Of a stretch of 64,000 nucleotides of DNA, positions 1 to 64,000 are shown one piece after another. Source of the stretch: Candidatus Saccharimonadota bacterium. Its GTDB lineage: Bacteria > Patescibacteriota > Saccharimonadia > Saccharimonadales > Saccharimonadaceae. Under the pieces are notes generated by a model. It ran no database searches, was not told the DNA's origin, and saw nothing but the letters and a program-made list of their open reading frames with translations. The translations under genes were made by a program, and so were the position numbers. How positions within the stretch are numbered: the first letter of the stretch is position 1; each line of letters starts with the position of its first letter. The stretch covers positions 500,671 to 564,670 of the forward strand of contig JAUCSD010000001.1 in assembly GCA_030445245.1 (NCBI GenBank), written 5' to 3'.

Positions 1-96
1 AGAATATGTTTCGTGAATTAGTAAATATCAGAGAACTCCTGATAAATCACTTGCTACGACTATCACACTCCTGCCAAGTACTTCAGCGGCACTCGG

Positions 97-594
97 CTAA
101 AAAAGAAAACCAAGCACTACAAAAATAACGATTGCAAGTGAGATGAATACCGATACAATACTAGCGATTAATCTGCCATGTTCCAACTGACGTTTGATTA
201 CGTAAATAGGTAGGGCTATAAGATTAATGACTGCCACGATAAACGCAGGGGTTAAAAATTGAAACAAAGCAAACAAAGCTACAAACTCTGAGCCAGATTG
301 CCCATTTTTTGCGGTTTGAGTTGCCGTATTCATTGCTTGAAAATACAGACTCACACATGCAATCTGCAGAACAGCCAGAGCAATAAAAAAGGACAACCAT
401 ACTGCTGAAGGCTTCTTAACGAGTTCGCTACTATCGACAATGTTGAATTTAAGCGGTGGCACAGCCGGCTTTTCATCTTCTACGCTTTGTATGTCATTAA
501 GATTACTGAGTACAGGTTCTACTACAAGCGTTTTTTGTTCGAGATCAGGGGCTGTTTCCTGATCGTCTAGGGTTTTTTTCTCATCCATTACCAT
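97..594 (-). CDS. hypothetical membrane protein (acidic N-terminus, 3-4 TM helices)
   Basis: 165-aa ORF with hydrophobic spans (WLSFFIALAVLQIACVSLYF, FVALFALFQFLTPAFIVAVINLIALPIYVI, IASIVSVFISLAIVIFVVLGFLF). No family recognised. Confidence 0.5.
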   Translation of the reverse strand: MVMDEKKTLDDQETAPDLEQKTLVVEPVLSNLNDIQSVEDEKPAVPPLKFNIVDSSELVKKPSAVWLSFFIALAVLQIACVSLYFQAMNTATQTAKNGQSGSEFVALFALFQFLTPAFIVAVINLIALPIYVIKRQLEHGRLIASIVSVFISLAIVIFVVLGFLF

Positions 595-667
595 TATGAT
601 AGCATGAGAAACCCCATCCTCATCAGGGATACATTACCTATTGTTAATGCGGTATACAAACAGACCA

Positions 668-1744
668 CTAAAGATCATCTTTTTGTGGTCTATCGACAAG
701 CAGTGGTTCGACTACAGACGCATTGCCCGCAATCTTAATAACGTCCTTGTCTATCTTGCCGAGTTCTTTATGTGCTGAATTGTAGTGATTAACCGTTGCA
801 CCGAGGCTGCTGCCGAGTTTTTGCATGAACTCTTCGAACTTGCCAATGTGCATACCGAGTTGACCGACACGCACTTGGATATCTTTAGCCTGCACTTCTA
901 TCTGAAGGCTACGGAGACCTTGAAGCACCGTCTGGAGGTACGCCATGAAACTGGTTGGACTCACAATAATGACGTGCTTATCGCGAAAGGCGTATTCGAT
1001 TAGGTCACGCGAGCTCCCACCTGTCCCAACGTTATTGATAAGCAAGTCGTAGTAGAGTGATTCACTCGGAATGAACATGAAGGCAAAGTCCATTGTCTTT
1101 TCGTTTGGTCGGATATATTTGCTCGTCTCGTCGATACGACCCTTGAGGTCCATTTTTACTTTGAGCATCAGACGGTCACGTTCGGTTTTGTCCGTCGCTT
1201 CGATCATACGGTTATAGTTTTCGAGACTGAACTTGCTGTCCACCGGAAGCACCTGACCTTTTTCAAGAAAAATCGCTGCATCCACAATTTCGCCGTCTTT
1301 GAATTTATATTGCATTTGAAACTGGCCTGGAGGTAAAACATTACCAAGTACCGATTCGAGATAGTACTCGCCAAAGACACCACGCTGTTTTGGGTTCTGT
1401 AAGACGTTCTGAAGCGTCTTAAGCTCATCAGCCACATCAACAACCCGACGGTTGGTTTCATCGAGCTTAGCCAGGCGCTGTGTCACGTCGGCAACAAGCT
1501 TCGCACTTTGGCCGAGCTGTCGCTGCATTGATGTTTGCATGGCCATGTTGCCTCGATCGAGCTTATCGCCCATATTCTGTTGAAGCAAAGCAACACTCCG
1601 TGCCAGTTCCGTAACATCAGACTTCATCAGATCAACATTACCACTGCTCTTAAGATCACGCAGCCTTTGATTAAGCACAAAAATAACAAGGATAAATCCC
1701 ACGACAATAACAGCAAGGACGATAAAAAAAGTTGTTTGTTCCAT
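668..1744 (-). CDS. rmuC: DNA recombination protein RmuC
   Basis: 358-aa ORF with an N-terminal TM helix and a long coiled-coil. C-terminal blocks VDAAIFL, VDSKFSLENY, FMFIPSESLYYDL and IIVSPTSFMAYLQTV are typical of the RmuC family (from memory). Confidence 0.85.
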   Translation of the reverse strand: MEQTTFFIVLAVIVVGFILVIFVLNQRLRDLKSSGNVDLMKSDVTELARSVALLQQNMGDKLDRGNMAMQTSMQRQLGQSAKLVADVTQRLAKLDETNRRVVDVADELKTLQNVLQNPKQRGVFGEYYLESVLGNVLPPGQFQMQYKFKDGEIVDAAIFLEKGQVLPVDSKFSLENYNRMIEATDKTERDRLMLKVKMDLKGRIDETSKYIRPNEKTMDFAFMFIPSESLYYDLLINNVGTGGSSRDLIEYAFRDKHVIIVSPTSFMAYLQTVLQGLRSLQIEVQAKDIQVRVGQLGMHIGKFEEFMQKLGSSLGATVNHYNSAHKELGKIDKDVIKIAGNASVVEPLLVDRPQKDDL

Positions 1745-1762
1745 TACCTCAGTATATCAGTA

Positions 1763-2248
1763 CTAGGCGGTAAGGATAAGCCGCATAGCGACAATAAGTA
1801 CAAGGAGCAGAATAACCACAAGCCAGAACAAGCGAAGACGAGTCACCCAGGTAAAAACAAGGTAACCAACCAGGTACATTCCCGCAAGGCTTAGGCCAAC
1901 AATATACCAAGGCTGTTCACTAACAACACCGATAAGTCCCCACAGGCTAACGACCGTTGCGATGACCACAAGCAATGGTCGGAATACTTGGATCTTCACG
2001 AGGATAAAGAGTCCGATAGCGCCTGCGATAAGCGTGGCGATTACTTCACCGTATTGTGCAGCGACAGCACAGGTGCTCACTTGTTTCGCAGAACAGAGCA
2101 GTGACTTGAGTACATACGTCTCAAGAACATACGTAAGTCCCCATACGATTAGGCCAGCCGCGACACCAAATGCGGCTACCTGAATTAGTTGTTTTCTACT
2201 CATAGGTATATAGACGGTCTGCGTCTCGGTTTGATTCGTTTCACTCAT
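1763..2248 (-). CDS. hypothetical integral membrane protein (about 4 TM)
   Basis: 161-aa ORF with four long hydrophobic helices. Same strand as rmuC, 18-nt gap. Confidence 0.5.
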   Translation of the reverse strand: MSETNQTETQTVYIPMSRKQLIQVAAFGVAAGLIVWGLTYVLETYVLKSLLCSAKQVSTCAVAAQYGEVIATLIAGAIGLFILVKIQVFRPLLVVIATVVSLWGLIGVVSEQPWYIVGLSLAGMYLVGYLVFTWVTRLRLFWLVVILLLVLIVAMRLILTA

Positions 2249-2278
2249 CTCAGCATCACTCCAGTAAACTAGTAAGGT

Positions 2279-2791
2279 TTATTGTAGGCTATTTTGGTGC
2301 TTTTGGCGAGTAGGTTTCGTAAATATCTTTTCATCCCGTTGCAAGTACCATAATGCGCCGACACTCGCGACAAGAATTCCGCCGATAACATCAAGTGGCG
2401 TATGAACAAGCGCAAGTACCCTGCCAACACAGACAGCAACTGTGAGGATGGCAAGAGTAATACTAATCCACTTATGTCTCGTTTCAAACCAGACGGCGAG
2501 TGTAAGAAAGGCGGCAAAGAGAGCATGATCCGATGGGAAGCCAGGATTATTTAAGTATGATGCACCAGCAGCAACGCCTAAGATCTCAAACGGACGTTCA
2601 GTGGCCGGTTGATAGACAGCGCCAAGCAACTTGGCAAGAAGGTAGGCGGTAAGGCCTGCCATAAGAATTCGAGCATAGGCTTCAAACCGGGCGCCCTTAG
2701 GGATTAAAAATAATAGAGCATACCCAGCAAGCACAATAATTGGCAGAACTGCGCCATCAGCAACAAGCTTAATCAGAGTCTGAATTGTCAT
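2279..2791 (-). CDS. PAP2-family phosphatase (membrane-bound)
   Basis: 170-aa ORF with the three PAP2 motifs in order: ...ATERPF, FPSDHA (PSGH-like) and GRVLALVHTPLDV (SRx5Hx3D-like). Multi-TM. The overlapping 85-aa ORF at 2269..2526 is taken as a shadow. Confidence 0.7.
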   Translation of the reverse strand: MTIQTLIKLVADGAVLPIIVLAGYALLFLIPKGARFEAYARILMAGLTAYLLAKLLGAVYQPATERPFEILGVAAGASYLNNPGFPSDHALFAAFLTLAVWFETRHKWISITLAILTVAVCVGRVLALVHTPLDVIGGILVASVGALWYLQRDEKIFTKPTRQKHQNSLQ

Positions 2792-2824
2792 AAACTTAGT
2801 ATACTACTTTGAAGCGTTGAGAAG

Positions 2825-3193
2825 CTAGTTCAATCGACTACTTCGAACGGCAACATATCGATCAATCCGATTAGAAGACCAGCCACGTTGACGAAGCTCA
2901 CCTTTTAACTTACCGAATAATGCCAATCGAAACGCTCGAATATTGCGAAAGCCTCGCTTATGCGCGATTTCCTCAAGCGTTAGGTGCTTATGAAGGCTCT
3001 TAAATGTATCAGAATCCATACCGAGAATTTCAGCGCGCAGGTCACCTTTCCTGTCGTGATGTTGTAGCAGACGATCGAATTGCGACTCAGGACGATGCTT
3101 ACTACCTGGTAGTCTCCTGCTGATGCCCGGCACCGCCGCGGCAACTGCAGTCACAAGTAGAAGTGACGTCAGCGTACTGGTTGATATTCTCAT
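2825..3193 (-). CDS. small basic secreted or anchored protein, unknown function
   Basis: 122-aa ORF with a signal-peptide-like N-terminus (MRISTSTLTSLLLVTAVAAAVPG). Confidence 0.45.
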   Translation of the reverse strand: MRISTSTLTSLLLVTAVAAAVPGISRRLPGSKHRPESQFDRLLQHHDRKGDLRAEILGMDSDTFKSLHKHLTLEEIAHKRGFRNIRAFRLALFGKLKGELRQRGWSSNRIDRYVAVRSSRLN

Positions 3194-3295
3194 GTCTATC
3201 CCCCTTATAAGCGGATCTTATAATCGCTTATGTTTTCAGTATACGTCGTGAAAATATGTGAAAAGAATGTATTTTTTGCAACAATATGGGCAGTG

Positions 3296-4015
3296 CTAAC
3301 TAACGCTAGCACCGAACAGATACCCGACACCATATGTGACAACGGAAGCGAGAATAACGATGCCTAATTGACGCAAAGCGCCATACGCAATCGGCTTACC
3401 GCTCGAGGCGCTGATATAGCCACCCACGATCAGGCTGCCAAGCCCCGTAAAGACAATCGAGAGGGTAATGGCAAGGACACCACCGGTAAAAAACCATGGC
3501 ATGAGCGGTGCGAGCGCACCGAGTGTAAAGAGGAGAAATGAACTACCGGCAGCAACCCACGGTGAGCCTAGTTCGTCAGGATTAAATCCCATCACCTGCC
3601 GGGCATAGACATTTGTAAGATGCGTATCACTCTGCGCGATTTCCTTGGCCGCAGACGTCGCCGTCTTGTCTGCATGACCCGATTTAGACAGACTATCAGT
3701 CACCTGATCGATCAAAAGCTCACGGTCGTTCTCGATGAGCTTTCTGATGTCCTTGAGAATCCCATCAAATAATTCTACCTGGGCGCGAACCGAGATCCAC
3801 TCGCCTGCTGCCATGCTCACTGCTCCGGCTACGAGTCCGGCAAATCCAGACAGCAATACGGTATGGGCGTCTGCTCCTGCACCAGCTACGGCGAGAACGA
3901 TACAAAGAACACTAACAAGTCCGTCATTTACTCCGAGCACTGCCGCGCGGGCTGCACCACGTTGAACTTGCAAGGCACGCCTTGCTAATACTGCACTGTC
4001 TTGGGTTTTACTCAT
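3296..4015 (-). CDS. VIT1/CCC1-family iron/manganese transporter
   Basis: Start moved to ATG 4015 (MSKTQDSAV...). Blocks LGVNDGLVSV and SMAAGEWISV plus C-terminal TM helices fit VIT1/CCC1. The 368-aa track ORF extension runs through a stop-poor G+C-rich patch and is not believed. Paralog at 8399..9100. Confidence 0.8.
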   Translation of the reverse strand: MSKTQDSAVLARRALQVQRGAARAAVLGVNDGLVSVLCIVLAVAGAGADAHTVLLSGFAGLVAGAVSMAAGEWISVRAQVELFDGILKDIRKLIENDRELLIDQVTDSLSKSGHADKTATSAAKEIAQSDTHLTNVYARQVMGFNPDELGSPWVAAGSSFLLFTLGALAPLMPWFFTGGVLAITLSIVFTGLGSLIVGGYISASSGKPIAYGALRQLGIVILASVVTYGVGYLFGASVS

Positions 4016-4182
4016 ATCCTTTATTTTATCATCTACAAGAGATAAAACGGCGCTTTTCGTCCTTTTGGACTCATCAGCGTATATGCACATATACGGAAGC
4101 GATGGATAGGCAGGATGAGAGTGGTATCTCGGGGAGACCGGACGCGAGGCGTCCGAGTCTGCCCCGAGAACCGAGTCGTCGG

Positions 4183-4365
4183 TCAGATAACGTCGGGCGC
4201 GTTGCCCGTCGCCTGTCCGTCGGCGACGGGCTCCACCACCGCGGTGGCGTTGCTGCGACGACGCACGGCGACAACGCCACCAGCGGCTGCAGCCAGAGCC
4301 ACGACGACCCCGCCGACGACGGCCAGGACGGACTTCTTCCTGCTCGAACGCTTCGTGCGGAACAT
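4183..4365 (-). CDS. tiny single-pass membrane protein encoded in a G+C-rich patch
   Basis: 60-aa ORF MFRTKRSSRKKSVLAVVGGVVVALAAAAGGVVAVRRR.... AGAGGA-type RBS about 6 nt upstream of the ATG. Composition clearly differs from its neighbours. Confidence 0.4.
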   Translation of the reverse strand: MFRTKRSSRKKSVLAVVGGVVVALAAAAGGVVAVRRRSNATAVVEPVADGQATGNAPDVI

Positions 4366-4468
4366 GGATGGTCCTCTCGAGTTGCCTATCCGAAAATCTC
4401 ACCTGGTTCGGGTAAGATCAGATAAGAGTATGTCATATTTCTATGTCTCGGTCAAGAACGATTTGTCG

Positions 4469-5365
4469 TTACGACGTAGTACCAACGATATATTTCATCA
4501 AGAAACCGCCGTATTTAGGATCACTCAGTTTCGTTCTAATATCTGGAGTGATGACATACTTACTGTTTGATTCACCGGCACTGCCATTGAGGTCGGCAAC
4601 GAACGACCATTGATCATGCACAGCTGCAAAGAGGAGGATTGGTGGTTTTGTTTTAGTTCTTAGGTTCAGGGTGGCAAATGACTTATCGTCTTCGGTTACC
4701 ACGGTGCGTGTAACTGAGGTATAACTTGGTAGCTGCTTGCCACCATATAGCTTAAGAAGCTTGTCTGTCTGAGCATATTCATCACTAATCGCTTGCTTTT
4801 CGGCGCATCCTAACTGGTGTGAGACGGGTACTTCAGAATCAGCCTGGGATGAAGAAGGACTAGAACTAATCAACTGACACACGGCACCATCACTGACAAA
4901 GGTTGCGTACTGGACACCGTTTGACGTACTGTCGGTGCTATTAGCTACTCGCTTATAGCCTTTAGCCTTCATGAAGGTATCTGTCTGCTCCTGGATTGCC
5001 TGTATATCATTTTGGGCTGATTTGCTTTTGCTATAAAAGAGTACGTTCTGAGGTGTTAACGTACTGACAGCAAAAGAGCGATCAGGCATTTTGTAAATAA
5101 CAGGAATATTTGAACCATCATATACCTGCTGTTCATATAAGTTTTCCGATAAACCAGTAATCGCTCCTGGCGCGCCATAAAGTGCGACCGTTTCATCAGC
5201 ATTAACCGACATGATGGATGAAGATATTTTCTTCGGAACAAGACTTTTAAGTACAAATACGGTACCTACCGCAATAACGACAAGGACAACAACAGCTATA
5301 CCAACTACTGTAAGCCGGCGTATCCAAATTTCTCGTGGGGATTGAGTATCATTTTCCATATTCAT
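4469..5365 (-). CDS. membrane-anchored extracytoplasmic protein, unknown function
   Basis: 298-aa ORF with one N-terminal TM (LTVVGIAVVVLVVIAVGTVFVL). Lies 7 nt downstream of the pilin-like gene on the same strand. Confidence 0.5.
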   Translation of the reverse strand: MNMENDTQSPREIWIRRLTVVGIAVVVLVVIAVGTVFVLKSLVPKKISSSIMSVNADETVALYGAPGAITGLSENLYEQQVYDGSNIPVIYKMPDRSFAVSTLTPQNVLFYSKSKSAQNDIQAIQEQTDTFMKAKGYKRVANSTDSTSNGVQYATFVSDGAVCQLISSSPSSSQADSEVPVSHQLGCAEKQAISDEYAQTDKLLKLYGGKQLPSYTSVTRTVVTEDDKSFATLNLRTKTKPPILLFAAVHDQWSFVADLNGSAGESNSKYVITPDIRTKLSDPKYGGFLMKYIVGTTS

Positions 5366-5372
5366 ATCCTCC

Positions 5373-6740
5373 CTATGGGTATACCGTTATAATGTTATGT
5401 AATTCAGGGCTATAAGCTGACGTTGTCCAGTTCGACTTACACTGATATTTACCCCAATAATCCATGGTCTTCGTAGTGCTCACGGTATCCCACTCGTCGT
5501 TATAACCCCAGGGGTGTGGGCCCCATGCCTTACCATTCCAGTCCTGTGTCCTAAAGGTCCCAGCAGTCACTGAGGTACCGGATGGACAGGTACCTGAATA
5601 GTTAACAATAGCAAACACATATGATTGGAAGCTTTTAGATGCCGGCGTTAGCCATGTAGGCGTAACAGGGGCACTAATGGAACGGACGGTCGTTGCGATA
5701 CTGCTATCTGCGGTCGAGCTACTGCCGTTAGCTCCAACAAGACAGCGAGCATGTGTCTGGAAGCCGTATTGATAGCCTTGCGAAGCAGCTACAGTCTGGG
5801 TAAGCCCCGTAGCCCAGGCGCTCCAAGCCGACCAAGTGCCCATAGTTGCCGTTGCCGTGCTTCGGTTACGCAGCTGGTACTGAACTGTTCCAGAAGGACA
5901 GGTCACTGCCGCAATCGTTCCGACGGCGTTCGTTCCAGACATCGCTGCAGTAATAAGAGGTACCGTGTTTGGCGGTGCGATGACACTCACGACACTGGCT
6001 GTATTCGACCAGTTACTTTCACTTCCTGCGGCAATAGCAAGCACATGGAAATAGTAGGTGGTACCAGCGGTGAGGCCAGTCACTGATGCGGACAGATTGG
6101 AAGTCGTCGTTGGGACAACGTTAGCTGTAAAGTCGGTATCAGTCGCACGTTCAAACCTATACTGCAATGCGCCAGGGACATTTGTCCAACTAAGGTTGAC
6201 CGCTGTCGAACCAGCTGAGGTTGCCGTCAGTGTTGGGATCGAGTTGACACCAAGAGCGGTTGTATGAAGACTGTCTTTAGATATAATTTCACCGGTTCCC
6301 TCTTTACGGTATTGAAGAGTATATTTTAGACAGGCTGCGCCTGTATCACAGGTGGTACTCCCGTCACCAACATAGGCAAAGGTGTCCGGACCAGATCCAG
6401 CCGTCAGGCCGGTACAGGTGATCGCATTGCTCACACCAGTCGCTGTCGTTGGCGTAACCAAGGCGCCTGGATCGATACCAGGTAGCACTGATGCGCTTAC
6501 TTGAGCTGCCGTTTGCGTCATAGCACTACAGCTTGGATACTCACCATTTTTATTAAAGTATTTCTCAAGTGCTCCCGTAATAACACCAACCTTCGTTGAA
6601 CGGTCGGTATTACGAACGTCAATTTGAACTTTAGAGTACACGGCAATCGAAATGGCAGCGAGAATCGCAATAATGGCGACTACTATCGTTACTTCTACAA
6701 TTGTAAATCCACTTCGATTTTTTATCATGGTATGTCTCAT
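5373..6740 (-). CDS. type IV pilin-like protein (prepilin N-terminal methylation domain) with FN3-like segment
   Basis: N-terminus ...KNRSG/FTIVEVTIVVAIIAILAAISIAV matches the prepilin G-F-T-x-x-E motif. The body is Thr/Ser-rich, with an FN3-like stretch (LSWTNVPGALQYRFERA...GTTYYFHV). Confidence 0.75.
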   Translation of the reverse strand: MRHTMIKNRSGFTIVEVTIVVAIIAILAAISIAVYSKVQIDVRNTDRSTKVGVITGALEKYFNKNGEYPSCSAMTQTAAQVSASVLPGIDPGALVTPTTATGVSNAITCTGLTAGSGPDTFAYVGDGSTTCDTGAACLKYTLQYRKEGTGEIISKDSLHTTALGVNSIPTLTATSAGSTAVNLSWTNVPGALQYRFERATDTDFTANVVPTTTSNLSASVTGLTAGTTYYFHVLAIAAGSESNWSNTASVVSVIAPPNTVPLITAAMSGTNAVGTIAAVTCPSGTVQYQLRNRSTATATMGTWSAWSAWATGLTQTVAASQGYQYGFQTHARCLVGANGSSSTADSSIATTVRSISAPVTPTWLTPASKSFQSYVFAIVNYSGTCPSGTSVTAGTFRTQDWNGKAWGPHPWGYNDEWDTVSTTKTMDYWGKYQCKSNWTTSAYSPELHNIITVYP

Positions 6741-6843
6741 ACTCTACTATAACGGTTGTGCTTCCGTCAACGAATAATTTCTACTTATCCACCTACGCCG
6801 AACGCGTAACGCTTATGTTTTTAAATGAACAATGGATGAAAAT

Positions 6844-6873
6844 AAAACTGCCAGGTACGTACCTGGCAGTTTT
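6844..6873. terminator. bidirectional rho-independent terminator
   Basis: Palindrome AAAACTGCCAGGTAC/GTACCTGGCAGTTTT with A/T runs on both sides, directly after the stop of 6896..7609. Confidence 0.7.
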
Positions 6874-6895
6874 GTGTTGTAGCTCGTTATCTTAT

Positions 6896-7609
6896 TTAGA
6901 TTTGGGTACGAGCGCTTGAGAGGCTGCGCTTTGATTCAACGAATCGGTAGGCGGCGTAAGCCATTGCACCAAGAGCGATGCTACCTAGAAGGATGTTCTC
7001 GCTAGCACCGGTGTGTGGAAGTTCAGCAGGGACTTCAACCACTGGAGTAGTTGTTGCAGGAGGCGTCACAACAGGTGGAGTAACGACTGGAGGTGTTACT
7101 ACTGGAGGAACGGTAATTGTAACGACGGCAGGGTTACAGCCTTTTTGTGGGTTGTCGTTTGCTGTACTGTCGCCAGTAAAACAAGCAGTGTTCTGGATTG
7201 AACCGTTAGTCTTAGATACTACCTTTACAAGGTATTCTTTAGTTACTTTCTGACCTGGCTTCACGGTGCCGATATTTTCAGTGATCATACGCTTTGAAGG
7301 ATTACTTACAAGCTCAACACCTGCTGGAAGCGTGTCAGTCATAACTGTCTTAGCCATGTCGTTATAGCCCTTGCTATCCGCAGCACCATTGTTGCTGACT
7401 TCGATCACGTACTTAAGTGTGTCACCTGGTTTTGCGGCAACTGCTTGAGCAACCGTATCAGCTTCACTGAGCGCACTGTTAGTAGTAACGTTTTGTACTT
7501 TCTTAGTGATAACACCTTGTGGGTGCCATGCGAAAGCAGTAGTTGTTAGACCTGCAATAGTGATTGCACCGACGATACCGGCACTTAGTAATACTTTACT
7601 TACATTCAT
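6896..7609 (-). CDS. LPXTG cell-wall-anchored surface protein
   Basis: Signal peptide, DUF11-like repeat segment (KPGDTLKYVIEVSNNG) and a (PPVVT)n linker. Ends with LPHTG, a hydrophobic span and a basic tail (sortase sorting signal). Confidence 0.8.
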   Translation of the reverse strand: MNVSKVLLSAGIVGAITIAGLTTTAFAWHPQGVITKKVQNVTTNSALSEADTVAQAVAAKPGDTLKYVIEVSNNGAADSKGYNDMAKTVMTDTLPAGVELVSNPSKRMITENIGTVKPGQKVTKEYLVKVVSKTNGSIQNTACFTGDSTANDNPQKGCNPAVVTITVPPVVTPPVVTPPVVTPPATTTPVVEVPAELPHTGASENILLGSIALGAMAYAAYRFVESKRSLSSARTQI

Positions 7610-7760
7610 AAGTTTATTCCTCCGTTAAAAAATTTCTCCGGGGCAGCCTCTCAAAGCTGTAGTATGGATTGAATATCATTCTATCACAATATCGTGCTTA
7701 TGTCAATAATATTCTTATAGAATACTTAAGCAACCTCTGTTAGAAAGTATATTTAAAAAG

Positions 7761-8342
7761 CTAATAGACAATTGTGTGCTTCAGTAAATAGATGATCTCA
7801 CTGTAGTGCTGGAAATAGAACCAGCAGTTAAATGCAAGGAGTACCGGGAGGATGATGAATGTCTCCACCGCGCTATCGGTTGTGATTCGCCAGGATTTAA
7901 GGGGCGGGATACCAAATTTAATAGGTATTGGCAGTAGCCATGGCACCCCCTCTTTAGTAAAGGTATCCATAACAAGGTGAGAAATGACGCCAATCATAAA
8001 CGCCCACCAGACGATATCACTATTGATCGAGCCCATAATTGGGTGAAGAAACGTGAGAAGCATACGAGATAAAAAGCCCAGCAATATCAACCCAATCAGA
8101 GAATGAGTCAAAAAGCGGTGGCCACCGAGTAAAACACCAAAAACTCTTCCAAAGTATCTCCCTACTGGCAAATTACGCCATAATGGCGCTGTTGGCTGGT
8201 CGATATCAGGTGCAATGCCTCCGATAAGATTAGCAAGCACGGCAACCATGGCCGTTGCGAGTGATAACGTCACAGGTGGCATGAGTAAAAAGACTACTCC
8301 AAGAGCAGTGATTGCGGCGAGGTCGTGGGTTCGTGCGATCAT
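7761..8342 (-). CDS. membrane-bound metal-dependent hydrolase (YdjM/DUF457-like)
   Basis: 193-aa multi-TM ORF with GGHRFLTHSLIG and HLVMD His/Asp motifs typical of DUF457. Confidence 0.6.
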   Translation of the reverse strand: MIARTHDLAAITALGVVFLLMPPVTLSLATAMVAVLANLIGGIAPDIDQPTAPLWRNLPVGRYFGRVFGVLLGGHRFLTHSLIGLILLGFLSRMLLTFLHPIMGSINSDIVWWAFMIGVISHLVMDTFTKEGVPWLLPIPIKFGIPPLKSWRITTDSAVETFIILPVLLAFNCWFYFQHYSEIIYLLKHTIVY

Positions 8343-8398
8343 GCTATCGTTTATTTTAGCAGACGTAGGCTACGTAGAAATGCCAAAACTATGCCGAT

Positions 8399-9100
8399 CT
8401 AGACTCCACCACCGATCAAGTGACCAATGAAATACGTGATAGCCATGGCGATGCCACCACCAACAAACACGCGCAGAGAAGCAATAAGTCGATGGCCACC
8501 CCCTATATAGGCACCGACAGCACCAGATACGGCTAAGCCTACAAGAGAAAGTGCAGCAATTATCATTCCGCCTGAGGCTGGGGCAATAAGAGCTGCCAAA
8601 ATGGGAATACTCGAGCCCAGAGAGAAAGCAATCGCTGAGGCGATAGCTGCCTGTGTCGGATTGGCGAGATCCTCATGATCAATATTTAGTTCGTCTCGCG
8701 CGTGCGCCCCAACTGCATCATGTTCGTGAAGCTGGACAGCAACTTGTTTTGCGAGGGATGGTTCAAGCCCACGCTGTTCGTAGATCCAGGCAAGTTCTGC
8801 AAGCTCTTTTTTTGGATTAGCAGCTATTGATCTTCTTTCGATAGCAATGTCTGCCTTTTCAGAGTCACGCTGAGAACTCACAGAAACATACTCCCCCGCT
8901 GCCATTGACAATGCGCCGGCGACGAGACCAGCAATACCAGCTGTTAGGATCGCTGAGTCATTGTGCGAAGCAGCAAGAACGCCAAGCATAAGACTCGCGT
9001 TCGAGACAATGCCGTCATTCATACCAAGGACTGCTGCCCGTAGCCATGCTGCTCTATGTGATTTGTGTTTTTCGAGATGAGGACTTTTATATGTTTGCAT
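8399..9100 (-). CDS. VIT1/CCC1-family iron/manganese transporter (second paralog)
   Basis: 233-aa ORF with LGMNDGIVSN, SMAAGEYVSV and C-terminal TM helices. Confidence 0.8.
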   Translation of the reverse strand: MQTYKSPHLEKHKSHRAAWLRAAVLGMNDGIVSNASLMLGVLAASHNDSAILTAGIAGLVAGALSMAAGEYVSVSSQRDSEKADIAIERRSIAANPKKELAELAWIYEQRGLEPSLAKQVAVQLHEHDAVGAHARDELNIDHEDLANPTQAAIASAIAFSLGSSIPILAALIAPASGGMIIAALSLVGLAVSGAVGAYIGGGHRLIASLRVFVGGGIAMAITYFIGHLIGGGV

Positions 9101-9432
9101 TTATTCTTATTATAGTTCTAATTTCTCGTAACACCTACATAAAACAACGTCGTGTTTGATATTTGACTTCAAACACGTCATGAACCTATACACTAGATAT
9201 ATAAAGTTGTTAGCTACAAGGGAGAGCAAATATATGAGAAAAATAGTTATTTTAACCACAGAATTAAAGAAACCCCAAAGATCCACATAGGATCCAGGGG
9301 TTGAACTGTCATACGAGGAGAAGTTAGCTTCTCGACTCGTATAGAGAGGTGGGGCGTGCCGACATACGGTCGACACACCCCTTGGCTAGCCGTCCACTTA
9401 CCGCAACCGTGTGCCGGCGGCAGTCCTCGTGG

Positions 9433-9636
9433 TTACTTCTTGCCCGTGAAGAAGTCGTCTCCGAAGGGGTCCTTCGAGAATGCCGCCACGGCCCGGATGC
9501 CCAGCACACTGCTGAACACCACGCCGATGACGGCCACCAGAAGCGCGAGCTTCCAGCCGACAGTGATCAGGAGCAGGGTGGCGACAAGCAGCGCCAGGAG
9601 CAGGACAGCGATGGCCATGAGCATACGCTTCATCAT
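9433..9636 (-). CDS. small two-TM membrane protein encoded in a G+C-rich patch
   Basis: Start set at MMKRMLMAIAVLLLALLVATLLLITVGWKLALLVAVIGVVF..., with a GGAG RBS 6 nt upstream. The overlapping + strand ORFs 9349..9732 and 9356..9724 are taken as shadows. Confidence 0.45.
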   Translation of the reverse strand: MMKRMLMAIAVLLLALLVATLLLITVGWKLALLVAVIGVVFSSVLGIRAVAAFSKDPFGDDFFTGKK

Positions 9637-9866
9637 GATGACTCCAGGAAAGTCTGGCGCAATGGCTCGGGGGTTAAACCAAGCGATCACTTCTGGGATT
9701 CAAGCCCAGCACTCCACCTCATAATGAGATAGATAAGATAATAACATCCTATTGCAAATAAGTCAATGTTTGATCAGACCTCCAGCGAAGAGATTTCACT
9801 CATGGCGCTCTGCCATATCCTCATGCGTATAGAAATTAAACTTAGTTTTCTGATATAGTCAGACTT

Positions 9867-10550
9867 ATGGTTAAGGCAGTTATATTCGACATGGATGGCG
9901 TCCTGATTGATTCCGTTGAACTGGGTCATATCAGGCGTAAAAAAATCTTAGCACAATATAACGTTGATCTTGATGCTGTCCCCGATCCACAAGGAGAAGC
10001 TCATCGCGCCGCATCTCTTAAGTCGCTCCTCTCGAGCGTTGAAAATCATTACGGTATCCGCATTGATTATGATGAATTTGCAAGAATATCAAGAGAGCAT
10101 ATGCATGAGGACTTCCAAACATACGAGATATCGAGTGACCCAGGACTTGTCGCATTTTTAAAAGAGCTCAGACAGCACGATATCATCTGTGCCATTGTTT
10201 CGTCTGGCTTACGCGAGGGAGTTGATATCAAATTAGAGGTTCTTGGCATCAAACAGTATTTTTCAACTATCATAACCGGCACTGATGTTAAAGAGCACAA
10301 GCCCCACCCCGAGCCATATCTTCATGCCCTGAAAAAATTAGACCTAGCTCCCAGCGATTGTGTTATTTTTGAGGACAGCGTAACGGGTGTCAAAGCAGGC
10401 CAAGCAGCTGGATGTAGAGTCATCGGATTTACCCAGTATAATCCGTCTAAGGAACCGTTACCTGGAGTGGTGGCGACGATAAAAAATTGGAGCGAGATTA
10501 ACTATAATACGCTCGAACGTCTGTTGTCTGATACAAGTAAGACAGAGTAG
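9867..10550 (+). CDS. HAD-superfamily hydrolase (beta-phosphoglucomutase-like subfamily IA)
   Basis: Motif I VIFDMDGVLIDS, a cap-domain region, K...HKPHPEPY and motif IV FEDSVTGVKAG. Confidence 0.8.
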   Translation: MVKAVIFDMDGVLIDSVELGHIRRKKILAQYNVDLDAVPDPQGEAHRAASLKSLLSSVENHYGIRIDYDEFARISREHMHEDFQTYEISSDPGLVAFLKELRQHDIICAIVSSGLREGVDIKLEVLGIKQYFSTIITGTDVKEHKPHPEPYLHALKKLDLAPSDCVIFEDSVTGVKAGQAAGCRVIGFTQYNPSKEPLPGVVATIKNWSEINYNTLERLLSDTSKTE

Positions 10551-10698
10551 GGTTCGGCCTAGAACTGCCGCTATAATCACCTTTTTGTTAATCGACTAAT
10601 ACCTTAGAATCTGAAGCATCAATGACTCGTCTGTACTGGCATATTGCGAATCATACTCTTTCTAAAGTACAATACAGGTAAACGTAAGGGGAAATAAA

Positions 10699-11694
10699 AT
10701 GCAGCCAAATCCTAATAGACCAGCGCCGGATAATACATTTCCCACCCCAGACCCAGTTCCACAACAGACGGTAACCTCAGCTCAGCGCATCATCCAACCT
10801 CTATCCTCAGAAGCAGAAATCCGTGCAAGTGTCGTCGCACCCCCACACCAGGCAGTTCCACCTGATGGATCTCATTCCGATATTCCTACTGGCATAGTCC
10901 AACAACCTGATGAAATCGCTGCAGAATCAGAGTCATACTATAACGGCTCGACGCTTATTACCGAACCACTCAACCACTCTCATCTTCAATCGAATCCCTA
11001 CCAAGCTCATTCAACACTTCAATCAGTGCTTATCCCGACACCAAGAAAGAAACGAAGGATTATTTTACCGGTATCACTGCTAGTCGTAATCATAGGAATA
11101 GCAGGCGCAGCCTTTTTATTCCAAGAGTTAGGCCACGTGACCGTAGGTAATCTCGTTGAAGAAAAAGTACAAAATACTACCTACCTTCGTCCAAAACAGT
11201 GGCAAGTACTGACCCTTTCAACCAGTAGCTACGGTGATAAGCTAGGAAGCGGAAACAAATCGTCAGCACTTGTTGCACTCAACGTTAGTCAAACACAGAG
11301 TCCTACTCTAGCAACAGCCTCCGAATTCACGCTTGAACTACTTCGCGCAGAAGTACTTCATAAGCTGTCTGATGAGTCAATTGAATCCGCCTTCCAAAGC
11401 GGGCCAGGAGCCTGCGCTTCAAAGATCGCACTTCAAAAAGAAACTGACACATCGTCAACCTCTACGTCCGTTGGACTCTATAAGTTAACTGCAACGTGCG
11501 ATCGTAACGTCAACGGAGATAAGTACATTATGAAAATGCGCGGTATAGCTGGCCACGATGGGCACCTGCGCACAATTGCCCTTATGGCCGTACAATCAAG
11601 CTGGGATAAAAACCATGAGGCGTACGATAAGATCGTCGAAAGTCTCAATCAGACACCTTCTATCGTCTATAACTCACCACAAAAGACACTTTAA
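10699..11694 (+). CDS. membrane-anchored protein with Pro-rich N-terminal tail, unknown function
   Basis: 331-aa ORF with GGGGA RBS (AAGGGGAAATAAAATG) and a central TM (ILPVSLLVVIIGIAGAAFLF). Confidence 0.5.
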   Translation: MQPNPNRPAPDNTFPTPDPVPQQTVTSAQRIIQPLSSEAEIRASVVAPPHQAVPPDGSHSDIPTGIVQQPDEIAAESESYYNGSTLITEPLNHSHLQSNPYQAHSTLQSVLIPTPRKKRRIILPVSLLVVIIGIAGAAFLFQELGHVTVGNLVEEKVQNTTYLRPKQWQVLTLSTSSYGDKLGSGNKSSALVALNVSQTQSPTLATASEFTLELLRAEVLHKLSDESIESAFQSGPGACASKIALQKETDTSSTSTSVGLYKLTATCDRNVNGDKYIMKMRGIAGHDGHLRTIALMAVQSSWDKNHEAYDKIVESLNQTPSIVYNSPQKTL

Positions 11695-11770
11695 AAACTG
11701 CAGGTACTCCGGATAGCGTACATGCAGTTTCTCTATACGTCACGAGAGAGATGTCATAGCTGCAATATAT

Positions 11771-11797
11771 AAAACACCGCTTAAAGAGCGGTGTTTT
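11771..11797. terminator. bidirectional rho-independent terminator
   Basis: AAAACACCGC-TTAAAGA-GCGGTGTTTT, a 10-bp stem between convergent genes. Confidence 0.7.
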
Positions 11798-11813
11798 ATA
11801 TATTTTGTCTGTC

Positions 11814-12011
11814 TTATAGTTTGATAGCAAACTTAAAGACAGCAAAGGCGACGGCGAGTAGGACAACGAAGAGTCCTAACCCTACTGGTGAGCCCCAACT
11901 AAACCAAGAACCCCAGGCGCGCCAATGGCCCCAGTGCTCTTTTGATAGTTCACGCCAGGCTTTGTACTGCTCGATGTTCTGTCCGACGAGCTTTTCTTCA
12001 CGATCAGCCAT
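11814..12011 (-). CDS. small Trp-rich membrane protein
   Basis: Start set at ATG 12011 (MADREEKLVGQN...) behind an AAGGGAGA RBS. C-terminal TM GLGLFVVLLAVAFAVF. Confidence 0.5.
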   Translation of the reverse strand: MADREEKLVGQNIEQYKAWRELSKEHWGHWRAWGSWFSWGSPVGLGLFVVLLAVAFAVFKFAIKL

Positions 12012-12193
12012 GTTGATCTCCCTTATTTTTAATAATCGATCGGCCAAACTGGATGATACCGCAAGTCTGTGCATACTGTCGGCGAACAGTCAGACCGCTA
12101 GGCGGGTTTATTCAAAGTATATTATACATCTTTTTAAAGTGATCCATAGTTTACCCTAACGTAACAAGACACACCATTTGATATAATTCCTCT

Positions 12194-12679
12194 ATGCCTA
12201 CTAGTCCGAATCAATCCCGCCCTGAACATGAGCCCGATGTAGGATCTCACGAGAATGAGGAATCTGAATTTTCACATAAATTCCGGGAATTACTTCCTGG
12301 CGTGGCGTTTGAAGAATCCGCTGAAATGCGCGACGCGCGGACGGCCATCCTCGAAGCACTAAATGGCCCTAATCAGGACCCTGAATTTTTACGATCCGTC
12401 TGGATAGAATACGCTAAAGTGTGCGAGGAGGCTGTCGATCAGAAAACACCGACATTCGCCGAAGAAGCAGATTCCAAGATCCGTGCGTGGATCCGTATGC
12501 AGCTACAAATAGCCTCATTTGTACATAAAGCGCTCATTTTTCGTGAGGCTGGAAACCTACGACGCTACGGCCAAGAACTAACCATCGCCGAGGAGTACGC
12601 CCTTACAAAACATATCGATGAGGTAGCTATGGCCATCGGCACAGAACTAGATGAGCTTGCGAGAAGACTATCGCTCTAG
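12194..12679 (+). CDS. hypothetical acidic cytoplasmic protein
   Basis: 161-aa ORF. No motif recognised. Confidence 0.45.
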   Translation: MPTSPNQSRPEHEPDVGSHENEESEFSHKFRELLPGVAFEESAEMRDARTAILEALNGPNQDPEFLRSVWIEYAKVCEEAVDQKTPTFAEEADSKIRAWIRMQLQIASFVHKALIFREAGNLRRYGQELTIAEEYALTKHIDEVAMAIGTELDELARRLSL

Positions 12680-12874
12680 ACTCAATGAGACTGTCCTACA
12701 CTTACACTCAAGATCCTAGAGGTTTTAATATATAATCACTAAATGAGCTCGGACAACATATCGAACGGATTTGAATATAAAAATAAGGGTGACGAAACTC
12801 CTTTTGAAACATTTCTTCGATACACGGATGAAAAAGAGAAGTCGTCGACGTACGCGCGTTGTAATACCCCTTTG

Positions 12875-13465
12875 TTAATCCTTCGGCTCGTTACAGTACG
12901 AGGATGACCGCCGTACGAATAAGAATACTGCGAAGAACGCATTGACGATAAATAGTACCGTCGGATACACGGCAGTAGTGATGGTAAATGAGGACAGGGC
13001 AAACAAGGCAATCAGAAACTTAATGCTGTTGAGCCCAAATGTTGCAGCTGTCTCTTCCAACGGTTTGCGAAACGACTTATAGAGGGTCGGGCCAAATCCA
13101 ATGATAAATGTTGTACTCGCGAGAATCACGGATAGGTCAGAGCCCATATTGTATATCAATGAGGTAATACTGACTCCGGCCAGCACGAGACACGCCTGAT
13201 CAAAACGAGTCACTGTTCGTTCGCCATATTTAAATGAGAACAGGAATACGCAGAAGTTCGCTACGGCAGCCGCACCAGTCACCCATGCTCCTGGACCCGC
13301 ATCGTGAGTGAGTTGCTGATAAAAAACAAGGGCATTAAGAGCGGACCATATAAACCAAGTCACTCCGTGAGGCCTTGTGTTGCCTTTGAAAATGCCTCGA
13401 AAATAGAGGCTATAACTAACGATGGCTAAAAAGAGCGTCAGAAACCCAAGAATGGTATGTATCAT
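12875..13465 (-). CDS. multi-TM membrane protein (PQ-loop-like), paralog of 21190..21795
   Basis: 196-aa ORF. Its N-terminal block Y..YFRGIFKGNTRPHGVTWFIW resembles YIPYIRDILKGSTRPDRASWLIW of 21190..21795. Confidence 0.5.
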   Translation of the reverse strand: MIHTILGFLTLFLAIVSYSLYFRGIFKGNTRPHGVTWFIWSALNALVFYQQLTHDAGPGAWVTGAAAVANFCVFLFSFKYGERTVTRFDQACLVLAGVSITSLIYNMGSDLSVILASTTFIIGFGPTLYKSFRKPLEETAATFGLNSIKFLIALFALSSFTITTAVYPTVLFIVNAFFAVFLFVRRSSSYCNEPKD

Positions 13466-13799
13466 CGTGTAATCTCCCTAAAAAGTATCGTAATGTTTGG
13501 GCTGAATATGCCCAGTAGGTAGGGAGTTAAGTAAAAGCAACCTGTCTCGTCTATAGTATCCTAGAATCGGTCAATAAAAAATAGTAGACGTATTTGTCCT
13601 GACATTTTTTCATTTGAACATGTCAAAGTGTCAGATGAAATCACACAATTTTGGGTCAAATTTCCTATGTGGTGTTGGGCATAGAATGGGTAGACACTAG
13701 GCTGTGTAAAACCTTATTTTTCACTAAATATAATCATATTGACCTTGAATAAGGCTTAAGGCATTATGAAATTACAACAACATTTTAGGGAGGGCTTGA

Positions 13800-15623
13800 A
13801 TGAAAGCATTTACTTATATAAAACATAAGGCTGGTATAGCTGTGCTCGCATTTGCGTTTGCAATCGTATCAACTTTATCACCATGGCTCGGCATGGCTGG
13901 TACTGCGTTTGCAGCGGCACCGACAATGCCGGTAAACCTACGTCTGCTTACCGGTGGTAACAGTGTCGCCGTACTATGGGAACCAGCAGCCGGTGGCGAC
14001 CCGGCAACCAGCTATAAGATATATCGCGGCGGCGTTCTTAAAGCCACAGTCAGTCCTGTGACTAATAACGAGACGGCTGGTAACACGCAGCGATGGCTCG
14101 ACACGACTGTCGTAAACGGGACTGCATATAGCTACGCCGTATCTGCAGTGAACGTAGACGGAGAATCCGCACAAACAGCATCAAAGAGTATTACGCACTC
14201 ATCAACACCTGCTGTTCCGACAATCACTATCGATCCATCGACACCAGCATCACTTACCACGTTTGCTAACAGTGTAAAGACACTGCTCCAGGCCTGGTAT
14301 CCAAAGATCGTCTGGTATCTTGGTAATCCGACAGGCACCAGTACTTCAATAACATTGACCCCTATTTCTGGCCTCGGAAATACAGCACAGCAGGTCGGTA
14401 ATACGATCCAGTATAACCAAGAATGGGCAGTCGCTAACGCGAGCTCGCTAACCGCACCTAACCTTTTTCTCCATGAAGCAACTCACGTTGCGCAACTAAG
14501 CGGTATGAGCTCAGTATATCTACCGTGGGCACATGAGGGTATGGCTGATTACATGAAGAAATATCTGTTTGGTGATAGTAATCTCCAAACGATCAGCATG
14601 AGTAGTACAGACGAGACATGGATGCGTGGCTATGAATATTCCGCATACTTGTTTAACTACATCACAAAAAACTATAATAAACCAAATTTCGTTAAAGACC
14701 TCGATGCAACATTTGCACCTACCTACGATGCGGCTTTCTTTAAGAACCAGACTGGTCTCATTGTTGGTGAGCTCTGGCAAAAGTTAGGTGGTCGTAAAGT
14801 ATCAAGTCCTACCTACTTTAGAAATGTGACTGCAGGCTTTAAGTGTATGGCGGCCGACGGTCCCGTATACGGAGCACCTGACGGTACAAACGTTATTCTT
14901 AACAACTGTGACTTCCAGGCTCAGCAACAATGGGAATGGATTCCTGACAGTCCAACAAGCAACCAAGGAGAGCTTCGCCTCTTAACACTACCTGTTACCG
15001 GTAAATGTGCGGACGTTTACGGATCTGGCACAACTGACGGAACTCGCGTTTACATCTGGGGCTGTAATACTACTGCAGCACAGAAGTGGATCCTCCAATC
15101 CAACGGCGCCCTGAAGAACCCAAACTCAGGTAAATGTCTCCAGCCAGTTGCTGGTGGTACAACTGTTGGCACGGGTATGGAAATCTCTACCTGTACCTCC
15201 ACCGATATTCAAAACTGGTTCCAGCGACCTATCGGTATGTTTAAAATACAAGCTGGCGCAGGCTGTATCAGCTCAAGTGTTGCACCGACTCAAATCTTTG
15301 GTTGTAGCGACGGCACAGCTAGCCAACAATGGTCGTACAACCAGACCACACCTGGCGCAACATCCGGTACAATCAAGACTTCGGCCGGCAACTGTCTCCA
15401 GCCGCTTAGTGGTTCACTGGCCGCTAACGCCACAATGGAAACGGTCGCGTGTACTGGCGCCACTACCCAAAACTGGCAGTGGCAGACTGACAGCACAGTC
15501 AAGAATATTGGCTCCGGGCTCTGTCTGACGCTTCCGGCATGGGCGTCTCCATGGCAAATGACACAAACAACCTGTACATCTCCAACAAGTCTCAAGAAAT
15601 TCGATGTTCTCTATCAGTACTAG
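13800..15623 (+). CDS. secreted multidomain protein: FN3 + HExxH peptidase-like (basic secretory protein-like) + two ricin-type beta-trefoil lectin domains
   Basis: Signal peptide. FN3-like region (PVNLRLL...YKIYRGG...TAYSYAVSAVN). LHEATHVAQ zinc-binding motif. Repeated QxW triplets (QQQWEW, AQKWIL, IQNWFQ, SQQWSY, TQNWQW) with paired Cys. Confidence 0.7.
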   Translation: MKAFTYIKHKAGIAVLAFAFAIVSTLSPWLGMAGTAFAAAPTMPVNLRLLTGGNSVAVLWEPAAGGDPATSYKIYRGGVLKATVSPVTNNETAGNTQRWLDTTVVNGTAYSYAVSAVNVDGESAQTASKSITHSSTPAVPTITIDPSTPASLTTFANSVKTLLQAWYPKIVWYLGNPTGTSTSITLTPISGLGNTAQQVGNTIQYNQEWAVANASSLTAPNLFLHEATHVAQLSGMSSVYLPWAHEGMADYMKKYLFGDSNLQTISMSSTDETWMRGYEYSAYLFNYITKNYNKPNFVKDLDATFAPTYDAAFFKNQTGLIVGELWQKLGGRKVSSPTYFRNVTAGFKCMAADGPVYGAPDGTNVILNNCDFQAQQQWEWIPDSPTSNQGELRLLTLPVTGKCADVYGSGTTDGTRVYIWGCNTTAAQKWILQSNGALKNPNSGKCLQPVAGGTTVGTGMEISTCTSTDIQNWFQRPIGMFKIQAGAGCISSSVAPTQIFGCSDGTASQQWSYNQTTPGATSGTIKTSAGNCLQPLSGSLAANATMETVACTGATTQNWQWQTDSTVKNIGSGLCLTLPAWASPWQMTQTTCTSPTSLKKFDVLYQY

Positions 15624-15640
15624 ATAGGTTCATTAAACAA

Positions 15641-15673
15641 CTAAACGTAGTCGGGTAAACCGGCTACGTTTAG
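15641..15673 (+). terminator. rho-independent terminator
   Basis: CTAAACGTAGTCGG-GTAAA-CCGGCTACGTTTAG stem-loop 18 nt after the stop. Confidence 0.6.
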
Positions 15674-15719
15674 TTTAGTGATATAATTTAAGCATCATCT
15701 AAGCGAATGGGAGTTCGGA

Positions 15720-16372
15720 ATGCAAGTTGTAAATATGATACTAGTTCTTATATTTTTATTCTTTCTCATTAGATACATCTCTGCCCTGCGAAATCCCCAT
15801 CAAAAATCTCTTGTAAAACCATTCGGCAAAAACCCCTCTCGTACATCAATAAGTAAAGGATTTCTGCCAGTTATTGGCGTTCTTTTCATCCTTATAAGTA
15901 TTACCATCCCACCTGCACCACCTTCAACGGAAGTAACTTCGCAGACCCTTACCAGCAGCGCGACGATGAAGCAAAGAAGCTACAAGAGACCGCACGTCTT
16001 CAGGCAATTGAAGACGCAAAACCAAAAACAAAAGAAGAGACGGTCAAGGTAGCGATTCCATTCACGACGGAAACAAACAATGATACGTCTCTTCCGCTCG
16101 GCCAGACCAAAACAACGCGCGAAGGCACAGATGGTGAAAAGTCACTTACCTATACCGTCACGTACGAAAGTGGCAAAGAGACCGCACGTGCGTTAAAAGA
16201 AGAGATTGTTACGACAGCTCCAATAACAAAAGTGATTGCTAATGGCACCTATGTTTATACACCACCGCCTTCAACAGGCGCAACCGCCCAATGCAAAGAT
16301 GGAACCTATAGCGACAGCCAGAGTCGAAGCGGAACGTGCTCACATCATGGCGGCGTAGCCTCATGGCTGTAA
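15720..16372 (+). pseudogene. G5-domain / DUF3761-like surface protein, reading frame split by a frameshift near 15950-15965
   Basis: Frame 1 (15720..) encodes TM helices and a linker. A second frame, open 15857..16372 with no in-frame ATG, encodes a G5-like segment (VKVAIPF..TTREGTDGEKSLTYTVTYESGKE) and the C-terminal CKDGTYSDSQSRSGTCSHHGGVASWL motif. Confidence 0.55.
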
Positions 16373-16379
16373 CGACTAA

Positions 16380-16694
16380 CTAGTTATACAGTGAGCTATC
16401 GGAGAGATTGGTATCGTTATAGTCACTGTTTTCGTTATTTTTAAGATCATCGTCAATCGATGAGGCGTCACCATTGAGCGTGTTCGAGAGATCACCGTTA
16501 TTAGTCGGCGTTTTAACGTCACTGCTTTTGACCGGCTGAGATGAATTATCCGCTTTAATGTTCGCCTGAGCCGTACTAGCTTCGCTAGCCTTATCTCGAG
16601 CGTTGTTTCCGTTGACCATGACGACGCCAACTACAACAAGGGCGATTACAATGAGTGCTCCACTGGCGAGATATAAGTACTTACGTGTATACAT
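16380..16694 (-). CDS. small membrane-anchored low-complexity (Asn/Asp/Ser-rich) protein
   Basis: 104-aa ORF with N-terminal TM LYLASGALIVIALVVVGVVMV. Confidence 0.45.
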   Translation of the reverse strand: MYTRKYLYLASGALIVIALVVVGVVMVNGNNARDKASEASTAQANIKADNSSQPVKSSDVKTPTNNGDLSNTLNGDASSIDDDLKNNENSDYNDTNLSDSSLYN

Positions 16695-16709
16695 AGCTTT
16701 TCCTTTACT

Positions 16710-17237
16710 CTAATTATTCTTAAGCCAAGTGGCGGCCGCTTTGATATCTGGTACGATCGTACTGCGAAATGTCTGGTGTACTGTCTGCGATGCCTCGCGA
16801 ACTGCTTTTAGTTCTGTCCGTGCACTCGCAAGAGCTCCGACAAAAGCACCGTCGCCATCACCGCAGGCAGTGTCTTGAGCGGTAGCCAGGTCACTATATA
16901 GCATGTTAGCCTTCGCATGGTAATCTTTGATTTGCACATCGATCGTTTGGAGGTCCGCAGTTAACTTGCTGGTATCGTAGCCTTTTTGCTTCAGTACAGC
17001 CACGCGTGCAACGGTTCGTTCACGAATATTCGTATACGTGGTTGTTCGTCGTTCGGAAACATTCTTCATAGTATCTGTCATGTTGGTGATGCGTCCCTTA
17101 GCGACGGTACAGCGGGCTGCCGTAACCCGTGGTTTTTCATTAGACGGTATGACCGTCGCCCCAGCCTGGTAAGGCGTCGATACTAAAGCGGCGACGGAGA
17201 CAACCGTAGCGAGCGGGATTAAAAGCAGACGTTTCAT
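16710..17237 (-). CDS. secreted helical protein, unknown function
   Basis: 175-aa ORF with a signal peptide (MKRLLLIPLATVVSVAALVSTPYQAGA). Confidence 0.5.
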   Translation of the reverse strand: MKRLLLIPLATVVSVAALVSTPYQAGATVIPSNEKPRVTAARCTVAKGRITNMTDTMKNVSERRTTTYTNIRERTVARVAVLKQKGYDTSKLTADLQTIDVQIKDYHAKANMLYSDLATAQDTACGDGDGAFVGALASARTELKAVREASQTVHQTFRSTIVPDIKAAATWLKNN

Positions 17238-17317
17238 GCGTTCTCCTAGGTTATGTTTGGCTATTATTATAAAGTGCCTATGCTTAAAAGTACATATAGG
17301 CCCGGCGACGAGCTGAG

Positions 17318-17812
17318 CTATCGTTTTATGAAATGGATTGTACCGATGACTCGGCGTCGATACGGATTCTCATCAGGATACATATCGATGAGCGTGATGG
17401 AACCGAAGGTAACGACATCCTTAAGTGCCAACTGTTCTTTTAGCTGAACTGTAGCATGAGGCCTGAAGCCTGATCCGTTATACTCAGGATGATTGAATAC
17501 GACATAATACCCATCTAAGACCCTAAGTATTGTTTCGTGTAGTTCTTGTAGTTCAGGGGTTTTATTGAGCAGTCGTACATGTACACTTTTATCCTCGCCA
17601 AACCATTCATCGTCGACCACTTCGGCACGTACCGGTATATATGTTCTCAGGCGAGTAGCTATATCTTTAAGGAGCGAGCCTGGATCACCATCAATTGCAA
17701 ATACGTCAGCAAGCGTGATATGAAGTGGCCAGTCTTTCATCGAATACTCATATCCATCAGGAAGATCACTGATCGTATGAGCGAGTGTGTATTTTTGACT
17801 AAATGAATGCAT
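17318..17812 (-). CDS. 2H phosphoesterase superfamily protein (LigT-like)
   Basis: Two H-x-T/S motifs (PLHITL and RPHATV) at the spacing expected for the 2H fold. Confidence 0.6.
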   Translation of the reverse strand: MHSFSQKYTLAHTISDLPDGYEYSMKDWPLHITLADVFAIDGDPGSLLKDIATRLRTYIPVRAEVVDDEWFGEDKSVHVRLLNKTPELQELHETILRVLDGYYVVFNHPEYNGSGFRPHATVQLKEQLALKDVVTFGSITLIDMYPDENPYRRRVIGTIHFIKR

Positions 17813-17963
17813 TATCTCGTATTATCTCAGGTTACGTACAAAAGATAAATGATATCGAGATTGATGATATCCAATAGAAAACGGGAAGCCTTGCGGCCGA
17901 GTCTCAGTAATCAATACTACACCCGGCCGCTGCCCAATTCGTAATAGGCGAGCATGGAAGCCT

Positions 17964-18251
17964 CTAGCGAGCTCGTCCGATTGCCCGCGTAAGATGCTCG
18001 ACAAGTTCAGGATCAACAATCGGTCCAATCTCGGTGTCTCCGGTGCGGAAGGTATACAACCAAGCGCACATCAGAAGAGCGTCCTGCGAGTTGGAGTTTA
18101 CGAACACCTTTACGCCGTTGTGATCGAACCATAGAGTCCTGCGCCACCGAGCAGCCCGCTTACGCGTGGTCCCGACCTTGTCAAAAATCGTTCGACGACC
18201 GCGAAAGTGAACTTGACCATCCGAATCAACTGACTGAATGGGGTCACTCAT
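17964..18251 (-). CDS. hypothetical protein in a G+C-enriched patch
   Basis: 95-aa ORF with an AAGAGAGG RBS 6-7 nt upstream. No family recognised. Confidence 0.45.
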   Translation of the reverse strand: MSDPIQSVDSDGQVHFRGRRTIFDKVGTTRKRAARWRRTLWFDHNGVKVFVNSNSQDALLMCAWLYTFRTGDTEIGPIVDPELVEHLTRAIGRAR

Positions 18252-18320
18252 GCCTAGCCTCTCTTACTTTCGTAATCTACGTATAGGACTGGGATATTGT
18301 AATATTATTTTCGTATTGTA

Positions 18321-18749
18321 TCAATCGAGATGAGCTTCAGTGTGTTGTTTGAAGTTATCCAAAATCGTCTGCCAACCAGTGCGTTGCATATCAATAGAAT
18401 TTTCATTCTCCGGATCAAAAGTCTGGGTAATGCGTACACCATCGGGCATTTCCTTAAATATAGTCCTGACCTGTCGTCCATCGTCGAGTTCATATTCAAT
18501 AGCCTTCTGATCGATCACGAGTGTATACGTACCGGTAAAGTCGAAGCTTGCACTCCCATCCTTTGCCGCCATGACCGTCTTAAATGTACCGCCCTCACGA
18601 AGATCATTCTCCGCCTCTGGCGCTTCCCAATCATCTGAGCCAAATGCCCATCGGGTAATATGCTTCGGGTGTATCCAACACTCCCACACTGTTTTTATTG
18701 GGGCATCGACAGTCGTCTTTACGGTAATTGTATCTTCATTCATAGTCAT
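18321..18749 (-). CDS. SRPBCC-superfamily protein (AHSA1/Aha1-like domain)
   Basis: 142-aa ORF. Blocks ITVKTTVDAPIKTVWECW, FKTVMAAKDGSASFDFTGTY and MQRTGWQTILDNFK are typical of the family. Confidence 0.7.
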   Translation of the reverse strand: MTMNEDTITVKTTVDAPIKTVWECWIHPKHITRWAFGSDDWEAPEAENDLREGGTFKTVMAAKDGSASFDFTGTYTLVIDQKAIEYELDDGRQVRTIFKEMPDGVRITQTFDPENENSIDMQRTGWQTILDNFKQHTEAHLD

Positions 18750-18842
18750 ATATTAACACTCAACATACATAGCTGCACGGATTGACAAGATATCTATAAT
18801 AGAATACTGTATATCTTAATCCGAATTGACCAGGAGGAAGTT

Positions 18843-19064
18843 GTGGACGCTACTACTTCAGGAAAAGATGCGCCTGATGATCCATTTGCTCAGAGGAAAC
18901 GAGAGCTCCTGGATCGTGCGCTCAAAGGTAAGATCATCACTAAGGACGAAGCAACTCGATTGAGCGTGTTCAACCTCGAGCAAGTGATGGAATTACTCTC
19001 GCAAGCGGCTATCGATGCCGGTCTCGGGGCAGTAGAAACGAACGACCTCTTATTCAGTACGTGA
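18843..19064 (+). CDS. small hypothetical protein (GTG start)
   Basis: 73-aa ORF with an AGGAGG RBS 5 nt upstream of GTG 18843. Confidence 0.45.
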   Translation: MDATTSGKDAPDDPFAQRKRELLDRALKGKIITKDEATRLSVFNLEQVMELLSQAAIDAGLGAVETNDLLFST

Positions 19065-19163
19065 CATACACGGAAACAACGGTCCCGATTGGGGATGCAT
19101 TGAGCGGATAGCTCTGCGTCAACAGCGCGGGGCTATTTGCCTATATCAGGATCCACGAAGCTT

Positions 19164-19727
19164 CTAGGATTCACTCCATAATCGGGTGAATGTTTTTGAC
19201 TCCCAATCAAATTCTGCAACATCAGGCTGCTGGATACTATGGTGAAGATCGAACGGTACCAGATTTGAATACTTACCCGTAAAGAACGAGAGGATATAGC
19301 CATGAGTAACGATGCCAATATTCGTAGCTTCTGGCTCCGAGTTCACAATGGCCTCAAGTGCCGCTTCAAAACGAGCGAGTGCCTCCTCGACCGTTTCGCC
19401 ACCAGCGATACGTTCGAGGGTGCGGGCATAATATTGTTCGATTTGCTGCAGGTATTCATCACCCGTAATAAACTTATTCGTAAAAGAAGTAATCTCCGTG
19501 AGATCTTTGTGGGTTCGCATGGGAATGATGTTAGGTTTTGCAAGGTAGAGCATTGTCTCTATCGCTTTTGTTTGCAGACTCGAATAGATGACGTTTAATC
19601 CTTGTATCGCTTCCTGCTTACCCAGTTCATGCGCCTTCTCGATACCAGCGTCCGAGAGCCCCCAGAGTGTAATGGGAACTTCGGGTTTTACTGCGGTTTT
19701 TGAGTGGCGAATAAATGTTATTTTCAT
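19164..19727 (-). CDS. histidine phosphatase family protein (phosphoglycerate-mutase-like)
   Basis: N-terminal ITFIRHSKT (RHG-type motif) and C-terminal IVTHGYIL. Its ATG overlaps the hisS stop (ATGA). Confidence 0.75.
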   Translation of the reverse strand: MKITFIRHSKTAVKPEVPITLWGLSDAGIEKAHELGKQEAIQGLNVIYSSLQTKAIETMLYLAKPNIIPMRTHKDLTEITSFTNKFITGDEYLQQIEQYYARTLERIAGGETVEEALARFEAALEAIVNSEPEATNIGIVTHGYILSFFTGKYSNLVPFDLHHSIQQPDVAEFDWESKTFTRLWSES

Positions 19728-21028
19728 AGAGCAATGTGCTGTGTTAACTCAGCGATAGCCACCGTCTCCGAGATAGCCGTCTTCATATTCCGAATAGACA
19801 CGCTCTGAGATTGCAATTCCTTCTCGCCAACAAGCACGACATAGGTGAAGCCCATGCGGTCAGCATAGCGCATTTTTTTATTAAGCTTATCCCGCTCAGT
19901 GTAGAGCATTGTTGAAATGCCTGCTTTACGCAGGGAGGTAGCAATAGCCGCACTACTCGAAATCTGAGCCTGCTCGATCGGCATGACAACCACTTGCGCT
20001 GGACTCTGCGACACGGGATTAATAACGCCGGCTTCGCGTAGCTTATAAAATAGACGTGAAAGACCAATCGAGATACCAACACCTGGAAGCGATGTGTTCG
20101 TATAATAACTAGCCAGATCATCGTACCGTCCGCCAGAGCAAACGCTTCCCACTTCAGGATAGTCGTTAAGGACCGTTTCATAGACAGTACCCGTATAGTA
20201 GTCGAGACCACGAGCAATCTTGAGGTCGATCTTAAACCTGGACTCTGGCACTTCCATCACTCTTAACGCTGCGATGAGTCCTTCAAGTTTCGTAATACCC
20301 TCGCTTAACTGTTCTGAAGCTTCGAGCGCGCGAAGCTGAGCGATAACCTCATCATTACTCCCCTCAATGGCGGTAAAATGAAGGACGCTTTCAATTTGCT
20401 GATCACTGAGACCGGCGGCGCGCAGCTCCGTGACAAGTTCATCGTGAGTGATCTTCTCCATCTTATCGATGATCCGAAGTACTTCACGAGATGAAGCAGC
20501 AAGACCAATTCCCTCAAAAAATCCGTTTAGCACCCGTCTGTCATTAATGCGGATGGTGAATTCTCCGAAGTTGAACTGACTGAATATCTCATTGATAATC
20601 GCCGGAAACTCCGCATCAATGACCGGACTCGTTGATCCAATAACATCAATATCGCATTGATAAAACTCACGGAACCGACCTGCCTGTGCTCGTTCAGCTC
20701 GATACACTTTGCCGATCTGATAGCGTCGAAACGGAAAGACCAGCTCTGATTCATGTTCGGCAACATAGCGTGCAAGCGGCACGGTAAGATCATAGCGCAT
20801 TGTCAGGTCGTTGCGACCATGCACAAAACGATAGATCTGCTGTTCGGTCTCGCCACCACCTTTTGCAAGAAGTACTTCCGATAACTCCAATACAGGTGTG
20901 TCTAGGGGCGAGAAGCCATATTTCTCGTATGTCCCGCGAATGATATCCATGAGACGATTGAATTCAATCTGATTGCTTGGTGAGTATTCATTAAACCCAC
21001 TTGCTGTACGTGCCGTGACTTTTGCCAT
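19724..21028 (-). CDS. hisS: histidine--tRNA ligase
   Basis: 434-aa ORF with class II aaRS motifs (RYDLTVPLARY, FRRYQIGKVYRAERAQAGRFREFYQCD, GGRYD) and an anticodon-binding C-terminal domain. Confidence 0.95.
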   Translation of the reverse strand: MAKVTARTASGFNEYSPSNQIEFNRLMDIIRGTYEKYGFSPLDTPVLELSEVLLAKGGGETEQQIYRFVHGRNDLTMRYDLTVPLARYVAEHESELVFPFRRYQIGKVYRAERAQAGRFREFYQCDIDVIGSTSPVIDAEFPAIINEIFSQFNFGEFTIRINDRRVLNGFFEGIGLAASSREVLRIIDKMEKITHDELVTELRAAGLSDQQIESVLHFTAIEGSNDEVIAQLRALEASEQLSEGITKLEGLIAALRVMEVPESRFKIDLKIARGLDYYTGTVYETVLNDYPEVGSVCSGGRYDDLASYYTNTSLPGVGISIGLSRLFYKLREAGVINPVSQSPAQVVVMPIEQAQISSSAAIATSLRKAGISTMLYTERDKLNKKMRYADRMGFTYVVLVGEKELQSQSVSIRNMKTAISETVAIAELTQHIAL

Positions 21029-21189
21029 GTTATTTCTTTCAACTGTCTAAGCAGATTATATTAGCTGGTGTGTCTTGTAGTCATTATACTGTATTCCTCT
21101 TCGTTGCGGAGATGACAGAGATTTAAATTTATTCCCTTTTTCGCGATTGTAACAGCGTAAGCGGTATCCTATACTTACAGGATACGCAT

Positions 21190-21795
21190 ATGATGTTCTT
21201 AGGTTTACTCGCTGGTATTGTTGGAATTATTGGGTACATTCCGTATATACGGGACATACTCAAAGGCTCAACTCGTCCCGACCGTGCATCATGGCTTATT
21301 TGGCTACTCGAATATGGCGCACTGTTCATCGCCCAACTAGATGCTGGCGCAGGCAACACGCTTTGGATAGTTGGGCTACAACTTATTGGTGTACTTAGCA
21401 TATCCATCCTGTCTTACAAATACGGTGCCGGTGGATTTGATCGTCACAGCAAGTTGCTCCTCCTTGTCGTCTGTGTCGTACTCGGCATTTGGTATTTTAG
21501 TAGCGACCCTGTTCTTACCATCCTACTGCTTCTTGCCGTAGAACTAAGCGCAACAGTACTTACTACAATTAAAGTTTACCGGCAGCCGAGTAGTGAAACA
21601 TTGACGATGTGGATACTCGATGCAACGGCGGGTGCAATAGGGATTGTAGCCGTAGGTACCCATAAAGCTCCTATCTTATACTTATACCCAATCGCTTTGA
21701 CCTTGATGGGATTGAGTGTCGTCATCGCATCATGGACAGGGGCTCGGCGAAACACAACTCCCCTACTGACCGAAGAAAGACTTATCGGCGACTAG
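21190..21795 (+). CDS. multi-TM membrane protein (PQ-loop-like), paralog of 12875..13465
   Basis: 201-aa ORF sharing its N-terminal block with 12875..13465. Confidence 0.5.
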   Translation: MMFLGLLAGIVGIIGYIPYIRDILKGSTRPDRASWLIWLLEYGALFIAQLDAGAGNTLWIVGLQLIGVLSISILSYKYGAGGFDRHSKLLLLVVCVVLGIWYFSSDPVLTILLLLAVELSATVLTTIKVYRQPSSETLTMWILDATAGAIGIVAVGTHKAPILYLYPIALTLMGLSVVIASWTGARRNTTPLLTEERLIGD

Positions 21796-22501
21796 CTTTT
21801 TTGTGGACTCGAATGACTTCGTGAGCATCACTCACGAAATCAGCATAGAGACCGTCGACCCCCATATCATAGAGTCTGCGAACCTCTTCTTCAAACACTG
21901 GCTGCCATACCCAGGCATAGAGTAATAAACCGCGTGCGTGAGCATCCTCAACAAACTCGGGCGTGACGATATCAACGGCTGGCGCAACGATATCGGCTTG
22001 GAGCGGCACGCAAAACGCCGCGTAATCAAGTGGTATGGAATAGAGAAGAGCGACCGTCGTAACCTCCGGGAGGAGCGTCTTAAAAGCCCGTAGCTCAGGA
22101 TGATTAAACGAAGAAATGATGAACCGATCTGTCGTCCATCCTTTTTTGAGATAGTAGCTTACTCGATCCATAACTGGACGGGCTGATCCAGGGTTTTTAA
22201 TTTCAATAACCAAAGGAATACGGCCGTCTATCAGTTCGATGACTTCATCAAGCGTTGGAATCTGCTCACCCTTGCCGGCATCGAGTTTTCGTAGTTCCTC
22301 AAACGATATCTCAAGCGTCAGGCCCTGACCGTTGGTCGTACGATCTACCCGATCGTCATGCATAAGAATAACCTCTCCAGTTGGGAGTACAAAGACATCA
22401 ATCTCTACCATATCAGCACCATGCGCTATAGCTGTAGCGATAGAACGAAGCGTATTCTCGGGCTCATGTCCGCTAGCACCGCGGTGACCAATAATTTTCA
22501 T
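21782..22501 (-). CDS. glycerophosphodiester phosphodiesterase
   Basis: IIGHRGASGHEPENTL, EIDV, HD and E..IK blocks of the GDPD family. Confidence 0.85.
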   Translation of the reverse strand: MKIIGHRGASGHEPENTLRSIATAIAHGADMVEIDVFVLPTGEVILMHDDRVDRTTNGQGLTLEISFEELRKLDAGKGEQIPTLDEVIELIDGRIPLVIEIKNPGSARPVMDRVSYYLKKGWTTDRFIISSFNHPELRAFKTLLPEVTTVALLYSIPLDYAAFCVPLQADIVAPAVDIVTPEFVEDAHARGLLLYAWVWQPVFEEEVRRLYDMGVDGLYADFVSDAHEVIRVHKKASRR

Positions 22502-23760
22502 CGGAGACTTTTTCTCCTCTCCTTGGTCGATGTCTTCACATCAGCTGGCATCTTCAAACGATTGGCGAGCAAGAGGAACGGAAGCGCACCAAGCTGGACG
22601 ATACCTGCGATGAAAAATGACTGGCCGTAGCTATACACATCCGCTACCTTGCCAAGCAGTGGTTGACTCACGACACCACCACTCGATCCAAGCAGCGAAT
22701 CAAACGACAGGACAGTTGCTCGTTGTTCGCTCGGGATAAGATCGTTTAAATAAGCCTGTCTGACCGGCATCACCGCCGCGCCAACCAGTCCCCAGAGAAC
22801 AACCATGGTGATCGCAAAATAGAAATTCGGCACTAATGTGAGAGAAATAAGAAGCAATGCGCTCACGAATGTACCGGTAAGTAACCAGGTACTTCGGCGT
22901 TTAAACAGACCTCTTAAATGCGGAACAAGGAATCCTCCGACAATTTGAGCACCGGCTACCACAGCCGCAGCGAGACCGGCGATCCAATACGCTTTAGGGT
23001 CACCGTAGAGCTGCAAGAGGTATGGCTGAAGCGCATAGAAAATATAGACGCTCACGCCTGAGATAAACGGCGCAGCAAGCATGACCCAGCGAACAGCTGG
23101 TTTTCCAAATCCATATTGCATCGATGAACTGAGAATGGATTTCACTTCCTTCAGGTATGTCGTCCGCTTCATTGGCGTAAAGCCAACATCCTTCATATAG
23201 ATGAACGCGACCACAAATGATACTGCCAACAAGATAACTCGGACAAGATAAGGTACGCCAAGATTTGAGACTTGAGCAATTAATCCACCAAGAACAGAGC
23301 CGACCAGCATGGCGATACCCGAGGCAATCTGCGCTTTGCCAAAGACAGCATCGAGCTGGCCTTTATAATTTGTCGCCTTGAGTGCATCGACAAGCCAGGC
23401 GTCAGTTGCCCCCGAAAAGAAAGTAAAGCCGAGACCTAAGAATAGTGAGGCGATCGCCCAATAGAGAAATGGTGCATGCAGCCATGAAAGGACAAGATAG
23501 AGGAATGTGGTCGCAGCTAGCGTCAGTGTTCCAGCTAGATACGACAAACGCCGACCTTTAGTATCCGCCAAAACGCCCGTCGGAATTTCGAATAGAACCA
23601 TGCCGGCGGTAAAGAACGCGTTAGCAGCAAACGCCTCGACGATCGTCAGTCCCGCATTGAGCAAGAAAAGTGTGTTAATGCCAAAAATAAGTGATGCAGC
23701 CAAGGTATTGAAAAGGGTTAGAGTAAGATAGGTTCGGATAATCGTTTTAGACTCTGGCAT
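22498..23760 (-). CDS. MFS transporter
   Basis: Start moved to ATG 23760 (MPESKTIIRTYL...). About 12 TM, with the loop motif LADTKGRR. The 540-aa track ORF extension overlaps the divergent gene and its promoter. Its stop overlaps the GDPD start. Confidence 0.8.
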   Translation of the reverse strand: MPESKTIIRTYLTLTLFNTLAASLIFGINTLFLLNAGLTIVEAFAANAFFTAGMVLFEIPTGVLADTKGRRLSYLAGTLTLAATTFLYLVLSWLHAPFLYWAIASLFLGLGFTFFSGATDAWLVDALKATNYKGQLDAVFGKAQIASGIAMLVGSVLGGLIAQVSNLGVPYLVRVILLAVSFVVAFIYMKDVGFTPMKRTTYLKEVKSILSSSMQYGFGKPAVRWVMLAAPFISGVSVYIFYALQPYLLQLYGDPKAYWIAGLAAAVVAGAQIVGGFLVPHLRGLFKRRSTWLLTGTFVSALLLISLTLVPNFYFAITMVVLWGLVGAAVMPVRQAYLNDLIPSEQRATVLSFDSLLGSSGGVVSQPLLGKVADVYSYGQSFFIAGIVQLGALPFLLLANRLKMPADVKTSTKERRKSLR

Positions 23761-23834
23761 ATACCTAGTATACTCTTTCCACTCCCTGAGCACTGTATAC
23801 ATTTGCAATGTACACTCCATCACCTCATTACCTC

Positions 23835-23863
23835 TTGACAATTTCACTTTACTTGGGTAAAGT
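23835..23863 (+). promoter_or_regulatory. sigma70-like promoter (TTGACA-17-TAAAGT) ending 7 nt before ATG 23870
   Basis: TTGACA at 23835-40, 17-nt spacer, TAAAGT at 23858-63. No room for a Shine-Dalgarno, so the mRNA may be leaderless. Confidence 0.35.
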
Positions 23864-23869
23864 ATCAGC

Positions 23870-24199
23870 ATGACATACTCAACAGAGAATCTATGGCAAT
23901 CAGCCCCTACCTCCACACTCGCAAGAACCCTTGCAAGCATGAGTGATGAGGAAACAATGCGTAACTTTCTTCGTGACGTCATGACCGAGAAAGAGATCGT
24001 CGAGATTTCAGCTCGTTTTGAAGCAGCTCGACTACTCAGTATGGGCGAACAGTATACCTCTATTTCCAAGAGAACAAAGCTTAGCAGCAGAACTATCGCA
24101 CGCATAAGTGATTGGCTCAAAAACGGCAGTCGCGGCTATGCTGAAGCGTTAAAAATCGCTTCGTCACATCATGAGCATATTCCGCCAGCACGTGACTAG
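23870..24199 (+). CDS. TrpR-like YerC/YecD family DNA-binding protein
   Basis: 109-aa ORF. LRDVMTEKEIVEISARFEAARLL..G..Y..I...T..S..TIARIS matches the YerC/YecD pattern. Confidence 0.75.
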   Translation: MTYSTENLWQSAPTSTLARTLASMSDEETMRNFLRDVMTEKEIVEISARFEAARLLSMGEQYTSISKRTKLSSRTIARISDWLKNGSRGYAEALKIASSHHEHIPPARD

Positions 24200-24223
24200 C
24201 TTACACCCTTTTTGTATAGAACT

Positions 24224-24246
24224 ATAGCCAGCACGATGCTGGCTAT
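24224..24246 (+). terminator. rho-independent terminator (weak T tract)
   Basis: ATAGCCAGC-ACGAT-GCTGGCTAT followed by TTAC. Confidence 0.45.
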
Positions 24247-24281
24247 TTACGTATACGTCACTGTAATAAGAGAGAGTTTTT

Positions 24282-24944
24282 ATGAAAGAACAAGGTACAT
24301 TTTATAAACCAGAGGTCATGGATCTTGATAGCGTCATTGAACCATACCAAAAAGCGTTTGAAGGCTGGCCGTGGTATGAAGTAAGTAAATGCGCCGATAT
24401 ACGTTCACCTACTCGCTGCGAAGGTGGGCTATCGAAAACAGCAATTGGGCAACTGTGTGGAGCGTGTGAATACGCCCCTTCAAGACCAGCATACGAACCA
24501 GAAGAATTACGAGTAAAATTCAAATTAATCGGTGACACCAGACCAACGAGTTGGTATACAGAGGAAGTCGATGCCGGCGTGACACTTGCAGCAGTAGCGT
24601 GGTCTGCAGCTCCGAATGTTATTGCCGCAGAGAAATATCAGGACGTACCCGACATGACTGAGTGGCTCGAGACTACTCTCGGGGAGGAAGACATTGTCTG
24701 GCTCGATGAAGTCTTTGCGAATAAAGATCTGAAACAGAGTGGTAATCTTGCGAGATTCGACTCTATGTGTGAGGGCTTTTTAGACACACTCGAAGGGACG
24801 GCGCTCGCCTTTAGGACAATCAATCCAGCAATGACTCGTGCAGCAATAAAAAATTTTAAAGAGCGGGCGCTCGTATTTACAAGAAACGAGCAGGTACCCG
24901 ATCGACGCGACTTTGTTGTTATTAAAAGAAATGAGGAAATGTAA
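24282..24944 (+). CDS. hypothetical protein with Cys cluster (possible GNAT-like C-terminal half)
   Basis: 220-aa ORF with C-x7-C...C-x2-C (CADIRSPTRC...CGAC) and later IVWLDEVF...KQSGNLAR. Assignment uncertain. Confidence 0.45.
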   Translation: MKEQGTFYKPEVMDLDSVIEPYQKAFEGWPWYEVSKCADIRSPTRCEGGLSKTAIGQLCGACEYAPSRPAYEPEELRVKFKLIGDTRPTSWYTEEVDAGVTLAAVAWSAAPNVIAAEKYQDVPDMTEWLETTLGEEDIVWLDEVFANKDLKQSGNLARFDSMCEGFLDTLEGTALAFRTINPAMTRAAIKNFKERALVFTRNEQVPDRRDFVVIKRNEEM

Positions 24945-24945
24945 G

Positions 24946-25653
24946 ATGAAAATTCTTGTAATAGGTGGCATGCATGGCAATGAGCCACTTGGTATTAATC
25001 TGGTAGAAAAAATAAAGGCTAGTAAGATACCAAACGTAGATGCCGTTACAGCCAACAATATGGCCTTAATCGCCAATAAAAGATTCACGACCCAAGACCT
25101 TAACCGATCTTTCCCTGGTGATATAACATCTTCAGAATATGAACTAAACCGGGCAGCCGAGCTCACACTCCTATGCAATCGCTATGATGTGGTATTAGAT
25201 TTTCACAATACCTATTGTCCTGGCAATGACTGTTCTTTCATTGGCGAGAATGCAAATCAGCAGCTCCTCGACGTATCGAGCTTTCTAGACTTGAACCGTA
25301 TCATCATCGCCGACTACGACTGTATTAATAAATACGCACTCAATTGTATATCGGTAGAGATAAGCATGAATAGCACACTGAATGATGTCGAAACCTGGTA
25401 TCAGAAGATTATTAATTTGAGTCAGCAAGCATTGCTACCGAAGCAAAGTAGTATAGAGAGATATAAATTCGTATATCGCATGACACTAGAAGATCGAGAT
25501 ACGTACACGCTCGCCAATCAAGGTCTTGTCACTTTTGAGCCGATTAGGCCTCAACTGGCTCGAAAAATGGGACTCGATACTCCTGCGTACCCAATTTTTA
25601 TTAACGATACATTCACTCCCTATAATTATGGCGCACTATTAAATAAGCTGTGA
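24946..25653 (+). CDS. succinylglutamate desuccinylase/aspartoacylase (AstE/AspA) family zinc hydrolase
   Basis: Start set at ATG 24946 (MKILVIGGMHGNEPLG...), 1 nt after the upstream stop, with an AGGAA RBS. The GGxHGNE motif and NRSFPG are typical of the family. Confidence 0.7.
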   Translation: MKILVIGGMHGNEPLGINLVEKIKASKIPNVDAVTANNMALIANKRFTTQDLNRSFPGDITSSEYELNRAAELTLLCNRYDVVLDFHNTYCPGNDCSFIGENANQQLLDVSSFLDLNRIIIADYDCINKYALNCISVEISMNSTLNDVETWYQKIINLSQQALLPKQSSIERYKFVYRMTLEDRDTYTLANQGLVTFEPIRPQLARKMGLDTPAYPIFINDTFTPYNYGALLNKL

Positions 25654-25657
25654 CCAT

Positions 25658-25689
25658 AAAAAGAGACCTCGCTGCCGAGGTCTCTTTTT
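25658..25689. terminator. bidirectional rho-independent terminator
   Basis: AAAAAGAGACCTCG-CTGC-CGAGGTCTCTTTTT, a 14-bp perfect stem between convergent genes. Confidence 0.75.
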
Positions 25690-25706
25690 GCACTGATCGC
25701 TTGAGA

Positions 25707-26096
25707 TTAGTCCTCAATAACAGACAGGATGTTACCAGCGGGGTCCTTGAACCACGCAATATCTGGTCCTTGATTGGCGGCTTTGCCACGCATGATTCCC
25801 TTTTCGTCTTGAGGGCCTGGCATGTCAGGATAGCGCTCAAATGTAATACCATGATCTCCAGCTAGGTGATCGACTGTTTCATCGATGTTTTCAACCACAA
25901 AGTTAAGCACCGTGAATTCAGCTGGCTTGTGGCCAGGTTTTTCATAGATGAACAATTTTCCGCCACCAGGAAGCTCCAGCTGCAATCCCATACTATCGTC
26001 CTTGAGTGCCAGCTCAAGTGTTCCTACGTAAAATTCTTTGGCTTTTTCGATATCATCAACCGAAAAACCACTAAATGTCGACAATGCGTTTATCAT
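25707..26096 (-). CDS. VOC (glyoxalase/bleomycin-resistance) family protein
   Basis: Start set at ATG 26096 behind an AAGGAGGG RBS. Single-VOC-domain pattern (F.GFSVDDIEKAKEFY...LFIYEK). Confidence 0.7.
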   Translation of the reverse strand: MINALSTFSGFSVDDIEKAKEFYVGTLELALKDDSMGLQLELPGGGKLFIYEKPGHKPAEFTVLNFVVENIDETVDHLAGDHGITFERYPDMPGPQDEKGIMRGKAANQGPDIAWFKDPAGNILSVIED

Positions 26097-26164
26097 AGAT
26101 TCCCTCCTTATTATGAGCATACTAGTACACCTATATTACCACGCAAAAATGATACGCTGCTTAG

Positions 26165-26620
26165 TTATGAGGATTTAAAGCTACTCGCTAGAGGTCTGTC
26201 GAGCCATACAAATACTTCACCTTCTGTGAAACCAGCATCTTTATATGTACTAAGTGCGCCGAATGCGTCTTGAGGGATGAGGGTTGCCACGTACTCACAA
26301 CCACAGTTCCGTAGATCTTGAAGCAGACGGTTGAGTAGATCATTGCCTAGTTTCTTGCCTCTATGGGTTGGAGAGACGAAGATGTTTTCAATGATTGCCT
26401 TTTTTAAACCGTCGCTGAAGCTCGCGATGATAAAGCCGACGAGCCTATCCTTGTCTTGAGCGACTCGTATGAAAACATCGCCTGACTCTATCGCGCGCCG
26501 CAATGTTTTCTTTGGCCAGAAGGTGACCGTTTCCCTACTAACGCTAAACTCGGATACACCGCTACCAAGCGCATGCAATTCGTCGACGTCTTTTAAGAGC
26601 GCCGCACGGACCTCAGTCAT
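26165..26620 (-). CDS. GNAT family N-acetyltransferase
   Basis: Motif A IENIFVSPTHRGKKLGNDLLNRL. Confidence 0.8.
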   Translation of the reverse strand: MTEVRAALLKDVDELHALGSGVSEFSVSRETVTFWPKKTLRRAIESGDVFIRVAQDKDRLVGFIIASFSDGLKKAIIENIFVSPTHRGKKLGNDLLNRLLQDLRNCGCEYVATLIPQDAFGALSTYKDAGFTEGEVFVWLDRPLASSFKSS

Positions 26621-26621
26621 C

Positions 26622-27035
26622 TTATCGCCAGATGGCTAAGATAACGGAGTTAACAGCCATTACCACCAAGAAGTAGCTGCTATTAAGCCAGAGAAACTTC
26701 CAGCTTCTGTTGGAATAAAGCGTCACGCCGACCGTGGTGGCTGCAGTAAGACCAAGCCATAATATAAAGCCTACGAGAAAGCCGTTGGTTGCCGTAGTTA
26801 CATTCAGTGAGTGGATAATGACTGCGAGCGTCAGAGCTTGGAAAATTGCTGAAATAGCCACGGAGATGATTATTTTTGTTGCCTTCTTTTGTGGAATCTT
26901 AAGAAGATCAATGCCCGTATGCTTTTGCCATGGTTTTGCAAATCCCGCTGGAGAATACCAAAAAGCCCCGACGGCTATATTAATAATCCAAGCGACCACG
27001 ACTGCCCAAAAATTTATACCACTAAAGTCCAACAT
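26622..27035 (-). CDS. DUF1761-family membrane protein
   Basis: 137-aa ORF with 4 TM. N-terminus INFWAVVVAWIINIAVGAFWYSP..F...W is typical of DUF1761. Confidence 0.6.
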   Translation of the reverse strand: MLDFSGINFWAVVVAWIINIAVGAFWYSPAGFAKPWQKHTGIDLLKIPQKKATKIIISVAISAIFQALTLAVIIHSLNVTTATNGFLVGFILWLGLTAATTVGVTLYSNRSWKFLWLNSSYFLVVMAVNSVILAIWR

Positions 27036-27130
27036 CTACCGCTCCTTTTGTTATTGTTACTTAGGGTTATTTTCAGTCTTTGCGAATCGTATGTCAATAA
27101 CTAAGATCCGCAGGATACGAGTAGCTACCG

Positions 27131-27532
27131 CTACCTCTTTTTGGACGAGGATCTTCTATGCGTTGAACGTTCAGCTTTTTTCTGTACTTTCTTTATGCGC
27201 ACTTCAAGCTTTTGATCACTCTCGTCCTCAGCTTCAATAATGCCATCATCACTAATGCCGAGCTTTCTCATAATTGCATCCTGCTTGATGTTCATCGCCA
27301 GATTGTCACGATTCTGGGTATTTTGAATGATAAATACCATAAGAAAAGTGATGATCGTCGTGCCTGTATTGATAATCAGCTGCCAAGTATCGGAGAATCC
27401 CAAAATTGGACCAGTTATACCCCATAAAATTAGGACACCAAGTGCCGAGACGAAAATCCATGGACGTCCAAGCCAAGCTGAAACGGTAGTTGTAAACTTT
27501 GTAAAGATATCCTCTTTCGTGTGTTTACTCAT
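27131..27532 (-). CDS. low-affinity iron permease family protein
   Basis: GRPWIF...GPILGFSDTWQLIINTGTTIITFLMVFIIQNTQNRD is the signature block of that family. Confidence 0.7.
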   Translation of the reverse strand: MSKHTKEDIFTKFTTTVSAWLGRPWIFVSALGVLILWGITGPILGFSDTWQLIINTGTTIITFLMVFIIQNTQNRDNLAMNIKQDAIMRKLGISDDGIIEAEDESDQKLEVRIKKVQKKAERSTHRRSSSKKR

Positions 27533-27626
27533 CTTTTAAACCTCCTCCGCTAATTGAAGTCTAGGTACTTCTTGAATACTATTATGCCAAATGTGACAAT
27601 AAAACGATATTAATTTCTAAGGAAAA

Positions 27627-28274
27627 TTACTGTACTTTTTTCAGTACTTGCAGCGCCACACCGGCAATAAGTCCCGCGGATTGATCTTCGGGATGAATAA
27701 ATATAGGCTCATATTCTTCGGTTGATTCAGAAATAAGTGCGATTCGAGAGAGCTGACCTTCACTGTCAAGTTCGGGAAGAAATTTCTTAATATTAGCCAG
27801 ATTATTAACCGTTGCCACGACGTAGTCACCTTTTTTAGGTTCACGACCACTATCGACAATAACAAAGTCCCCGTCGTCGATTGTTTCTCCATACAGATGC
27901 GCCTGATTCATTGATGTGCCGTCCGCCTTAACAGCAAAAAGAGAATCGAGACTTCCGGCCCGTTTGAGCAAACGAGAAGAAACACAAATCTCGCCAGCAG
28001 GTTCAGCTCCGGCTATACGAGTAGCTGGCCCACAGTTTGCAGCACCAAGATAAGGTATCGTAACGAGGTCTGCCCCGACGAGCAAGCCCTCGTCAACTCG
28101 TGATGCACGGAAAATCCCCGTTCGCTTGATGAGTCCTTTTTTAATAAGCTGTTCCCGGTGGTACTTGGCTGTTTGCGGATGTACGCCTAGTTGACGGGCA
28201 AGTTCGCGAATACCTAATGTGTTTATATCGGTGGTCTTGGCAAGTTTGAGTAGTTGTATTTGCGTCTCGTTCAT
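27627..28274 (-). CDS. LexA-like repressor (wHTH + S24 peptidase), copy 1
   Basis: Start set at ATG 28274 (MNETQIQLL...) by homology of the leader (AAGGTAATG) with copy 2. HTH block IRELARQLGVHPQTAKYH. S24 catalytic Ser in DGTSM and Lys in ANIKKF. 186/215 residues are identical to 62414..63061 by hand alignment. Confidence 0.8.
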   Translation of the reverse strand: MNETQIQLLKLAKTTDINTLGIRELARQLGVHPQTAKYHREQLIKKGLIKRTGIFRASRVDEGLLVGADLVTIPYLGAANCGPATRIAGAEPAGEICVSSRLLKRAGSLDSLFAVKADGTSMNQAHLYGETIDDGDFVIVDSGREPKKGDYVVATVNNLANIKKFLPELDSEGQLSRIALISESTEEYEPIFIHPEDQSAGLIAGVALQVLKKVQ

Positions 28275-28313
28275 TACCTTATAGTATAGCCCGTCAAGAA
28301 GTGTCATGCAAGT

Positions 28314-28355
28314 GTCAATAAAACTGTTGACGGTCGATTATCAAACTGCTACTAT
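28314..28355 (+). promoter_or_regulatory. divergent promoter/operator: inverted GTCAA-N8-TTGAC overlapping a TTGACG-17-TACTAT promoter
   Basis: GTCAA 28314-18 and TTGAC 28327-31. -35 TTGACG 28327-32, -10 TACTAT 28350-55. The same architecture is conserved at 63100..63140. An extra GTGTCA(A) half-site repeat lies at 28293-28306. Confidence 0.5.
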
Positions 28356-28419
28356 TAAATTAGTTAAGAGAGGGAATCTACTCGAACCATAACATTCGTA
28401 ATAGGAGGGAGACGCAGGA

Positions 28420-28551
28420 ATGGGATTACTATCAATTATTCACAGCATTGGCATTGGACGCTTGTCGCACCGTCAAGCTTCTACGACGGATATTCCTGAG
28501 GAGGTCCAGAAGAGAATCCGCTCCTTCAGGCAAAAACACTTCACTGAATAA
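28420..28551 (+). CDS. conserved 43-aa microprotein (copy 1), below the ORF-track cutoff
   Basis: MGLLSIIHSIGIGRLSHRQASTTDIPEEVQKRIRSFRQKHFTE, with an AGGAGG RBS 11 nt upstream and a terminator downstream. 35/43 aa are identical to 63619..63750, with about 24 synonymous versus 8 non-synonymous codon differences. Confidence 0.65.
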   Translation: MGLLSIIHSIGIGRLSHRQASTTDIPEEVQKRIRSFRQKHFTE

Positions 28552-28561
28552 TATATTGAGT

Positions 28562-28610
28562 AAAAGAGCCGCTTGGTCGTACTGCGAGACAGACCAAGCG
28601 GCTCTTTTTT
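28562..28610 (+). terminator. rho-independent terminator
   Basis: AAAAGAGCCGCTTGGTC...GACCAAGCGGCTCTTTTTT, a 17-bp stem with a T tract. Confidence 0.8.
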
Positions 28611-28967
28611 GATCCGTTGCGTAATCTGGCTAGTCCCGTACTTCCACTGCATAATTTAAACTAATTATTGTTGATGCATGTGCAAATTTATGTCAATATG
28701 AAGTAGTTCTGTCGATGCATAAAAACCGACGCTGGTCTCTCGCCCATAAAACGGTTCGAGATGCCTTCCCCGGACACGCCCTTTACCAGCCTCAACCACA
28801 GCCGACCTCAAGACTCAGTCAATAAGGTGGTGATTCCCTCATGAATGACGAGACTGACGACGTCCTGGAAGTTCTCGCGACGGCATCCTCCTCTTTTCAG
28901 TCGAGAGTCTTGGCCTACTGCTCACTGTTCTGATTGCCGTACTGATGCATGTTGACTTATTCAGCTA

Positions 28968-29372
28968 TTAGGACTTGATTAGATTCACGTCTGAAGGATT
29001 CTTAATTGTGACCATTTTGTAGTCATCAGGATCTTGGTAGCCCATTGAAGTGGTGCGGATAATGACCACCTTATGCTCATACACTTCTTTCAAAATGCAT
29101 GGGTGCCACTTATGGTCGTCTCTATCGAGGTATTCCCATAGACCCGTAAGGAACGCTAGTCCTCTTGCTCGGACAATATTTTCAGCAGCCAATTTCGTCT
29201 CAGTACGTTCAATACTATACCCGAAAATTGTTTGGGCATCCCAACTTTCTTTATCTTGAGAGATGAAGCCGAGTAATTCACCGTCATCTTCCCGATTTAC
29301 TGATATTTTTTTATTACTACTCATTACTACGATAATAGCATTTTTATGGATAGCATATCGAGGTTGATCCAA
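28968..29372 (-). CDS. hypothetical protein (cargo, downstream of the methyltransferase-like gene)
   Basis: 134-aa ORF 8 nt after the upstream stop (alternative start M17). No family recognised. Confidence 0.45.
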   Translation of the reverse strand: MDQPRYAIHKNAIIVVMSSNKKISVNREDDGELLGFISQDKESWDAQTIFGYSIERTETKLAAENIVRARGLAFLTGLWEYLDRDDHKWHPCILKEVYEHKVVIIRTTSMGYQDPDDYKMVTIKNPSDVNLIKS

Positions 29373-29380
29373 TACATATA

Positions 29381-30412
29381 TTATTTTATGTACGACATGG
29401 TCAAGATATAATCTTGGTTCTCGGTCTGATACGTACGCTTCAGGCTGAAATTATTACCATCAAATTGGTTAATTATACTGTCTTTAGTGTGATGTATTCC
29501 CCGCCACAGCAGTATAGTATCACCCTTCTGTATAGAGACATCTCGTTTTTCATTTTTTAGTATAAATTCTATTCTTATCGTTACTCTTAGACGTACTCGA
29601 ATATACCTTTCTCTGATCATGGCATCATAACCCATCTCAACATCATATAAAGTTTCATCAATGTTCAGTAATTCAAATATAAGTTTGTGATTAGGAGAAA
29701 GCTGCATATTATCAGGCATATTAAAATCAAAATATTTCCGATTGACTTCAGTATCGAGCTTATTTACATGGATAGATATGTCATTTGCCGACATACTATC
29801 ATGAATTGCCTTATAGGCTTTATTAGGGTAGCGCATATTTGAAAGAGTACCTCCAAGAAGAAGTATGAGATTGATATCATTAGAGTGTTTGCCTCCGATT
29901 AGACTAGAGAACCCACCCTTTGTAACATCATACTCATAGCCTTCAAAAACTACATCGTCTCCAAACCATGTTCTGATGTTATTTTTTGCCAATTCGAGCA
30001 TAGACGGACTAATATCAAGTGCGATATAGCGGTTGAGCTTACCCGAATTAAGTAGGCTGCTGAGGATATTCCTTACTGGATATGCGTTACCAGAGCCGAC
30101 ATCTATTATGTTTACACTTGAGTAATCATCGAGTAACGAATCAATGTAACTTTCACTTATTCTTAACAGCTCTATGGTACTTCTAAGCGTATTTTCTGCA
30201 TTCTCAATAGCTAAGCGTTTGACATACTCATCCCAACTTTTAGCCCCTTTATCGAAATAATTATATTGACGAGGAACTTCGTGGTGAATTTTAAGATAGT
30301 TAATAATATCACTTATCTGTTCGACACTATATAGACTATATATGTTTTGCTTGGGCGTCAGAACTCTTATTTCATCGGCTTCAGAACATTCACATATACT
30401 TATCTTCTTCAT
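29381..30412 (-). CDS. EgtD-like histidine-specific SAM-dependent methyltransferase-fold protein (Methyltransf_33-like)
   Basis: 343-aa ORF. Order of blocks: IIDVGSGNAYPVRNILSSLL...YIALDISPSMLELA, LLLGGTLSNM, then an extended C-terminal substrate-domain-like half (IRVRLRV...I.KGDTILLWRGIHHTKDSI...F), as in EgtD-type enzymes. Confidence 0.55.
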   Translation of the reverse strand: MKKISICECSEADEIRVLTPKQNIYSLYSVEQISDIINYLKIHHEVPRQYNYFDKGAKSWDEYVKRLAIENAENTLRSTIELLRISESYIDSLLDDYSSVNIIDVGSGNAYPVRNILSSLLNSGKLNRYIALDISPSMLELAKNNIRTWFGDDVVFEGYEYDVTKGGFSSLIGGKHSNDINLILLLGGTLSNMRYPNKAYKAIHDSMSANDISIHVNKLDTEVNRKYFDFNMPDNMQLSPNHKLIFELLNIDETLYDVEMGYDAMIRERYIRVRLRVTIRIEFILKNEKRDVSIQKGDTILLWRGIHHTKDSIINQFDGNNFSLKRTYQTENQDYILTMSYIK

Positions 30413-30572
30413 ACAAATTCCATATTAATACCAGTCATTCAAAATTAAAATATTTTTAAAAAAACACCACTCACTGATATTTTTTACAAACTAAGAAAGT
30501 GCTATGCTTAGGTTAATACGGGCAGAGATGATATAAGAAAGTGAGCTATCTAGCTGTAAAATCAAAGTCTTT

Positions 30573-33254
30573 ATGCAACGACTTATTGACACGCTTATTA
30601 ACGATCCGGCTCGCTACACACACGAGCATAATTTTGCCCCCGGCTGGGCACTTGCATTTGTTATCGGGGCATTGTTGTTCGAGATAGGATTGTTTCGTCT
30701 TCTTATCTACTTACTTATTAAAATCTTCCAATATAGAAAAGCATACTTATCGTTTATATTGAGACGCCTTAGAGCAGATACTAAGGAAGCTAAGTATACA
30801 TTCCTACAACTTACTTTTCCAACTGATGATACAAGATCAGCACACGCAACCGAACAATTGCATATCCTTCTAAGCAGCACGATTGGATATGATGGGTTAT
30901 GGGATCGGTTGACAGCTCCAAAACAACCATACTCACTTGAAATAGCGGCCACAAAGAACGAGGGTATTCGCTATATCATTCGAATACCAGACCAAAAAGT
31001 CGAAACAACGAGACGCACACTACTGGCATTTTTACCTGGACTTAAAATCAGAAAGATAAGCGACTACTTATCGATCATAAACAAAATTGAATGGGGTGTC
31101 GTCGAGTTGAAACTTTCGAGTGATTTCGTCTTGCCACTCGCCGATCGTAAAACGCTTAACGAGCATGACATAATCGCCTACCTTACTGGACATATGCGTA
31201 GTTTGACACAAGAGGAGTTAGTTGCACTCCAAATCGTAGCAGTACCCATACGAGATGATACTCATCCAAATGAACTAAGGCATATACGAGAGATACGACG
31301 CTACCTTAATTTTAATAAAGAAATAACACCAAGACTAACGACATACAAGATTAACATACCACGCCTCCTGCTTCAGGTTGCATTTGGACCACTTAGTCTT
31401 ATCATTTCTGGGGTGAAAATAATTATCTCAATCTTTGTTGGCTTTTCGACTAATATACTAAGAAACGATATTAAAGAGAAGTACACCCGAAATTCTTACG
31501 ATAAAAAACTTGGGCAAACTATAGAAACCAAACTCGATCAACACCTGTTTGAGGTGTGCGTTCGTCTGCTTGTAATATCCCCAAATGCTGAGAGTATTCG
31601 CATTCGGCTCAACGCTCTACAATCATCATTCAATGTGTTTACGACTATCGATCAGTCCATGATAAAACGTAAGAAAAATCTCTTTTCTTCATCTAACCGG
31701 TTGCTCGATCGATTTAATAATCGTGAGCTACTTCTGAACATCTCAACTCAACAGACCATTTTATCCACCGCTGAAATTTCAAATTTCTATCATTTTCCAG
31801 ATCCCAGATTAACAAAAACAGATGGCTTAGTTAAAAGTAGAAGCCGTGAATTAGCAGCACCATTGTCAATAAGGCAAAGTGATACAAAATTAGATGTCGT
31901 TGTAGGTATGAATGTATTTGATGACCAAATACAAGAGATTGGTATAACCCTTGAGCAACGACAGAAACATACGTACATCATTGGGAAAACTGGTACAGGG
32001 AAAACGACGCTACTTAAGAATTCCATCCACCAGGATATGCTCAACAATAAGGGCTTAGCCGTACTTGATCCTCACGGTGATATGTTTCATGAATTGTTAG
32101 ATTGCATACCAGAGAATCGCCGCAAGGACGTGGTCGTGTTCGATCCATCGGATCGCGATTATCCCATCGGCTTGAACATACTTGACCCAGGCATTGGGTT
32201 CGCAAGTAAAGATGAAAAAAATGAATGGATCACCAGTGCCGTATTGTCTATATTCACTAAATTAGCTGACGAAAAACAGTGGGGTCCTCGTATGGAGCAT
32301 ATACTGCGCAACGCTACACTGACCGCGCTTCAGATACCAAAACCGAGTCTATACACGCTGCAACAGCTGCTCACGGATAGAGTATACCAAAAAGAAATTG
32401 CCAAAACGCTAAAAGACCCCGTTCTCAAACAATTTTGGAATAAAGAATTCAAATTAATGGGCAGTATGCAGATGTCAGCTGCCACAGCCCCACTTACAAA
32501 CCGATTAGGTCACTTCATTACATCTAAAATGTCACGGCATATTCTTCTTCAAGAAGAGAGTACAATACGAATTGCCGATATAATAAACGGGGGCAAAATT
32601 CTACTCGTCAATCTATCTAAAGGTGATATCGGAGAAGACCAGAGTGAATTCTTCGGCACGATTTTAACCACACTTATTTGGATGGCCGCTTACCAGCGCA
32701 CCAAGATACCCGAAAAAAAGCGAAGAGACTTCTTTGTCTATGTCGATGAGTTTCAGAATTTTGCAACGCCACAATTTGGGGCTATTACAAGCGAGGGACG
32801 CAAATTCCATGTGTCACTTATCGTGTCTCACCAAAATATTGCACAAATAGAAGACAAGGATTTAATGAAGGTAATCGCCGGAAATGCCGCTACAATCATC
32901 TGCCTAAAGGCTAATCCGGAAGATGAATCATTCATCTTACCTTACATGAGGCCCGAAGTTAGGAAAGGTGACATCGTTAATCTAGCGCCCTATCATTTCT
33001 ACATGAAGACCTCAGGCAATGAAAGTGAAGATGCTTTCTCTGGACAGACAGTGCCCTTTACAACAAAAGAATCGAAAGACGCTGGACGAGAAGTCGTGTT
33101 ACTTAGTCAAAAAAAATACGGAACAACAAAGCATGACATAGAGACCTACATGGATGAGCTTTTTAGATCTGATGAATCAAATAAGTCCAAAGCTACTGTC
33201 TCTGTAGAGAAAAGAGCAAATAGAGGATCACCGAGAGAACTTCACACCGGCTAG
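30573..33254 (+). CDS. type IV secretion coupling-protein-like (VirD4/TraD/TraG-type) DNA-binding ATPase
   Basis: 893-aa ORF with N-terminal TM helices. Walker A IIGKTGTGKTTLLKN followed by AVLDPHGD, Walker B FFVYVDEFQNF, and HVSLIVSHQN. Confidence 0.7.
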   Translation: MQRLIDTLINDPARYTHEHNFAPGWALAFVIGALLFEIGLFRLLIYLLIKIFQYRKAYLSFILRRLRADTKEAKYTFLQLTFPTDDTRSAHATEQLHILLSSTIGYDGLWDRLTAPKQPYSLEIAATKNEGIRYIIRIPDQKVETTRRTLLAFLPGLKIRKISDYLSIINKIEWGVVELKLSSDFVLPLADRKTLNEHDIIAYLTGHMRSLTQEELVALQIVAVPIRDDTHPNELRHIREIRRYLNFNKEITPRLTTYKINIPRLLLQVAFGPLSLIISGVKIIISIFVGFSTNILRNDIKEKYTRNSYDKKLGQTIETKLDQHLFEVCVRLLVISPNAESIRIRLNALQSSFNVFTTIDQSMIKRKKNLFSSSNRLLDRFNNRELLLNISTQQTILSTAEISNFYHFPDPRLTKTDGLVKSRSRELAAPLSIRQSDTKLDVVVGMNVFDDQIQEIGITLEQRQKHTYIIGKTGTGKTTLLKNSIHQDMLNNKGLAVLDPHGDMFHELLDCIPENRRKDVVVFDPSDRDYPIGLNILDPGIGFASKDEKNEWITSAVLSIFTKLADEKQWGPRMEHILRNATLTALQIPKPSLYTLQQLLTDRVYQKEIAKTLKDPVLKQFWNKEFKLMGSMQMSAATAPLTNRLGHFITSKMSRHILLQEESTIRIADIINGGKILLVNLSKGDIGEDQSEFFGTILTTLIWMAAYQRTKIPEKKRRDFFVYVDEFQNFATPQFGAITSEGRKFHVSLIVSHQNIAQIEDKDLMKVIAGNAATIICLKANPEDESFILPYMRPEVRKGDIVNLAPYHFYMKTSGNESEDAFSGQTVPFTTKESKDAGREVVLLSQKKYGTTKHDIETYMDELFRSDESNKSKATVSVEKRANRGSPRELHTG

Positions 33255-33258
33255 CATC

Positions 33259-34062
33259 TTATATTTCTTCCCATATGCGTCCCGTCACACCATACCGTCT
33301 CAACTGATCAATAGTCGTAAAATGAATATATTTCATAGTATCGTCTTGCGGAGTGTCGTCAAGCAAAAAACGCATATATTGCTTCATGTATATGAGCCCT
33401 GCAGTTGTTTGACAAACAATATGTACAATGAACTCTGCACCATTAAACTCTCGCCGCCAATCCTCTTCATATATGTAGCTGGCATAATCTTTAAGACGTT
33501 TTCTTACAACATGCTTAGGTAAGGTACTATCAAATACTTGGATAAGGTAGTTAGTGATCACAAGCTCTTTCCTAGTCTGTGTCTGCTTCTCTACGACGAT
33601 ATCAGGGTTAAGATGCAAGAGCGTAGATGAACCACCTATTGACTTCAGATAGTCAGCCCGCGTCATGAATGTATATTTCAAACTATCCGAGCTGGCATTC
33701 CGCATTTCGAAATGGACCGCGCACTCCACGATCAGTAAGCATATTGCTATGAAGCTATCTCGGCGTGATGACTCCCTGTAACGTTTACGTATTTCATTAG
33801 CTGGGTATTCGTTTATAGATGTCATGAACCGAATGCCATTAATGGCAAGATAGTAGATCGCGGGTTTCGTCTTTTTCTCAAAATCTGTTGAGTAAATCCA
33901 TGCAATATACCCTCCTTCTCTCAAATCTTTTAGCCATGCCCCAACTCGTCTTCTATCCTTGTGGTGCATAAGAACCTCTATCTGTCTACTGTCTGCGAAC
34001 CTATAACGATAGAGGAGTTTAAGTATCTCTTGTTGTTTCTTTGTTATGGATGTTAATTTCAT
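33259..34062 (-). CDS. replication-relaxation family protein
   Basis: 267-aa ORF. N-terminal wHTH-like LT.KQQEILKLLYRYRFADSRQIEVL....R.....LKDLREGGYI is characteristic of the replication-relaxation family. Confidence 0.65.
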   Translation of the reverse strand: MKLTSITKKQQEILKLLYRYRFADSRQIEVLMHHKDRRRVGAWLKDLREGGYIAWIYSTDFEKKTKPAIYYLAINGIRFMTSINEYPANEIRKRYRESSRRDSFIAICLLIVECAVHFEMRNASSDSLKYTFMTRADYLKSIGGSSTLLHLNPDIVVEKQTQTRKELVITNYLIQVFDSTLPKHVVRKRLKDYASYIYEEDWRREFNGAEFIVHIVCQTTAGLIYMKQYMRFLLDDTPQDDTMKYIHFTTIDQLRRYGVTGRIWEEI

Positions 34063-34443
34063 ATGTATCTGACCTGGCGTAAGTATTTGCTATATTATCA
34101 AGTATATTTTTTGATTATTGAACGGGGTAAGGCCTAATTGCCTGATCCCACCTAACCTTTTTATTTATAAGGTAGATGCTACAAAAATTCAACATTATAG
34201 GTGTAAAAGTATAAAAAATCGTCCATGATCTTATGGACAATTTAGAACACTCAAAATTGGAATATATTTGGATCCTTCATATGGGTGGATGCGATTAAAT
34301 CTGTCTTAGACTTACGATATGGTCGATTTTTTCTTCGCGATCTCCATCTTGTATTTTACATACACGGAATTATGTAACACAACTTTATATTACTCATTTT
34401 TAGAATCCTCTACAGGTAGGCTGAATCGTAATCAATACAAGGT

Positions 34444-35127
34444 CTATTGATCAGTGCCGGCACTTCGAAGCGCATCAATCCCGGAATGAACTAACTGTGG
34501 CTCAGTCATAGCCTCAAGGTCGCAGCTCTTTATTGCTACGATTCGACTGACAAGCTCAGGATATTCCTTTTGCATTACGCCAAGAAGCTGGGAAGCCGCA
34601 TTACTCGTGCCCGTACCGTGGCTCAGAATGACCGTACGATCCGCCTTAGCTATCTCTTCAATAACCGTACTGTAGTACTCATTGTCCACTAAGGGACTCG
34701 ACTCATGATAAGGAGCACTTGTTGGATGCGTGTGAAGAATTCGCTCCTTCATTAGATCAGCGCGTATCCTCATACGACGTTCAGATACCGTACCAGGACT
34801 GTGATATATGGTTGCCTCGTGATGATCTATAGCCACGATGGTATCTTTTACAAGGTCGAGATTATCGCTTTCTGGCATAGCACTCGATTGTAGAAAATGA
34901 CGTAGCTTCAATACATCTTCTATATCCACTTCTTTACGATGCGAAATATCAAAGACGATCGTACGGTCGTTACGCGTAAAGTGATAACTCCCATTTTTCT
35001 CGATCTGCAATAATCCAATAGATGATAACGCCGGTATGAGTTCTGACCATTCGATATTACGAGCTATTGGATGAGCCGATAGTTGACTCAATATGTGTAC
35101 ATGTTTTTGTTCTGACATTATAACCAC
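34444..35127 (-). CDS. two-domain protein: HicA-like small N-terminal domain fused to a host-attachment/eRF1-like C-terminal domain (tentative)
   Basis: 227-aa ORF. The N-terminus (AHPIARNIEWSELIPALSSIG...SHRKEVDIEDVLKLRHFL) resembles stand-alone ~80-aa HicA-like proteins. The C-terminus (VAIDHHEATIY...TVILSHGTGTSNAASQL) resembles host-attachment/baeRF-type domains. All from memory. Confidence 0.45.
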   Translation of the reverse strand: MVIMSEQKHVHILSQLSAHPIARNIEWSELIPALSSIGLLQIEKNGSYHFTRNDRTIVFDISHRKEVDIEDVLKLRHFLQSSAMPESDNLDLVKDTIVAIDHHEATIYHSPGTVSERRMRIRADLMKERILHTHPTSAPYHESSPLVDNEYYSTVIEEIAKADRTVILSHGTGTSNAASQLLGVMQKEYPELVSRIVAIKSCDLEAMTEPQLVHSGIDALRSAGTDQ

Positions 35128-35594
35128 TCCACTCTAAGGATTTTCCCTAATTTTTTTATGATTTCGATATGCCCTTCATACTAGGCTTAGTACTTTCGCT
35201 TATAGTCTTAGTATACTCTCCCTTATTCCCAGTGCGAAAAAGCACCGAGTATACCGAACTGAAGCAAAATAAGAGTTATTGAACCTTAAACATCCAGACA
35301 TCAAGAGGAGAAACATCACACCAATGTTACAACTCAAGCAGAATAACGGGAAAGGATGTAAAATAAATGAAGAGGAGGAACGTACCATGACTAACTTAAT
35401 TGATCACGAGCCTTCACAACATCCACATGGAACCGTTCAAACAACAAAAGAACAAGCAGACGCGGAAGAAAGTTAAGTAACATATTAAAACACGCATAGG
35501 CCGACGAGGTACGTTACGGATTAAGATACCTAAAAAGTATCGACTTCTTTTAGGTCTCACTATTGGTCTATGTATCGTCGCAACCTTTGGCTGG

Positions 35595-36416
35595 GTGATG
35601 CACAATTTTACACAAACCATCACACTCCAAACACTCTCGGAAGCCCAAAAAGATATATTTTATTGCAAATCAAATAATATCTCCCAGACCCTCGATTTTT
35701 ATTATCCTAAAGACAAGCCCGTTGAAGCTGTCCCAATTCTTATTTATATTCACGGAGGAGGCTGGCGAAGTGGCAATAAGAATAACATGCTGATATCTAC
35801 ATACGGGCCACTATTCATAAAGCATGGTATCGCAGTAGCCTCAATCAACTATCGTCTGACGCCTCCCAAGCCCTATCCGGACCAAAATAATGACGTAGCC
35901 TGTGCATTGTCCTATCTTGCTAAAAACGCTGATCGCCTGAAAATTAATGTCAATAAATCAATTTTCTTTGGTGATAGTGCTGGTGGTCAACTCGCTGCAT
36001 TTGCTGCGCTCAATATTCCTTATAAAAATTACGACTATGAGACACCGGTCGGAGTCATTGATTTTTATGGTGTATCAGATTTTTCAAAAATTATAGAGGG
36101 ATCTCATCCTGACTTTAATGCCCGTCGTTATTTAGGGTCGAAATACAACCAATCCGTAACATCCGCTAGCCCTACGACCTACGTGACTAAGAAGGCGCCT
36201 CGCTTCTTGTTCGTACATGGCACTAAAGACCGTGTCGTACCCATATCGCAATCCAAAATGCTCTATGATCTTTTAACACATTCGGGAATTGATACTGAAT
36301 ATGTCACCATCCCAGGAGCAGGTCATGGTTTTGTCGGGCCAGAATTATCTTCGGATAACTACAAAGCTATCCAAGATAGTATCACTTCCTTTTTACAGGA
36401 AACGATTCAGAGATAG
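35595..36416 (+). CDS. alpha/beta hydrolase (esterase/lipase, HGGG-type)
   Basis: IYIHGGGW oxyanion motif, GDSAGG nucleophile elbow, and C-terminal D and H (VHGTKDRVV, GAGHGF). True start uncertain: an in-frame signal-anchor lies upstream of the first canonical start (see findings). Confidence 0.75.
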   Translation: MMHNFTQTITLQTLSEAQKDIFYCKSNNISQTLDFYYPKDKPVEAVPILIYIHGGGWRSGNKNNMLISTYGPLFIKHGIAVASINYRLTPPKPYPDQNNDVACALSYLAKNADRLKINVNKSIFFGDSAGGQLAAFAALNIPYKNYDYETPVGVIDFYGVSDFSKIIEGSHPDFNARRYLGSKYNQSVTSASPTTYVTKKAPRFLFVHGTKDRVVPISQSKMLYDLLTHSGIDTEYVTIPGAGHGFVGPELSSDNYKAIQDSITSFLQETIQR

Positions 36417-36576
36417 TACAACACTCTACTACGTACATTGAGTATAAGAAGATAGTGGATATATGTTTATATATTAGATCATATATTGATATTATTAGAT
36501 AAATGTGTTATAAGTAATACTATAAGTTAAAGTTTGCCTCTCTGGCAAATATATTTAGGAAGAAGTGTTAATTAGT

Positions 36577-38883
36577 ATGGGCATTCTCAAACGTGCAAAC
36601 AAGCAAGGTCCGAAGCGTCAATGGGGCGCTGAACGGCGAATCAAGCCGCTTCCCATTGTTCACGACAAACCAACAACTCGAAAAATTATGCTTAGTCGCT
36701 TAGCCGTTGTGGCTACTGTCGCGATGTGGGCTGTATACTTCATCTACACCATTCTTCGTCAATTCTTTGATGGTCCGCAGACATTCCAATTTACAATGCA
36801 AGCAATCGGCTATTTATTAGTCGTAACTCTTCTCACGTTTTCAGCACTAATGTACTTACTAGCTCGTCAAGGCGCATTGCAACGATTTAGTCAGCACATA
36901 CGAGTACCTCGTGCGGAGCTAGACCGCCACTTCTCTCAAACACAAGAATCTGCTATTACAATGCTTATTCCAAGCTATGCTGAAGAGCCAGGTGTTATCC
37001 GCAAAACACTACTATCCGCTGCACTTCAGGAGTATCCGAGCAAACGCGTCATACTTTTAGTAGACGATAACCCCGTACAGAAGAACCAAAAAGATACTGA
37101 GCGACTTGAGATTACCCGTCGTATAAGTAACGACATTATGGAACTTTTATGTGAACCACGTGAGCGATTTAGCTCAGCACGTTCTCTCTTTGAACAAAAC
37201 TATATATTCATCAAACAGGTACAGCCTGAGGTCACAAAGCAACTTGCTAGTGAGTATATTTGGGCATCAGAATGGTTACATGAACTGGCTAATAAGGAAG
37301 TGATCGAAGATCACGTAGATATTTTCTTTGCCAATCATGTACTGCGCGACTTAGCGAACGAGTTGAAACTTACTGGTGATGCATTAGCCGCCTCAGCTCT
37401 TGAAGGTGCAACGATACCTCAAGAACGTATCTCTCAACTTTATCGTCGCCTTCAGTGGACCTTTGATGCAGAGCTCGGTGTCTTTGAGCGCAAGAAGTAC
37501 GCTTCACTCTCTAAAGAGGCTAACAAAGCGATGAACTTAAACAGTTACATCGGGCTGATGGGCGGTACTTACCGGTCCATGCCTACTCCTGACGGTCCTG
37601 TTCTAGCGCCAGTAAAACGAGCTCAAGAGGGTGATATTGTCATTCCTGATACAGAGTTTTTGCTTACTCTTGACGCCGATTCAATCTTGCTACGCGACTA
37701 CTGCTTGCGTTTAGTCTATTTCCTGCAGCAACCTGGTAATGAGCGCATCGCCGTCACGCAAACACCATATAGCTCATTCCGTGGTGCAGCAAGTCGTATT
37801 GAACGCCTCGCTGGTGCAACGACAGATATTCAGCACATTTTACACCAAGGCATGAGTCATTATGGTGCAACATTCTGGGTAGGTGCTAACGCAGTAATCC
37901 GTAAAAAGGCTATCGAAGATATTGTCGAAACTGAATGGGCTGGTGGATTTGAGATCAAGCGTTATGTCCAGGACCGTACAGTTATCGAGGATACCGAGTC
38001 GAGTGTTGACTTAGGACTCCACGGCTGGGGACTTGTGAACTATCCGGAACGTCTTAGTTATAGTGCAACTCCACCAGACTTTGGATCATTGATCGTACAG
38101 CGTCGACGCTGGGCAAACGGTGGTCTTTTGATCCTGCCGAAGCTTTGGGCAACCATTCGTGCTCGTAAGAGTAAAAATGAAGTCGTCAGCAAAGCTGAGA
38201 TCATGCTACGTATGAACTATATGGCCTCAATTGCTTGGGCAAGTTTCGGATTAATCTTCCTCCTTGCCTTTCCATACGATGGCCGTCTATTGAGTCCATT
38301 CGTAGTACTCGCCGCGTTACCTTATTTCCTTGCGATGGCGAGTGACTTAAAATACTGTGGTTATAAGCGTACCGATGTCTTCCGTATCTATGGCTTTAAC
38401 CTGATCTTGCTGCCAGTACAGCTAGCCGGCGTACTCAAGTCGATTCAACAAGCGTTGAGCGGCAAGAAGATTCCGTTTGCACGTACGCCAAAAGTAAAGA
38501 ACCGTACCGTTTCGCCAATGCTCTATGTTGTAGCACCTCTCGCTGTCGTTGCCTTCTCGATCGTTACATTCTATCGTGACTTTACCGCCCAAAACTGGGG
38601 CAACGCTTCATTTGCTGCGTTTAATGCCATCGTGGCTATGTGGGCAATCCTTGCCTATATCGGTATCGGCAATACGCTAAAAGACATCTGGGTCGGGTTA
38701 ACCGACTGGATGTATGTTGATATAAAGTCAAAGCAAACAAAGACAGCTGTTCAAACCGATGAACCTGCTATTGATTGGCGTGCTGTTCTCTATCACGGCC
38801 ACGCTCAGGAATCCGTACCACTAGCAGCACAAGCTAGTGAGCAAGTCGTAACGACAGGCAAAAAAGAAGGGATACTCGTATGA
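36577..38883 (+). CDS. processive family-2 glycosyltransferase (cellulose/chitin/hyaluronan-synthase-like)
   Basis: Start set at ATG 36577 (the track uses GTG 36565). Motifs LLVDDNP, TLDADS, VIEDTESS and QRRRWANGG (QxxRW). Two N-terminal and about five C-terminal TM helices. Confidence 0.8.
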   Translation: MGILKRANKQGPKRQWGAERRIKPLPIVHDKPTTRKIMLSRLAVVATVAMWAVYFIYTILRQFFDGPQTFQFTMQAIGYLLVVTLLTFSALMYLLARQGALQRFSQHIRVPRAELDRHFSQTQESAITMLIPSYAEEPGVIRKTLLSAALQEYPSKRVILLVDDNPVQKNQKDTERLEITRRISNDIMELLCEPRERFSSARSLFEQNYIFIKQVQPEVTKQLASEYIWASEWLHELANKEVIEDHVDIFFANHVLRDLANELKLTGDALAASALEGATIPQERISQLYRRLQWTFDAELGVFERKKYASLSKEANKAMNLNSYIGLMGGTYRSMPTPDGPVLAPVKRAQEGDIVIPDTEFLLTLDADSILLRDYCLRLVYFLQQPGNERIAVTQTPYSSFRGAASRIERLAGATTDIQHILHQGMSHYGATFWVGANAVIRKKAIEDIVETEWAGGFEIKRYVQDRTVIEDTESSVDLGLHGWGLVNYPERLSYSATPPDFGSLIVQRRRWANGGLLILPKLWATIRARKSKNEVVSKAEIMLRMNYMASIAWASFGLIFLLAFPYDGRLLSPFVVLAALPYFLAMASDLKYCGYKRTDVFRIYGFNLILLPVQLAGVLKSIQQALSGKKIPFARTPKVKNRTVSPMLYVVAPLAVVAFSIVTFYRDFTAQNWGNASFAAFNAIVAMWAILAYIGIGNTLKDIWVGLTDWMYVDIKSKQTKTAVQTDEPAIDWRAVLYHGHAQESVPLAAQASEQVVTTGKKEGILV

Positions 38884-40424
38884 TTCAGGAAAAAACTCGT
38901 CGTCTATCGCCGTGGCGCGTCATGCTTGCAGTCTTCATCGTAGTCACAGCATGTGTCGGTAGCTTCTACGGCTTCCAGTGGTGGAAATCGGAGCAATCAC
39001 AGGCTTCACACAAACCATGGTTCGCCAGTTACGTAGACGTTACCTCAACACCGACATTCGCCTTCGAACAACTGAGCAAGGGTGATCACAAAGATGTCAT
39101 GCTCTCGTTTATCGTTAGCTCTACCTCAAAGGACTGTGTTCCTTCATGGGGCGGCAGCTTTACACTCGATCGCGCCGGCGACTCACTCGATCTTGATCGT
39201 CGTATCGCCCGCCTGAAACAGCAAGGTGGTAAGATAGCTATTAGTTTCGGTGGTCTCAAGAATAAAGAGTTAGCAAACTCGTGTAATGATGTTACGTCAC
39301 TAAAATCCGCCTACAAGGCTGTTATTGACCGCTACGACCTTGACACTATCGATCTCGATATTGAACAGGGTAATCTGACCGATACCGCTGCAAGCGAACG
39401 TCGTGCAGTCGCTCTCGCTGAATTACAGGCTGAACGACGTACGGCTGGTAAGAGTTTGGCTGTCTGGCTCACGCTACCTGTCTCACCTACTGGGTTAACC
39501 GAAGCTGGAACCAATATTGTCTCGCAAATGCTTGCGAAGAAAGTTGACATCGCTGGCGTGAATGTGATGACGATGGACTACGGACAAAGCCTTAACGGTC
39601 TTAGTATGATCGAAGCGGCTAAAAAAGCATTGACTGCGACACATCATCAGCTTGGCGTCGTGTACCAACGTGTTGGCATATATCTTAACGATGCTACCTT
39701 GTGGTCGAAGATTGGTGCCACGCCAATGATTGGTCAAAATGACTTTGATAATGAAGTTTTCATGCTAGACGATGCTGTTCAATTGAACAAGTTCGCTCGT
39801 GAAAAAGGCATGGCTCGTATGTCCATGTGGTCTGCAAACCGTGATATTACCTGCGGTAGTAACTACACGACTACCAAAGTTGTATCTGACTCATGTAGCG
39901 GCGTTAAAGAAGATGCTGGTGCATTTGCAAATGCCCTTGGCTCAGGCTTCAACGGTAGTTTTGCGCTCAGTGCTGGCGTCGTAACAAATGCCGACACTAA
40001 TTCAAAGCAAGTCAAGGATGATCCGGCAACGAGTCCGTATCCAATCTGGAGTGAGGATAGTACATATCTTCAAGGCACAAAGGTTGTCTGGCTTCACAAT
40101 GTATACGAATCTAAATGGTGGACTCAAGGTAATCAACCTGATAACCCTGTGCTTCAAGAATGGGAAACTCCCTGGAAGCTTGTCGGTCCAGTCCTACCTG
40201 GTGAAAAACCAGTTCAGCAAGCGACACTTCCTGAGGGTACCTACCCCGAATGGTCAGGCTCAACTGAATATGACACAGGACAACGAATACTCTTTCAGGG
40301 CGCACCATACCAAGCTAAATGGTGGAATAAGGGACAAAGTCCAGCCGCCGCATCTTCAAACCCAGACAGTTCTCCTTGGGTGCCACTTACCCAAGCACAG
40401 ATCAACGAGATCAAAGGCGAATAA
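38880..40424 (+). CDS. membrane-anchored GH18 chitinase-like protein with two C-terminal CBM5/12 domains
   Basis: ATG overlaps the GT2 stop (ATGA). N-terminal TM. GH18 DxxDxDxE motif (DTIDLDIE). Two chitin-binding repeats (YPIWSEDSTYLQGTKVVWLHNVYESKWWTQGNQP and YPEWSGSTEYDTGQRILFQGAPYQAKWWNKGQSP). Confidence 0.85.
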   Translation: MIQEKTRRLSPWRVMLAVFIVVTACVGSFYGFQWWKSEQSQASHKPWFASYVDVTSTPTFAFEQLSKGDHKDVMLSFIVSSTSKDCVPSWGGSFTLDRAGDSLDLDRRIARLKQQGGKIAISFGGLKNKELANSCNDVTSLKSAYKAVIDRYDLDTIDLDIEQGNLTDTAASERRAVALAELQAERRTAGKSLAVWLTLPVSPTGLTEAGTNIVSQMLAKKVDIAGVNVMTMDYGQSLNGLSMIEAAKKALTATHHQLGVVYQRVGIYLNDATLWSKIGATPMIGQNDFDNEVFMLDDAVQLNKFAREKGMARMSMWSANRDITCGSNYTTTKVVSDSCSGVKEDAGAFANALGSGFNGSFALSAGVVTNADTNSKQVKDDPATSPYPIWSEDSTYLQGTKVVWLHNVYESKWWTQGNQPDNPVLQEWETPWKLVGPVLPGEKPVQQATLPEGTYPEWSGSTEYDTGQRILFQGAPYQAKWWNKGQSPAAASSNPDSSPWVPLTQAQINEIKGE

Positions 40425-40440
40425 ACTTAGTTCGCGCATC

Positions 40441-40479
40441 CATAATAAAACACGCCTATCTCGGGCGTGTTTTATTATG
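40441..40479. terminator. bidirectional rho-independent terminator
   Basis: CATAATAAAACACGCC-7 nt-GGCGTGTTTTATTATG, a 16-bp perfect stem between convergent genes. Confidence 0.8.
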
Positions 40480-40490
40480 AGATACTCTTA

Positions 40491-41213
40491 CTATAACTTC
40501 TCAACAGCAACCATACCAGCCGTAAGCTCTGGTACCCTCACTTGCAACTCGCCTTTAGCGTTTACGATTACGCTACAACCATAGCCAAGAGTGATAGCGT
40601 CATCCGCTACTACATCTGACGATACAACCCAACAACCCGTGTCACTAGCGCGGTCGATTAAATGAGGCGAGTGTTTTTCGCGATACCCGATCGCTTTCTC
40701 TCGAGACAATCGATTATTAAGTGGATAGAAAATAGCCTGTGCACCTTTTTTGGCAAGAGCCACCGCGCCCTCGGGAAACCTGGCGTCGTAGCAGATGTTA
40801 ACGCCAAACGTTAGATCGCCTATCGAAAATACGGGATACTCGGTGCCGGCCGTAAAGTTTGGTTCGAATAGATGCACTTTGCGATACCTACCGACTAGCC
40901 TCCCTCCATAAACCACAACGGCAGTATTATAAAAGCTATCACCCTCTTGTTCGATCATCCCTAAAATGAATGCTGACTTATACCCTGCGAGCCTCCGTAG
41001 GATTACGTGGAACGTGTCCGAGTTAAGATTAATAGCTCGCTCTTTTGTCTCGTCTACATCAAGTGTATATCCCTGCAGGAAGCATTCCGGAAAGCATACG
41101 ACTGATAGTTCGGCATCATCGGCCTCACTAAGACATGTTTCGATCACCTTAAGGGATCGTTCCATGTCGCCTTGTATATCGTGCAGTTGGAATGTCCCAA
41201 TCCTAACCGTCAT
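40491..41213 (-). CDS. carbon-nitrogen hydrolase (nitrilase superfamily)
   Basis: E-K-C triad contexts VVCFPECFLQGY, YRKVHLF and VNICYDARFPE. Confidence 0.8.
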   Translation of the reverse strand: MTVRIGTFQLHDIQGDMERSLKVIETCLSEADDAELSVVCFPECFLQGYTLDVDETKERAINLNSDTFHVILRRLAGYKSAFILGMIEQEGDSFYNTAVVVYGGRLVGRYRKVHLFEPNFTAGTEYPVFSIGDLTFGVNICYDARFPEGAVALAKKGAQAIFYPLNNRLSREKAIGYREKHSPHLIDRASDTGCWVVSSDVVADDAITLGYGCSVIVNAKGELQVRVPELTAGMVAVEKL

Positions 41214-41896
41214 AAGACGTCTCGCGAGTTTTGTGTCTGTATAAGCTTGATGGCATCAGCACATGGCCGCACATCGCCATAATTGCGAAAGAATGTCGCA
41301 AGTGTTGCCTCGTGTTGACCATCTTTATGCCCCCACATACAGTCACTAATGAGAGTGACCTCATACTCTAGCTCACTAGCATCCCGAGCGCTTGCTTCGC
41401 AGCATACATTTGTTACCGCCCCGACAATCAAGATCGACTCTATACCACGTGCTTGTAGCTGTTCGTGTAGGTTGCACTTTCCTGGAGAGAAAGCGCTTGC
41501 ACTCTGTTTGACCGCATGGATATCGTCTGTCTTTGTCTCAAGTTCATGCCAGACTGCCCGTGCTTTTCCTTCTCTCACTCCCTCAGCCTCGTACATAATA
41601 GCCAGCTGATCACCATAGATTGCTTGGAATCTTTTTGAAGCTTTACTAATCGGGGTAGTGACCCAGGCTACCGTTCCACCAGCCTCTCTCAGCACCTGTG
41701 TCAGCTCATTAATTTGCGGTACAAAAGCTCGGATCTCATCATCGACTCTCGTTACTGTTCCGGTATCCAAATCCACGACGACGAGTGCCGTCTTAGTTGG
41801 ATCAAGAGCTGGAAATGCATGTAGACGTCCCCGTCTTGCAATAACTTTATCGACTATAGACTGCTTAATATAACTCGGGTGAACGATCCGTGCCAT
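41210..41896 (-). CDS. isochorismatase-family cysteine hydrolase
   Basis: ALVVVDLDTG, K and ILIVGAVTNVCCEASARDA motifs. Stop overlaps the downstream start. Confidence 0.8.
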   Translation of the reverse strand: MARIVHPSYIKQSIVDKVIARRGRLHAFPALDPTKTALVVVDLDTGTVTRVDDEIRAFVPQINELTQVLREAGGTVAWVTTPISKASKRFQAIYGDQLAIMYEAEGVREGKARAVWHELETKTDDIHAVKQSASAFSPGKCNLHEQLQARGIESILIVGAVTNVCCEASARDASELEYEVTLISDCMWGHKDGQHEATLATFFRNYGDVRPCADAIKLIQTQNSRDVL

Positions 41897-42855
41897 TATC
41901 GTACTCCCGCATCAACCGTTAATGTCCCTGCATCAGAATCGAGGACAGCGTTTGTACCGATCGGCACGGCAATAGGATTTTTGTCGTGACCAATAGGCAG
42001 ACCACCTAAGATGGGCACACCAAGTTTTGCAAATCGTTCGCGGAGAATATCAATCTCGGTGCATGATGAATTGCCCGTCGGGTCGGTGGCATTACCACAG
42101 TCTGTATACTGCCCGATAGCGATTCCTACTATATTCTTTATAATACCTGTATTTATCAGCATAGTAAGCTGCCGGTCGATATGACCAAGTCGTAGGTTAA
42201 CCGCTTCGATCAGCAAAATTGCCTTATCAAAACTTGGCAGTGCCCAACCTGCGCCTGTCGCGATCGAGTCTTGATTGCCGCCAATGAGCATTCCCTCAGC
42301 TCTACCATGAGTCGTCAGGACATAGGTACTTTCTTCGGGTGTCGAGCGGACCGTGATTGGCTCAGTGCTCGTAACCGCATGCACGAATGATTTGGCCGTT
42401 TCTTTGCCAAATGACTCGCTCCAAGGTGCCCCATGAATCCCGCCCGTGACACCGTGCTTGAGTAGTGCCATATGAAGTATGGTTATTTCGCTAAAGCCGA
42501 TGAGCAGTTTAGGATTTTTGCGAGCAGCCTCAAAATCAAGTCCATCAGCAATACGATACGCACCCTTGCCACCACGCGTGGCAATAATGGCCTTAATACC
42601 TGGATCTCTAAGTGCCTCATTTATATCCGCAAGTCGGTCTTCGTCCTTACCGGCTAGATAATCGAGCGTATTGTGTACATCGTAAACGTGTTTGCCATAC
42701 TCAACTTTTAAGCCTAGATTTTCAAGAATCTTTGCGCCACCATCAAGACCACCTTTAGGTACGGAACTTGCTGGCGAAACAAAGCGAACTCGATCACCCG
42801 ACTTTAATTTCTCTGGTATTAAGTGGTCTTTAATAACCTGATCGGTCATATTCAC
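41896..42855 (-). CDS. LD-carboxypeptidase (peptidase S66, LdcA/MccF-like)
   Basis: GDRVRFVSPASS, IIATRGGKGA, GFSEITILH (nucleophile Ser) and C-terminal GLPIGHD. Confidence 0.8.
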   Translation of the reverse strand: MNMTDQVIKDHLIPEKLKSGDRVRFVSPASSVPKGGLDGGAKILENLGLKVEYGKHVYDVHNTLDYLAGKDEDRLADINEALRDPGIKAIIATRGGKGAYRIADGLDFEAARKNPKLLIGFSEITILHMALLKHGVTGGIHGAPWSESFGKETAKSFVHAVTSTEPITVRSTPEESTYVLTTHGRAEGMLIGGNQDSIATGAGWALPSFDKAILLIEAVNLRLGHIDRQLTMLINTGIIKNIVGIAIGQYTDCGNATDPTGNSSCTEIDILRERFAKLGVPILGGLPIGHDKNPIAVPIGTNAVLDSDAGTLTVDAGVR

Positions 42856-43018
42856 TCCCCCTCATATTGTTTTAAATAGATGTTTGTTTCAGCCTCTCAA
42901 AGCTTGTTTTTAGCATAGCACTTTGCTTATGTGATGTTCAAATGTATTAATGACAGCACATACTAGTGAGAAGGTACTGTTAGGCCTTTAATGATAGCCT
43001 CTGCTATAAATCAATGTC

Positions 43019-43855
43019 ATGATGTACAATAAGATTCAAAGGGATTATGGTTACGCTCACATGAACAAGATCACTAAAATTACATTTACGATCATCGCCT
43101 TTGCGCTCGTAGGGTATGTAGCATCTTTTTTTGTTCAGCCCCCTCCTAGCGGAACGGAAAATGAGTTATCGACATTTCATTGGTCGCTCGCAAATTCGGT
43201 TCTTTATACAACGCTGTATGTTGGGGCGGCTATTTTGTTTATTATCGGGTTAAGCGCCTACAAGGCGAAGCTACGTCTAGCGTATACAGCTATTGCAGTC
43301 GGCATCGTTTTAGTGGGTGCTGGCCTAGCGCAAGTGGTTCTTTTGAGGATTTTCGGCCTGCTTGGATCTCCATGGGTGATATATGGTGGCGTTACGCTTC
43401 CGTTTGTAGCAGCCGGACTTGCCATCTACCTAGGGGTACGATCGATAGCAAAGCTTGTAGGTATTACTTCCGCACTAACCAAATTGAAATTTGTTTTACC
43501 ACTACTCTTTGCTTGTATCGTCCTAGTGTATCTTATTCCTCATAGCACGTCGTCCTTACCGGAAATTTTCTACGACATATCAAATGCTATCAGCATGGGA
43601 GATGCAGTATTTTATGTCGTTAGCTTTGGGCTCGTATTCCAAATAAAAAACCACAGTGGTTCACACTACGCTCACTCCATGAAGTGGTTGATGCTTGGTC
43701 TTATAGGAAGTGTCTTGATTAGTCTGTCGATCCTGGCGGTAGCCTTAATGACTGGTGAATCCCTGACCGGATACCCTCTGGATATACTCGTGATTGCAGG
43801 TGGACTCATTTATTTAAAGGCAGGGCATAGTTTCGCTCAGACAAAGAAGGTTTAA
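43019..43855 (+). CDS. hypothetical integral membrane protein (about 7 TM)
   Basis: 278-aa hydrophobic ORF. The internal out-of-frame ORF 43180..43545 is taken as a shadow. Confidence 0.5.
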   Translation: MMYNKIQRDYGYAHMNKITKITFTIIAFALVGYVASFFVQPPPSGTENELSTFHWSLANSVLYTTLYVGAAILFIIGLSAYKAKLRLAYTAIAVGIVLVGAGLAQVVLLRIFGLLGSPWVIYGGVTLPFVAAGLAIYLGVRSIAKLVGITSALTKLKFVLPLLFACIVLVYLIPHSTSSLPEIFYDISNAISMGDAVFYVVSFGLVFQIKNHSGSHYAHSMKWLMLGLIGSVLISLSILAVALMTGESLTGYPLDILVIAGGLIYLKAGHSFAQTKKV

Positions 43856-44196
43856 TGATGGTAATTTTTAAAAGTCTCGTCGAGGGATCGCAACAATCAG
43901 AAATAGTAACTACTGCTCTCGACTTAGTTAAAACAGCTGCCACCTTGGCCTCTGACACAAGTGCCATTGAGCCTTTGCTACATCAAATACAAGAAATAGT
44001 AGCTAGTTTGCCTCACGAGGGTTTCCTTACACCAGAAGAAGAGAATTCGATTTTTGACATATACTTTAAACTCGAACACTATCTTATTGCCACCGATCCC
44101 ATGCGAAACTTCCGCAAGGAAGACTTACGCAACAAAGCAAGCATGAGCCTGCGTACTCGACTTGAATCGTATGAGAGTAGGATCACAAAAAATTAG
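43855..44196 (+). CDS. hypothetical helical protein
   Basis: 113-aa ORF. Its start overlaps the upstream stop by 1 nt (TAATG). Confidence 0.45.
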   Translation: MMVIFKSLVEGSQQSEIVTTALDLVKTAATLASDTSAIEPLLHQIQEIVASLPHEGFLTPEEENSIFDIYFKLEHYLIATDPMRNFRKEDLRNKASMSLRTRLESYESRITKN

Positions 44197-44291
44197 CAGC
44201 CGAATGACATAGCTTAAGCGCTATACGCTTCATAACAGCATGGAACCAGACATTCTCTCACTTCGACTAGTGAATGTATTGCAGGAAGGAG

Positions 44292-44759
44292 CTAGTTTAT
44301 TTTCGGCAAACGATAACGGATATCATTGTAAGCAACAACACCCATCGCAAGAGGTGTGAGTAAAAAGAAAATCAGTAACCCAACACCAACGGGGCTACTA
44401 AAGTCGACAATATGATCAGACTGACTCGCAATAGAGGCGATAATCACCACGAGAATGAGCGGGCTAATAATTGTACTGGCAATTATTGCGGGTACTGACC
44501 ATTTATAGATACTTCTGAGTAGGAGATACCCCAACACTATATAGAATATGATCTGTCCTATATACAGAAGTATAGCGGGCACACCTATGATAATTCCCAG
44601 TCCAGCATACTTAAACACGAAAAAAGATCCTACAAGTGTATACACTACATAACCGACTCCCGTTAGCATTCCTATGCCTAGTATTAACGCTGCGATAAAT
44701 AAGGTTGTCGGTTTGTTTTTTAGGCTAATCATAACCCCATCATACCAAAAAGACTCCAC
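44292..44759 (-). CDS. hypothetical membrane protein (4 TM)
   Basis: 155-aa hydrophobic ORF. Confidence 0.5.
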   Translation of the reverse strand: MESFWYDGVMISLKNKPTTLFIAALILGIGMLTGVGYVVYTLVGSFFVFKYAGLGIIIGVPAILLYIGQIIFYIVLGYLLLRSIYKWSVPAIIASTIISPLILVVIIASIASQSDHIVDFSSPVGVGLLIFFLLTPLAMGVVAYNDIRYRLPKIN

Positions 44760-44794
44760 AATGAGTGCTTATGATTTGTGCGGTTGCCGTCAAA

Positions 44795-45154
44795 CTATGC
44801 CAACCGCGCCGAAAGCTTAGCGAGAAAATCCTTGGTATCCTTATACTCGATGAGCTCATTTGTCACGAATCGCAACGAACCGGAAGTTTCTGCGCCTGTC
44901 TTATAAAAACAAACAATTGGCACTCCCGCTACATTCGCCTGTCCCATTTCAATACCTTGGCCTGTCGACGGATAAGAAGCTTCGGCAACCAGTATGTCAG
45001 TCCGCTTCAATTGATCCTTGGCATCGACGTCAATATTCTCCGGTTCATGCGGCAAGAAGAAGTGATGTATGGCAGCAAGCTCAGATTCTTTGATCGGTTT
45101 ATACAGCTCGTTTTCGTAATCATAGTTGCCAGAGTGAGAGATATAAATATTCAT
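44795..45154 (-). CDS. nucleoside 2-deoxyribosyltransferase-like (Rossmann-like) protein, tentative
   Basis: Start set at MNIYISHSGNYDYENELY.... Later DILVAEASYPSTGQGIEMG resembles the NDT/YtoQ-like fold pattern. Confidence 0.45.
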   Translation of the reverse strand: MNIYISHSGNYDYENELYKPIKESELAAIHHFFLPHEPENIDVDAKDQLKRTDILVAEASYPSTGQGIEMGQANVAGVPIVCFYKTGAETSGSLRFVTNELIEYKDTKDFLAKLSARLA

Positions 45155-45303
45155 AGTCTTATCTTCTATTATGCCATATGAAAGGATTGTCGTAGGCATG
45201 CAGGAGCAGTTCAAAGTATAGCTACTTGATTTTTATGTAATATAGGCATACAATCACATCCACATTAAAGATACTACTATGTCATAAAAAGGAGACTACA
45301 GGT

Positions 45304-45879
45304 ATGTCAATTGAGATGGTATCGTCTAAAGAGCAGTCTTCTTCTTGGGAGATCCGGGGAACAGAATTACCTAACGGTTTCATGGTTCGTTTTATTGGTC
45401 ATGACGTTACTAAACCTGAACAGGTGTCGATATTACACAATAAGGTGGCTGAGATTTTAGCGCAGGCTGCAGTCGATCCTGATACCTGTTTTAGCGCGAA
45501 GCTTATTATTAGTGAGCTTGCGGCGAATGCAATTGAAAATGGCAAGCACCAATTATCCGAACTTGATGTAGTCGTATTGTATACACCTGAAGGTGAAGTC
45601 TCTGAGGTATATATTAGCGTGATCAATCCTGTCGATGAAGACGTACGTCTGGAATATCGTAAGAGAGAACGGACTGTTGATGAATCTGCTCAAGAAGAAA
45701 GCGGGAGGGGTCGTGATCTAACTGACGCGTTAACCAGTGGCAATTGGGGATGGGTCGTGACTGACGTGCGTGAAGAAAACAACGAGACACACGAGCAATT
45801 GTCTGTCGTGACCTTTGCTCGTCTTGAGGCAGCTGGGCATGAAGACATTCCTCAAGACGAACTCCCTCGCGCTAGTTAG
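45304..45879 (+). CDS. GHKL/HATPase-like protein (anti-sigma-factor-kinase-like), orphan
   Basis: IISELAANAIENG (N-box-like) and a later EESGRGRDL (G-box-like). No partner STAS or sigma gene nearby. Confidence 0.5.
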   Translation: MSIEMVSSKEQSSSWEIRGTELPNGFMVRFIGHDVTKPEQVSILHNKVAEILAQAAVDPDTCFSAKLIISELAANAIENGKHQLSELDVVVLYTPEGEVSEVYISVINPVDEDVRLEYRKRERTVDESAQEESGRGRDLTDALTSGNWGWVVTDVREENNETHEQLSVVTFARLEAAGHEDIPQDELPRAS

Positions 45880-45910
45880 TATTCGTTTCTTATATTTCGA
45901 GAATGAATAT

Positions 45911-46720
45911 TCAAGAAATCCGTGAGCTAGCTTCTAGGTATTGGTACGTACCCTTATTATAAGGTTGTTCGGTTTTAATAAACTTGATGTTTGAATCTTC
46001 TGTCGCACCGTTGAATGCGGGACCCGTGAAGACAAAGATAGTATTCTCATCCTGTTGAGCAAAATAACGAGCCATCTCGTAGTCCACGATACTATCGCCA
46101 AAGCAAACGAAGTGATCGTGCTTAATATTACTAGTTCGATTCAACCAATCGTATACTAGCTGCGCTCCTGCCCATTTGCCAGCCTCTGGAGCATGTATAT
46201 CAACGGCGTCGGTACTGTTTGCTACTTGCACATGCTGTCCTGCAAAAGCATCTTGCAATATAGCAGTTAGCTCGCGCTGGTCAGCTTTAAACGTATCCAT
46301 GTCAATATCAAGTCCTTTGGAAACGGTTGCCATCGACTCTTTGCCGTCATACCATCGCATCCTCTTTACGAAATCGGGATGCCGTTCAAATATCTCGCGG
46401 GCCTTGGCAATTTGATCTGGAAGCATGCTAAAGGCGCTATGAACCTTGCGTTCAACTCCGTTTACGAATTCAATGCCAATACCACCCATTTCGGTCGCAA
46501 TAAACAGATTATTCAAGGGATCAGGGCTTTGTAGTGTACGCCGAATATCTTGTATAATATTTTCTTCTATCCATTCATAGCTTCTGCCTGTATTAATGGC
46601 TATAACCATTCCTTGTTCAAGTAGTGTAACCATATGAGCAATAGTACGCCCATCAGGCATGTGCGAGTCCATATTGTTAAGTACGCCATCTACATCAAAT
46701 ACATATACGGATTGATTCAT
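45911..46720 (-). CDS. HAD-superfamily hydrolase (IIB-like, large cap)
   Basis: Motif I VFDVDGVLNN, INTGRS, and motif IV FGDSIVDYEMA. Confidence 0.65.
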   Translation of the reverse strand: MNQSVYVFDVDGVLNNMDSHMPDGRTIAHMVTLLEQGMVIAINTGRSYEWIEENIIQDIRRTLQSPDPLNNLFIATEMGGIGIEFVNGVERKVHSAFSMLPDQIAKAREIFERHPDFVKRMRWYDGKESMATVSKGLDIDMDTFKADQRELTAILQDAFAGQHVQVANSTDAVDIHAPEAGKWAGAQLVYDWLNRTSNIKHDHFVCFGDSIVDYEMARYFAQQDENTIFVFTGPAFNGATEDSNIKFIKTEQPYNKGTYQYLEASSRIS

Positions 46721-47226
46721 GATGCGCTATTAGACTTCTGCCACCACTTTAGTAAATCCTCTTGAGCTGCGATATACCAGTTCCAACCAATCTCATCCCG
46801 AGTCGGTAGATCTTGGATGTCCCTCCAGACTATTTCACCACCATTTAAATCATCAGAAGGTACGATTGTGCCACCAGTATACTGAGCAATAAACATGATA
46901 TTTATCGTTGGTCGGCCTTCGTAATCATCGGTGTATGTTCCGAGAAAGCTCGTTAGCTTAATGTCGATGCCGAGCTCCTCTTTTACTTCACGTATTGCGG
47001 CTTGTTCGGCGGTTTCATCATAATCTAGAAATCCACCTGGCAAGTTTAGTTTGCCTTTATGTGGCTCAATATTCCGGATACCGAAAAGTACTTTGTCATC
47101 TTGCATTACATATACGGTCGCCCCTGGTACTGCATTTATCCAATTTTGATGATCTTGATCACAAACATATAAATTGTCAGACTGCTTTATTGTCAGATGT
47201 CCGCATTTTGTACAATATCTATCCAT
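46717..47226 (-). CDS. NUDIX hydrolase with N-terminal zinc ribbon
   Basis: CTKCGH...C.QDH ribbon and Nudix box GGFLDYDETAEQAAIREVKEELGI. Stop overlaps the downstream HAD start. Confidence 0.8.
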   Translation of the reverse strand: MDRYCTKCGHLTIKQSDNLYVCDQDHQNWINAVPGATVYVMQDDKVLFGIRNIEPHKGKLNLPGGFLDYDETAEQAAIREVKEELGIDIKLTSFLGTYTDDYEGRPTINIMFIAQYTGGTIVPSDDLNGGEIVWRDIQDLPTRDEIGWNWYIAAQEDLLKWWQKSNSAS

Positions 47227-47396
47227 TGCTGCCCCTTTAATATCTTGTATTTTAGCATGTTTATAAACAAGATGGTAACGACCTTATGGCTACCTCTTCT
47301 CATGCTAGTCTTTACAGTACTCTTGAAAGTTAGGCTATCTAGACCTACAATAATAAACCCACTAGTAAAGTCAGTCGTTACGGCAGGAAATGAGAT

Positions 47397-47657
47397 ATGA
47401 ACAAAGAAACTACACCCAAGATAGAGATAGACGACGAGTTTGCTGAAATTATAGAGCGCGAATTTAGCGCTAATACTAGTAAAGCGCTGGGCGGAACAGC
47501 CATGAGTCAGGTAGAACCGTTTGGTCATCAATTTATGGGTGACGCTAGCGAATCTCCAGCAAATCCAAAAGCAACGACTCCTGGTGGTCAGACGGTGACT
47601 CTCGACAACAACGGTCAGCCCGGCAAGGATGACCCAACCTCAAACGACGTGAGTTAA
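47397..47657 (+). CDS. candidate graspetide (omega-ester/amide RiPP) precursor peptide
   Basis: 86-aa ORF with an AGGAAA RBS 6-7 nt upstream. Acidic leader with EPFGHQFM. C-terminal core-like KATTPGGQTVTLDNNGQPGKDDPTSNDVS is rich in Thr/Ser, Asp and Lys. Ends 9 nt before the ATP-grasp gene. Confidence 0.5.
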   Translation: MNKETTPKIEIDDEFAEIIEREFSANTSKALGGTAMSQVEPFGHQFMGDASESPANPKATTPGGQTVTLDNNGQPGKDDPTSNDVS

Positions 47658-47666
47658 TAAAAACAA

Positions 47667-48608
47667 ATGAACATCGCTATCATCTCCGCTCCAGACGATG
47701 CACACATACCATTTGTCACCAATCATTTTCCACCCTCTGTGGAGTGTATTATCGTTGATCCATTCGGTGCAATTGGCGAAAAAGATATCACCTATAATTT
47801 CAGTAAAAACAAGCTAAGCGTGATCTATGGGGATAAATCGCTCGATGATATTGATAGCGTGTGGCTTCGTAAACCAACTCGCACGAATGTTTCACGCCTG
47901 AATATTCCGACACAATATTATGACTATACCGAAAGTACGCTACGGCGCCACTTGTCGCCTATATATCACCACTGGAAAGATGCGTTTTGGGTGTCTGCCC
48001 ACGAAGCCATATCGCATGCGGATCAAAAGCCGCATCAGCTCGTAGCAGCTGCAGCTATTGGTTTTCGTGTTCCTGAAACGCTCACGACAGGCAATAAGGA
48101 ACGGGTTCGGCGCTTCATAGAAAAGCACGGCAGATGTGTTGTTAAGTCCCAGGCAGATAAATTTCCTCAAGGTAAAATGATAATGACGACCGTTATCTCA
48201 GAAAGTGATACTTTATCATACGACGGCCTGGCTATCGATCCGATGATTTTCCAGCAGCTAATAGAGCCGGCTTATGAGCTGCGCGTGACCGTTGTTGGTA
48301 ATGAAGTATTCGGTGCAAAAATAAAGGCAGCCGATAATGGCCCATTTCGTGACTGGCGTTATGGACATATTGACGATTCATTCCACGCCGAGCCTGAATC
48401 TTTAAGCAAAGAACTAAAAGAGAAATGCATCAGACTCACCCGCTGGTTTGGGCTCAATTTTGGCGCAATTGATCTTATAGTCGACAAAGAAGGACAAGTA
48501 TGGTTTTTGGAGATTAACCCAAATGGACAATGGGCTTTTATTGAAGAATACACGAATCAACCAATTGGTAAAGCTATAGCCGAACTCCTCCAAAGACAAG
48601 GAAGCTGA
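47667..48608 (+). CDS. MvdC/MvdD-type ATP-grasp ligase (RiPP maturase-like)
   Basis: 313-aa ORF. IAIISAPDDAHIPFV, VWLRKP, KPHQL..A...GF.VPETL.T, YELRVTVVGNEVFGAKI, RDWR, GAIDLIVDKEGQVWFLEINPNGQWAFIE. Confidence 0.8.
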   Translation: MNIAIISAPDDAHIPFVTNHFPPSVECIIVDPFGAIGEKDITYNFSKNKLSVIYGDKSLDDIDSVWLRKPTRTNVSRLNIPTQYYDYTESTLRRHLSPIYHHWKDAFWVSAHEAISHADQKPHQLVAAAAIGFRVPETLTTGNKERVRRFIEKHGRCVVKSQADKFPQGKMIMTTVISESDTLSYDGLAIDPMIFQQLIEPAYELRVTVVGNEVFGAKIKAADNGPFRDWRYGHIDDSFHAEPESLSKELKEKCIRLTRWFGLNFGAIDLIVDKEGQVWFLEINPNGQWAFIEEYTNQPIGKAIAELLQRQGS

Positions 48609-48682
48609 GACTAGCGGTTGTTCAGGGATACGGTTATACTATTATTACAATAAATAGCGAAACATAACGACTAGGAGAAACC

Positions 48683-49102
48683 ATGCAAACTAAACTCAAC
48701 CCGTACATCAGTTTTGAAGGCAATGCTCGCAACGCAATGGAGTTTTATAAAACAGTTTTTGGTGGAGAACTAACTCTTTCTACTTTTGGAGAAGCTGGAA
48801 TGACGGATCATGGCGTTAAACCTGATCAAATTATGCATGCTGCGCTTGTAGCTGATAATGGTATTACACTTATGGCTTCTGACTCGGCCACTGGAATGCG
48901 TGAATATATAGCCGGAACGAATATGAGCGTATCACTGAGTGGTGACAATGAAGAAGAGTTGACCGGCTATTACAACAAGCTCGTCGAGGGAGGTAAAGTA
49001 GAGCAACCCCTTACCAAAGCTCCATGGGGAGATACTTTTGGCATGTGTATCGATAAGTTCGGAGTTTTCTGGATGGTTAACATCGCCGGAACGAAGTCTT
49101 AG
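48683..49102 (+). CDS. VOC-family protein (PhnB-like)
   Basis: YISFEGNARNAMEFYKTVFGGEL ... PWGDTFGMCIDKFGVFWMVN is typical of PhnB-like proteins. Confidence 0.75.
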   Translation: MQTKLNPYISFEGNARNAMEFYKTVFGGELTLSTFGEAGMTDHGVKPDQIMHAALVADNGITLMASDSATGMREYIAGTNMSVSLSGDNEEELTGYYNKLVEGGKVEQPLTKAPWGDTFGMCIDKFGVFWMVNIAGTKS

Positions 49103-49159
49103 CTAAAGATGCTTTGCAGAAAATCCCTAGGATTATAAATATCCTGGGGATTGTATAAC

Positions 49160-49186
49160 AAAAGACTTCATTAGTGAAGTCTTTTT
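49160..49186 (+). terminator. rho-independent terminator
   Basis: AAAAGACTTCA-TTAG-TGAAGTCTTTTT. Confidence 0.7.
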
Positions 49187-49322
49187 GCATAATAATCTTG
49201 GCTGAGAATAGTGAATGTATTTTAGGAAGATTCGTATTAAGACCTATTCGCCTCCACCTTTTTCTGATTCTTCGAATAGTGTCTGCTGTTTGGGGTGTGT
49301 TAGACAGATTACTTAAGAGTAA

Positions 49323-49967
49323 TTAGCTATCTCTAATGAAGCTATGCACTGGTGATTGTCGCCACAGACTGACAAGACGGCGATCAGGAATAATCCACAA
49401 TATAGACACTAAAACATAGCAAACAATTCCTACAAGGGGCGATCCGAATGCGGCAAGCGCAATTCCCCCTGTGTAAGTAATAATAGAAACGATATTTTTC
49501 GTATTTCTCACCGCGTGACGTACTGCGACGTCATGGGGCTCGATCCTTTTTATAAGCCGCGTAAGAATCGCATACGCAATCGAAGCCATGAGCGCCACGG
49601 CACCGTATAGAACAACTGGGGATTCATGGAGGTAGTTGTCATTTTCACCAATCCACGCCGTCGTGACAGGGATTAATGACAACCAAAATAATAAATGCGT
49701 ATTCGCCCACATAACTCCCTCGCTAATCCGTTTGGTAAAGCGAAGTAGCTGGTGATGGCTATTCCAGTACTGTGCGATAAAAATAAAACTAAGTACGAAC
49801 GCTATTAGCCGAGGCATGAAAGGCAGCCAGCCGTTGAGTGTCGAGACTAACGGCGCATTAAGACGCAATACCATGACCGTGATAATAATCGCCATCACTC
49901 CGTCGCTAAAGCTTTCTAGCCTGTGAGGCGTTGTGACACTTTCTTGAGAGGAGAGTTCTTTTGTCAT
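49323..49967 (-). CDS. TMEM175/DUF1211-family potassium-channel-like membrane protein
   Basis: RLESFSDGVMAIIITVMVL signature with 6 TM. Confidence 0.75.
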   Translation of the reverse strand: MTKELSSQESVTTPHRLESFSDGVMAIIITVMVLRLNAPLVSTLNGWLPFMPRLIAFVLSFIFIAQYWNSHHQLLRFTKRISEGVMWANTHLLFWLSLIPVTTAWIGENDNYLHESPVVLYGAVALMASIAYAILTRLIKRIEPHDVAVRHAVRNTKNIVSIITYTGGIALAAFGSPLVGIVCYVLVSILWIIPDRRLVSLWRQSPVHSFIRDS

Positions 49968-50099
49968 AAGGTAGATTGTAACAAGAAGTCTCTGAATAAT
50001 TCCTTAACGATAGATATGTTCACCTCTGTTAATCTTTTGTTGGGTTTGTCATTTTTTCCAGTAGCTATATCACGATAGCAAGTCGGCATCTAGTCATAC

Positions 50100-50384
50100 C
50101 TATGGTGCTCACTTGCTGCGCTACGGCACATGCAGTTCAAGGCAACCGTCGAGGAGCATTTCAAAAAACGTAAAGATGGTGGCAGAAATCGGCACGTATA
50201 TTACCGCTGCACCAAGTCTACAAAAGATCCAGACTGTGCCGAGCGGTCAATTACGACAAACATAATCATGGAACAGATCTTGGCAATGACCGACACCGGC
50301 ATATTCGATGACATTGAGCCATCCGAACGGCTCTTCAATAAAACATTATGTAATGAGTTTAGCTATCCCTTCTCTCCTATATAA
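50100..50384 (+). pseudogene. remnant of a large serine recombinase (zinc-ribbon / C-terminal part only, frameshifted)
   Basis: HVYYRCTKSTKDPDCAERSI....MEQIL matches the recombinase zinc beta-ribbon. The preceding ..HLLRYGTC.. is in another frame. No catalytic resolvase domain upstream. Confidence 0.55.
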
Positions 50385-50434
50385 CAACCAAACTAAAAAC
50401 AACTCCATTCACGGAGTTGTTTTTAGTTTGGTTG
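50385..50434 (+). terminator. very long perfect hairpin (22-bp stem, 6-nt loop), probable terminator
   Basis: CAACCAAACTAAAAACAACTCC-ATTCAC-GGAGTTGTTTTTAGTTTGGTTG, immediately after the recombinase remnant stop. Confidence 0.6.
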
Positions 50435-50536
50435 AATATGATAATTTTGGCTGAGCATATGGGTCTGGCGCCTTTGCATAGTAGACAAATTGCAGGGAGC
50501 GGAAAGCCCATGCAATACTTCATTTCGGTCGCTTAG

Positions 50537-51100
50537 CTAATCGACTTTATCCGACCCACCGGCAGCCTTCTTGACAGTAATCTGCTGTGGCGCATAGCCT
50601 GGGGCACTCACCTCGACTTCAATATTTAGTATGTTACGTGGTGTTGCTAGTATGCTGTTTTTGTTGAACGGGAAGTGACCGCTACCGCTGCCATTATCAA
50701 AATGTACATCCGCGGCTGCGCCCGGTGCGATTGTCATACCTGTCAGCTTGGTATCGTACGATTCTTTTTGTCCTGTTTTTGTATCTGTAATCACGTAGTA
50801 AACTTCCAGATTACTCATTGTGGTGCTGGTCGTGTTACCGAGCGTCAACTGCAAATGATCATCCACTACATTACCTTTTGCATCGACGTTATTTTCGGTA
50901 ATTGCTTGTTTTATAACAATTCCAGGTGCCGTGCTGTTATTCACGATCTGATTAGGATATAGTCCCGGCGCAGTATACTGCGGATCAGTGGAGTTACTCG
51001 CAGCTTGATATTTTGGTGGAGCTGTCGTCAGCCTGATGCCGACTAGACCAATAATGACAGCCGCGACGATTCCGATAGCTATTAGTAATTTCTTGTTCAT
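50537..51100 (-). CDS. membrane-anchored extracytoplasmic protein (last gene of the ABC-2 operon)
   Basis: 187-aa ORF with an N-terminal TM, 3 nt after the upstream permease gene. Confidence 0.5.
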   Translation of the reverse strand: MNKKLLIAIGIVAAVIIGLVGIRLTTAPPKYQAASNSTDPQYTAPGLYPNQIVNNSTAPGIVIKQAITENNVDAKGNVVDDHLQLTLGNTTSTTMSNLEVYYVITDTKTGQKESYDTKLTGMTIAPGAAADVHFDNGSGSGHFPFNKNSILATPRNILNIEVEVSAPGYAPQQITVKKAAGGSDKVD

Positions 51101-51103
51101 ATA

Positions 51104-52069
51104 TTATCTCCAGATCATTTTATTACGATGTACTTCCAGTAACAACACGGCTGTTACGACAACCGCTACGGTAGTAATAACAACAAAATTCTGCCACTTG
51201 GCATTCCAAACTTCACCCAGTGACTTGCCGTCGAATTCCTGTTTGACACCCAGTAGTGCAAATGATGCCCGCTCGTAATGTTTGGTCGGACTGGCCTCTT
51301 CGGTACCGTTACGGATTATTTCATATTGCGCGAAATTAGCCAGAACCATTTTTTCTGATCCTTTGGGCAGATTCAGGCTGGCGAAAAATCCGCCTGGGAC
51401 CTGGTTGTCGACATCCATCGTATCCCCGATCTGCGGAATCACTAAGACAAAGACAATCCATAGCGCCAGACTAACAACGAGTGCGTTAGCTGGTACGCGC
51501 AAATGAATCGTCAATAGCGCCGAAAGACTATAAAAAATTAGCAGATAGACGAGTGATGATACCGCCGTTAGTAGCAGTTTAACCAGTTCCAGACCGTTTA
51601 GTGTTAGCCCTGCGATTATCCAAATGGATAGAACTGACATAATGACAAAGCTAGCAATGAGCACTCCCAATATCAACGTACTTCCCAGTAATTTGCCTAC
51701 GATAAATTGCACCTTCGTAATTTGCCGCGTTAGCATCAATGGCAGTGTTTGGTTTGCTCGCTCGCGAGCAATACTGGTATAACCCAGAATGATCGCCAGT
51801 ACGGCTCCGATGATTTCAAAATACTCGACGCTGTTTTGCAACAAACGGAGCGGCGCAAAACTCGGTGCCACTAGTTTGCTAATCTGTCCTGACGCCTTGA
51901 TTTGATCGAGCGCGGCATTATACTGTGCAATATCAACTCCAATATGTTGCGTCGCTGTCACGATAGAAACAATTACTAATATGCCAAGGCACGTGATTAG
52001 TAGAGCGACCATTTTATCGCGCCACGCGTCACGGAATTCTTTATTGGCGACAACCCAGACAAGACTCAT
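51104..52069 (-). CDS. ABC-2 type transporter permease
   Basis: 321-aa ORF with 6 TM. Overlaps the upstream permease stop. Confidence 0.65.
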   Translation of the reverse strand: MSLVWVVANKEFRDAWRDKMVALLITCLGILVIVSIVTATQHIGVDIAQYNAALDQIKASGQISKLVAPSFAPLRLLQNSVEYFEIIGAVLAIILGYTSIARERANQTLPLMLTRQITKVQFIVGKLLGSTLILGVLIASFVIMSVLSIWIIAGLTLNGLELVKLLLTAVSSLVYLLIFYSLSALLTIHLRVPANALVVSLALWIVFVLVIPQIGDTMDVDNQVPGGFFASLNLPKGSEKMVLANFAQYEIIRNGTEEASPTKHYERASFALLGVKQEFDGKSLGEVWNAKWQNFVVITTVAVVVTAVLLLEVHRNKMIWR

Positions 52070-52974
52070 GATGCGATCCTTTCAGATGGCTGGTAACGCC
52101 CTACAGCCCACCAAACTCCCACCCAGGCCAGAATGAATGCTCCCCCAACCGATAGATACGGCACCACACCCAGTGGAGATTTCTGGAATTCGAATAGCGA
52201 CAGCGAAATTTGCTTATACTGTTCTGCGAATGAAAACGGCCCAATAATTGAACTGAGTGCGGCAAAAATCCCCGCAGGTTGCGTATCCGTCGCAATCGTC
52301 ACAGGGTTAAGTAGGGCGACCGGTTCGACGCCTGAAATAACTTGCGGTACGACAAATCCAATTATGATCCAAAATGCCATAGGCAGCACCAGCGCCATTG
52401 TATGACTCTTGGCTAGCAGGCCGCTGATCAGCCCCAGTAATCCGAAAATAGTCAGATATATCCATGATACGGCGTAAAAGATGGCTAGCTCCACGATCTG
52501 ATTACTCGTCAGACTTAATTCCGGTAGCAGTGTAGCTAATAGCAATGAAACGATGAATGCAAATACTAGCATAATGGCAATCGCAATTGTAACCGCAAAC
52601 ACTTTACCGATCATATATGTCCTCTTGCTAACAGGCCGTGACAGTACCATTGTCAGCATAGCGCTAATCCGATCCCGAAGGGTAGCCGAATAGCCGATAA
52701 TTATTGCCAGTAGTGATCCGATCAAGAAAAAGTAAACTCCTAGATTCCGCTGCAATGACAAATGCGACACGTTAGCAAACGGGTTCGGCGCCATCGACAC
52801 GCCTGATTGCATTAGTGGGATACTCGCTGCGTAGACATGATTTGCAGTTGAACTCGTTGACCAGCCAATCAGTCCTGCAGATATTGTCAAAAACAAAAAA
52901 ACGGCTGCGATGACCAGAAACAATCGTTCTCGCATCATTAGCCGCAGTTCGGTTGTTATGAGTGTCAGCTTCAC
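52066..52974 (-). CDS. ABC-2 type transporter permease
   Basis: 302-aa ORF with 6 TM. Overlaps the ATPase stop. Confidence 0.65.
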   Translation of the reverse strand: MKLTLITTELRLMMRERLFLVIAAVFLFLTISAGLIGWSTSSTANHVYAASIPLMQSGVSMAPNPFANVSHLSLQRNLGVYFFLIGSLLAIIIGYSATLRDRISAMLTMVLSRPVSKRTYMIGKVFAVTIAIAIMLVFAFIVSLLLATLLPELSLTSNQIVELAIFYAVSWIYLTIFGLLGLISGLLAKSHTMALVLPMAFWIIIGFVVPQVISGVEPVALLNPVTIATDTQPAGIFAALSSIIGPFSFAEQYKQISLSLFEFQKSPLGVVPYLSVGGAFILAWVGVWWAVGRYQPSERIAS

Positions 52975-53723
52975 GTCGTGCGCTCTTTGCTTGGCGTGTC
53001 AACGCTAGTATAAATCGATTCGAGTGACTGTTCGGTCGGAAACCGCTCAAGCGTATTCGCCAAGGTATCGTTATAAATTAGCTTGCCCTGATTTAAGACA
53101 CCGATTGAGGTGCACGTTTTTGCCACTTCGCTCAGCAAGTGAGTATTCATAAAGATCGTTATATTTTGTTCTTTACTCAGGCGCAGAATGATATTTCGAA
53201 GCTGAATAATGCCTTCGGGATCCAGTCCGGACGTTGGTTCGTCCAGAAATAATACATTGGGATTATGTACAATCGCCTGCGCGATACCAACGCGTTGGCG
53301 CATCCCTTTTGAAAATTCGCCGACCTTTTGATGCAGGTGTGATGTAAATTCCAAGTACTCAAACACTTCCTCGATCCGCTTTTTCGGATGTTTCATACCC
53401 GATAATTTCGCAAGGTATTCGACATTCTCATAGGCAGTCATTGTGTCGTAAAAACGAACGCTTTCAGGTAAGTAGCCGAACGATCGTCGCGCCCGCAGTC
53501 CATCCCGTGTTACATCGTGTCCGCAAATTTTCGCACTTCCCGACGTTGGTTCCAGCAATGTTGTCAGAATATTGACTGTCGTCGTCTTGCCTGCGCCGTT
53601 ATGTCCCAGAAAACCAAAGACCTCTCCCTCATGGATTGTCAAATTCAGTGCATCAAGCACGGTATGGTCACCATATTTCTTCGTAAGTTCTGTCGTTTTT
53701 ATAATTACGCTACGTTGGGTCAT
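52971..53723 (-). CDS. ABC transporter ATP-binding protein
   Basis: Walker A GHNGAGKTT, signature FSKGMRQR, Walker B LFLDEPTSGLD. Confidence 0.9.
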   Translation of the reverse strand: MTQRSVIIKTTELTKKYGDHTVLDALNLTIHEGEVFGFLGHNGAGKTTTVNILTTLLEPTSGSAKICGHDVTRDGLRARRSFGYLPESVRFYDTMTAYENVEYLAKLSGMKHPKKRIEEVFEYLEFTSHLHQKVGEFSKGMRQRVGIAQAIVHNPNVLFLDEPTSGLDPEGIIQLRNIILRLSKEQNITIFMNTHLLSEVAKTCTSIGVLNQGKLIYNDTLANTLERFPTEQSLESIYTSVDTPSKERTT

Positions 53724-53884
53724 AGTTATAGTTTAACATTCGGACATGAGATTAGTATGAGTCCGAACTAATCGACTAAAGCCAGTTCCACCGATTCGAG
53801 ATCCGCAAGTCTAAATTGCCGTTCCGCCAAACATGACTCGTTGAGGCAGAGGGATTTGAACCCAGAAGCCTATTAATCACGCAA

Positions 53885-53922
53885 TGAGAAAGGCCCCGGA
53901 TATCGCTATGGATGTCCGGGGC
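53885..53922 (-). terminator. rho-independent terminator downstream of the tRNA-like gene
   Basis: GCCCCGGA-14 nt-TCCGGGGC stem, followed on the minus strand by CTTTCTCATT. Confidence 0.55.
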
Positions 53923-53928
53923 TATTTG

Positions 53929-53994
53929 TGGGCTAGATAGGATTCGAACCTATGTCTCCACTTTCGCGGCGCTCTCCCTATGAGCTACTAGTCC
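53929..53994 (-). ncRNA. tRNA-like element lacking an anticodon loop (degenerate tRNA gene or tRNA-mimic RNA)
   Basis: Minus strand reads GGACTAG-TA-GCTC-ATAGGGA-GAGC-G-CCGC-GAAA-GTGG-AGAC-ATAGG-TTCGAAT-CCTAT-CTAGCCC-A. Acceptor, D and T arms are canonical, but only 17 nt (not about 23) lie between the D and T arms. Confidence 0.45.
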
Positions 53995-54010
53995 GGCTGG
54001 GTCTAGCCCA

Positions 54011-54262
54011 GCAAATCCATTCCTCCGATGGAGCCGATATCATGGTGTCCGGTGTACCAGTTAATACAGATACCCGCACCGTTCTGGTAGGCCTCGTAGA
54101 GGTCTTTCTCATGTCATCGATGGACTCGGCAACGAACAGTCTTTCGGTGTTGCCTTCACCGAAACCACAGACCACGTAGTGGCTCTCGGACAAGTTGGGG
54201 GACACGATGGGCTGGGCCGGCCAGTTCTTACTAGGGAAAACTCGGAGTGGCTACAGTTGGAT
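54011..54262 (-). pseudogene. G+C-enriched gene fragment (possible C-terminal remnant of a papain-like/C39-like peptidase), frameshifted
   Basis: Two frames read ...SHYVVCGFGEGNTERLFVAESIDD and HEKDLYEAYQNGAGICINWYTGHHDIGSIGGMDLLG*. There is no N-terminal part, and mirror ORFs occur on both strands. Confidence 0.3.
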
Positions 54263-54268
54263 GATGAC

Positions 54269-54922
54269 TTAGCTAGCCTTTTGCAGTATCGTTCGACATA
54301 TTGGCATAAGGCTGGTCTCTGATTCGTTCGTTCGAGTCGTACTCACACTGTACTTAATAGCCGTCCAGCCAATATTGCTAAAGGTACTTTGTAACTTATT
54401 CTCTGGATGAAAATATTGACGAATTTTATTCCCTTTACTTATCTCATACCAACCTTGTTGCAGATTTTGATCAGGACTCACAGACAAGACCAAACATATA
54501 TGAGCACCTAACTTTGATACTCGATCAAACTCGCTTATCGCTGCCTCCAATTCTGGGGGTGATAGATGGTGCAGTACATGTCGACAAAACACTCCTTCAA
54601 ACGTATTATCCGGAAGCGGTAAATTCGGTAGTTCGGCAATAATTGCATTAGCCGAAGGTACCTGTTCTTGTGCAAGCGTGAGCATCTCTGATGTGCCCTC
54701 GGTCATCGTGACATGAAAACCTTGCCCTACGAAGTAAGCCGATTGATTACCCGCTCCGGCGCTCACGTCCAGTATCTCGCTACCCTCCGGCAACGAATCA
54801 ACGAACTCTTCAACAAACGTATAATCCTCTTGAAGCCAATAATTTTTTCCGGCTAGATCATGCTCCTTAGCATGAGCGCCATATGCCGAAACAATAGCAG
54901 TGGGATCGATAAATTCTCTCAT
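54269..54922 (-). CDS. class I SAM-dependent methyltransferase
   Basis: Motif I ILDVSAGAGNQS and post-I/II blocks FEGVFCRHVLHHL. Confidence 0.8.
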   Translation of the reverse strand: MREFIDPTAIVSAYGAHAKEHDLAGKNYWLQEDYTFVEEFVDSLPEGSEILDVSAGAGNQSAYFVGQGFHVTMTEGTSEMLTLAQEQVPSANAIIAELPNLPLPDNTFEGVFCRHVLHHLSPPELEAAISEFDRVSKLGAHICLVLSVSPDQNLQQGWYEISKGNKIRQYFHPENKLQSTFSNIGWTAIKYSVSTTRTNESETSLMPICRTILQKAS

Positions 54923-54983
54923 AAGTATACCTTTTCTATTTTATCGAGATAGAATTGTTCATGCAAGATAGTCTTAGGTGTAG

Positions 54984-55491
54984 ACTTTTAAGTTCAGCCT
55001 TACTAACAAACACGAAACTAAGGGTATAATCGATATCAAGGCCAAAACCCAGCAAAAACAAGTCGTAGACATTGACGCTAACTCAACTATCCAGCGTTTT
55101 GACGCATATGAAGTTCTGCTTAGAGACGGTACAATTCTCGTTATCAAAACACACTCAAACAACTGGGAAGTTCCATGCGGAACTCCTGAAAAAGGCGAAA
55201 CACTCAAGCAAGGCCTACAGCGCGAACTCGAAGAAGAAGCATGTATTCATGCAAAGATTGGCCGTCTGTTCTTTACTCGCGAACCGTTTTACCACACACC
55301 TTCGGGAAAGACCTACTACTCTGTGCAGCTTTACTTTTTTGATACACACAGACGACGAACCCATCTTGGCCGAGACTAAAGAATATGCCTTCGTGCCTAC
55401 TAAGGATTTGACGAAAGACAACACAAACATGAGTTCGTATCTTACTATTCAAAGTCTAGAGAATAAAGAACCTTATAGCCTTTGGTCTTAG
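54984..55491 (+). pseudogene. NUDIX hydrolase gene disrupted by a +1 frameshift in a T6 run (55335-55340), without a canonical start
   Basis: Frame A has the Nudix box GTPEKGETLKQGLQRELEEEACI and stops at 55377-79. Frame B continues ...LIHTDDEPILAETKEYAFVPTKDL to 55491. Removing one T joins them (QLYFLIHTDDEP). Confidence 0.6.
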
Positions 55492-55733
55492 AGTACCTAT
55501 CCTGAAAAACCTACTGAACGTTATTCAAACGCCGGATCGTCAAGACGCTCATATAAAATTCATAGCATGTAATAGCGCGGCAATGTAGATGGCTGGGGAA
55601 AAGGAACTTGCTCCAACATCTGAGCATATCCACTACACTATAAATGGTAGGGTACTCATTTTTGAGCCGAAAGAGATATAAGTCAAACCACGGTAAATGC
55701 TTCACTGAATCTCATCTACGGGAATAAGAGCTG

Positions 55734-55778
55734 AATAAAAGCAACCCCGCCAACCATGCGGTAAGCGGGGGTCTTGCT
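55734..55778 (-). terminator. rho-independent terminator
   Basis: Minus strand AGCAAGACCCCCGC-loop-GCGGGGTTGCT followed by TTTTATT. Confidence 0.6.
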
Positions 55779-55791
55779 GTCGAAAGGTCTG

Positions 55792-56052
55792 TCAGGGATG
55801 TAGGGTGACACTTGTGTCGGCAGGCACCGATACGCCGCACAGTCTGCAACTCGCCCACGCGACTGAGTCTTCGCCGCTGGAATGCCAGCGAATGCGCCAG
55901 GGCAACGATCGAGGAAGCTCGTGAGCTTCATGTTCCCTCTCGGGACATTCCTCGGGAGTGTACTCGTACATAGTCTGCGTCTTGCTGCCCAAGGAAAGCA
56001 GAGCGACCAGTACAAGTACCGCCATTAAAGCAATTATTGCAACGGCGTTCAT
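55792..56052 (-). CDS. small membrane-anchored protein in a G+C-enriched patch
   Basis: 86-aa ORF with N-terminal TM AVAIIALMAVLVLVALLSL and its own terminator. Confidence 0.4.
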   Translation of the reverse strand: MNAVAIIALMAVLVLVALLSLGSKTQTMYEYTPEECPEREHEAHELPRSLPWRIRWHSSGEDSVAWASCRLCGVSVPADTSVTLHP

Positions 56053-56502
56053 TTCTACCTCTCATCACTTTCGAAATAAGACTTTATATATTATAGCATA
56101 TGATATACGATAAAGCAATATTAGCAACCTGGACCACCCCACACACTTCGTGTCGCTATAGCGCATGAACGATAACAAGTGACGACACGCAGATATAAGT
56201 GAGGATGATTGAAGAGCGCGCACGAGGCGCTTCGGCTACAAACACACGGACTTCTTTTATTGGATGCGAATTAAGGCGAACTACAAAGATGTAGACTATT
56301 TGGATTTTGACAACAACATCGCTGCTGAGGATGCTTTTGTGTATATAAGAGAATATGCGGCAGCACAAGATATGTATGCATTTGCCTTGCAATAAGTTAT
56401 AAATAATCTTAAGAGTTCTAGACGGATGTAAAGGAATCAAAACAATTAGGTTTTTACCTAATCTTCTTTTGCTTTATTGAAGCCACATAGTATGATATAA
56501 CT

Positions 56503-56877
56503 ATGGCTACGGCAAAGAAATCAAAAAAGTCTCTCAAAAAAATTCCAACCTCAGTTCGATCCCAGGCATCAAAAGAAAGTTTGTTGGCTGTTATCGCTTT
56601 TGTTCTTCCATTTTTTGCGTGGCTTATTGCGGCCGTAATTAATCCTTCCGGCTGGGCATCGGACGATCCTTCTACGGTCATTACGGCATTCGCACTCGTT
56701 GTCATTGGTTGGTGGCCGATCGCACTGTTCGCCTGCTTGATTATTGTTATCTATTTCGTAAGAGACAAGCCATCAGTAAGGCATACTACGGTGCTATTAT
56801 TAACGATTAGTGTCATTTATTCAGCATACATCTACCAGTTGACGGTGACCGCAGACGAGTCAGAATTTACTGGATAG
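56503..56877 (+). CDS. hypothetical membrane protein (3 TM)
   Basis: 124-aa ORF, 3 nt upstream of the UbiA-like gene. Confidence 0.5.
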   Translation: MATAKKSKKSLKKIPTSVRSQASKESLLAVIAFVLPFFAWLIAAVINPSGWASDDPSTVITAFALVVIGWWPIALFACLIIVIYFVRDKPSVRHTTVLLLTISVIYSAYIYQLTVTADESEFTG

Positions 56878-56880
56878 GAG

Positions 56881-57738
56881 ATGCAACAAAGTACGGTTCA
56901 CTCGCTTGCTAGGTCGCTTCGCTTATCGTCTACTTTTCTACCTTGGATAGTATGTTGCTCTGTTCTGTTCGCCTATCATGTGAGTAGCTCATATCTGTAT
57001 GTATTGGCATCGTTGCTGCTTGCAATAAGTTATGGCTTCGTAACGATTCATAACGATCTTTCCGACAGAGAGATCGACATTAAGAATCAAAGAAGAGATA
57101 TACCTCTCGCCAATAATCAAGTTTCACGCAAAAATCTACAAGACCTTCTAGCCGGACTTCTTGTAATGGGCTATATTATTGGTGTATTCCTAGGCGCCAC
57201 TACACTGCTTTGGCTAAGTATGTACTTCTTTCTTGGTTGGCTATATTCGGGACCACTAAACTTCAAAAGTCGAGGAAGACTTGCAGTGAGTATCCTTGGT
57301 ATCTGCTATGGGGTGATGCCATGGCTACTTGGTTATTCAATAATAAATCAAGCTCCTAGTCTCTGGTCTTATGAAATAATGGTTGCATCCTTCATCTTTG
57401 CAGCCGGTATTATTTCTTTAAAAGATTTTAAAGATATTAAGGGTGATACTCTTTTTGGCAAGAGAACCTTACTCGTTACATACGGCCCTAAGGTAACACA
57501 CAGGATTATTATTATTCTAACAAGTGTTAGTTATTTACTAATAGCACTTGCTACATACACTACCACGCAAATAATAATCTTTGTTTACATAACTATTGCG
57601 ATGTTATTTCTTAACTTCATACTACTATCTTCCGATGGGATTAAATCTGAATCACGCATCCGTAAACGAAATGGTAGCATATCTCGTACGGTCTTCTTTT
57701 TGTATGCTGCGACGCTAAGTATTATGAATGTCGTTTAG
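56881..57738 (+). CDS. UbiA-family prenyltransferase
   Basis: First Asp-rich motif HNDLSDREID and second motif DFKDIKGD. About 8 TM. Confidence 0.75.
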   Translation: MQQSTVHSLARSLRLSSTFLPWIVCCSVLFAYHVSSSYLYVLASLLLAISYGFVTIHNDLSDREIDIKNQRRDIPLANNQVSRKNLQDLLAGLLVMGYIIGVFLGATTLLWLSMYFFLGWLYSGPLNFKSRGRLAVSILGICYGVMPWLLGYSIINQAPSLWSYEIMVASFIFAAGIISLKDFKDIKGDTLFGKRTLLVTYGPKVTHRIIIILTSVSYLLIALATYTTTQIIIFVYITIAMLFLNFILLSSDGIKSESRIRKRNGSISRTVFFLYAATLSIMNVV

Positions 57739-57978
57739 CCCTGACCTTAGTCATTGCGCCACGTTCGATATCCTATACATCCCATCCTGGGGGCACTAAT
57801 GAGGTTTTGATTTTCCAGATTTAGCGAAATTTACTCAAAAATACCTGATGTCTCAATGACCACGTTCCCATCTGTAAATTAGTCACTAGACGTAATTAGG
57901 AGAGAAGGTATTCGAACTTTTCCAAACTTTTTTATTCATTTTTCGTCATATTTTCGGAATTTTTAAGCCAAAATATAC

Positions 57979-58005
57979 AAAATACGCCCGGAATGGGCGT
58001 ATTTT
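57979..58005. terminator. bidirectional rho-independent terminator
   Basis: AAAATACGCCC-GGAAT-GGGCGTATTTT. Confidence 0.7.
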
Positions 58006-58106
58006 GTTAAGAAATGATTACTTGGCTGACCTAGTGTCCCGAAATTGGAACACTATACATCTGAGTTTAGTAATGACATACAACAAACTTTGTGAGCTTG
58101 GTTTGC

Positions 58107-58280
58107 TTACCGACTTAGAAGATGAGCTTCCTCTCTAGTTTCTTTTGCACATTCCATCATTCTAAGGAGAATGTCTGCCATATCTGGATCTTCTGCCATT
58201 TTCATAATGAGTTTTGTGAATTTCTCATAATTACCATTCTGTACATGCAGATCTTCGAGGTTTATGCTTTCACTATCCAT
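58107..58280 (-). CDS. 57-aa acidic helical protein (below ORF-track cutoff), last gene of the zeta-like operon
   Basis: MDSESINLEDLHVQNGNYEKFTKLIMKMAEDPDMADILLRMMECAKETREEAHLLSR, 6 nt after the previous ORF. The + strand ORFs listed here are taken as shadows. Confidence 0.4.
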   Translation of the reverse strand: MDSESINLEDLHVQNGNYEKFTKLIMKMAEDPDMADILLRMMECAKETREEAHLLSR

Positions 58281-58286
58281 AGTCTA

Positions 58287-58451
58287 TTACTTTGCAGATC
58301 GTACAAGATTCTTTTGGTCAGCGTTTGCTTCTTGTGCTGCTTGTCGGAGTAGTTTAACGACTGTTTGGCGGTTCTCATCAGAAACGACACGAGAGTACAC
58401 TCGTGGAACGTTTTTGTTTGGTCGTAGGCTTAAAAATAACTTTTTTATCAT
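58287..58451 (-). CDS. 54-aa basic protein (below ORF-track cutoff), translationally coupled to the zeta-like gene
   Basis: MIKKLFLSLRPNKNVPRVYSRVVSDENRQTVVKLLRQAAQEANADQKNLVRSAK. Its ATG overlaps the zeta-like stop (ATGA at 58448-58451). Confidence 0.45.
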   Translation of the reverse strand: MIKKLFLSLRPNKNVPRVYSRVVSDENRQTVVKLLRQAAQEANADQKNLVRSAK

Positions 58452-59149
58452 AGGATAATCTCCCCTAGTTGCTCTCTATTATATACTTTTGGCAGGTATT
58501 GGTCAATATCATTAACGTCGTCATAGATAGTCTCCGTTCCATTTACGTAATCCTTAATAATTAGAAAAAGAGTAAGTTTGTCGCCGAATAACTCTTTAGC
58601 TTTCAGCACATTTTCTCTTGCAGCAAAGTACGAATTAATAAAGATTTCCTTCGGAACATATCTTCCTTCTGTTTTTTGTCGAATCTTTGTGAACTCCCAC
58701 GCTTGCACGGGATCTTGATAGACAAAGAAGATCTGTAAGCTATAGTCACGCCGATCCGCACGCTTAAGATTTTCTACGGCTTTGCCTATTGCAAACGTAC
58801 CGTCCAACATAAAAGAATATTTCTTATCAAATATTTTCTCAAGTATCTTATCAACTGCAAGCGCTGCAGCTGGCTGAATAATGTGTGAATTAGCGCCACT
58901 GTAACCCGGTATTTTTTGGCGAAAATCATCAGCGTCGATTCGAATTGGCGTAGCAGTGAACTTCTCCAAAAAGCGCTTGGAAACTTCCGTCTTTCCGGCG
59001 CCAGGCGTACCGGCCATAAAGGATGCGGCTGGAGGGTATTCATCCGTTTCGGGCTGGTAGTTACTTTCAACAATAACTTCGTCGAAAAGTCGAGTCTTAT
59101 TATCTCGTACCCATTGCAAAGCTTGCTTGCGAAGAGAATCATCATCCAT
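58448..59149 (-). CDS. zeta-toxin-family P-loop kinase
   Basis: Walker A GTPGAGKTE, IRIDADDFRQ and MLDGTF blocks as in zeta/PezT. Confidence 0.7.
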   Translation of the reverse strand: MDDDSLRKQALQWVRDNKTRLFDEVIVESNYQPETDEYPPAASFMAGTPGAGKTEVSKRFLEKFTATPIRIDADDFRQKIPGYSGANSHIIQPAAALAVDKILEKIFDKKYSFMLDGTFAIGKAVENLKRADRRDYSLQIFFVYQDPVQAWEFTKIRQKTEGRYVPKEIFINSYFAARENVLKAKELFGDKLTLFLIIKDYVNGTETIYDDVNDIDQYLPKVYNREQLGEIIL

Positions 59150-59208
59150 ATATACTCAGTATACTATGCCAGGGTTACTCCTATTTAAAAATAAATTACT
59201 GTTATTAT

Positions 59209-59424
59209 TCAAGGCTTTTCTGGTGAAGGCACAATAAGTACAGCTACGCCATTGGAATATGCAAACCAGAGAACTTTGTAAAGTAATTCGGGCTCTCCAG
59301 CAAAAGCATCTAACATCATCATGAGGTAATCGGCTTTGTTGCGCTTTACTTCTTCTATCGCTTTCACGACATCTGGGAGCCTATCAAGTATCTCTTTTTC
59401 AGTATCTTCGTCAATTAATCTCAT
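59209..59424 (-). CDS. 71-aa acidic protein upstream of the zeta-like gene (candidate antitoxin)
   Basis: ORF 59 nt upstream on the same strand. No family recognised. Confidence 0.4.
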   Translation of the reverse strand: MRLIDEDTEKEILDRLPDVVKAIEEVKRNKADYLMMMLDAFAGEPELLYKVLWFAYSNGVAVLIVPSPEKP

Positions 59425-59484
59425 ATGAATAAGTATAGCAAATTCAGCCTAGTGGATTCGAACCCCATTTATAGAGGCAGCAAA

Positions 59485-59527
59485 ATACAAAAGTGTTCCA
59501 GGAATAAATTCTGGAACACTTTTGTAT
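59485..59527. other. 17-bp perfect hairpin in a divergent intergenic region
   Basis: ATACAAAAGTGTTCCAG-9 nt-CTGGAACACTTTTGTAT. Confidence 0.6.
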
Positions 59528-59674
59528 CTGTAATAATCTCATGGCTGGGTATGAGTCTCTCAACTGGCACCCCTTTCTGTCAGATTTCATCCTCGTTGGA
59601 CAGAGGTTAGAACAACTTGGGTTTACTTATTACAGGAGCAAAGTAACTGTCATCAGCCCTTTGGAGGTGCAGTA

Positions 59675-60151
59675 ATGTTTGGCTTCGGAAACTCACGAGT
59701 TGATAGCGAGTTGTCACTTTCGAGCCTTCTCGATCAAAACAGCTTTTACAATGCCTTTACGAATGATCTAGCAAAAGCGAGGCATGAAGTTATCATTGAG
59801 TCCCCCTTCATCTCATACAAACGCTTAAACTATTTATTGCCAATACTCCATCAGCTCATTCAGCGTAAAGTGCGGATCATTATTAATACTAAACCTCCTG
59901 AGGAACAAGACTTTGACTATAGATTACAGATAGAAGAATGTATTTCAGTTCTACTAGAGATGGGAGTTGAGATGCTTATTACCGGCGGGCATCACCGAAA
60001 ACTGGCTATTATTGATCAACAGATGCTCTACGAAGGATCGCTCAACATCCTCTCGCAAAACGATAGTTGCGAGATTATGCGTCGCATACACTCTGAAAAG
60101 CTTGCGATGGAGATGATTGACTTCATTGGTATCAGGAGATTTGCAAAATGA
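59675..60151 (+). CDS. single-HKD phospholipase D-family nuclease-like protein (Nuc-like)
   Basis: HRKLAIIDQQMLYEGSLN matches HxKx4Dx6GSxN. At 158 aa it is the size of dimeric Nuc-type enzymes. GGAGG RBS upstream. Confidence 0.75.
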   Translation: MFGFGNSRVDSELSLSSLLDQNSFYNAFTNDLAKARHEVIIESPFISYKRLNYLLPILHQLIQRKVRIIINTKPPEEQDFDYRLQIEECISVLLEMGVEMLITGGHHRKLAIIDQQMLYEGSLNILSQNDSCEIMRRIHSEKLAMEMIDFIGIRRFAK

Positions 60152-60217
60152 TAGTATTACGTAAAATTGTACTCTAACTATGTGGATTACCTACGGATTA
60201 GCGGCTAAGCTCGTACT

Positions 60218-60460
60218 ATGGATGACACGGTAAAGTTTTTAAGAAGATTTGGCAGCGAGATTCATATCATGCGCAAGGATCGAGGTCTAACCCAGAAAGA
60301 GTTTGCCAAGGTTACAGGAATCTCCCCTAGCTACATTGCTTCCATCGAGTCAGGAAGGCGGTGGCCTCATATCAATATTCTGTACGCCATCGCAAATAAT
60401 CTAGAGACTACACCTCATGAACTAATAAAAATAGCATTGAAGGAGCCAACTTATGAGTAA
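60218..60460 (+). CDS. XRE-family HTH transcriptional regulator
   Basis: RKDRGLTQKEFAKVTGISPSYIASIESGRR. Confidence 0.75.
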   Translation: MDDTVKFLRRFGSEIHIMRKDRGLTQKEFAKVTGISPSYIASIESGRRWPHINILYAIANNLETTPHELIKIALKEPTYE

Positions 60461-60665
60461 ATCAGATATGCCAGTGCCGCCCGCTTTAGACAAAATTCTT
60501 AATGAGCTTCAATCAAAAGCCACTGAAGCAGGGTACCATCCACGTATCGTTCTCAATATGCGCTATCATCCAGAGATGCTAGACATAATGGCAAGGATGA
60601 TCAGCGCAGAACTTGAGCATATCAAGAAAGAGCGGAAGGATGAGAATTTGCAGAAGCAACAATGA
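60453..60665 (+). CDS. hypothetical 70-aa protein overlapping the XRE gene by 8 nt
   Basis: ORF with a GGAG RBS inside the upstream gene end. No family recognised. Confidence 0.45.
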   Translation: MSKSDMPVPPALDKILNELQSKATEAGYHPRIVLNMRYHPEMLDIMARMISAELEHIKKERKDENLQKQQ

Positions 60666-60717
60666 TCAGTTTCACGGGTATCAGTAAGTTTATAGGATGA
60701 TATAGTAAGGAGTAGTT

Positions 60718-60915
60718 ATGAATGAGCCAGAATACAAAATTACTGAAGACGATATATTAGCGATGCTAGAGTATTTACGCCATACCGCGCCGGAGCACGC
60801 CACACCAGAGAAGGCGATCTTTTTACTTGAGCAACGACACGCCCACTATAAAAACCTCGAAGATCTTCATCCCGAACTTATCGAAGAGATACTGAAGGAT
60901 CTTGAGACGAACTAG
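60718..60915 (+). CDS. hypothetical 65-aa acidic protein
   Basis: ORF with an AAGGAG RBS. Confidence 0.45.
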   Translation: MNEPEYKITEDDILAMLEYLRHTAPEHATPEKAIFLLEQRHAHYKNLEDLHPELIEEILKDLETN

Positions 60916-60932
60916 CAGCGCTAGTTAACAGT

Positions 60933-61166
60933 TTACTGCAAGCCTTTGAAAAGCTCGTCGGTCGAGACGCCAAGTCCTTTGGCGAGTTTATGGAGTGTTG
61001 TTAAGCGCGCCCATCGTCTTCCCTGCTCTATCGCGCCAACCGTATCAATCGACAGCCCTGTTTTGTCTGCTAATTGATCTTGCGTTAAGCCGCGTTTTTG
61101 GCGTATAGTAGCAACCTTCTTGCCGAAGGCTATCAAGTTTTTATCTTCTTGGCTTGGTCTGCTCAT
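60933..61166 (-). CDS. XRE-family HTH transcriptional regulator
   Basis: Start set at ATG 61166 (MSRPSQ...) behind AAGGTA. RQKRGLTQDQLADKTGLSIDTVGAIEQGRR. Confidence 0.75.
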   Translation of the reverse strand: MSRPSQEDKNLIAFGKKVATIRQKRGLTQDQLADKTGLSIDTVGAIEQGRRWARLTTLHKLAKGLGVSTDELFKGLQ

Positions 61167-61174
61167 TACCTTTA

Positions 61175-61298
61175 GAGTACGCAATCCGTACTCCTAGTAA
61201 CAGGGACTACTAGTACGAGTTTGCAATATAGTGTACACTCAATACAGATGAAAACTTTACTACTAGTACGACCTATAAGATTATTTATTTTCTTATAG
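61175..61298. promoter_or_regulatory. operator-like repeats in the divergent XRE / 61344 intergenic region
   Basis: Inverted GAGTACG-CAATC-CGTACTC (61175-61193). Direct 13-mers ACTACTAGTACGA at 61206-61218 and 61259-61271. Inverted CTATAAGA/TCTTATAG (61273-61298). Confidence 0.45.
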
Positions 61299-61343
61299 AT
61301 GGGCTAGCAACAAAATGTTTGTATTGAAGAAAGGTAGACATTC

Positions 61344-61643
61344 ATGAGAGCGAGCGTACCAAAGAGAACCGCCGAGACCAGATTGGTTAAAAGATATCAC
61401 AAACTATACGTTCCTTTAGTGGAGCTGGTCCAAACCCTACAGGATCTTGAGCCAGGAACTATGCTGATTGATAGTGCCGAATTTACTAAAACAGATAAAA
61501 ATATTCGGGTCGAATACAAAGTTAGGCCAGTCCGATTGATGATCGACACAGACGATCAAAGACTTATGCTACAAATCGAAGAATTCAGTAAAGATGCCCG
61601 AAGCGTGACTTCACCTGCAAGGAAGGATACATATGTTGCTTAA
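61344..61643 (+). CDS. hypothetical 99-aa protein
   Basis: ORF with an AGAAAGG RBS. No family recognised. Confidence 0.45.
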   Translation: MRASVPKRTAETRLVKRYHKLYVPLVELVQTLQDLEPGTMLIDSAEFTKTDKNIRVEYKVRPVRLMIDTDDQRLMLQIEEFSKDARSVTSPARKDTYVA

Positions 61644-61974
61644 TATATCAGAGGCAAAAATACCAATCGTCATTGTTCCACGCAATGAACTTGACGCGTC
61701 ACATCTTCTTTTTCGGCACGGATCTCATCATACGAGCAAGCCCGTAGGTGAAGTAGAAATCAAACCTTGTGATCAAGTTCATGTGTCCTTAGGCAATTTT
61801 GATAAAACCAATATGCCTAAGGGCTATTCTGTTCAAATAACTCCTCGCCTTGAGCCTGACGCAATCGTTACGCAGATAACGAGTTTGGAAACGGATGAAG
61901 AGTGTGAGTTGGTGTTGCACGTTGCGAATTATGGTGATAAAACTGTTAGTGCTGAGGTATGGCAGAGATGGTAG
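61633..61974 (+). CDS. hypothetical 113-aa beta-rich protein (overlaps the upstream ORF by 11 nt)
   Basis: GGAAGGA RBS within the upstream gene. Weak resemblance to dUTPase-like beta-barrels; not asserted. Confidence 0.4.
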   Translation: MLLNISEAKIPIVIVPRNELDASHLLFRHGSHHTSKPVGEVEIKPCDQVHVSLGNFDKTNMPKGYSVQITPRLEPDAIVTQITSLETDEECELVLHVANYGDKTVSAEVWQRW

Positions 61975-62081
61975 GACTACTAGGAAAACTTTAGAGTTAT
62001 GGTTTAAGGATGTTACGGCTTTGACGATAACTCTATATTGAGATCAAGTACGCTCGTAGTAATGACAGGCAGCGAACACCC

Positions 62082-62411
62082 TTAATTGATTGATCCGTGA
62101 GCCCTCTCCCATTCATTGATCGCCTTCGAACGATGCTCGTTATCGGAATACCAATCTATGAATATCTTATCTAGTTTTGAACTTGTGGAGCTAAGTGGTT
62201 TGCCCGTAGTCAAGTCGTACTTGGCTATCTGCTTATCATGAAGAGATATATGAATATGAGGCGGTCGATGATCACTGGTATTGATAACGAGCTTGTACCG
62301 GCTAGTGGCACCAACCATGCCCTTTTGTATAGGCAAGCTCAAAATGAAAGCTGGTAAACTACCACGATTAATCATCTTCTCAAAATCGTCTAAGGCGATG
62401 AGTTTACTCAT
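62082..62411 (-). CDS. DUF4160-domain protein
   Basis: SDHRPPHIHISLHDKQIAKYDLTTGKPL matches the DUF4160 core (dH.PPHfH). Lies 2 nt downstream of LexA-like copy 2. Confidence 0.65.
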   Translation of the reverse strand: MSKLIALDDFEKMINRGSLPAFILSLPIQKGMVGATSRYKLVINTSDHRPPHIHISLHDKQIAKYDLTTGKPLSSTSSKLDKIFIDWYSDNEHRSKAINEWERAHGSIN

Positions 62412-62413
62412 AA

Positions 62414-63061
62414 CTATTGAACCCTTTTAAGAACCTGAAGTGCCACCCCGGCAATGAGGCCTTCTGACTCGTCTTCAGGATGAATAAAGATAGGCTCATA
62501 CTCTTCAGTCGACTCAGACACAAGAGCAATACGAGAAAGATTTCCTTCACTGTCCTGTTCGGGAAGGAATTTCTTAATATTCGCCAAGTTGTTGACGGTG
62601 GCTACAACGTAGTCGCCTTTTTTCGGTTCACGGCCGCTGTCAACAATCACGAAGTCTCCGTCGTCTATATTTTCACCGTAGAGGTGGGCTTGGTTCATTG
62701 ACGTGCCATCGGCTTTGACGGCAAACAAGGAATCAAGACTCCCCGCCCTCTTAAGTAGTCGAGAGGAAACGCTAATCTCCCCTGCTGGCTCGGCTCCGGC
62801 CATGCGAGTTGCAGGTCCGCAGTTGGCAGCGCCGAGGTACGGAATAGTGACAAGATTAGCCTCACCAAGAAGGCTTTCGTCGACTCTTGACGCTCGGAAT
62901 GTCCCGGTTTTTTTGAGTAACCCCCTACTGATCAGCCATTCCTTGTGATATTTAGCTGTCTGCGGATGAACACCTAATTGACGGGCTAGTTGCCGAATGC
63001 CCAATGCACTCACGTCTGTCGTTTTTGCAAGCTCTAATATCTGCTTTCGTGTCTCACTCAT
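62414..63061 (-). CDS. LexA-like repressor (wHTH + S24 peptidase), copy 2
   Basis: 215-aa ORF with the same HTH and the same DGTSM / ANIKKF catalytic contexts as copy 1. Confidence 0.8.
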   Translation of the reverse strand: MSETRKQILELAKTTDVSALGIRQLARQLGVHPQTAKYHKEWLISRGLLKKTGTFRASRVDESLLGEANLVTIPYLGAANCGPATRMAGAEPAGEISVSSRLLKRAGSLDSLFAVKADGTSMNQAHLYGENIDDGDFVIVDSGREPKKGDYVVATVNNLANIKKFLPEQDSEGNLSRIALVSESTEEYEPIFIHPEDESEGLIAGVALQVLKRVQ

Positions 63062-63099
63062 TACCTTTAGTATAAGGTGTCAAGAAGATTTATGCAAGT

Positions 63100-63140
63100 G
63101 TCAACAAATCGTTGACGGATGATTTTAAGGCTGTTATATT
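63100..63140 (+). promoter_or_regulatory. divergent promoter/operator: inverted GTCAAC-N5-GTTGAC overlapping a TTGACG-17-TATATT promoter
   Basis: GTCAACAAATCGTTGAC at 63100-63116. -35 TTGACG 63112-17, -10 TATATT 63135-40. A GTGTCAA half-site also lies at 63078-84. Confidence 0.5.
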
Positions 63141-63218
63141 AGGATCAGTTGCTAGTGAGTGTGAGAGCGCACCAACGACAAGCAGTAAAAATCTCAATAA
63201 GAGAGGGAGAACACGAAG

Positions 63219-63359
63219 ATGGTTGCATCAAAAAAACCGGCACCAAAGTATCGCAACGCAGAAGACGGCAAGTATGTACCTCCGTCGTACGCAAAAACCC
63301 ATCCAAAAACAACCGTAAAAGAGACGGGGCCACATCCTAAGAAAGTGAAGAAGTCATGA
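63219..63359 (+). CDS. 46-aa Lys-rich microprotein (below ORF-track cutoff)
   Basis: MVASKKPAPKYRNAEDGKYVPPSYAKTHPKTTVKETGPHPKKVKKS, with a GAGAGGGAG RBS. Its stop overlaps the next start (ATGA). The pattern (..G.YV....AK.HP.TTVKE) recalls a widespread small-protein family (from memory). Confidence 0.5.
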   Translation: MVASKKPAPKYRNAEDGKYVPPSYAKTHPKTTVKETGPHPKKVKKS

Positions 63360-63619
63360 ATGAGTATCGTGTTGACTACTATATCAAACCACTAAACGCT
63401 ACCCGGATCACTAAACTAGGTGGTGCCTGGGGCGAAAAAACTGAGCAAACGATTATGGACGAGATCTCCAGTATGAAGAGTCACTACTATGTAGAAAGTG
63501 ACGCTAGCGTCGCTTGGCTCGAGATTGAACGCAGTGCGCTCGGACACCCCTACCTGAAAACCGTCCCAGACAATACACGTCTTGATAATCTTTCAAGTTT
63601 GCCACGGAGGTATTCGTGA
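63356..63619 (+). CDS. DUF3892-like protein
   Basis: 87-aa ORF. ITKLGG.W....E..I.EI......YYVE......VAWLEIER.....PYLKTVPDNTRLDNLSSLP fits the DUF3892 pattern. Confidence 0.6.
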   Translation: MNEYRVDYYIKPLNATRITKLGGAWGEKTEQTIMDEISSMKSHYYVESDASVAWLEIERSALGHPYLKTVPDNTRLDNLSSLPRRYS

Positions 63620-63750
63620 TGAATCTGCTATCGATTATTAATAGTATTCGCATCAAGCGTTTATCACATCACCAGGCTTCGACCACCGACATCCCTGAAG
63701 AAACACAAGAGAAGATCCGGTCGTTTCGACAGAAGCACTTCACTGAGTAG
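63619..63750 (+). CDS. conserved 43-aa microprotein (copy 2), below the ORF-track cutoff
   Basis: MNLLSIINSIRIKRLSHHQASTTDIPEETQEKIRSFRQKHFTE. Its ATG overlaps the DUF3892 stop (GTGATG). Confidence 0.65.
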   Translation: MNLLSIINSIRIKRLSHHQASTTDIPEETQEKIRSFRQKHFTE

Positions 63751-63810
63751 CATCGGTCATTTTCGGCGCTTATCACGAATAGTAATGTGGATTGACCCTT
63801 GCAAGATATA

Positions 63811-64000
63811 ATGGAATATATGGATATATCACCTAAAGACTTTTTGAGACAACGAAGACCTAAGAAGTTTTCTGATTCTAAAAAAGTTGAGAAGCCGGCA
63901 ATATCAAGTCCAATACTTGAGTCTCACCTACTTACTCTAACTAAACGCAATGAGCATGATTTATTTGAGGAATTTGCTCGGAGACTATGTGAAGTTGAGA
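63811..64000 (+). CDS. 5' part of an ORF running off the window end
   Basis: MEYMDISPKDFLRQRRPKKFSDSKKVEKPAISSPILESHLLTLTKRNEHDLFEEFARRLCEVE.... Open to the window edge; function not assignable. Confidence 0.35.
   Translation, partial: MEYMDISPKDFLRQRRPKKFSDSKKVEKPAISSPILESHLLTLTKRNEHDLFEEFARRLCEVE

Follow-up and report, generated by a model that had tools for sequence, protein, structure and literature searches.

Introduction

Small cell-division inhibitors of the SOS response are encoded opposite lexA in several monoderm bacteria, namely YneA in Bacillus subtilis, SosA in Staphylococcus aureus, ChiZ (Rv2719c) in Mycobacterium tuberculosis and DivS in Corynebacterium glutamicum. Such inhibitors have a single transmembrane helix and an extracytoplasmic domain, which is LysM in YneA and ChiZ. 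In phage lambda, cI, transcribed from PRM, faces cro, transcribed from PR, and the SXT/R391 elements have their SetR region. Among the proteins associated with the SOS machinery, DinD of E. coli belongs to the SOS response and inhibits RecA filaments, DinI works via an acidic, DNA-mimicking helix, and gp7 of GIL01 is about 50 residues long. The phage protein gp7 is reported to bind LexA and to prevent its cleavage (PMC4551915). DUF3892 operons have been reported under the control of the DNA-damage-responsive CapH/CapP regulators (bioRxiv 10.1101/2022.04.27.489752).

Saccharibacteria and other bacteria of the candidate phyla radiation have tiny genomes, and very little is known about their gene regulation and stress response. 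Here, we describe a locus present twice in a 64,000-nucleotide stretch of a Candidatus Saccharimonadota genome (the window), which constitutes a compact and directly testable circuit: a putative self-cleaving repressor, a defined candidate operator and a 43-residue product missed by annotation. The locus resembles those of yneA, sosA, chiZ and divS in that a small gene diverges from a repressor of the self-cleaving S24 type and the operator lies between the two genes; by analogy, the peptide here is presumed to be induced by DNA damage. An earlier, sequence-only reading of this DNA had considered the peptide to be unlike the known inhibitors, and we likewise found neither a transmembrane helix, a LysM or other domain, nor sequence similarity to them. 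The peptide here would remain on the cytoplasmic side, and its repressor is not a canonical LexA. As the host belongs to the Saccharibacteria, within the candidate phyla radiation, the analogy with yneA and sosA is limited to gene layout. SidA, DidA, TisB and DinQ differ as well, being hydrophobic and membrane-spanning, whereas the peptide is hydrophilic and basic and has no transmembrane segment.

Results

Two diverged copies of a 43-codon gene

The sequence-only reading had reported an unannotated open reading frame (ORF) of 43 codons at two positions in the window (Table 1), and both translations were exactly the peptides that it gave. Their absence from annotation was borne out indirectly, since the peptides are missing from a collection that contains the neighboring proteins JWP06_643, JWP06_644 and JWP06_645; the Logan gene calls omit the ORF too. 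The gene is an example of the conserved small genes that are absent from public annotation.

A codon-by-codon comparison of the two copies bore out the earlier count by hand (35 of 43 residues identical): 11 codons are identical, synonymous differences affect 24 sense codons plus the stop, and the remaining 8 codons change the residue. At the nucleotide level, 88 of 132 positions (67%) are identical, and the 44 differences are distributed over codon positions 1, 2 and 3 as 8, 5 and 31 (binomial P of at least 31 at one position, 5.4e-7). Neutral simulations at the same divergence (n = 20,000) retained on average 17.4 and at most 26 of the 43 residues, compared to the 35 observed. Equal conservation in all frames, which would have indicated an RNA or DNA element, was not found, as the alternative frames of the two copies have just 10 of 43 residues in common or contain stop codons. 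The ORF encodes a real protein under purifying selection. A recent duplication as the origin of the two copies was ruled out by the saturation of synonymous sites, in the peptide and repressor genes alike.

Table 1 Features of the two modules, with positions in the window.
Feature	Position	Strand	Details
LexA-like S24 repressor, copy 1	27627..28274	-	215 aa from ATG at 28274
Predicted promoter of repressor copy 1	28283..28311	-	TTGCAT-N17-TATACT, read from sequence
Candidate operator palindrome, copy 1	28314..28331	.	GTCAATAAAACTGTTGAC; right arm forms the -35 element on the peptide side
Predicted promoter of peptide copy 1	28327..28355	+	TTGACG-N17-TACTAT, upstream TG; conserved across loci
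Small-protein gene, copy 1	28420..28551	+	43 aa; sole gene of its own transcription unit
Intrinsic terminator after copy 1	28562..28610	+	About 19 base pairs, then T-run; dG -30.6 kcal/mol, z -7.36
DUF4160 gene, directly downstream of repressor copy 2	62082..62411	-	Pfam 1.6e-5
LexA-like S24 repressor, copy 2 (JWP06_643)	62414..63061	-	215 aa
Candidate operator palindrome, copy 2	63100..63116	.	GTCAACAAATCGTTGAC; exact motif match
Predicted promoter of the copy-2 operon	63112..63140	+	TTGACG-N17-TATATT, upstream TG
46-aa basic protein (JWP06_644)	63219..63359	+	First gene of the copy-2 operon; NCBI-annotated
DUF3892 protein (JWP06_645)	63356..63619	+	87 aa; PF13031 31.2 bits, cut-off 22.3
Small-protein gene, copy 2	63619..63750	+	43 aa
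Start of the gene for a protein of about 1053 aa	63811..64000	+	No known family; extends past the window end

A family of small stand-alone proteins

Among roughly 15 billion public proteins we found about a dozen distinct homologues of 40-61 residues, every one of them a stand-alone protein and all from soil or rhizosphere metagenomes; as these 12 or so sequences are phylogenetically related, counts taken over them are not independent. When 1.84 billion representative proteins were searched exhaustively with HMMER, only small, stand-alone relatives came back, and a word-indexed protein search gave the same picture. Four longer matches of the profile search (P0008, P0010, P0012 and P0013) were repeat translations and hence not relatives.

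The purifying selection proposed from the two copies proved to be strong throughout the family. Values of dN/dS lay between 0.02 and 0.31 wherever dS could be calculated, and close members combined a pS of 0.42-1.09 (saturated) with a pN of 0.06-0.16. The reading frame, whose disruption by indels or stops would have spoken against a peptide, is preserved in all homologues found, and changes in length are in-frame and restricted to the middle linker. The C-terminal IRSFRQKHF showed no variation in the first seven sequences aligned and is nearly kept in the most divergent members, as IHAFRRKHF in P0007 and IRSFQQKHF in P0009.

Searches of Pfam, PHROGs, PADLOC and NCBIfam gave no matches to the peptide, and the family profile, run against the sequences of the PDB, produced chance-level matches only (E of at least 0.22). 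No relative was found in 2.9 million IMG/VR viral contigs, nor was there a match in the GenBank phages (INPHARED) or the PLSDB plasmids. A new family, matching none known in the profile databases searched, is the best reading of these results.

The peptide is basic and has no transmembrane helix

As the sequence-only reading had noted, the N-terminus is short and hydrophobic but does not form a transmembrane helix: the maximum Kyte-Doolittle average over 19 residues is at most 0.46 in all members. The peptides are hydrophilic and basic (net charge +2 to +9 across members) and share a three-part layout, in which a short amphipathic N-terminus with basic flanks is joined by a linker that varies in length to a near-invariant C-terminal helix. 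An AlphaFold2 model places helices at residues 4-17 and 27-41; its confidence is moderate for the whole peptide (mean pLDDT 66.8) and reaches a pLDDT of about 85 over a block spanning most of the C-terminal helix.

The N-terminus has a pattern of two hydrophobic residues, one other, two hydrophobic, two others and one hydrophobic, followed by an Arg/Lys cluster, similar to the N-terminus of MinE and the C-termini of MinD and FtsA. This is a resemblance of pattern and not homology. Hydrophobic moment and mean hydrophobicity are comparable too, in a weak comparison with yardstick membrane-targeting sequences, and the moment in the two window copies is modest (0.28-0.32).

Several other classes of small protein were considered and rejected. 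A ribbon-helix-helix DNA binder was ruled out by the variable, indel-bearing middle segment, and a clamp-binding or SSB-tail-like motif by peptide sequences that fall outside those consensus motifs. A secreted peptide, a lipoprotein or the precursor of a modified peptide was rejected given the lack of a signal sequence, of Cys and of conserved modification genes nearby.

A non-canonical S24 repressor

Both copies had been described as lying opposite a LexA-like repressor. The divergent position held, and both genes are of the S24/winged-helix type, but the repressor is not a canonical LexA: against the TIGR00498 model, it scores 43.6 bits, with a cut-off of 110.95. The two repressors are 87% identical to each other, with a pS of 0.87 between their genes. 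The open frame of copy 1 extends to 28307, and its start was set by homology with relatives of 215 residues. Peptidase_S24 matches both copies, with 45.3 and 45.5 bits against a Pfam cut-off of 23.3 (E 7.9e-12 for copy 1). At the N-terminus the best matches are weak winged-helix ones (MarR, HTH_24); LexA_DNA_bind (PF01726) reaches 16.3 bits in copy 1, below its cut-off of 23.7, and has no match in copy 2. Identity to a canonical Saccharibacteria LexA (locus L006) is only 31%.

Residues Cys81-Gly82, Ser121 and Lys163 of the repressor align with the cleavage site (AG) and the catalytic residues of Thermotoga maritima LexA (3K2Z), and the Cys-Gly, Ser and Lys are invariant in 16 members of the repressor family. 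The cleavage site of UmuD is also Cys-Gly. On sequence criteria, the repressor is a member of the S24 self-cleaving superfamily that includes LexA, CI and UmuD, and non-canonical as a LexA.

A scan of a genome collection with the repressor returned two distant proteins only, the canonical Saccharibacteria LexA and a protein from Erysipelotrichaceae. No relative of the repressor family was found in the 2.9 million IMG/VR viral contigs, and comparison with phage genomes gave a single weak match of 28% identity. More distant members of this lineage-specific family face quite different genes, among them an HNH gene, a TnpB gene and an operon of prophage-like character.

A conserved candidate operator and predicted divergent promoters

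The intergenic region of each module contains a palindrome with the consensus GTCAA-N7/8-TTGAC, which overlaps the -35 of the peptide promoter and which we regard as the candidate operator. Exact matches in the 64 kb window number two, one per module, with 0.21 expected by chance. Operators of a canonical LexA sit upstream of DNA-repair genes such as recA, uvrA and those for error-prone polymerases; as no further sites beyond chance occur in the window, a genome-wide SOS role of the repressor is unproven. Almost all related loci have the palindrome once and at the homologous position, even distant loci without the peptide, and it is kept together with repressors only 54-71% identical to those of the window.

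The predicted promoters on the peptide side score 9-11 of 12. On the other side, the predicted -10 of repressor copy 1 is located 8 nt from the ATG (7-8 nt across loci), so close that a leaderless or nearly leaderless mRNA is implied. This layout of the repressor promoter is retained in 12 independent loci.

Organization of the two transcription units

The ribosome-binding site claimed for copy 1 was found, as AGGAGG at 28403-28408, 11 nt before the ATG. This spacing is rather long for a ribosome-binding site. The strong terminator reported after copy 1 was also recovered, as a hairpin with a T-run (Table 1); a simple terminator scan had missed it because its loop is long.

Copy 2 is translationally coupled, as had been proposed: its start overlaps the stop codon of the DUF3892 gene (TGATG), with GGAGG 8 nt upstream. 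The 46-residue protein JWP06_644, which begins the operon, is conserved in L002 and matched no family in Pfam, PHROGs or NCBIfam. No terminator-like site separates peptide copy 2 from the gene for the protein of about 1053 residues, after which a type IV secretion gene cluster follows. The arrangement of the DUF4160 gene next to the repressor is also present in L002.

Gene order at related loci

The link to a LexA-like gene extends beyond the window. Synteny held at every locus where it could be checked, with an S24 repressor gene divergent from the peptide at L001-L005, L008-L010 and L019/L020. The peptide is either encoded alone (copy 1, L001 and L004) or, as in copy 2, coupled to a DUF3892 gene, with a TGATG or TAATG junction in four of five lineages and the pairing persisting even in the most divergent member. 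At L004, promoter and 5' UTR match those of copy 2, but the genes for the 46-residue and DUF3892 proteins are deleted and the peptide directly follows the first ribosome-binding site. The peptide is thus the part that was retained.

What follows the peptide varies. In L019-L021 a DinD orthologue (NF008573, 294.9 bits, cut-off 242, E 6e-88) lies 64 nt after it, and no promoter or terminator was predicted between the two. In L002, genes for a ParB-methyltransferase and a terminase-small-subunit-like protein come after it, and at L012 a repressor homologue (71% identity) faces an operon that reaches ParB-methyltransferase and terminase genes. Loci L001, L003, L009, L014 and L017 are located among ordinary chromosomal genes. 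With a downstream gene that is different at each locus, or absent, a leader-peptide role tied to one downstream gene is ruled out.

Discussion

A damage-induced effector as the favored reading

The locus is best read as a two-part switch, present in a single clade of Saccharibacteria from soil, whose output is always the peptide. As to its function, we tentatively favor a small cytoplasmic protein of about 43 residues, produced under the control of the repressor, that would be a damage-induced effector or regulator acting by binding. A dimeric, non-canonical repressor of the LexA type, combining a winged helix with an S24 self-cleaving domain, would bind GTCAA-N7/8-TTGAC; the bound palindrome would cover the -35 of the divergent promoter and keep the peptide gene off. 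Upon DNA damage, activated RecA would prompt self-cleavage of the repressor at Cys-Gly, and derepression would allow the peptide to be made, either on its own or together with the DUF3892 protein. Judging from the repressor and the operator layout, induction of the peptide by DNA damage is probable. The DinD orthologue behind the peptide in L019-L021 and the DUF3892 operons reported under CapH/CapP also connect the module with DNA damage.

Once made, the peptide would act by binding. Its amphipathic N-terminal helix, flanked by basic residues, would serve as a tether, most likely to the membrane, and the linker of variable length would join this tether to the C-terminal helix (I-x-x-F-x-x-K-H-F). 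This helix would dock on a highly conserved cellular target and bring about a temporary damage response, for example an arrest of growth or division. Being nearly invariant, it could be used as a probe for finding that target.

Against the effector reading we counted that the repressor fails the canonical LexA model, that the window has no operator sites beyond chance elsewhere, and that distant repressor relatives face mobile-element genes while copy 2 heads a region with content like that of mobile elements. If the effector reading is true, the peptide would represent a checkpoint protein of a new type: it would be soluble or attached peripherally to the membrane, whereas the inhibitors known from other monoderm bacteria span it. 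As the family is rare and restricted to a single lineage, its reach would be limited unless the target or the mechanism is general.

A bolder version, which we regard as doubtful, would make the peptide the founder of a damage-induced family and the minimal output, in some genomes the sole one, of a non-canonical SOS-like circuit in the candidate phyla radiation, a cytoplasmic protein held at the membrane by its amphipathic helix, whose invariant C-terminal helix stops a core process. That process may be division, replication or RecA activity. The peptide of copy 2 may also couple the type IV secretion machinery, which Saccharibacteria need for life on host cells, to DNA damage at the level of expression.

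Alternative readings

A live alternative, unlikely in our estimate, is that the locus is the switch of a mobile element: the immunity region of prophage-like or conjugative elements of Saccharibacteria, with a cleavable repressor of the CI/SetR type facing the early genes. The peptide would then bind this repressor, as an antirepressor or commitment factor, and lock the induced state. The layout is indeed like that of phage immunity regions. As in lambda and SetR, shared operators separate a cleavable S24-type repressor from the operon that derepression would switch on. Operator half-sites are common to the two divergent promoters, and the -10 of the repressor, 7-8 nt from its ATG, suggests a leaderless mRNA as for lambda cI. 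Some relatives of the repressor face phage-like genes, among them the ParB-methyltransferase and terminase genes of the L012 operon, and genes of the same two kinds follow the peptide in L002. The surroundings in the window point the same way: copy 1 is 2 kb away from genes encoding a coupling protein and a Replic_Relax protein, copy 2 heads the gene for the protein of about 1053 residues and the type IV secretion cluster and has zeta toxin, PLD nuclease and HTH genes upstream, and the genome carries two diverged copies (repressor pS 0.87).

However, the first products of the operon, unlike those of lambda and SetR, have no helix-turn-helix domain: searches of Pfam, PHROGs and NCBIfam found neither an HTH nor any other domain in the peptide and the 46-residue protein, and no HTH in the DUF3892 protein. 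Searches of viral and plasmid collections found no member of the family, except for the one repressor match at 28% identity. An operator conserved family-wide, across repressors 54-71% identical, would be unexpected for immunity specificities, which diversify rapidly. Where the peptide is alone and a terminator closes the module, there are no element genes to turn on and nothing further to control, and five of the loci are situated amid ordinary chromosomal genes. Finally, the type IV secretion systems of this phylum have been reported as chromosomal and, for the most part, non-conjugative (bioRxiv 10.1101/2025.01.22.634366).

We consider it equally unlikely that the peptide is a feedback modulator, induced by SOS, which would bind RecA filaments or the repressor and tune cleavage in the manner of DinI, RecX, DinD or GIL01 gp7. 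Like gp7, DinI and DinD, it would be a small SOS-associated protein that acts by binding, and in one lineage it shares an apparent operon with a DinD orthologue. A repressor and a single peptide would make a minimal autoregulatory loop, and the C-terminal helix, being nearly invariant, suggests a partner that is itself very conserved, for which RecA would qualify. On the other hand, Pfam, NCBIfam and PHROGs searches found no sequence similarity of the peptide to DinI, RecX, PsiB or gp7, and in charge and architecture gp7, DinI and DinD are unlike it; in particular, the peptide is basic, unlike DinI. A modulator of this kind would also leave the conserved hydrophobic N-terminus and the linker of variable length unexplained.

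Still less probable, in our view, is that the peptide depends on its neighbor, as a co-effector, adaptor or antidote of the DUF3892 protein in a damage-triggered defense or dormancy module, where DUF3892 perhaps acts on RNA or ribosomes. The translational coupling in four of five lineages, kept in the most divergent member, is what this reading would lead one to expect. The DUF3892 fold has been described as resembling a dsRNA-binding domain and ribosome hibernation factors (bioRxiv 10.1101/2025.01.14.632903). In the CapH/CapP preprint, DUF3892 is linked to defense-type operons under damage-sensing regulators, and a damage-sensing repressor inactivated by proteolysis, as we infer for this locus, would stand divergent from a DUF3892-encoding operon in both cases. 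The sensor there is an HTH protein with a metallopeptidase, whereas here it would be a single S24 chain, and the small peptide is not known from those systems. The solitary peptides of three lineages, including L004 with its deleted DUF3892 gene, speak against a strict partnership, PADLOC models match neither protein, and the AlphaFold2 model of the DUF3892 protein was unusable (pLDDT 38.6).

That the ORF does not encode a functional protein, and arose by chance, serves as a leader peptide of which only the translation counts, or reflects a conserved element of RNA or DNA, is consistent with its short length and with its omission by the NCBI and Logan gene finders, but this reading is close to refuted by amino acids conserved despite saturated synonymous sites, by the lack of conservation in the remaining frames, by the absence of an Rfam match in the region and by the varying downstream genes.

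At the L006 locus, the canonical Saccharibacteria LexA is followed by a protein of 75 residues that looks DUF2188-like. As the CapH/CapP preprint also links DUF2188 operons to these regulators, this would be a further similarity.

Two short ORFs encode a constrained small protein

The sequence-only reading had described two related 43-codon ORFs under purifying selection. Both lie where it had placed them and translate into the peptides it gave. Codon by codon, the copies show 11 identities, 24 synonymous sense codons plus a synonymous stop, and 8 replacements, giving 67% identity in nucleotides versus 81% in amino acids. Their 44 nucleotide differences are distributed 8/5/31 across codon positions 1/2/3 (binomial P = 5.4e-7 for the skew). 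Neutral simulations at equal divergence yielded 17.4 ± 2.2 identical residues (maximum 26), as against 35 observed. Close homologues have a pN of 0.06-0.16 compared with a mostly saturated pS of 0.42-1.09, and dN/dS in the family is 0.02-0.31 where calculable. The skew, the excess of identical residues and the low pN relative to pS all bear out purifying selection. Equal conservation in all frames, named beforehand as the contrary case, was not seen: the remaining five frames are poorly conserved or contain stop codons. An Rfam search at the ORFs returned no match. The conservation pattern is a coding signature rather than that of an RNA or DNA element, and the ORF is a real small-protein gene under constraint; that it is non-functional is scarcely credible.

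The expression signals proposed earlier are also in place. Copy 1 carries AGGAGG 11 nt 5' of its ATG and, 3' of the ORF, a terminator hairpin with a T-run (-30.6 kcal/mol, z = -7.4). The start of copy 2 overlaps the stop of the preceding gene (TGATG), consistent with translational coupling, and GGAGG lies 8 nt 5' of it. The genes are indeed unannotated: neither copy is in the searched protein collection, which includes JWP06_643 (repressor copy 2), 644 (a 46-aa protein) and 645 (a DUF3892 protein), and the Logan gene calls of the same contig skip the peptide, though the 46-aa neighbour was called. Repressor copy 1, as either a 215-aa or a 226-aa version, is missing from the collection that holds copy 2; it may be annotated from another start codon or lack annotation altogether.

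A peptide family outside described families

Five relatives came from a profile search across 5.8 billion clusters. HMMER, run exhaustively on 1.84 billion representatives, gave six true clusters (P0005, P0006, P0007, P0009, P0011 and P0014) and four further matches that were rejected as spurious translations of repeats. A metagenome scan added three loci. The sample comprises about 12 distinct, mutually related sequences, all from metagenomes of soil or rhizosphere; the proteins are 40-61 aa long and stand-alone, with no fusion to a larger protein among them.

The alignment shows a conserved N-terminus, M-(G/N)-hydrophobic-hydrophobic-x-hydrophobic-hydrophobic-x-x-hydrophobic, followed by an Arg/Lys cluster. 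The middle is rich in Ser/Thr/Arg and variable in length; indels are confined to it and are all in-frame, and the reading frame is kept across homologues. The C-terminus reads EKIRSFRQKHFxE; its IRSFRQKHF stretch does not vary in the first seven aligned sequences and is slightly altered in the most divergent ones (IHAFRRKHF in P0007, IRSFQQKHF in P0009). AlphaFold2 predicts helices at residues 4-17 and 27-41 with a mean pLDDT of 66.8, rising to about 85 over a block spanning most of the C-terminal helix. The net charge is +2 to +9, and the peptide has no Cys, signal peptide or transmembrane segment. Comparison with Pfam, PHROGs, PADLOC, NCBIfam and PDB gave no relative, and by sequence the peptide appears to fall outside every family described there.

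Obligatory linkage to a cleavable repressor

At every locus with enough flank (L001-L005, L008-L010 and L019/L020 among the loci L001-L021 compared with the window), the peptide unit is divergent from a 215-aa Peptidase_S24 gene. The expected synteny with a LexA-like gene therefore holds, and linkage to a cleavable S24 repressor is obligatory. The description of this repressor as LexA-like stands in part. Aligned to Thermotoga LexA (3K2Z), it has Cys81-Gly82 at the cleavage site, Ser121 and Lys163, all invariant across 16 family members. It is, however, not a canonical LexA: it scores 43.6 bits on the equivalog model, below the 110.95 required, also fails the model for the LexA DNA-binding domain, and shares 31% identity with a canonical Saccharibacteria LexA.

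The two repressor copies are 87% identical in protein with a pS of 0.87, which rules out a recent duplication: either they are old paralogues or they were acquired separately. Copy 1 clusters with L001; L002 and L003 join copy 2. The family comprises about 60 clusters at at least 54% identity, the named ones all from Saccharibacteria or other Patescibacteria. The peptide occurs only beside the closest clade (roughly at least 75% identity), and repressors at 54-71% identity face other genes. One of these, in L012 (71% identity, same operator), faces genes for a 103-aa protein, a 193-aa protein, a ParB-methyltransferase, a 138-aa protein and a terminase large subunit, an operon that resembles a Patescibacteria prophage and lies on a 717 kb contig.

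In copy 1, L001 and L004 the peptide gene is by itself; in copy 2, L002, L003, L008 and L019 its translation is coupled to that of an 86/87-aa DUF3892 gene. A DUF3892-like gene whose assignment is not on record precedes it in L010 and in L009, whose sequence is identical to that of L005; in L009 the two genes do not overlap but are 31 nt apart. An extra small ORF heads some of the DUF3892 units: the lysine-rich JWP06_644, which contains KYRNAEDGKYVPPSYAKTHPKTTVKE and matched nothing in family searches, is also the first operon gene in L002, and a different small ORF occupies its slot in L003 and L008. L004 has a copy-2-type promoter and 5' UTR with the 46-aa and DUF3892 genes deleted, placing the peptide immediately 3' of the first ribosome-binding site, which indicates that the peptide is the element retained by selection. 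The 3' neighbour varies by locus.

Coordinates and neighbours of the features discussed
Feature	Location	Remarks
Peptide copy 1	window 28420-28551 (+)	3': terminator
Peptide copy 2	window 63619-63750 (+)	3': 1053-aa gene without assigned family, then full type IV secretion cluster just past window end
Peptide	L001, L003	3': convergent genes
Peptide	L002	3': ParB-methyltransferase gene and terminase-small-like gene
Peptide	L009	3': FBP_C protein
Repressor copy 1	window 27627-28274 (-); 27627-28307 in the search for both versions	
Repressor copy 2	window 62414-63061 (-)	JWP06_643
46-aa gene	window 63219-63359	JWP06_644
Repressor -10/ATG	window 28272-28288, 63059-63074	same position in L001-L004, L008-L010, L012, L014, L019
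Palindrome	window 28314-28331, 63100-63116	candidate operator
DinD orthologue	L019 5202-5786; L020 1112-1963; L021 370-1221	
Repressor homologue	L012 1-2841	faces prophage-like operon
Repressor homologue	L014	faces HNH gene
Repressor homologue	L016 1471-2892	faces TnpB gene, to which the coordinates refer
Repressor homologue	L017	faces unknown 130-aa gene
75-aa gene	L006 843-1070	
Coupling protein and Replic_Relax genes	window 30573-34062	
Secretion cluster	L018 14343-20264	
tRNA match	window 53929-53994 (-)	
Island-like region	window 58448-60460	
GT2 and GH18 genes	window 36565-40424	

A conserved candidate operator overlaps the peptide promoter

The intergenic order, with promoter elements as predicted, is constant in 12 independent loci. 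From the repressor ATG it runs through 7-8 nt, TATACT (-10), a 17-nt spacer with a GTCAAG half-site, TTGCAT (-35), the palindrome (T)GTCAA-N7/8-TTGAC(G/A), and 17 nt to an extended -10 (TG-n-TAnnAT) on the peptide side. The predicted repressor -10 (TATACT or TATAAT) is 7-8 nt from the ATG at every tabulated locus, implying a leaderless mRNA like that of lambda cI. The predicted peptide promoter has the palindrome's right arm as its -35 and is thereby overlapped by a conserved candidate operator. The window holds exactly two exact matches, one per module (0.21 expected), and relaxed searches there gave no extra sites above chance. Of the 21 loci, 16 carry a single copy at the equivalent position, among them the peptide-free, distant L012 and L014; the five loci lacking an exact match include the unrelated L006 and L007, plus L016 and L017.

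Possible functions of the peptide

We infer that the repressor at the candidate operator would keep the peptide gene repressed and that RecA-stimulated self-cleavage would lift this repression, making the gene DNA-damage-inducible. A link to DNA damage is supported in one lineage (L019-L021), where a DinD orthologue (283-aa Bro-N protein; NF008573, 294.9 bits vs cut-off 242, E 6e-88) directly follows the peptide, apparently within one operon; neither a promoter nor a terminator is predicted in the interval. It is also supported by DUF3892 operons, which a preprint reports under the damage-sensing CapH/CapP regulators (bioRxiv 10.1101/2022.04.27.489752). A 75-aa protein in L006, which looks DUF2188-like by sequence, follows a canonical Saccharibacteria LexA with overlapping stop and start codons, an echo of DUF2188/DUF3892 operons under damage-sensing regulators.

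Our leading, still tentative, reading of this computational evidence is that the peptide is a damage-checkpoint or effector protein. The gene layout matches that of the lexA-divergent division inhibitors YneA, SosA, ChiZ and DivS. Their defining features are a transmembrane helix and LysM; the peptide has neither, and is, as had been noted, unlike these inhibitors. It would belong to a known kind, the small repressor-controlled damage-inducible proteins, as a new family. Speculatively, its basic-flanked terminal amphipathic segment, variable spacer and near-invariant amphipathic basic helix form a tethered binding peptide; the near-invariance of the C-terminal helix suggests a very conserved target.

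A role as a mobile-element switch or antirepressor is unlikely. The layout is similar to that of the lambda cI/cro and SetR regions, but a Cro-like HTH protein is lacking here. An operator kept across so divergent a repressor family is easier to reconcile with a lineage-wide regulator than with heteroimmune phage repressors, and so is the family's absence from IMG/VR, INPHARED and PLSDB. Feedback on RecA or on the repressor is improbable to a like degree, and a partnership with DUF3892 in a defence or dormancy module is less probable again.

Other genes near the two copies

Two kb downstream of copy 1 lie genes for an 893-aa type IV coupling protein and Replic_Relax. After copy 2, on the same strand, is a complete MPF-FATA-like type IV secretion cluster encoding a pilin, a TrbL/VirB6-like protein, PrgI, a TraC-like protein, VirB4, an M23 peptidase and a second coupling protein. 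Since no terminator is predicted between copy 2 and the next gene, these secretion genes might be damage-inducible.

An Rfam tRNA match (47.6 bits) that borders the island-like region leading to copy 2 could be an unusual tRNA; ARAGORN called no tRNA in the whole window. One stretch of island-like content contains a zeta toxin gene with adjoining small ORFs, HTH_3 regulators and a PLD-family nuclease similar to the defence proteins MkoC, MkoB and DrmC. In L016, the gene divergent from the repressor homologue (58% identity) is TnpB/Cas12f-like. Elsewhere in the window, a large GT2 glycosyltransferase with a weak chitin-synthase match adjoins a GH18 chitinase with CBM5/12 modules, a notable pair for a reduced-genome epibiont.

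Follow-up and report, generated by a model that had tools for sequence, protein, structure and literature searches.

A candidate two-gene graspetide cassette with a PFG-type leader in a Saccharibacteria genome

The locus lies on a 1.16 Mb contig of a Candidatus Saccharibacteria MAG, within a stretch of 64,000 nucleotides (hereafter the window), and consists of a short open reading frame directly followed by an ATP-grasp ligase gene (Table 1). Both ORFs were present where a preliminary description of this DNA had placed them, with the same lengths of 86 aa and 313 aa and the same 9 nt between the stop codon of the first and the ATG of the second, and the strings it had quoted were all recovered: VWLRKP, ELRVTVVGNEVFGAKI, RDWR and VWFLEINPNGQWAFIE in the ligase, EPFGHQFM and KATTPGGQTVTLDNNGQPGKDDPTSNDVS in the short ORF. 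The ribosome-binding site that it had assigned to the short ORF was likewise seen, as the Shine-Dalgarno-like AGGAAATGAG at 3–12 nt before the ATG, and in relatives the corresponding stretch before the precursor gene reads AGAAGGAG or GAAGTGAG. About 46 nt 5' of this ATG, a promoter-like site matches 10 of 12 positions of the sigma-70-type consensus; its hexamers and spacing are kept in locus L001 and in locus L003 (TTGTAA / TACAAT), and in the latter the surrounding intergenic DNA has diverged while the hexamers are retained. The putative promoter would probably give rise to one bicistronic mRNA carrying both genes, and the 9-nt gap, which holds no separate Shine-Dalgarno site, suggests that translation of the ligase is coupled to that of the precursor.

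Table 1 Features of the candidate cassette, in window positions
Feature	Position	Strand	Basis and remarks
Sigma-70-like promoter, TTGAAA-17 nt-TACAAT (putative)	47323..47351	+	Consensus scan; predicted function
Shine-Dalgarno-like AGGAAATGAG of precursor gene	47385..47394	+	Read from sequence
Precursor peptide gene (86 aa; predicted)	47397..47657	+	ORF; MDN5274716.1, deposited as 'hypothetical protein'; acidic leader and Thr/Asp-rich core
Leader block 1, DEFAEIIEREF, aa 13-23	47433..47465	+	Alignment and AF2; putative role
Leader block 2, PFGHQFM, aa 41-47	47517..47537	+	Predicted ligase-recognition motif; alignment and enrichment
Predicted core PKATTPGGQTVTLDNNGQPGKDDPTSNDVS, aa 57-86	47565..47654	+	Alignment; putative leader/core boundary
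Graspetide-type ATP-grasp macrocyclase gene (313 aa; predicted)	47667..48608	+	MDN5274717.1, deposited as 'RimK protein'

The short ORF is a real gene. Its frame is under purifying selection (dN/dS 0.09–0.34 relative to orthologs), ligase orthologs set in differing gene neighborhoods are likewise preceded by an orthologous short ORF, and across related loci the ORF remains beside the ligase while every other neighbor changes. An equivalent upstream ORF occurs at ligase relatives throughout Saccharibacteria and WWE3 and is kept beside homologs down to ~35% ligase identity. The preliminary description had proposed looking for such a conserved short ORF next to homologs as a check; it was found, with the leader motif kept and the Thr/Asp-rich C-terminus variable. 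When the precursor itself served as the query, a word-index search found one homolog and HMMER, run exhaustively against 1.84 billion representatives, found three real precursor clusters at 50% identity, indicating that the precursor subfamily is small. A fourth HMMER match, P0125 (1088 aa, six 'matches'), was spurious, being a low-complexity repeat protein that matched via 'FGHQ'. Searches against Pfam, NCBIfam and PADLOC returned no match to the precursor, on which grounds a defence-system reading was dropped; that no curated precursor model matched counts against a graspetide reading as well.

Two conserved blocks mark the leader in an alignment of ten subfamily sequences (A2). Block 1, with the motif [E/S]-F-x-x-I-[I/V], is a conserved amphipathic helix in which F15, I18, I19 and E22 are invariant; it was found in 16 of 33 clade precursors and is the sole confidently helical stretch of the AF2 model of the precursor alone, which is otherwise predicted to be mostly disordered (single helix at residues 13-30) and whose confidence is too low for any statement on ring topology. 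Within block 2, F42, G43, Q45 and M47 are invariant and P41 and F46 nearly so, and across the clade 34 of 43 upstream ORFs carry the motif P-F-G-x-(D/E/Q)-(L/F)-(M/L). The pattern P-[FY]-[GA]-x(1-3)-hydrophobic occurred in 34 of 43 ORFs upstream of related ligases, compared with 62 of 2220 other small ORFs from the same loci (2.8%; Fisher p = 1.6e-41), a pairing of precursor and ligase far beyond chance. PFGHQFM comes close to Phhx(1,2)h, the leader signature described for graspetides in general (PMC8939145), with Gly/Ala rather than a bulky hydrophobic residue at the third position, a departure that we count against the graspetide reading. The preliminary description had noted a resemblance between EPFGHQFM and the microviridin motif PFFARFL, and by analogy we predict PFGHQFM to be the counterpart of PFFARFL, that is, the motif by which the ligase recognizes its substrate.

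The same alignment outlines a plausible core. P57, T60, G63, G64, T66, D78, D79 and D84 are invariant, A59, T68, G73, S82 and V85 nearly so, whereas T61 is not, and the subfamily core has no conserved Lys. From the conserved T60, T66, T68, D78, D79 and D84, up to three omega-ester rings are predicted, with the three Thr as putative donors, the three Asp as putative acceptors and a connectivity that we can only propose from the alignment. The lack of a conserved Lys makes a lactam (omega-amide ring) unlikely, so that the earlier view of this region as packed with Thr/Ser, Asp and Lys for ester and amide rings stands for Thr and Asp but not for Lys. Clade-wide, the leader motif is conserved and the Thr/Ser- and Asp/Glu-rich C-termini are variable, a pattern typical of RiPPs. 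The core is unrelated to the microviridin TxKYPSDWEEY, as the preliminary description had said of TxKYPSD. Between the putative donors and acceptors lies a loop of variable length, 5 residues shorter in L004, and stem-loop graspetides tolerate such variation (PMC12291112).

The position of the leader/core boundary admits another interpretation, in which the genes are a real graspetide pair but the leader is cut off at G63-G64, a cleavage site of the double-glycine type. This would leave QTVTLDNNGQPGKDDPTSNDVS (22 aa) as the mature core, carrying two ester rings with T66 and T68 as donors, and P57-x-A-T-T-P-G-G would serve as a protease or ligase recognition element outside the rings. Cleavage at this site would place T60 in the leader and leave two Thr donors, a point against the three-ring prediction; the invariance of G63 and G64, the lack of invariance at T61 and the use of conserved GG-like doublets as predicted graspetide cleavage sites (PMC8939145) all favor it. 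T60, however, is invariant, as for a ring donor, the three conserved Thr match the three conserved Asp, and neither a C39 peptidase nor a PCAT transporter was found in the window neighborhood or the related loci. Canonical double-glycine leaders also show a hydrophobic -4/-7/-12 pattern, which PKATTPGG does not. We consider this boundary unlikely, if worth keeping in view, and prefer the three-ring core.

Instead of being the substrate, the short protein might serve the ligase as partner, chaperone or regulator, and the substrate would be encoded elsewhere. Graspetide synthetases that depend on partner proteins are described (PMC13097080), the precursor has the predicted helix at residues 13-30, and in a subgroup at 60-64% identity the pair follows a two-component system; there it is preceded by a response regulator, a histidine kinase and a 445-aa protein, the last with no relative in Pfam or PDB, and all three are absent from the window. 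The C-terminal half of the short protein is nevertheless core-like, hypervariable across the clade with Thr/Asp invariant within the subfamily, and three further traits are those of a substrate: the clade's precursor lengths of 41-125 aa, the predicted disorder and the acidic C-terminus. Within the window, moreover, no other candidate precursor was found, nor any other ORF combining a PFG motif with a plausible core. A non-substrate role is therefore very unlikely, and we take the short protein to be the probable substrate.

The ligase resembles graspetide macrocyclases in HMM, PDB sequence and predicted fold comparisons. Against NCBIfam, it matched the graspetide maturase model TIGR04187 (3.8e-57), MvdC (1.5e-46) and MvdD (2.5e-44), compared with 1.9e-16 for rimK_fam and 2e-3 for the S6-glutamate ligase PRK10446. 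TIGR04187 was the best-scoring curated family at 193.9 bits (186-206 across clade members), below its cutoff of 350; the cutoffs were likewise not reached for MvdC (TIGR04185; 159 bits vs 425), MvdD (TIGR04184; 151.8 vs 475), rimK_fam (60.3 vs 143.4) or PRK10446 (17.4 vs 331). With all scores below curated cutoffs, the enzyme is not a strict member of MvdC/MvdD or TIGR04187 and belongs to a separate clade; the MvdC/MvdD-type label that it was first given holds as regards the graspetide macrocyclase lineage but not as regards those two families. We count the sub-cutoff scores with the RiPP-maturase models against the graspetide reading. The top six PDB sequence matches were MdnC, AMdnB, CdnC, MdnB, PruB and PsnB (phmmer; MdnC 2.7e-31, AMdnB 3e-31, CdnC 4.6e-31, PsnB 4.5e-12), with a RimK-like ligase at 6e-4. 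In a Foldseek search with the AF2 model of the ligase (pLDDT 92.5), the best 32 matches were graspetide macrocyclases, at TM 0.75-0.84 save for one short chain, and RimK structures ranked behind all of them at TM about 0.7. R68, R206, D229-W230-R231, K160, E282 and N284 do not vary among 29 homologs. The first three of these align with the equivalent MdnC residues and, by numbering carried over through MdnC, correspond to PsnB Arg72, Arg213 and D(F/W)R, which are conserved in graspetide macrocyclases (bioRxiv 10.1101/2021.03.09.434688). On these sequence and model comparisons, the ligase sits with the proven graspetide macrocyclases MdnC, CdnC, AMdnB, PruB and PsnB and not with RimK.

These data bear on whether the enzyme could be a RimK-, GshB- or LysX-like ligase acting on a housekeeping protein or metabolite, with an unrelated short ORF upstream by chance. 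It shares with RimK the ATP-grasp superfamily, a similar size and the name 'RimK protein' in the database record; RimK and YheCD are the only Pfam domains above threshold, and the gene of one relative (L007/L009) is immediately followed by rpsF, in an rpsF-ssb-rpsR cluster, an arrangement that counts against the graspetide reading. The gene rpsF encodes the substrate of RimK. The profile searches proposed in the preliminary description nonetheless placed RimK-type models 30 to 55 orders of magnitude below graspetide maturase models, and PDB sequence and fold searches gave the same order, so that the grouping with RimK or glutathione synthetase named there as a refutation was not seen in the HMM, PDB or Foldseek comparisons. 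RimK also lacks an upstream gene for a leader-bearing peptide substrate, whereas here a short ORF with a specific motif co-occurs with the ligase across phyla, its conserved residues are exactly of the donor and acceptor types, and the rpsF-adjacent relative has a PFG precursor of its own. The RimK reading prompted by rpsF was rejected on scores, and a housekeeping ligase of any of these kinds is highly improbable. Decay of the cassette into a non-functional remnant is hardly credible: it lacks accessory genes and sits in a small, reduced genome, yet both ORFs are intact, dN/dS is well below 1, the catalytic residues are all invariant, the promoter and Shine-Dalgarno signals are conserved and the GC content equals the window average of 0.446.

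The surroundings of the pair are variable. Related loci do not keep any protease, exporter or tailoring gene together with it, which we count against the graspetide reading. The earlier statement that no GNAT, protease or exporter is adjacent is correct for the immediate neighbors; the nearest exporter genes form an ABC-2 operon on the other strand, 2-5 kb downstream (50537..53723), and neither this operon nor a VOC gene near the pair is conserved in more distant relatives. A metagenome scan with the single ligase query found five loci. In an NJ tree, the clade of the window ligase includes the 316-aa RAAC2_WWE3_1 enzyme (L029; ~36% identity), the one enzyme compared from the published CPR Branch 2 described below, and an Actinoallomurus ligase nests within this Patescibacteria clade. 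The one Dojkabacteria locus examined (L039) showed no precursor ORF, and the more distant proteobacterial ligase relatives inspected (L042, L044 and L045) adjoin classic precursors with repeated TKT...E.DDD.

Comparison with characterized systems places the cassette among, and apart from, several graspetide groups. With microviridins (MdnA with MdnB/MdnC, group 1), it shares the ligase fold (MdnC E = 2.7e-31, TM 0.84), the catalytic residues and a P-F-initial leader motif followed by predicted side-chain macrocyclization; it differs in having one ligase rather than two, no GNAT or ABC transporter, no PFFARFL leader or TxKYPSDWEEY core and no conserved Lys. Plesiocin (PsnA2/PsnB, group 2) offers the same minimal plan of a precursor and a single ligase, and its hairpin-like nested rings closed by esters only are what we predict here; Arg72, Arg213 and D(F/W)R of its mechanism are conserved as well, but PsnB is more distant, and plesiocin has repeated TTxxxxEE units with Glu acceptors where the window has a single-copy core with Asp. 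The SAV_5884-type maturases (TIGR04187; ThfB of fuscimiditide and PruB, PDB 9BOU) are actinobacterial and include graspimiditide enzymes, ThfB among them. Sequence and fold searches both returned PruB near the top, and the stem-loop predicted here, with N-terminal Thr/Ser donors, C-terminal Asp acceptors and tolerance of loop length, resembles that of fuscimiditide; the window locus differs in its core motif and in having no PIMT methyltransferase nearby, and the precursors of the clade, its own included, have no NCBIfam match, TIGR04186 GRASP_targ among the models.

Closest in setting are the graspetide loci predicted in CPR bacteria by Makarova et al. in 2022 (PMC8939145). In that study, Branch 2 of the CPR ATP-grasp loci includes the 316-aa RAAC2_WWE3_1 ligase alongside 309-aa WWE3 and Giovannonibacteria members, no precursor was assigned to the 316-aa WWE3 ligases, and the accessory genes reported encode a cluster 23 protein, SPASM, a UbiE methyltransferase and zincin peptidases. 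The present locus resembles Branch 2 in its ultrasmall-genome hosts, predicted graspetide systems and P-led hydrophobic leader signature; it differs in that a PFG-leader ORF was found here upstream of these WWE3 ligases and of Saccharibacteria ligases, and none of the Branch 2 accessory genes was detected among the genes scanned around the locus. The portion of the PMC8939145 supplementary text considered contained no Saccharibacteria entries, and neither our accessions nor the motif strings appeared in the portions of the PMC8939145 and PMC13097080 supplements considered. Among the RODEO representatives of groups 25-43 except 31 (PMC13097080, in part), neither the PFG leader nor the ATTPGG...DD...D core was present. 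Within that set, group 27 (candidate phyla, synthetase and precursor only) was rejected as a home for the family, its Ca. Angelobacter representative having a different leader and core, as was group 42 (Komeilibacteria), whose representative also differs. A literature search found no paper pairing graspetides with Saccharibacteria.

Taken together, the sequence and model evidence shows that the genes are real, that the ligase belongs with graspetide macrocyclases, that its catalytic residues are conserved and that a motif-bearing precursor is conserved along with it. A biosynthetic cassette of two genes for a graspetide (omega-ester peptide) is the very likely interpretation, and what we infer beyond this is how the leader binds, the ester chemistry, the number and topology of the rings, their processing and the biological role. 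The 86-aa product would be a disordered RiPP precursor whose leader carries the helical EF-x-x-I-I block and PFGHQFM, the latter docking on and activating the ATP-grasp enzyme, by analogy with microviridin PFFARFL and the leader Phe of plesiocin. With ATP, the ligase would phosphorylate the side-chain carboxylates of D78, D79 and D84; R206 would guide the carboxylate, and the nucleotide would be engaged by the D229-W230-R231 loop. The hydroxyls of T60, T66 and T68 would then attack the acyl-phosphates to form up to three macrolactones with a loss of 18 Da each. The most likely arrangement would be a hairpin-like stem-loop in which the rings nest around the variable N-G loop. Enzymes encoded elsewhere would remove the leader and export the product; microviridins, marinostatins and plesiocin suggest by analogy that it may inhibit proteases.

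The locus is an uncharacterized, unannotated member of the known graspetide class and not a new kind of biochemistry. The suggestion of a minimal and possibly new class is right in that the cassette holds a precursor and a ligase only, but such cassettes are common among non-microviridin graspetides (bioRxiv 10.1101/2023.06.21.545981 and PMC13097080), and since CPR graspetide loci were predicted in 2022 (PMC8939145) it can be no more than a new family or group. Deposited as 'RimK protein' and 'hypothetical protein', the genes would be missed by annotation-based mining. The PFG-type leader makes it simple to look for precursors beside the CPR ATP-grasp clade, published loci without an assigned precursor included, and the compact system of 86 aa and 313 aa suits direct testing in E. 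coli.

A broader reading, doubtful as a whole, is offered tentatively. Across Patescibacteria (Saccharibacteria, WWE3, perhaps also Dojkabacteria), PFG-leader peptides would be a set of graspetide precursors not assigned before, the 'missing' ones of the published CPR Branch 2 among them. A new graspetide group would be represented by the ATTPGG-x-T-x-T...DD-x4-D subfamily, its leader bipartite and its tri-ester stem-loop of a topology not yet described, and episymbiotic Saccharibacteria might use the product against, or to signal to, their actinobacterial hosts. The placement of the Actinoallomurus enzyme inside the clade hints at gene exchange with the host phylum. As CPR genomes are very small and their bearers depend on host bacteria, a secondary-metabolite cassette that is retained likely matters for that lifestyle.

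By sequence and predicted fold, the 313-aa ATP-grasp protein is a graspetide-type macrocyclase that lies outside the strict MvdC, MvdD and SAV_5884 families, an assignment drawn from HMM scores, the ranking of structural matches and conserved residues. NCBIfam separated the candidate families better than Pfam, where two generic ATP-grasp models, RimK and YheCD, were alone in passing threshold and the MvdD pre-ATP-grasp model remained below it. The NCBIfam matches were TIGR04187 (ATP-grasp ribosomal peptide maturase; 3.8 × 10−57), MvdC (1.5 × 10−46), MvdD (2.5 × 10−44), rimK_fam (1.9 × 10−16) and S6-glutamate ligase (2 × 10−3), every score falling below its curated cutoff. In a PDB sequence search the top matches were exclusively proven graspetide macrocyclases (MdnC, 2.7 × 10−31; AMdnB, CdnC, MdnB, PruB, PsnB), with a RimK-like ligase at 6 × 10−4. 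Foldseek, queried with a confident AlphaFold2 model (29 homologs; pLDDT 92.5, pTM 0.89), returned the same macrocyclases as its first 32 matches (TM 0.75–0.84, except the shorter chain 5ig8_B at TMq 0.63), followed by RimK structures at TM ~0.7. A study of PsnB reports that two arginines, Arg72 and Arg213, and a D(F/W)R loop are conserved across graspetide enzymes and needed for activity (bioRxiv 10.1101/2021.03.09.434688); in an alignment with MdnC, the ligase residues R68, R206 and D229-W230-R231 fall on identical residues, and they are invariant in homologs down to 39% identity. Thus, the MvdC/MvdD-type label of the preliminary description holds for the macrocyclase lineage but not for strict family membership.

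Judged by its conservation, the short ORF upstream is a gene that travels with the ligase. ORFs of 84–88 aa directly precede ligase orthologs at 83%, 71% and 60–64% identity, the remaining neighbours of these pairs being completely different, and pairwise dN/dS of the short ORF is 0.09–0.34. The two genes are separated by 9 nt in the window and by ~5–10 nt, or an overlap of up to 14 nt, in orthologous pairs. An SD-like AGGAAATGAG lies upstream of the precursor, and the window holds no separate SD for the ligase, which suggests that ligase translation may be coupled to that of the precursor. One related locus, L003, keeps the promoter-like element although the rest of its intergenic DNA has diverged. 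Both ORFs, and every peptide string first quoted for them, are present in the window; they are identical to MDN5274716.1 ('hypothetical protein JWP06_617') and MDN5274717.1 (deposited as 'RimK protein'), both from a Candidatus Saccharibacteria MAG (1.16 Mb contig).

In RiPP precursors, the leader is expected to be conserved and the core hypervariable. Scanning one genome per GTDB species yielded 80 loci of ligase relatives, and neighbour-joining grouped the ligases of Saccharibacteria, WWE3 and Dojkabacteria in one clade, separate from a mainly proteobacterial clade whose inspected loci (L042, L044, L045) encode classic omega-ester precursors with TKT...E.DDD repeats. Within the Patescibacteria clade, the motif P-[FY]-[GA]-x(1-3)-hydrophobic was found in the upstream ORF of 34 of 43 ligases, compared with 62 of 2220 other small ORFs (Fisher P = 1.6 × 10−41); the nine misses were mostly near-variants (LFGHQFM, IFGDQMM, PVGFEFM), one regex miss, or contig-end cuts. 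Downstream of the motif the subclades share no sequence relation, but the sequences are rich in Thr/Ser and most have an acidic tail at the end. The leader of the longer Saccharibacteria peptides looks bipartite, because 16 of 33 precursors also carry an EF-x-x-I-[IV] block. No curated NCBIfam model matches the clade's precursors or takes its ligases above cutoff.

In L008 the whole unit is tandemly duplicated into two consecutive precursor-ligase pairs, with diverged precursor middles and an identical C-terminal segment, EPLPTFSPNNKGNQIADDGGTGPG. A sister subclade has a conserved Cys in G-[AG]-L-[AS]-C after the PFG leader, possibly reflecting different (thio)ester chemistry; one of its loci, L037, is a genuine high-GC Actinoallomurus acaciae locus (GC 0.71) nested among Saccharibacteria enzymes, a possible sign of gene transfer to or from the host phylum.

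A ten-sequence precursor alignment revealed three conserved zones: an N-terminal block (F15, I18, I19, E22), PFGxQFM (F42, G43, Q45 and M47 invariant), and a C-terminal zone with P57, T60, G63, G64, T66, D78, D79 and D84 invariant and A59, T68, G73, S82 and V85 nearly so. Of the two Lys residues in the window's precursor, neither is conserved. Predicted alone, the precursor is disordered except for a helix at residues 13–30. The evidence best fits a minimal graspetide cassette, in which PFGHQFM would dock the leader on the ligase and the N-terminal helix might make a second contact; the ligase would then phosphorylate Asp side chains with ATP, and Thr hydroxyls would attack to give macrolactones. 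With three conserved donors (T60, T66, T68) and three conserved acceptors (D78, D79, D84), as many as three rings seem likely to form. This donor-loop-acceptor layout resembles that of stem-loop graspetides such as fuscimiditide, whose enzyme tolerates altered loop length (PMC12291112); in the related L004 precursor the loop is 5 residues shorter. As the chief variant of this reading, cleavage could occur at the invariant G63-G64 and leave a 22-aa core with two rings; this is less likely, since T60 is itself invariant and no C39 peptidase occurs in the window neighbourhood or related loci. For the minimal cassette, the lack of assigned genes for leader removal and export is common among non-microviridin graspetides (bioRxiv 10.1101/2023.06.21.545981). 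Protease inhibition could be proposed as a role by analogy.

Table: Features of the window and of related loci (positions without a locus name refer to the window)
Feature	Position	Strand	Remark
772-aa family-2 glycosyltransferase (weak chitin-synthase match), then directly 514-aa GH18 chitinase-like protein	36565..40424	+	
191-aa protein, sub-threshold HATPase_c_2 (PF13581, anti-sigma-factor-like kinase)	45304..45879	+	1.5 kb upstream
Promoter-like TTGAAA-17-TACAAT	47323..47351	+	conserved in L001 and L003
Precursor ORF, 86 aa	47397..47657	+	ORF reading
Ligase ORF, 313 aa	47667..48608	+	ORF reading
VOC/glyoxalase-family (PhnB-like) gene	48683..49102	+	75 nt after ligase, own AGGAG
ABC-2 type exporter operon	50537..53723	-	2–5 kb downstream of ligase
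187-aa protein, weak WxL-interacting-protein domain	50537..51100	-	
Two ABC-2 permeases	52066..52974 and 51104..52069	-	
ABC-2 ATPase	52971..53723	-	
Duplicated unit	L008 1322..3996		
Sister-subclade precursor ORFs	L015, L017, L024, L027, L028, L031, L037 ~2600..2980		upstream of ligase
WWE3-type PFG-leader ORFs	L029 2759..2899; L034 2682..2900; L033 2793..2918; L040 2582..2719		
60–64% subgroup contexts	L004/L005 51..3654; L006 1..2670; L094 353..2148; L095 1..2158		
Ligase beside rpsF-ssb-rpsR	L007/L009 3001..5089		PFG precursor at 2748..2969

Neighbouring genes vary. The opposite-strand ABC-2 operon could serve to export the peptide or to confer immunity to it, but was not seen beside the pair in relatives. 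No terminator was detected between the ligase and the VOC gene, which L001, the closest relative, also has after its pair, unlike L003 and more distant loci. Proteins with PF13581 are present in 67% of the BGCs of RODEO graspetide group 29 (PMC13097080 SI); in the window, two opposite-strand genes (HAD, NUDIX) lie between the pair and the 191-aa protein, whose presence is not conserved among relatives. Farther upstream, the glycosyltransferase and the GH18 protein, which carries CBM5/12 modules, form a polysaccharide synthase-hydrolase pair unexpected in a reduced genome.

In the 60–64% identity subgroup, a histidine kinase and a conserved 442–446-aa protein always precede the pair, an OmpR-type response regulator is visible where the fetched DNA extends far enough (L004/L005), and a convergent 621–667-aa DUF5907/pectate-lyase-like protein follows in three of four contexts (not L094). 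For the 445-aa protein, which contains the Asp-rich motifs IYDHILDEEAD and GDDIHDWREDL, neither Pfam nor the PDB gave a match. This subgroup may represent a regulated or tailored form of the system; the window contains none of its accompanying genes. S6 is the substrate of RimK, and a 50%-identical ligase in L007/L009, with its own PFG precursor, sits directly upstream of rpsF-ssb-rpsR; this curious position is probably coincidence.

The ligase scores and fold, the PFG-motif enrichment and the Thr/Asp conservation bear out the proposed graspetide precursor-ligase pair. The suggestion of a new class fails, as graspetide loci were already predicted in CPR bacteria (Patescibacteria), in Branches 1 and 2, by Makarova et al. 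2022, who described Phhx(1,2)h as the signature of the leader and found precursors not confidently identifiable for such loci (PMC8939145). Saccharibacteria were not found in the accessible supplementary text of that survey, and its Branch 2 table gives no precursor for the 316-aa ligase of WWE3 bacterium RAAC2_WWE3_1 (PMC8939145). That ligase, L029 in our set, falls in the same neighbour-joining clade as the window's and is preceded by a 46-aa ORF, MKSKRKPVKVVPFGAKYLKK...TNTGTGTSQPDADHD. Short PFG-leader ORFs with T-rich then D-rich cores of this kind lie upstream of WWE3-type ligases (41–46 aa in L029, L033 and L040; longer in L034, called from an upstream start), and are likely the precursors left unassigned for the 316-aa Branch 2 ligases. 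The 2026 RODEO update recognizes 43 graspetide groups, and among its printed representatives of groups 25–43, to which the comparison was limited, none resembles the window's precursor family (PMC13097080); with its core pattern unmatched there, the family is possibly a new group. The pair is a previously unannotated graspetide precursor-macrocyclase from a Patescibacteria clade partly seen before. Neither its predicted chemistry nor its occurrence in CPR bacteria would surprise a specialist; as a compact cassette it lends itself to direct testing, and with its recognisable PFG leader motif precursors become easier to assign in the genomes of CPR bacteria.
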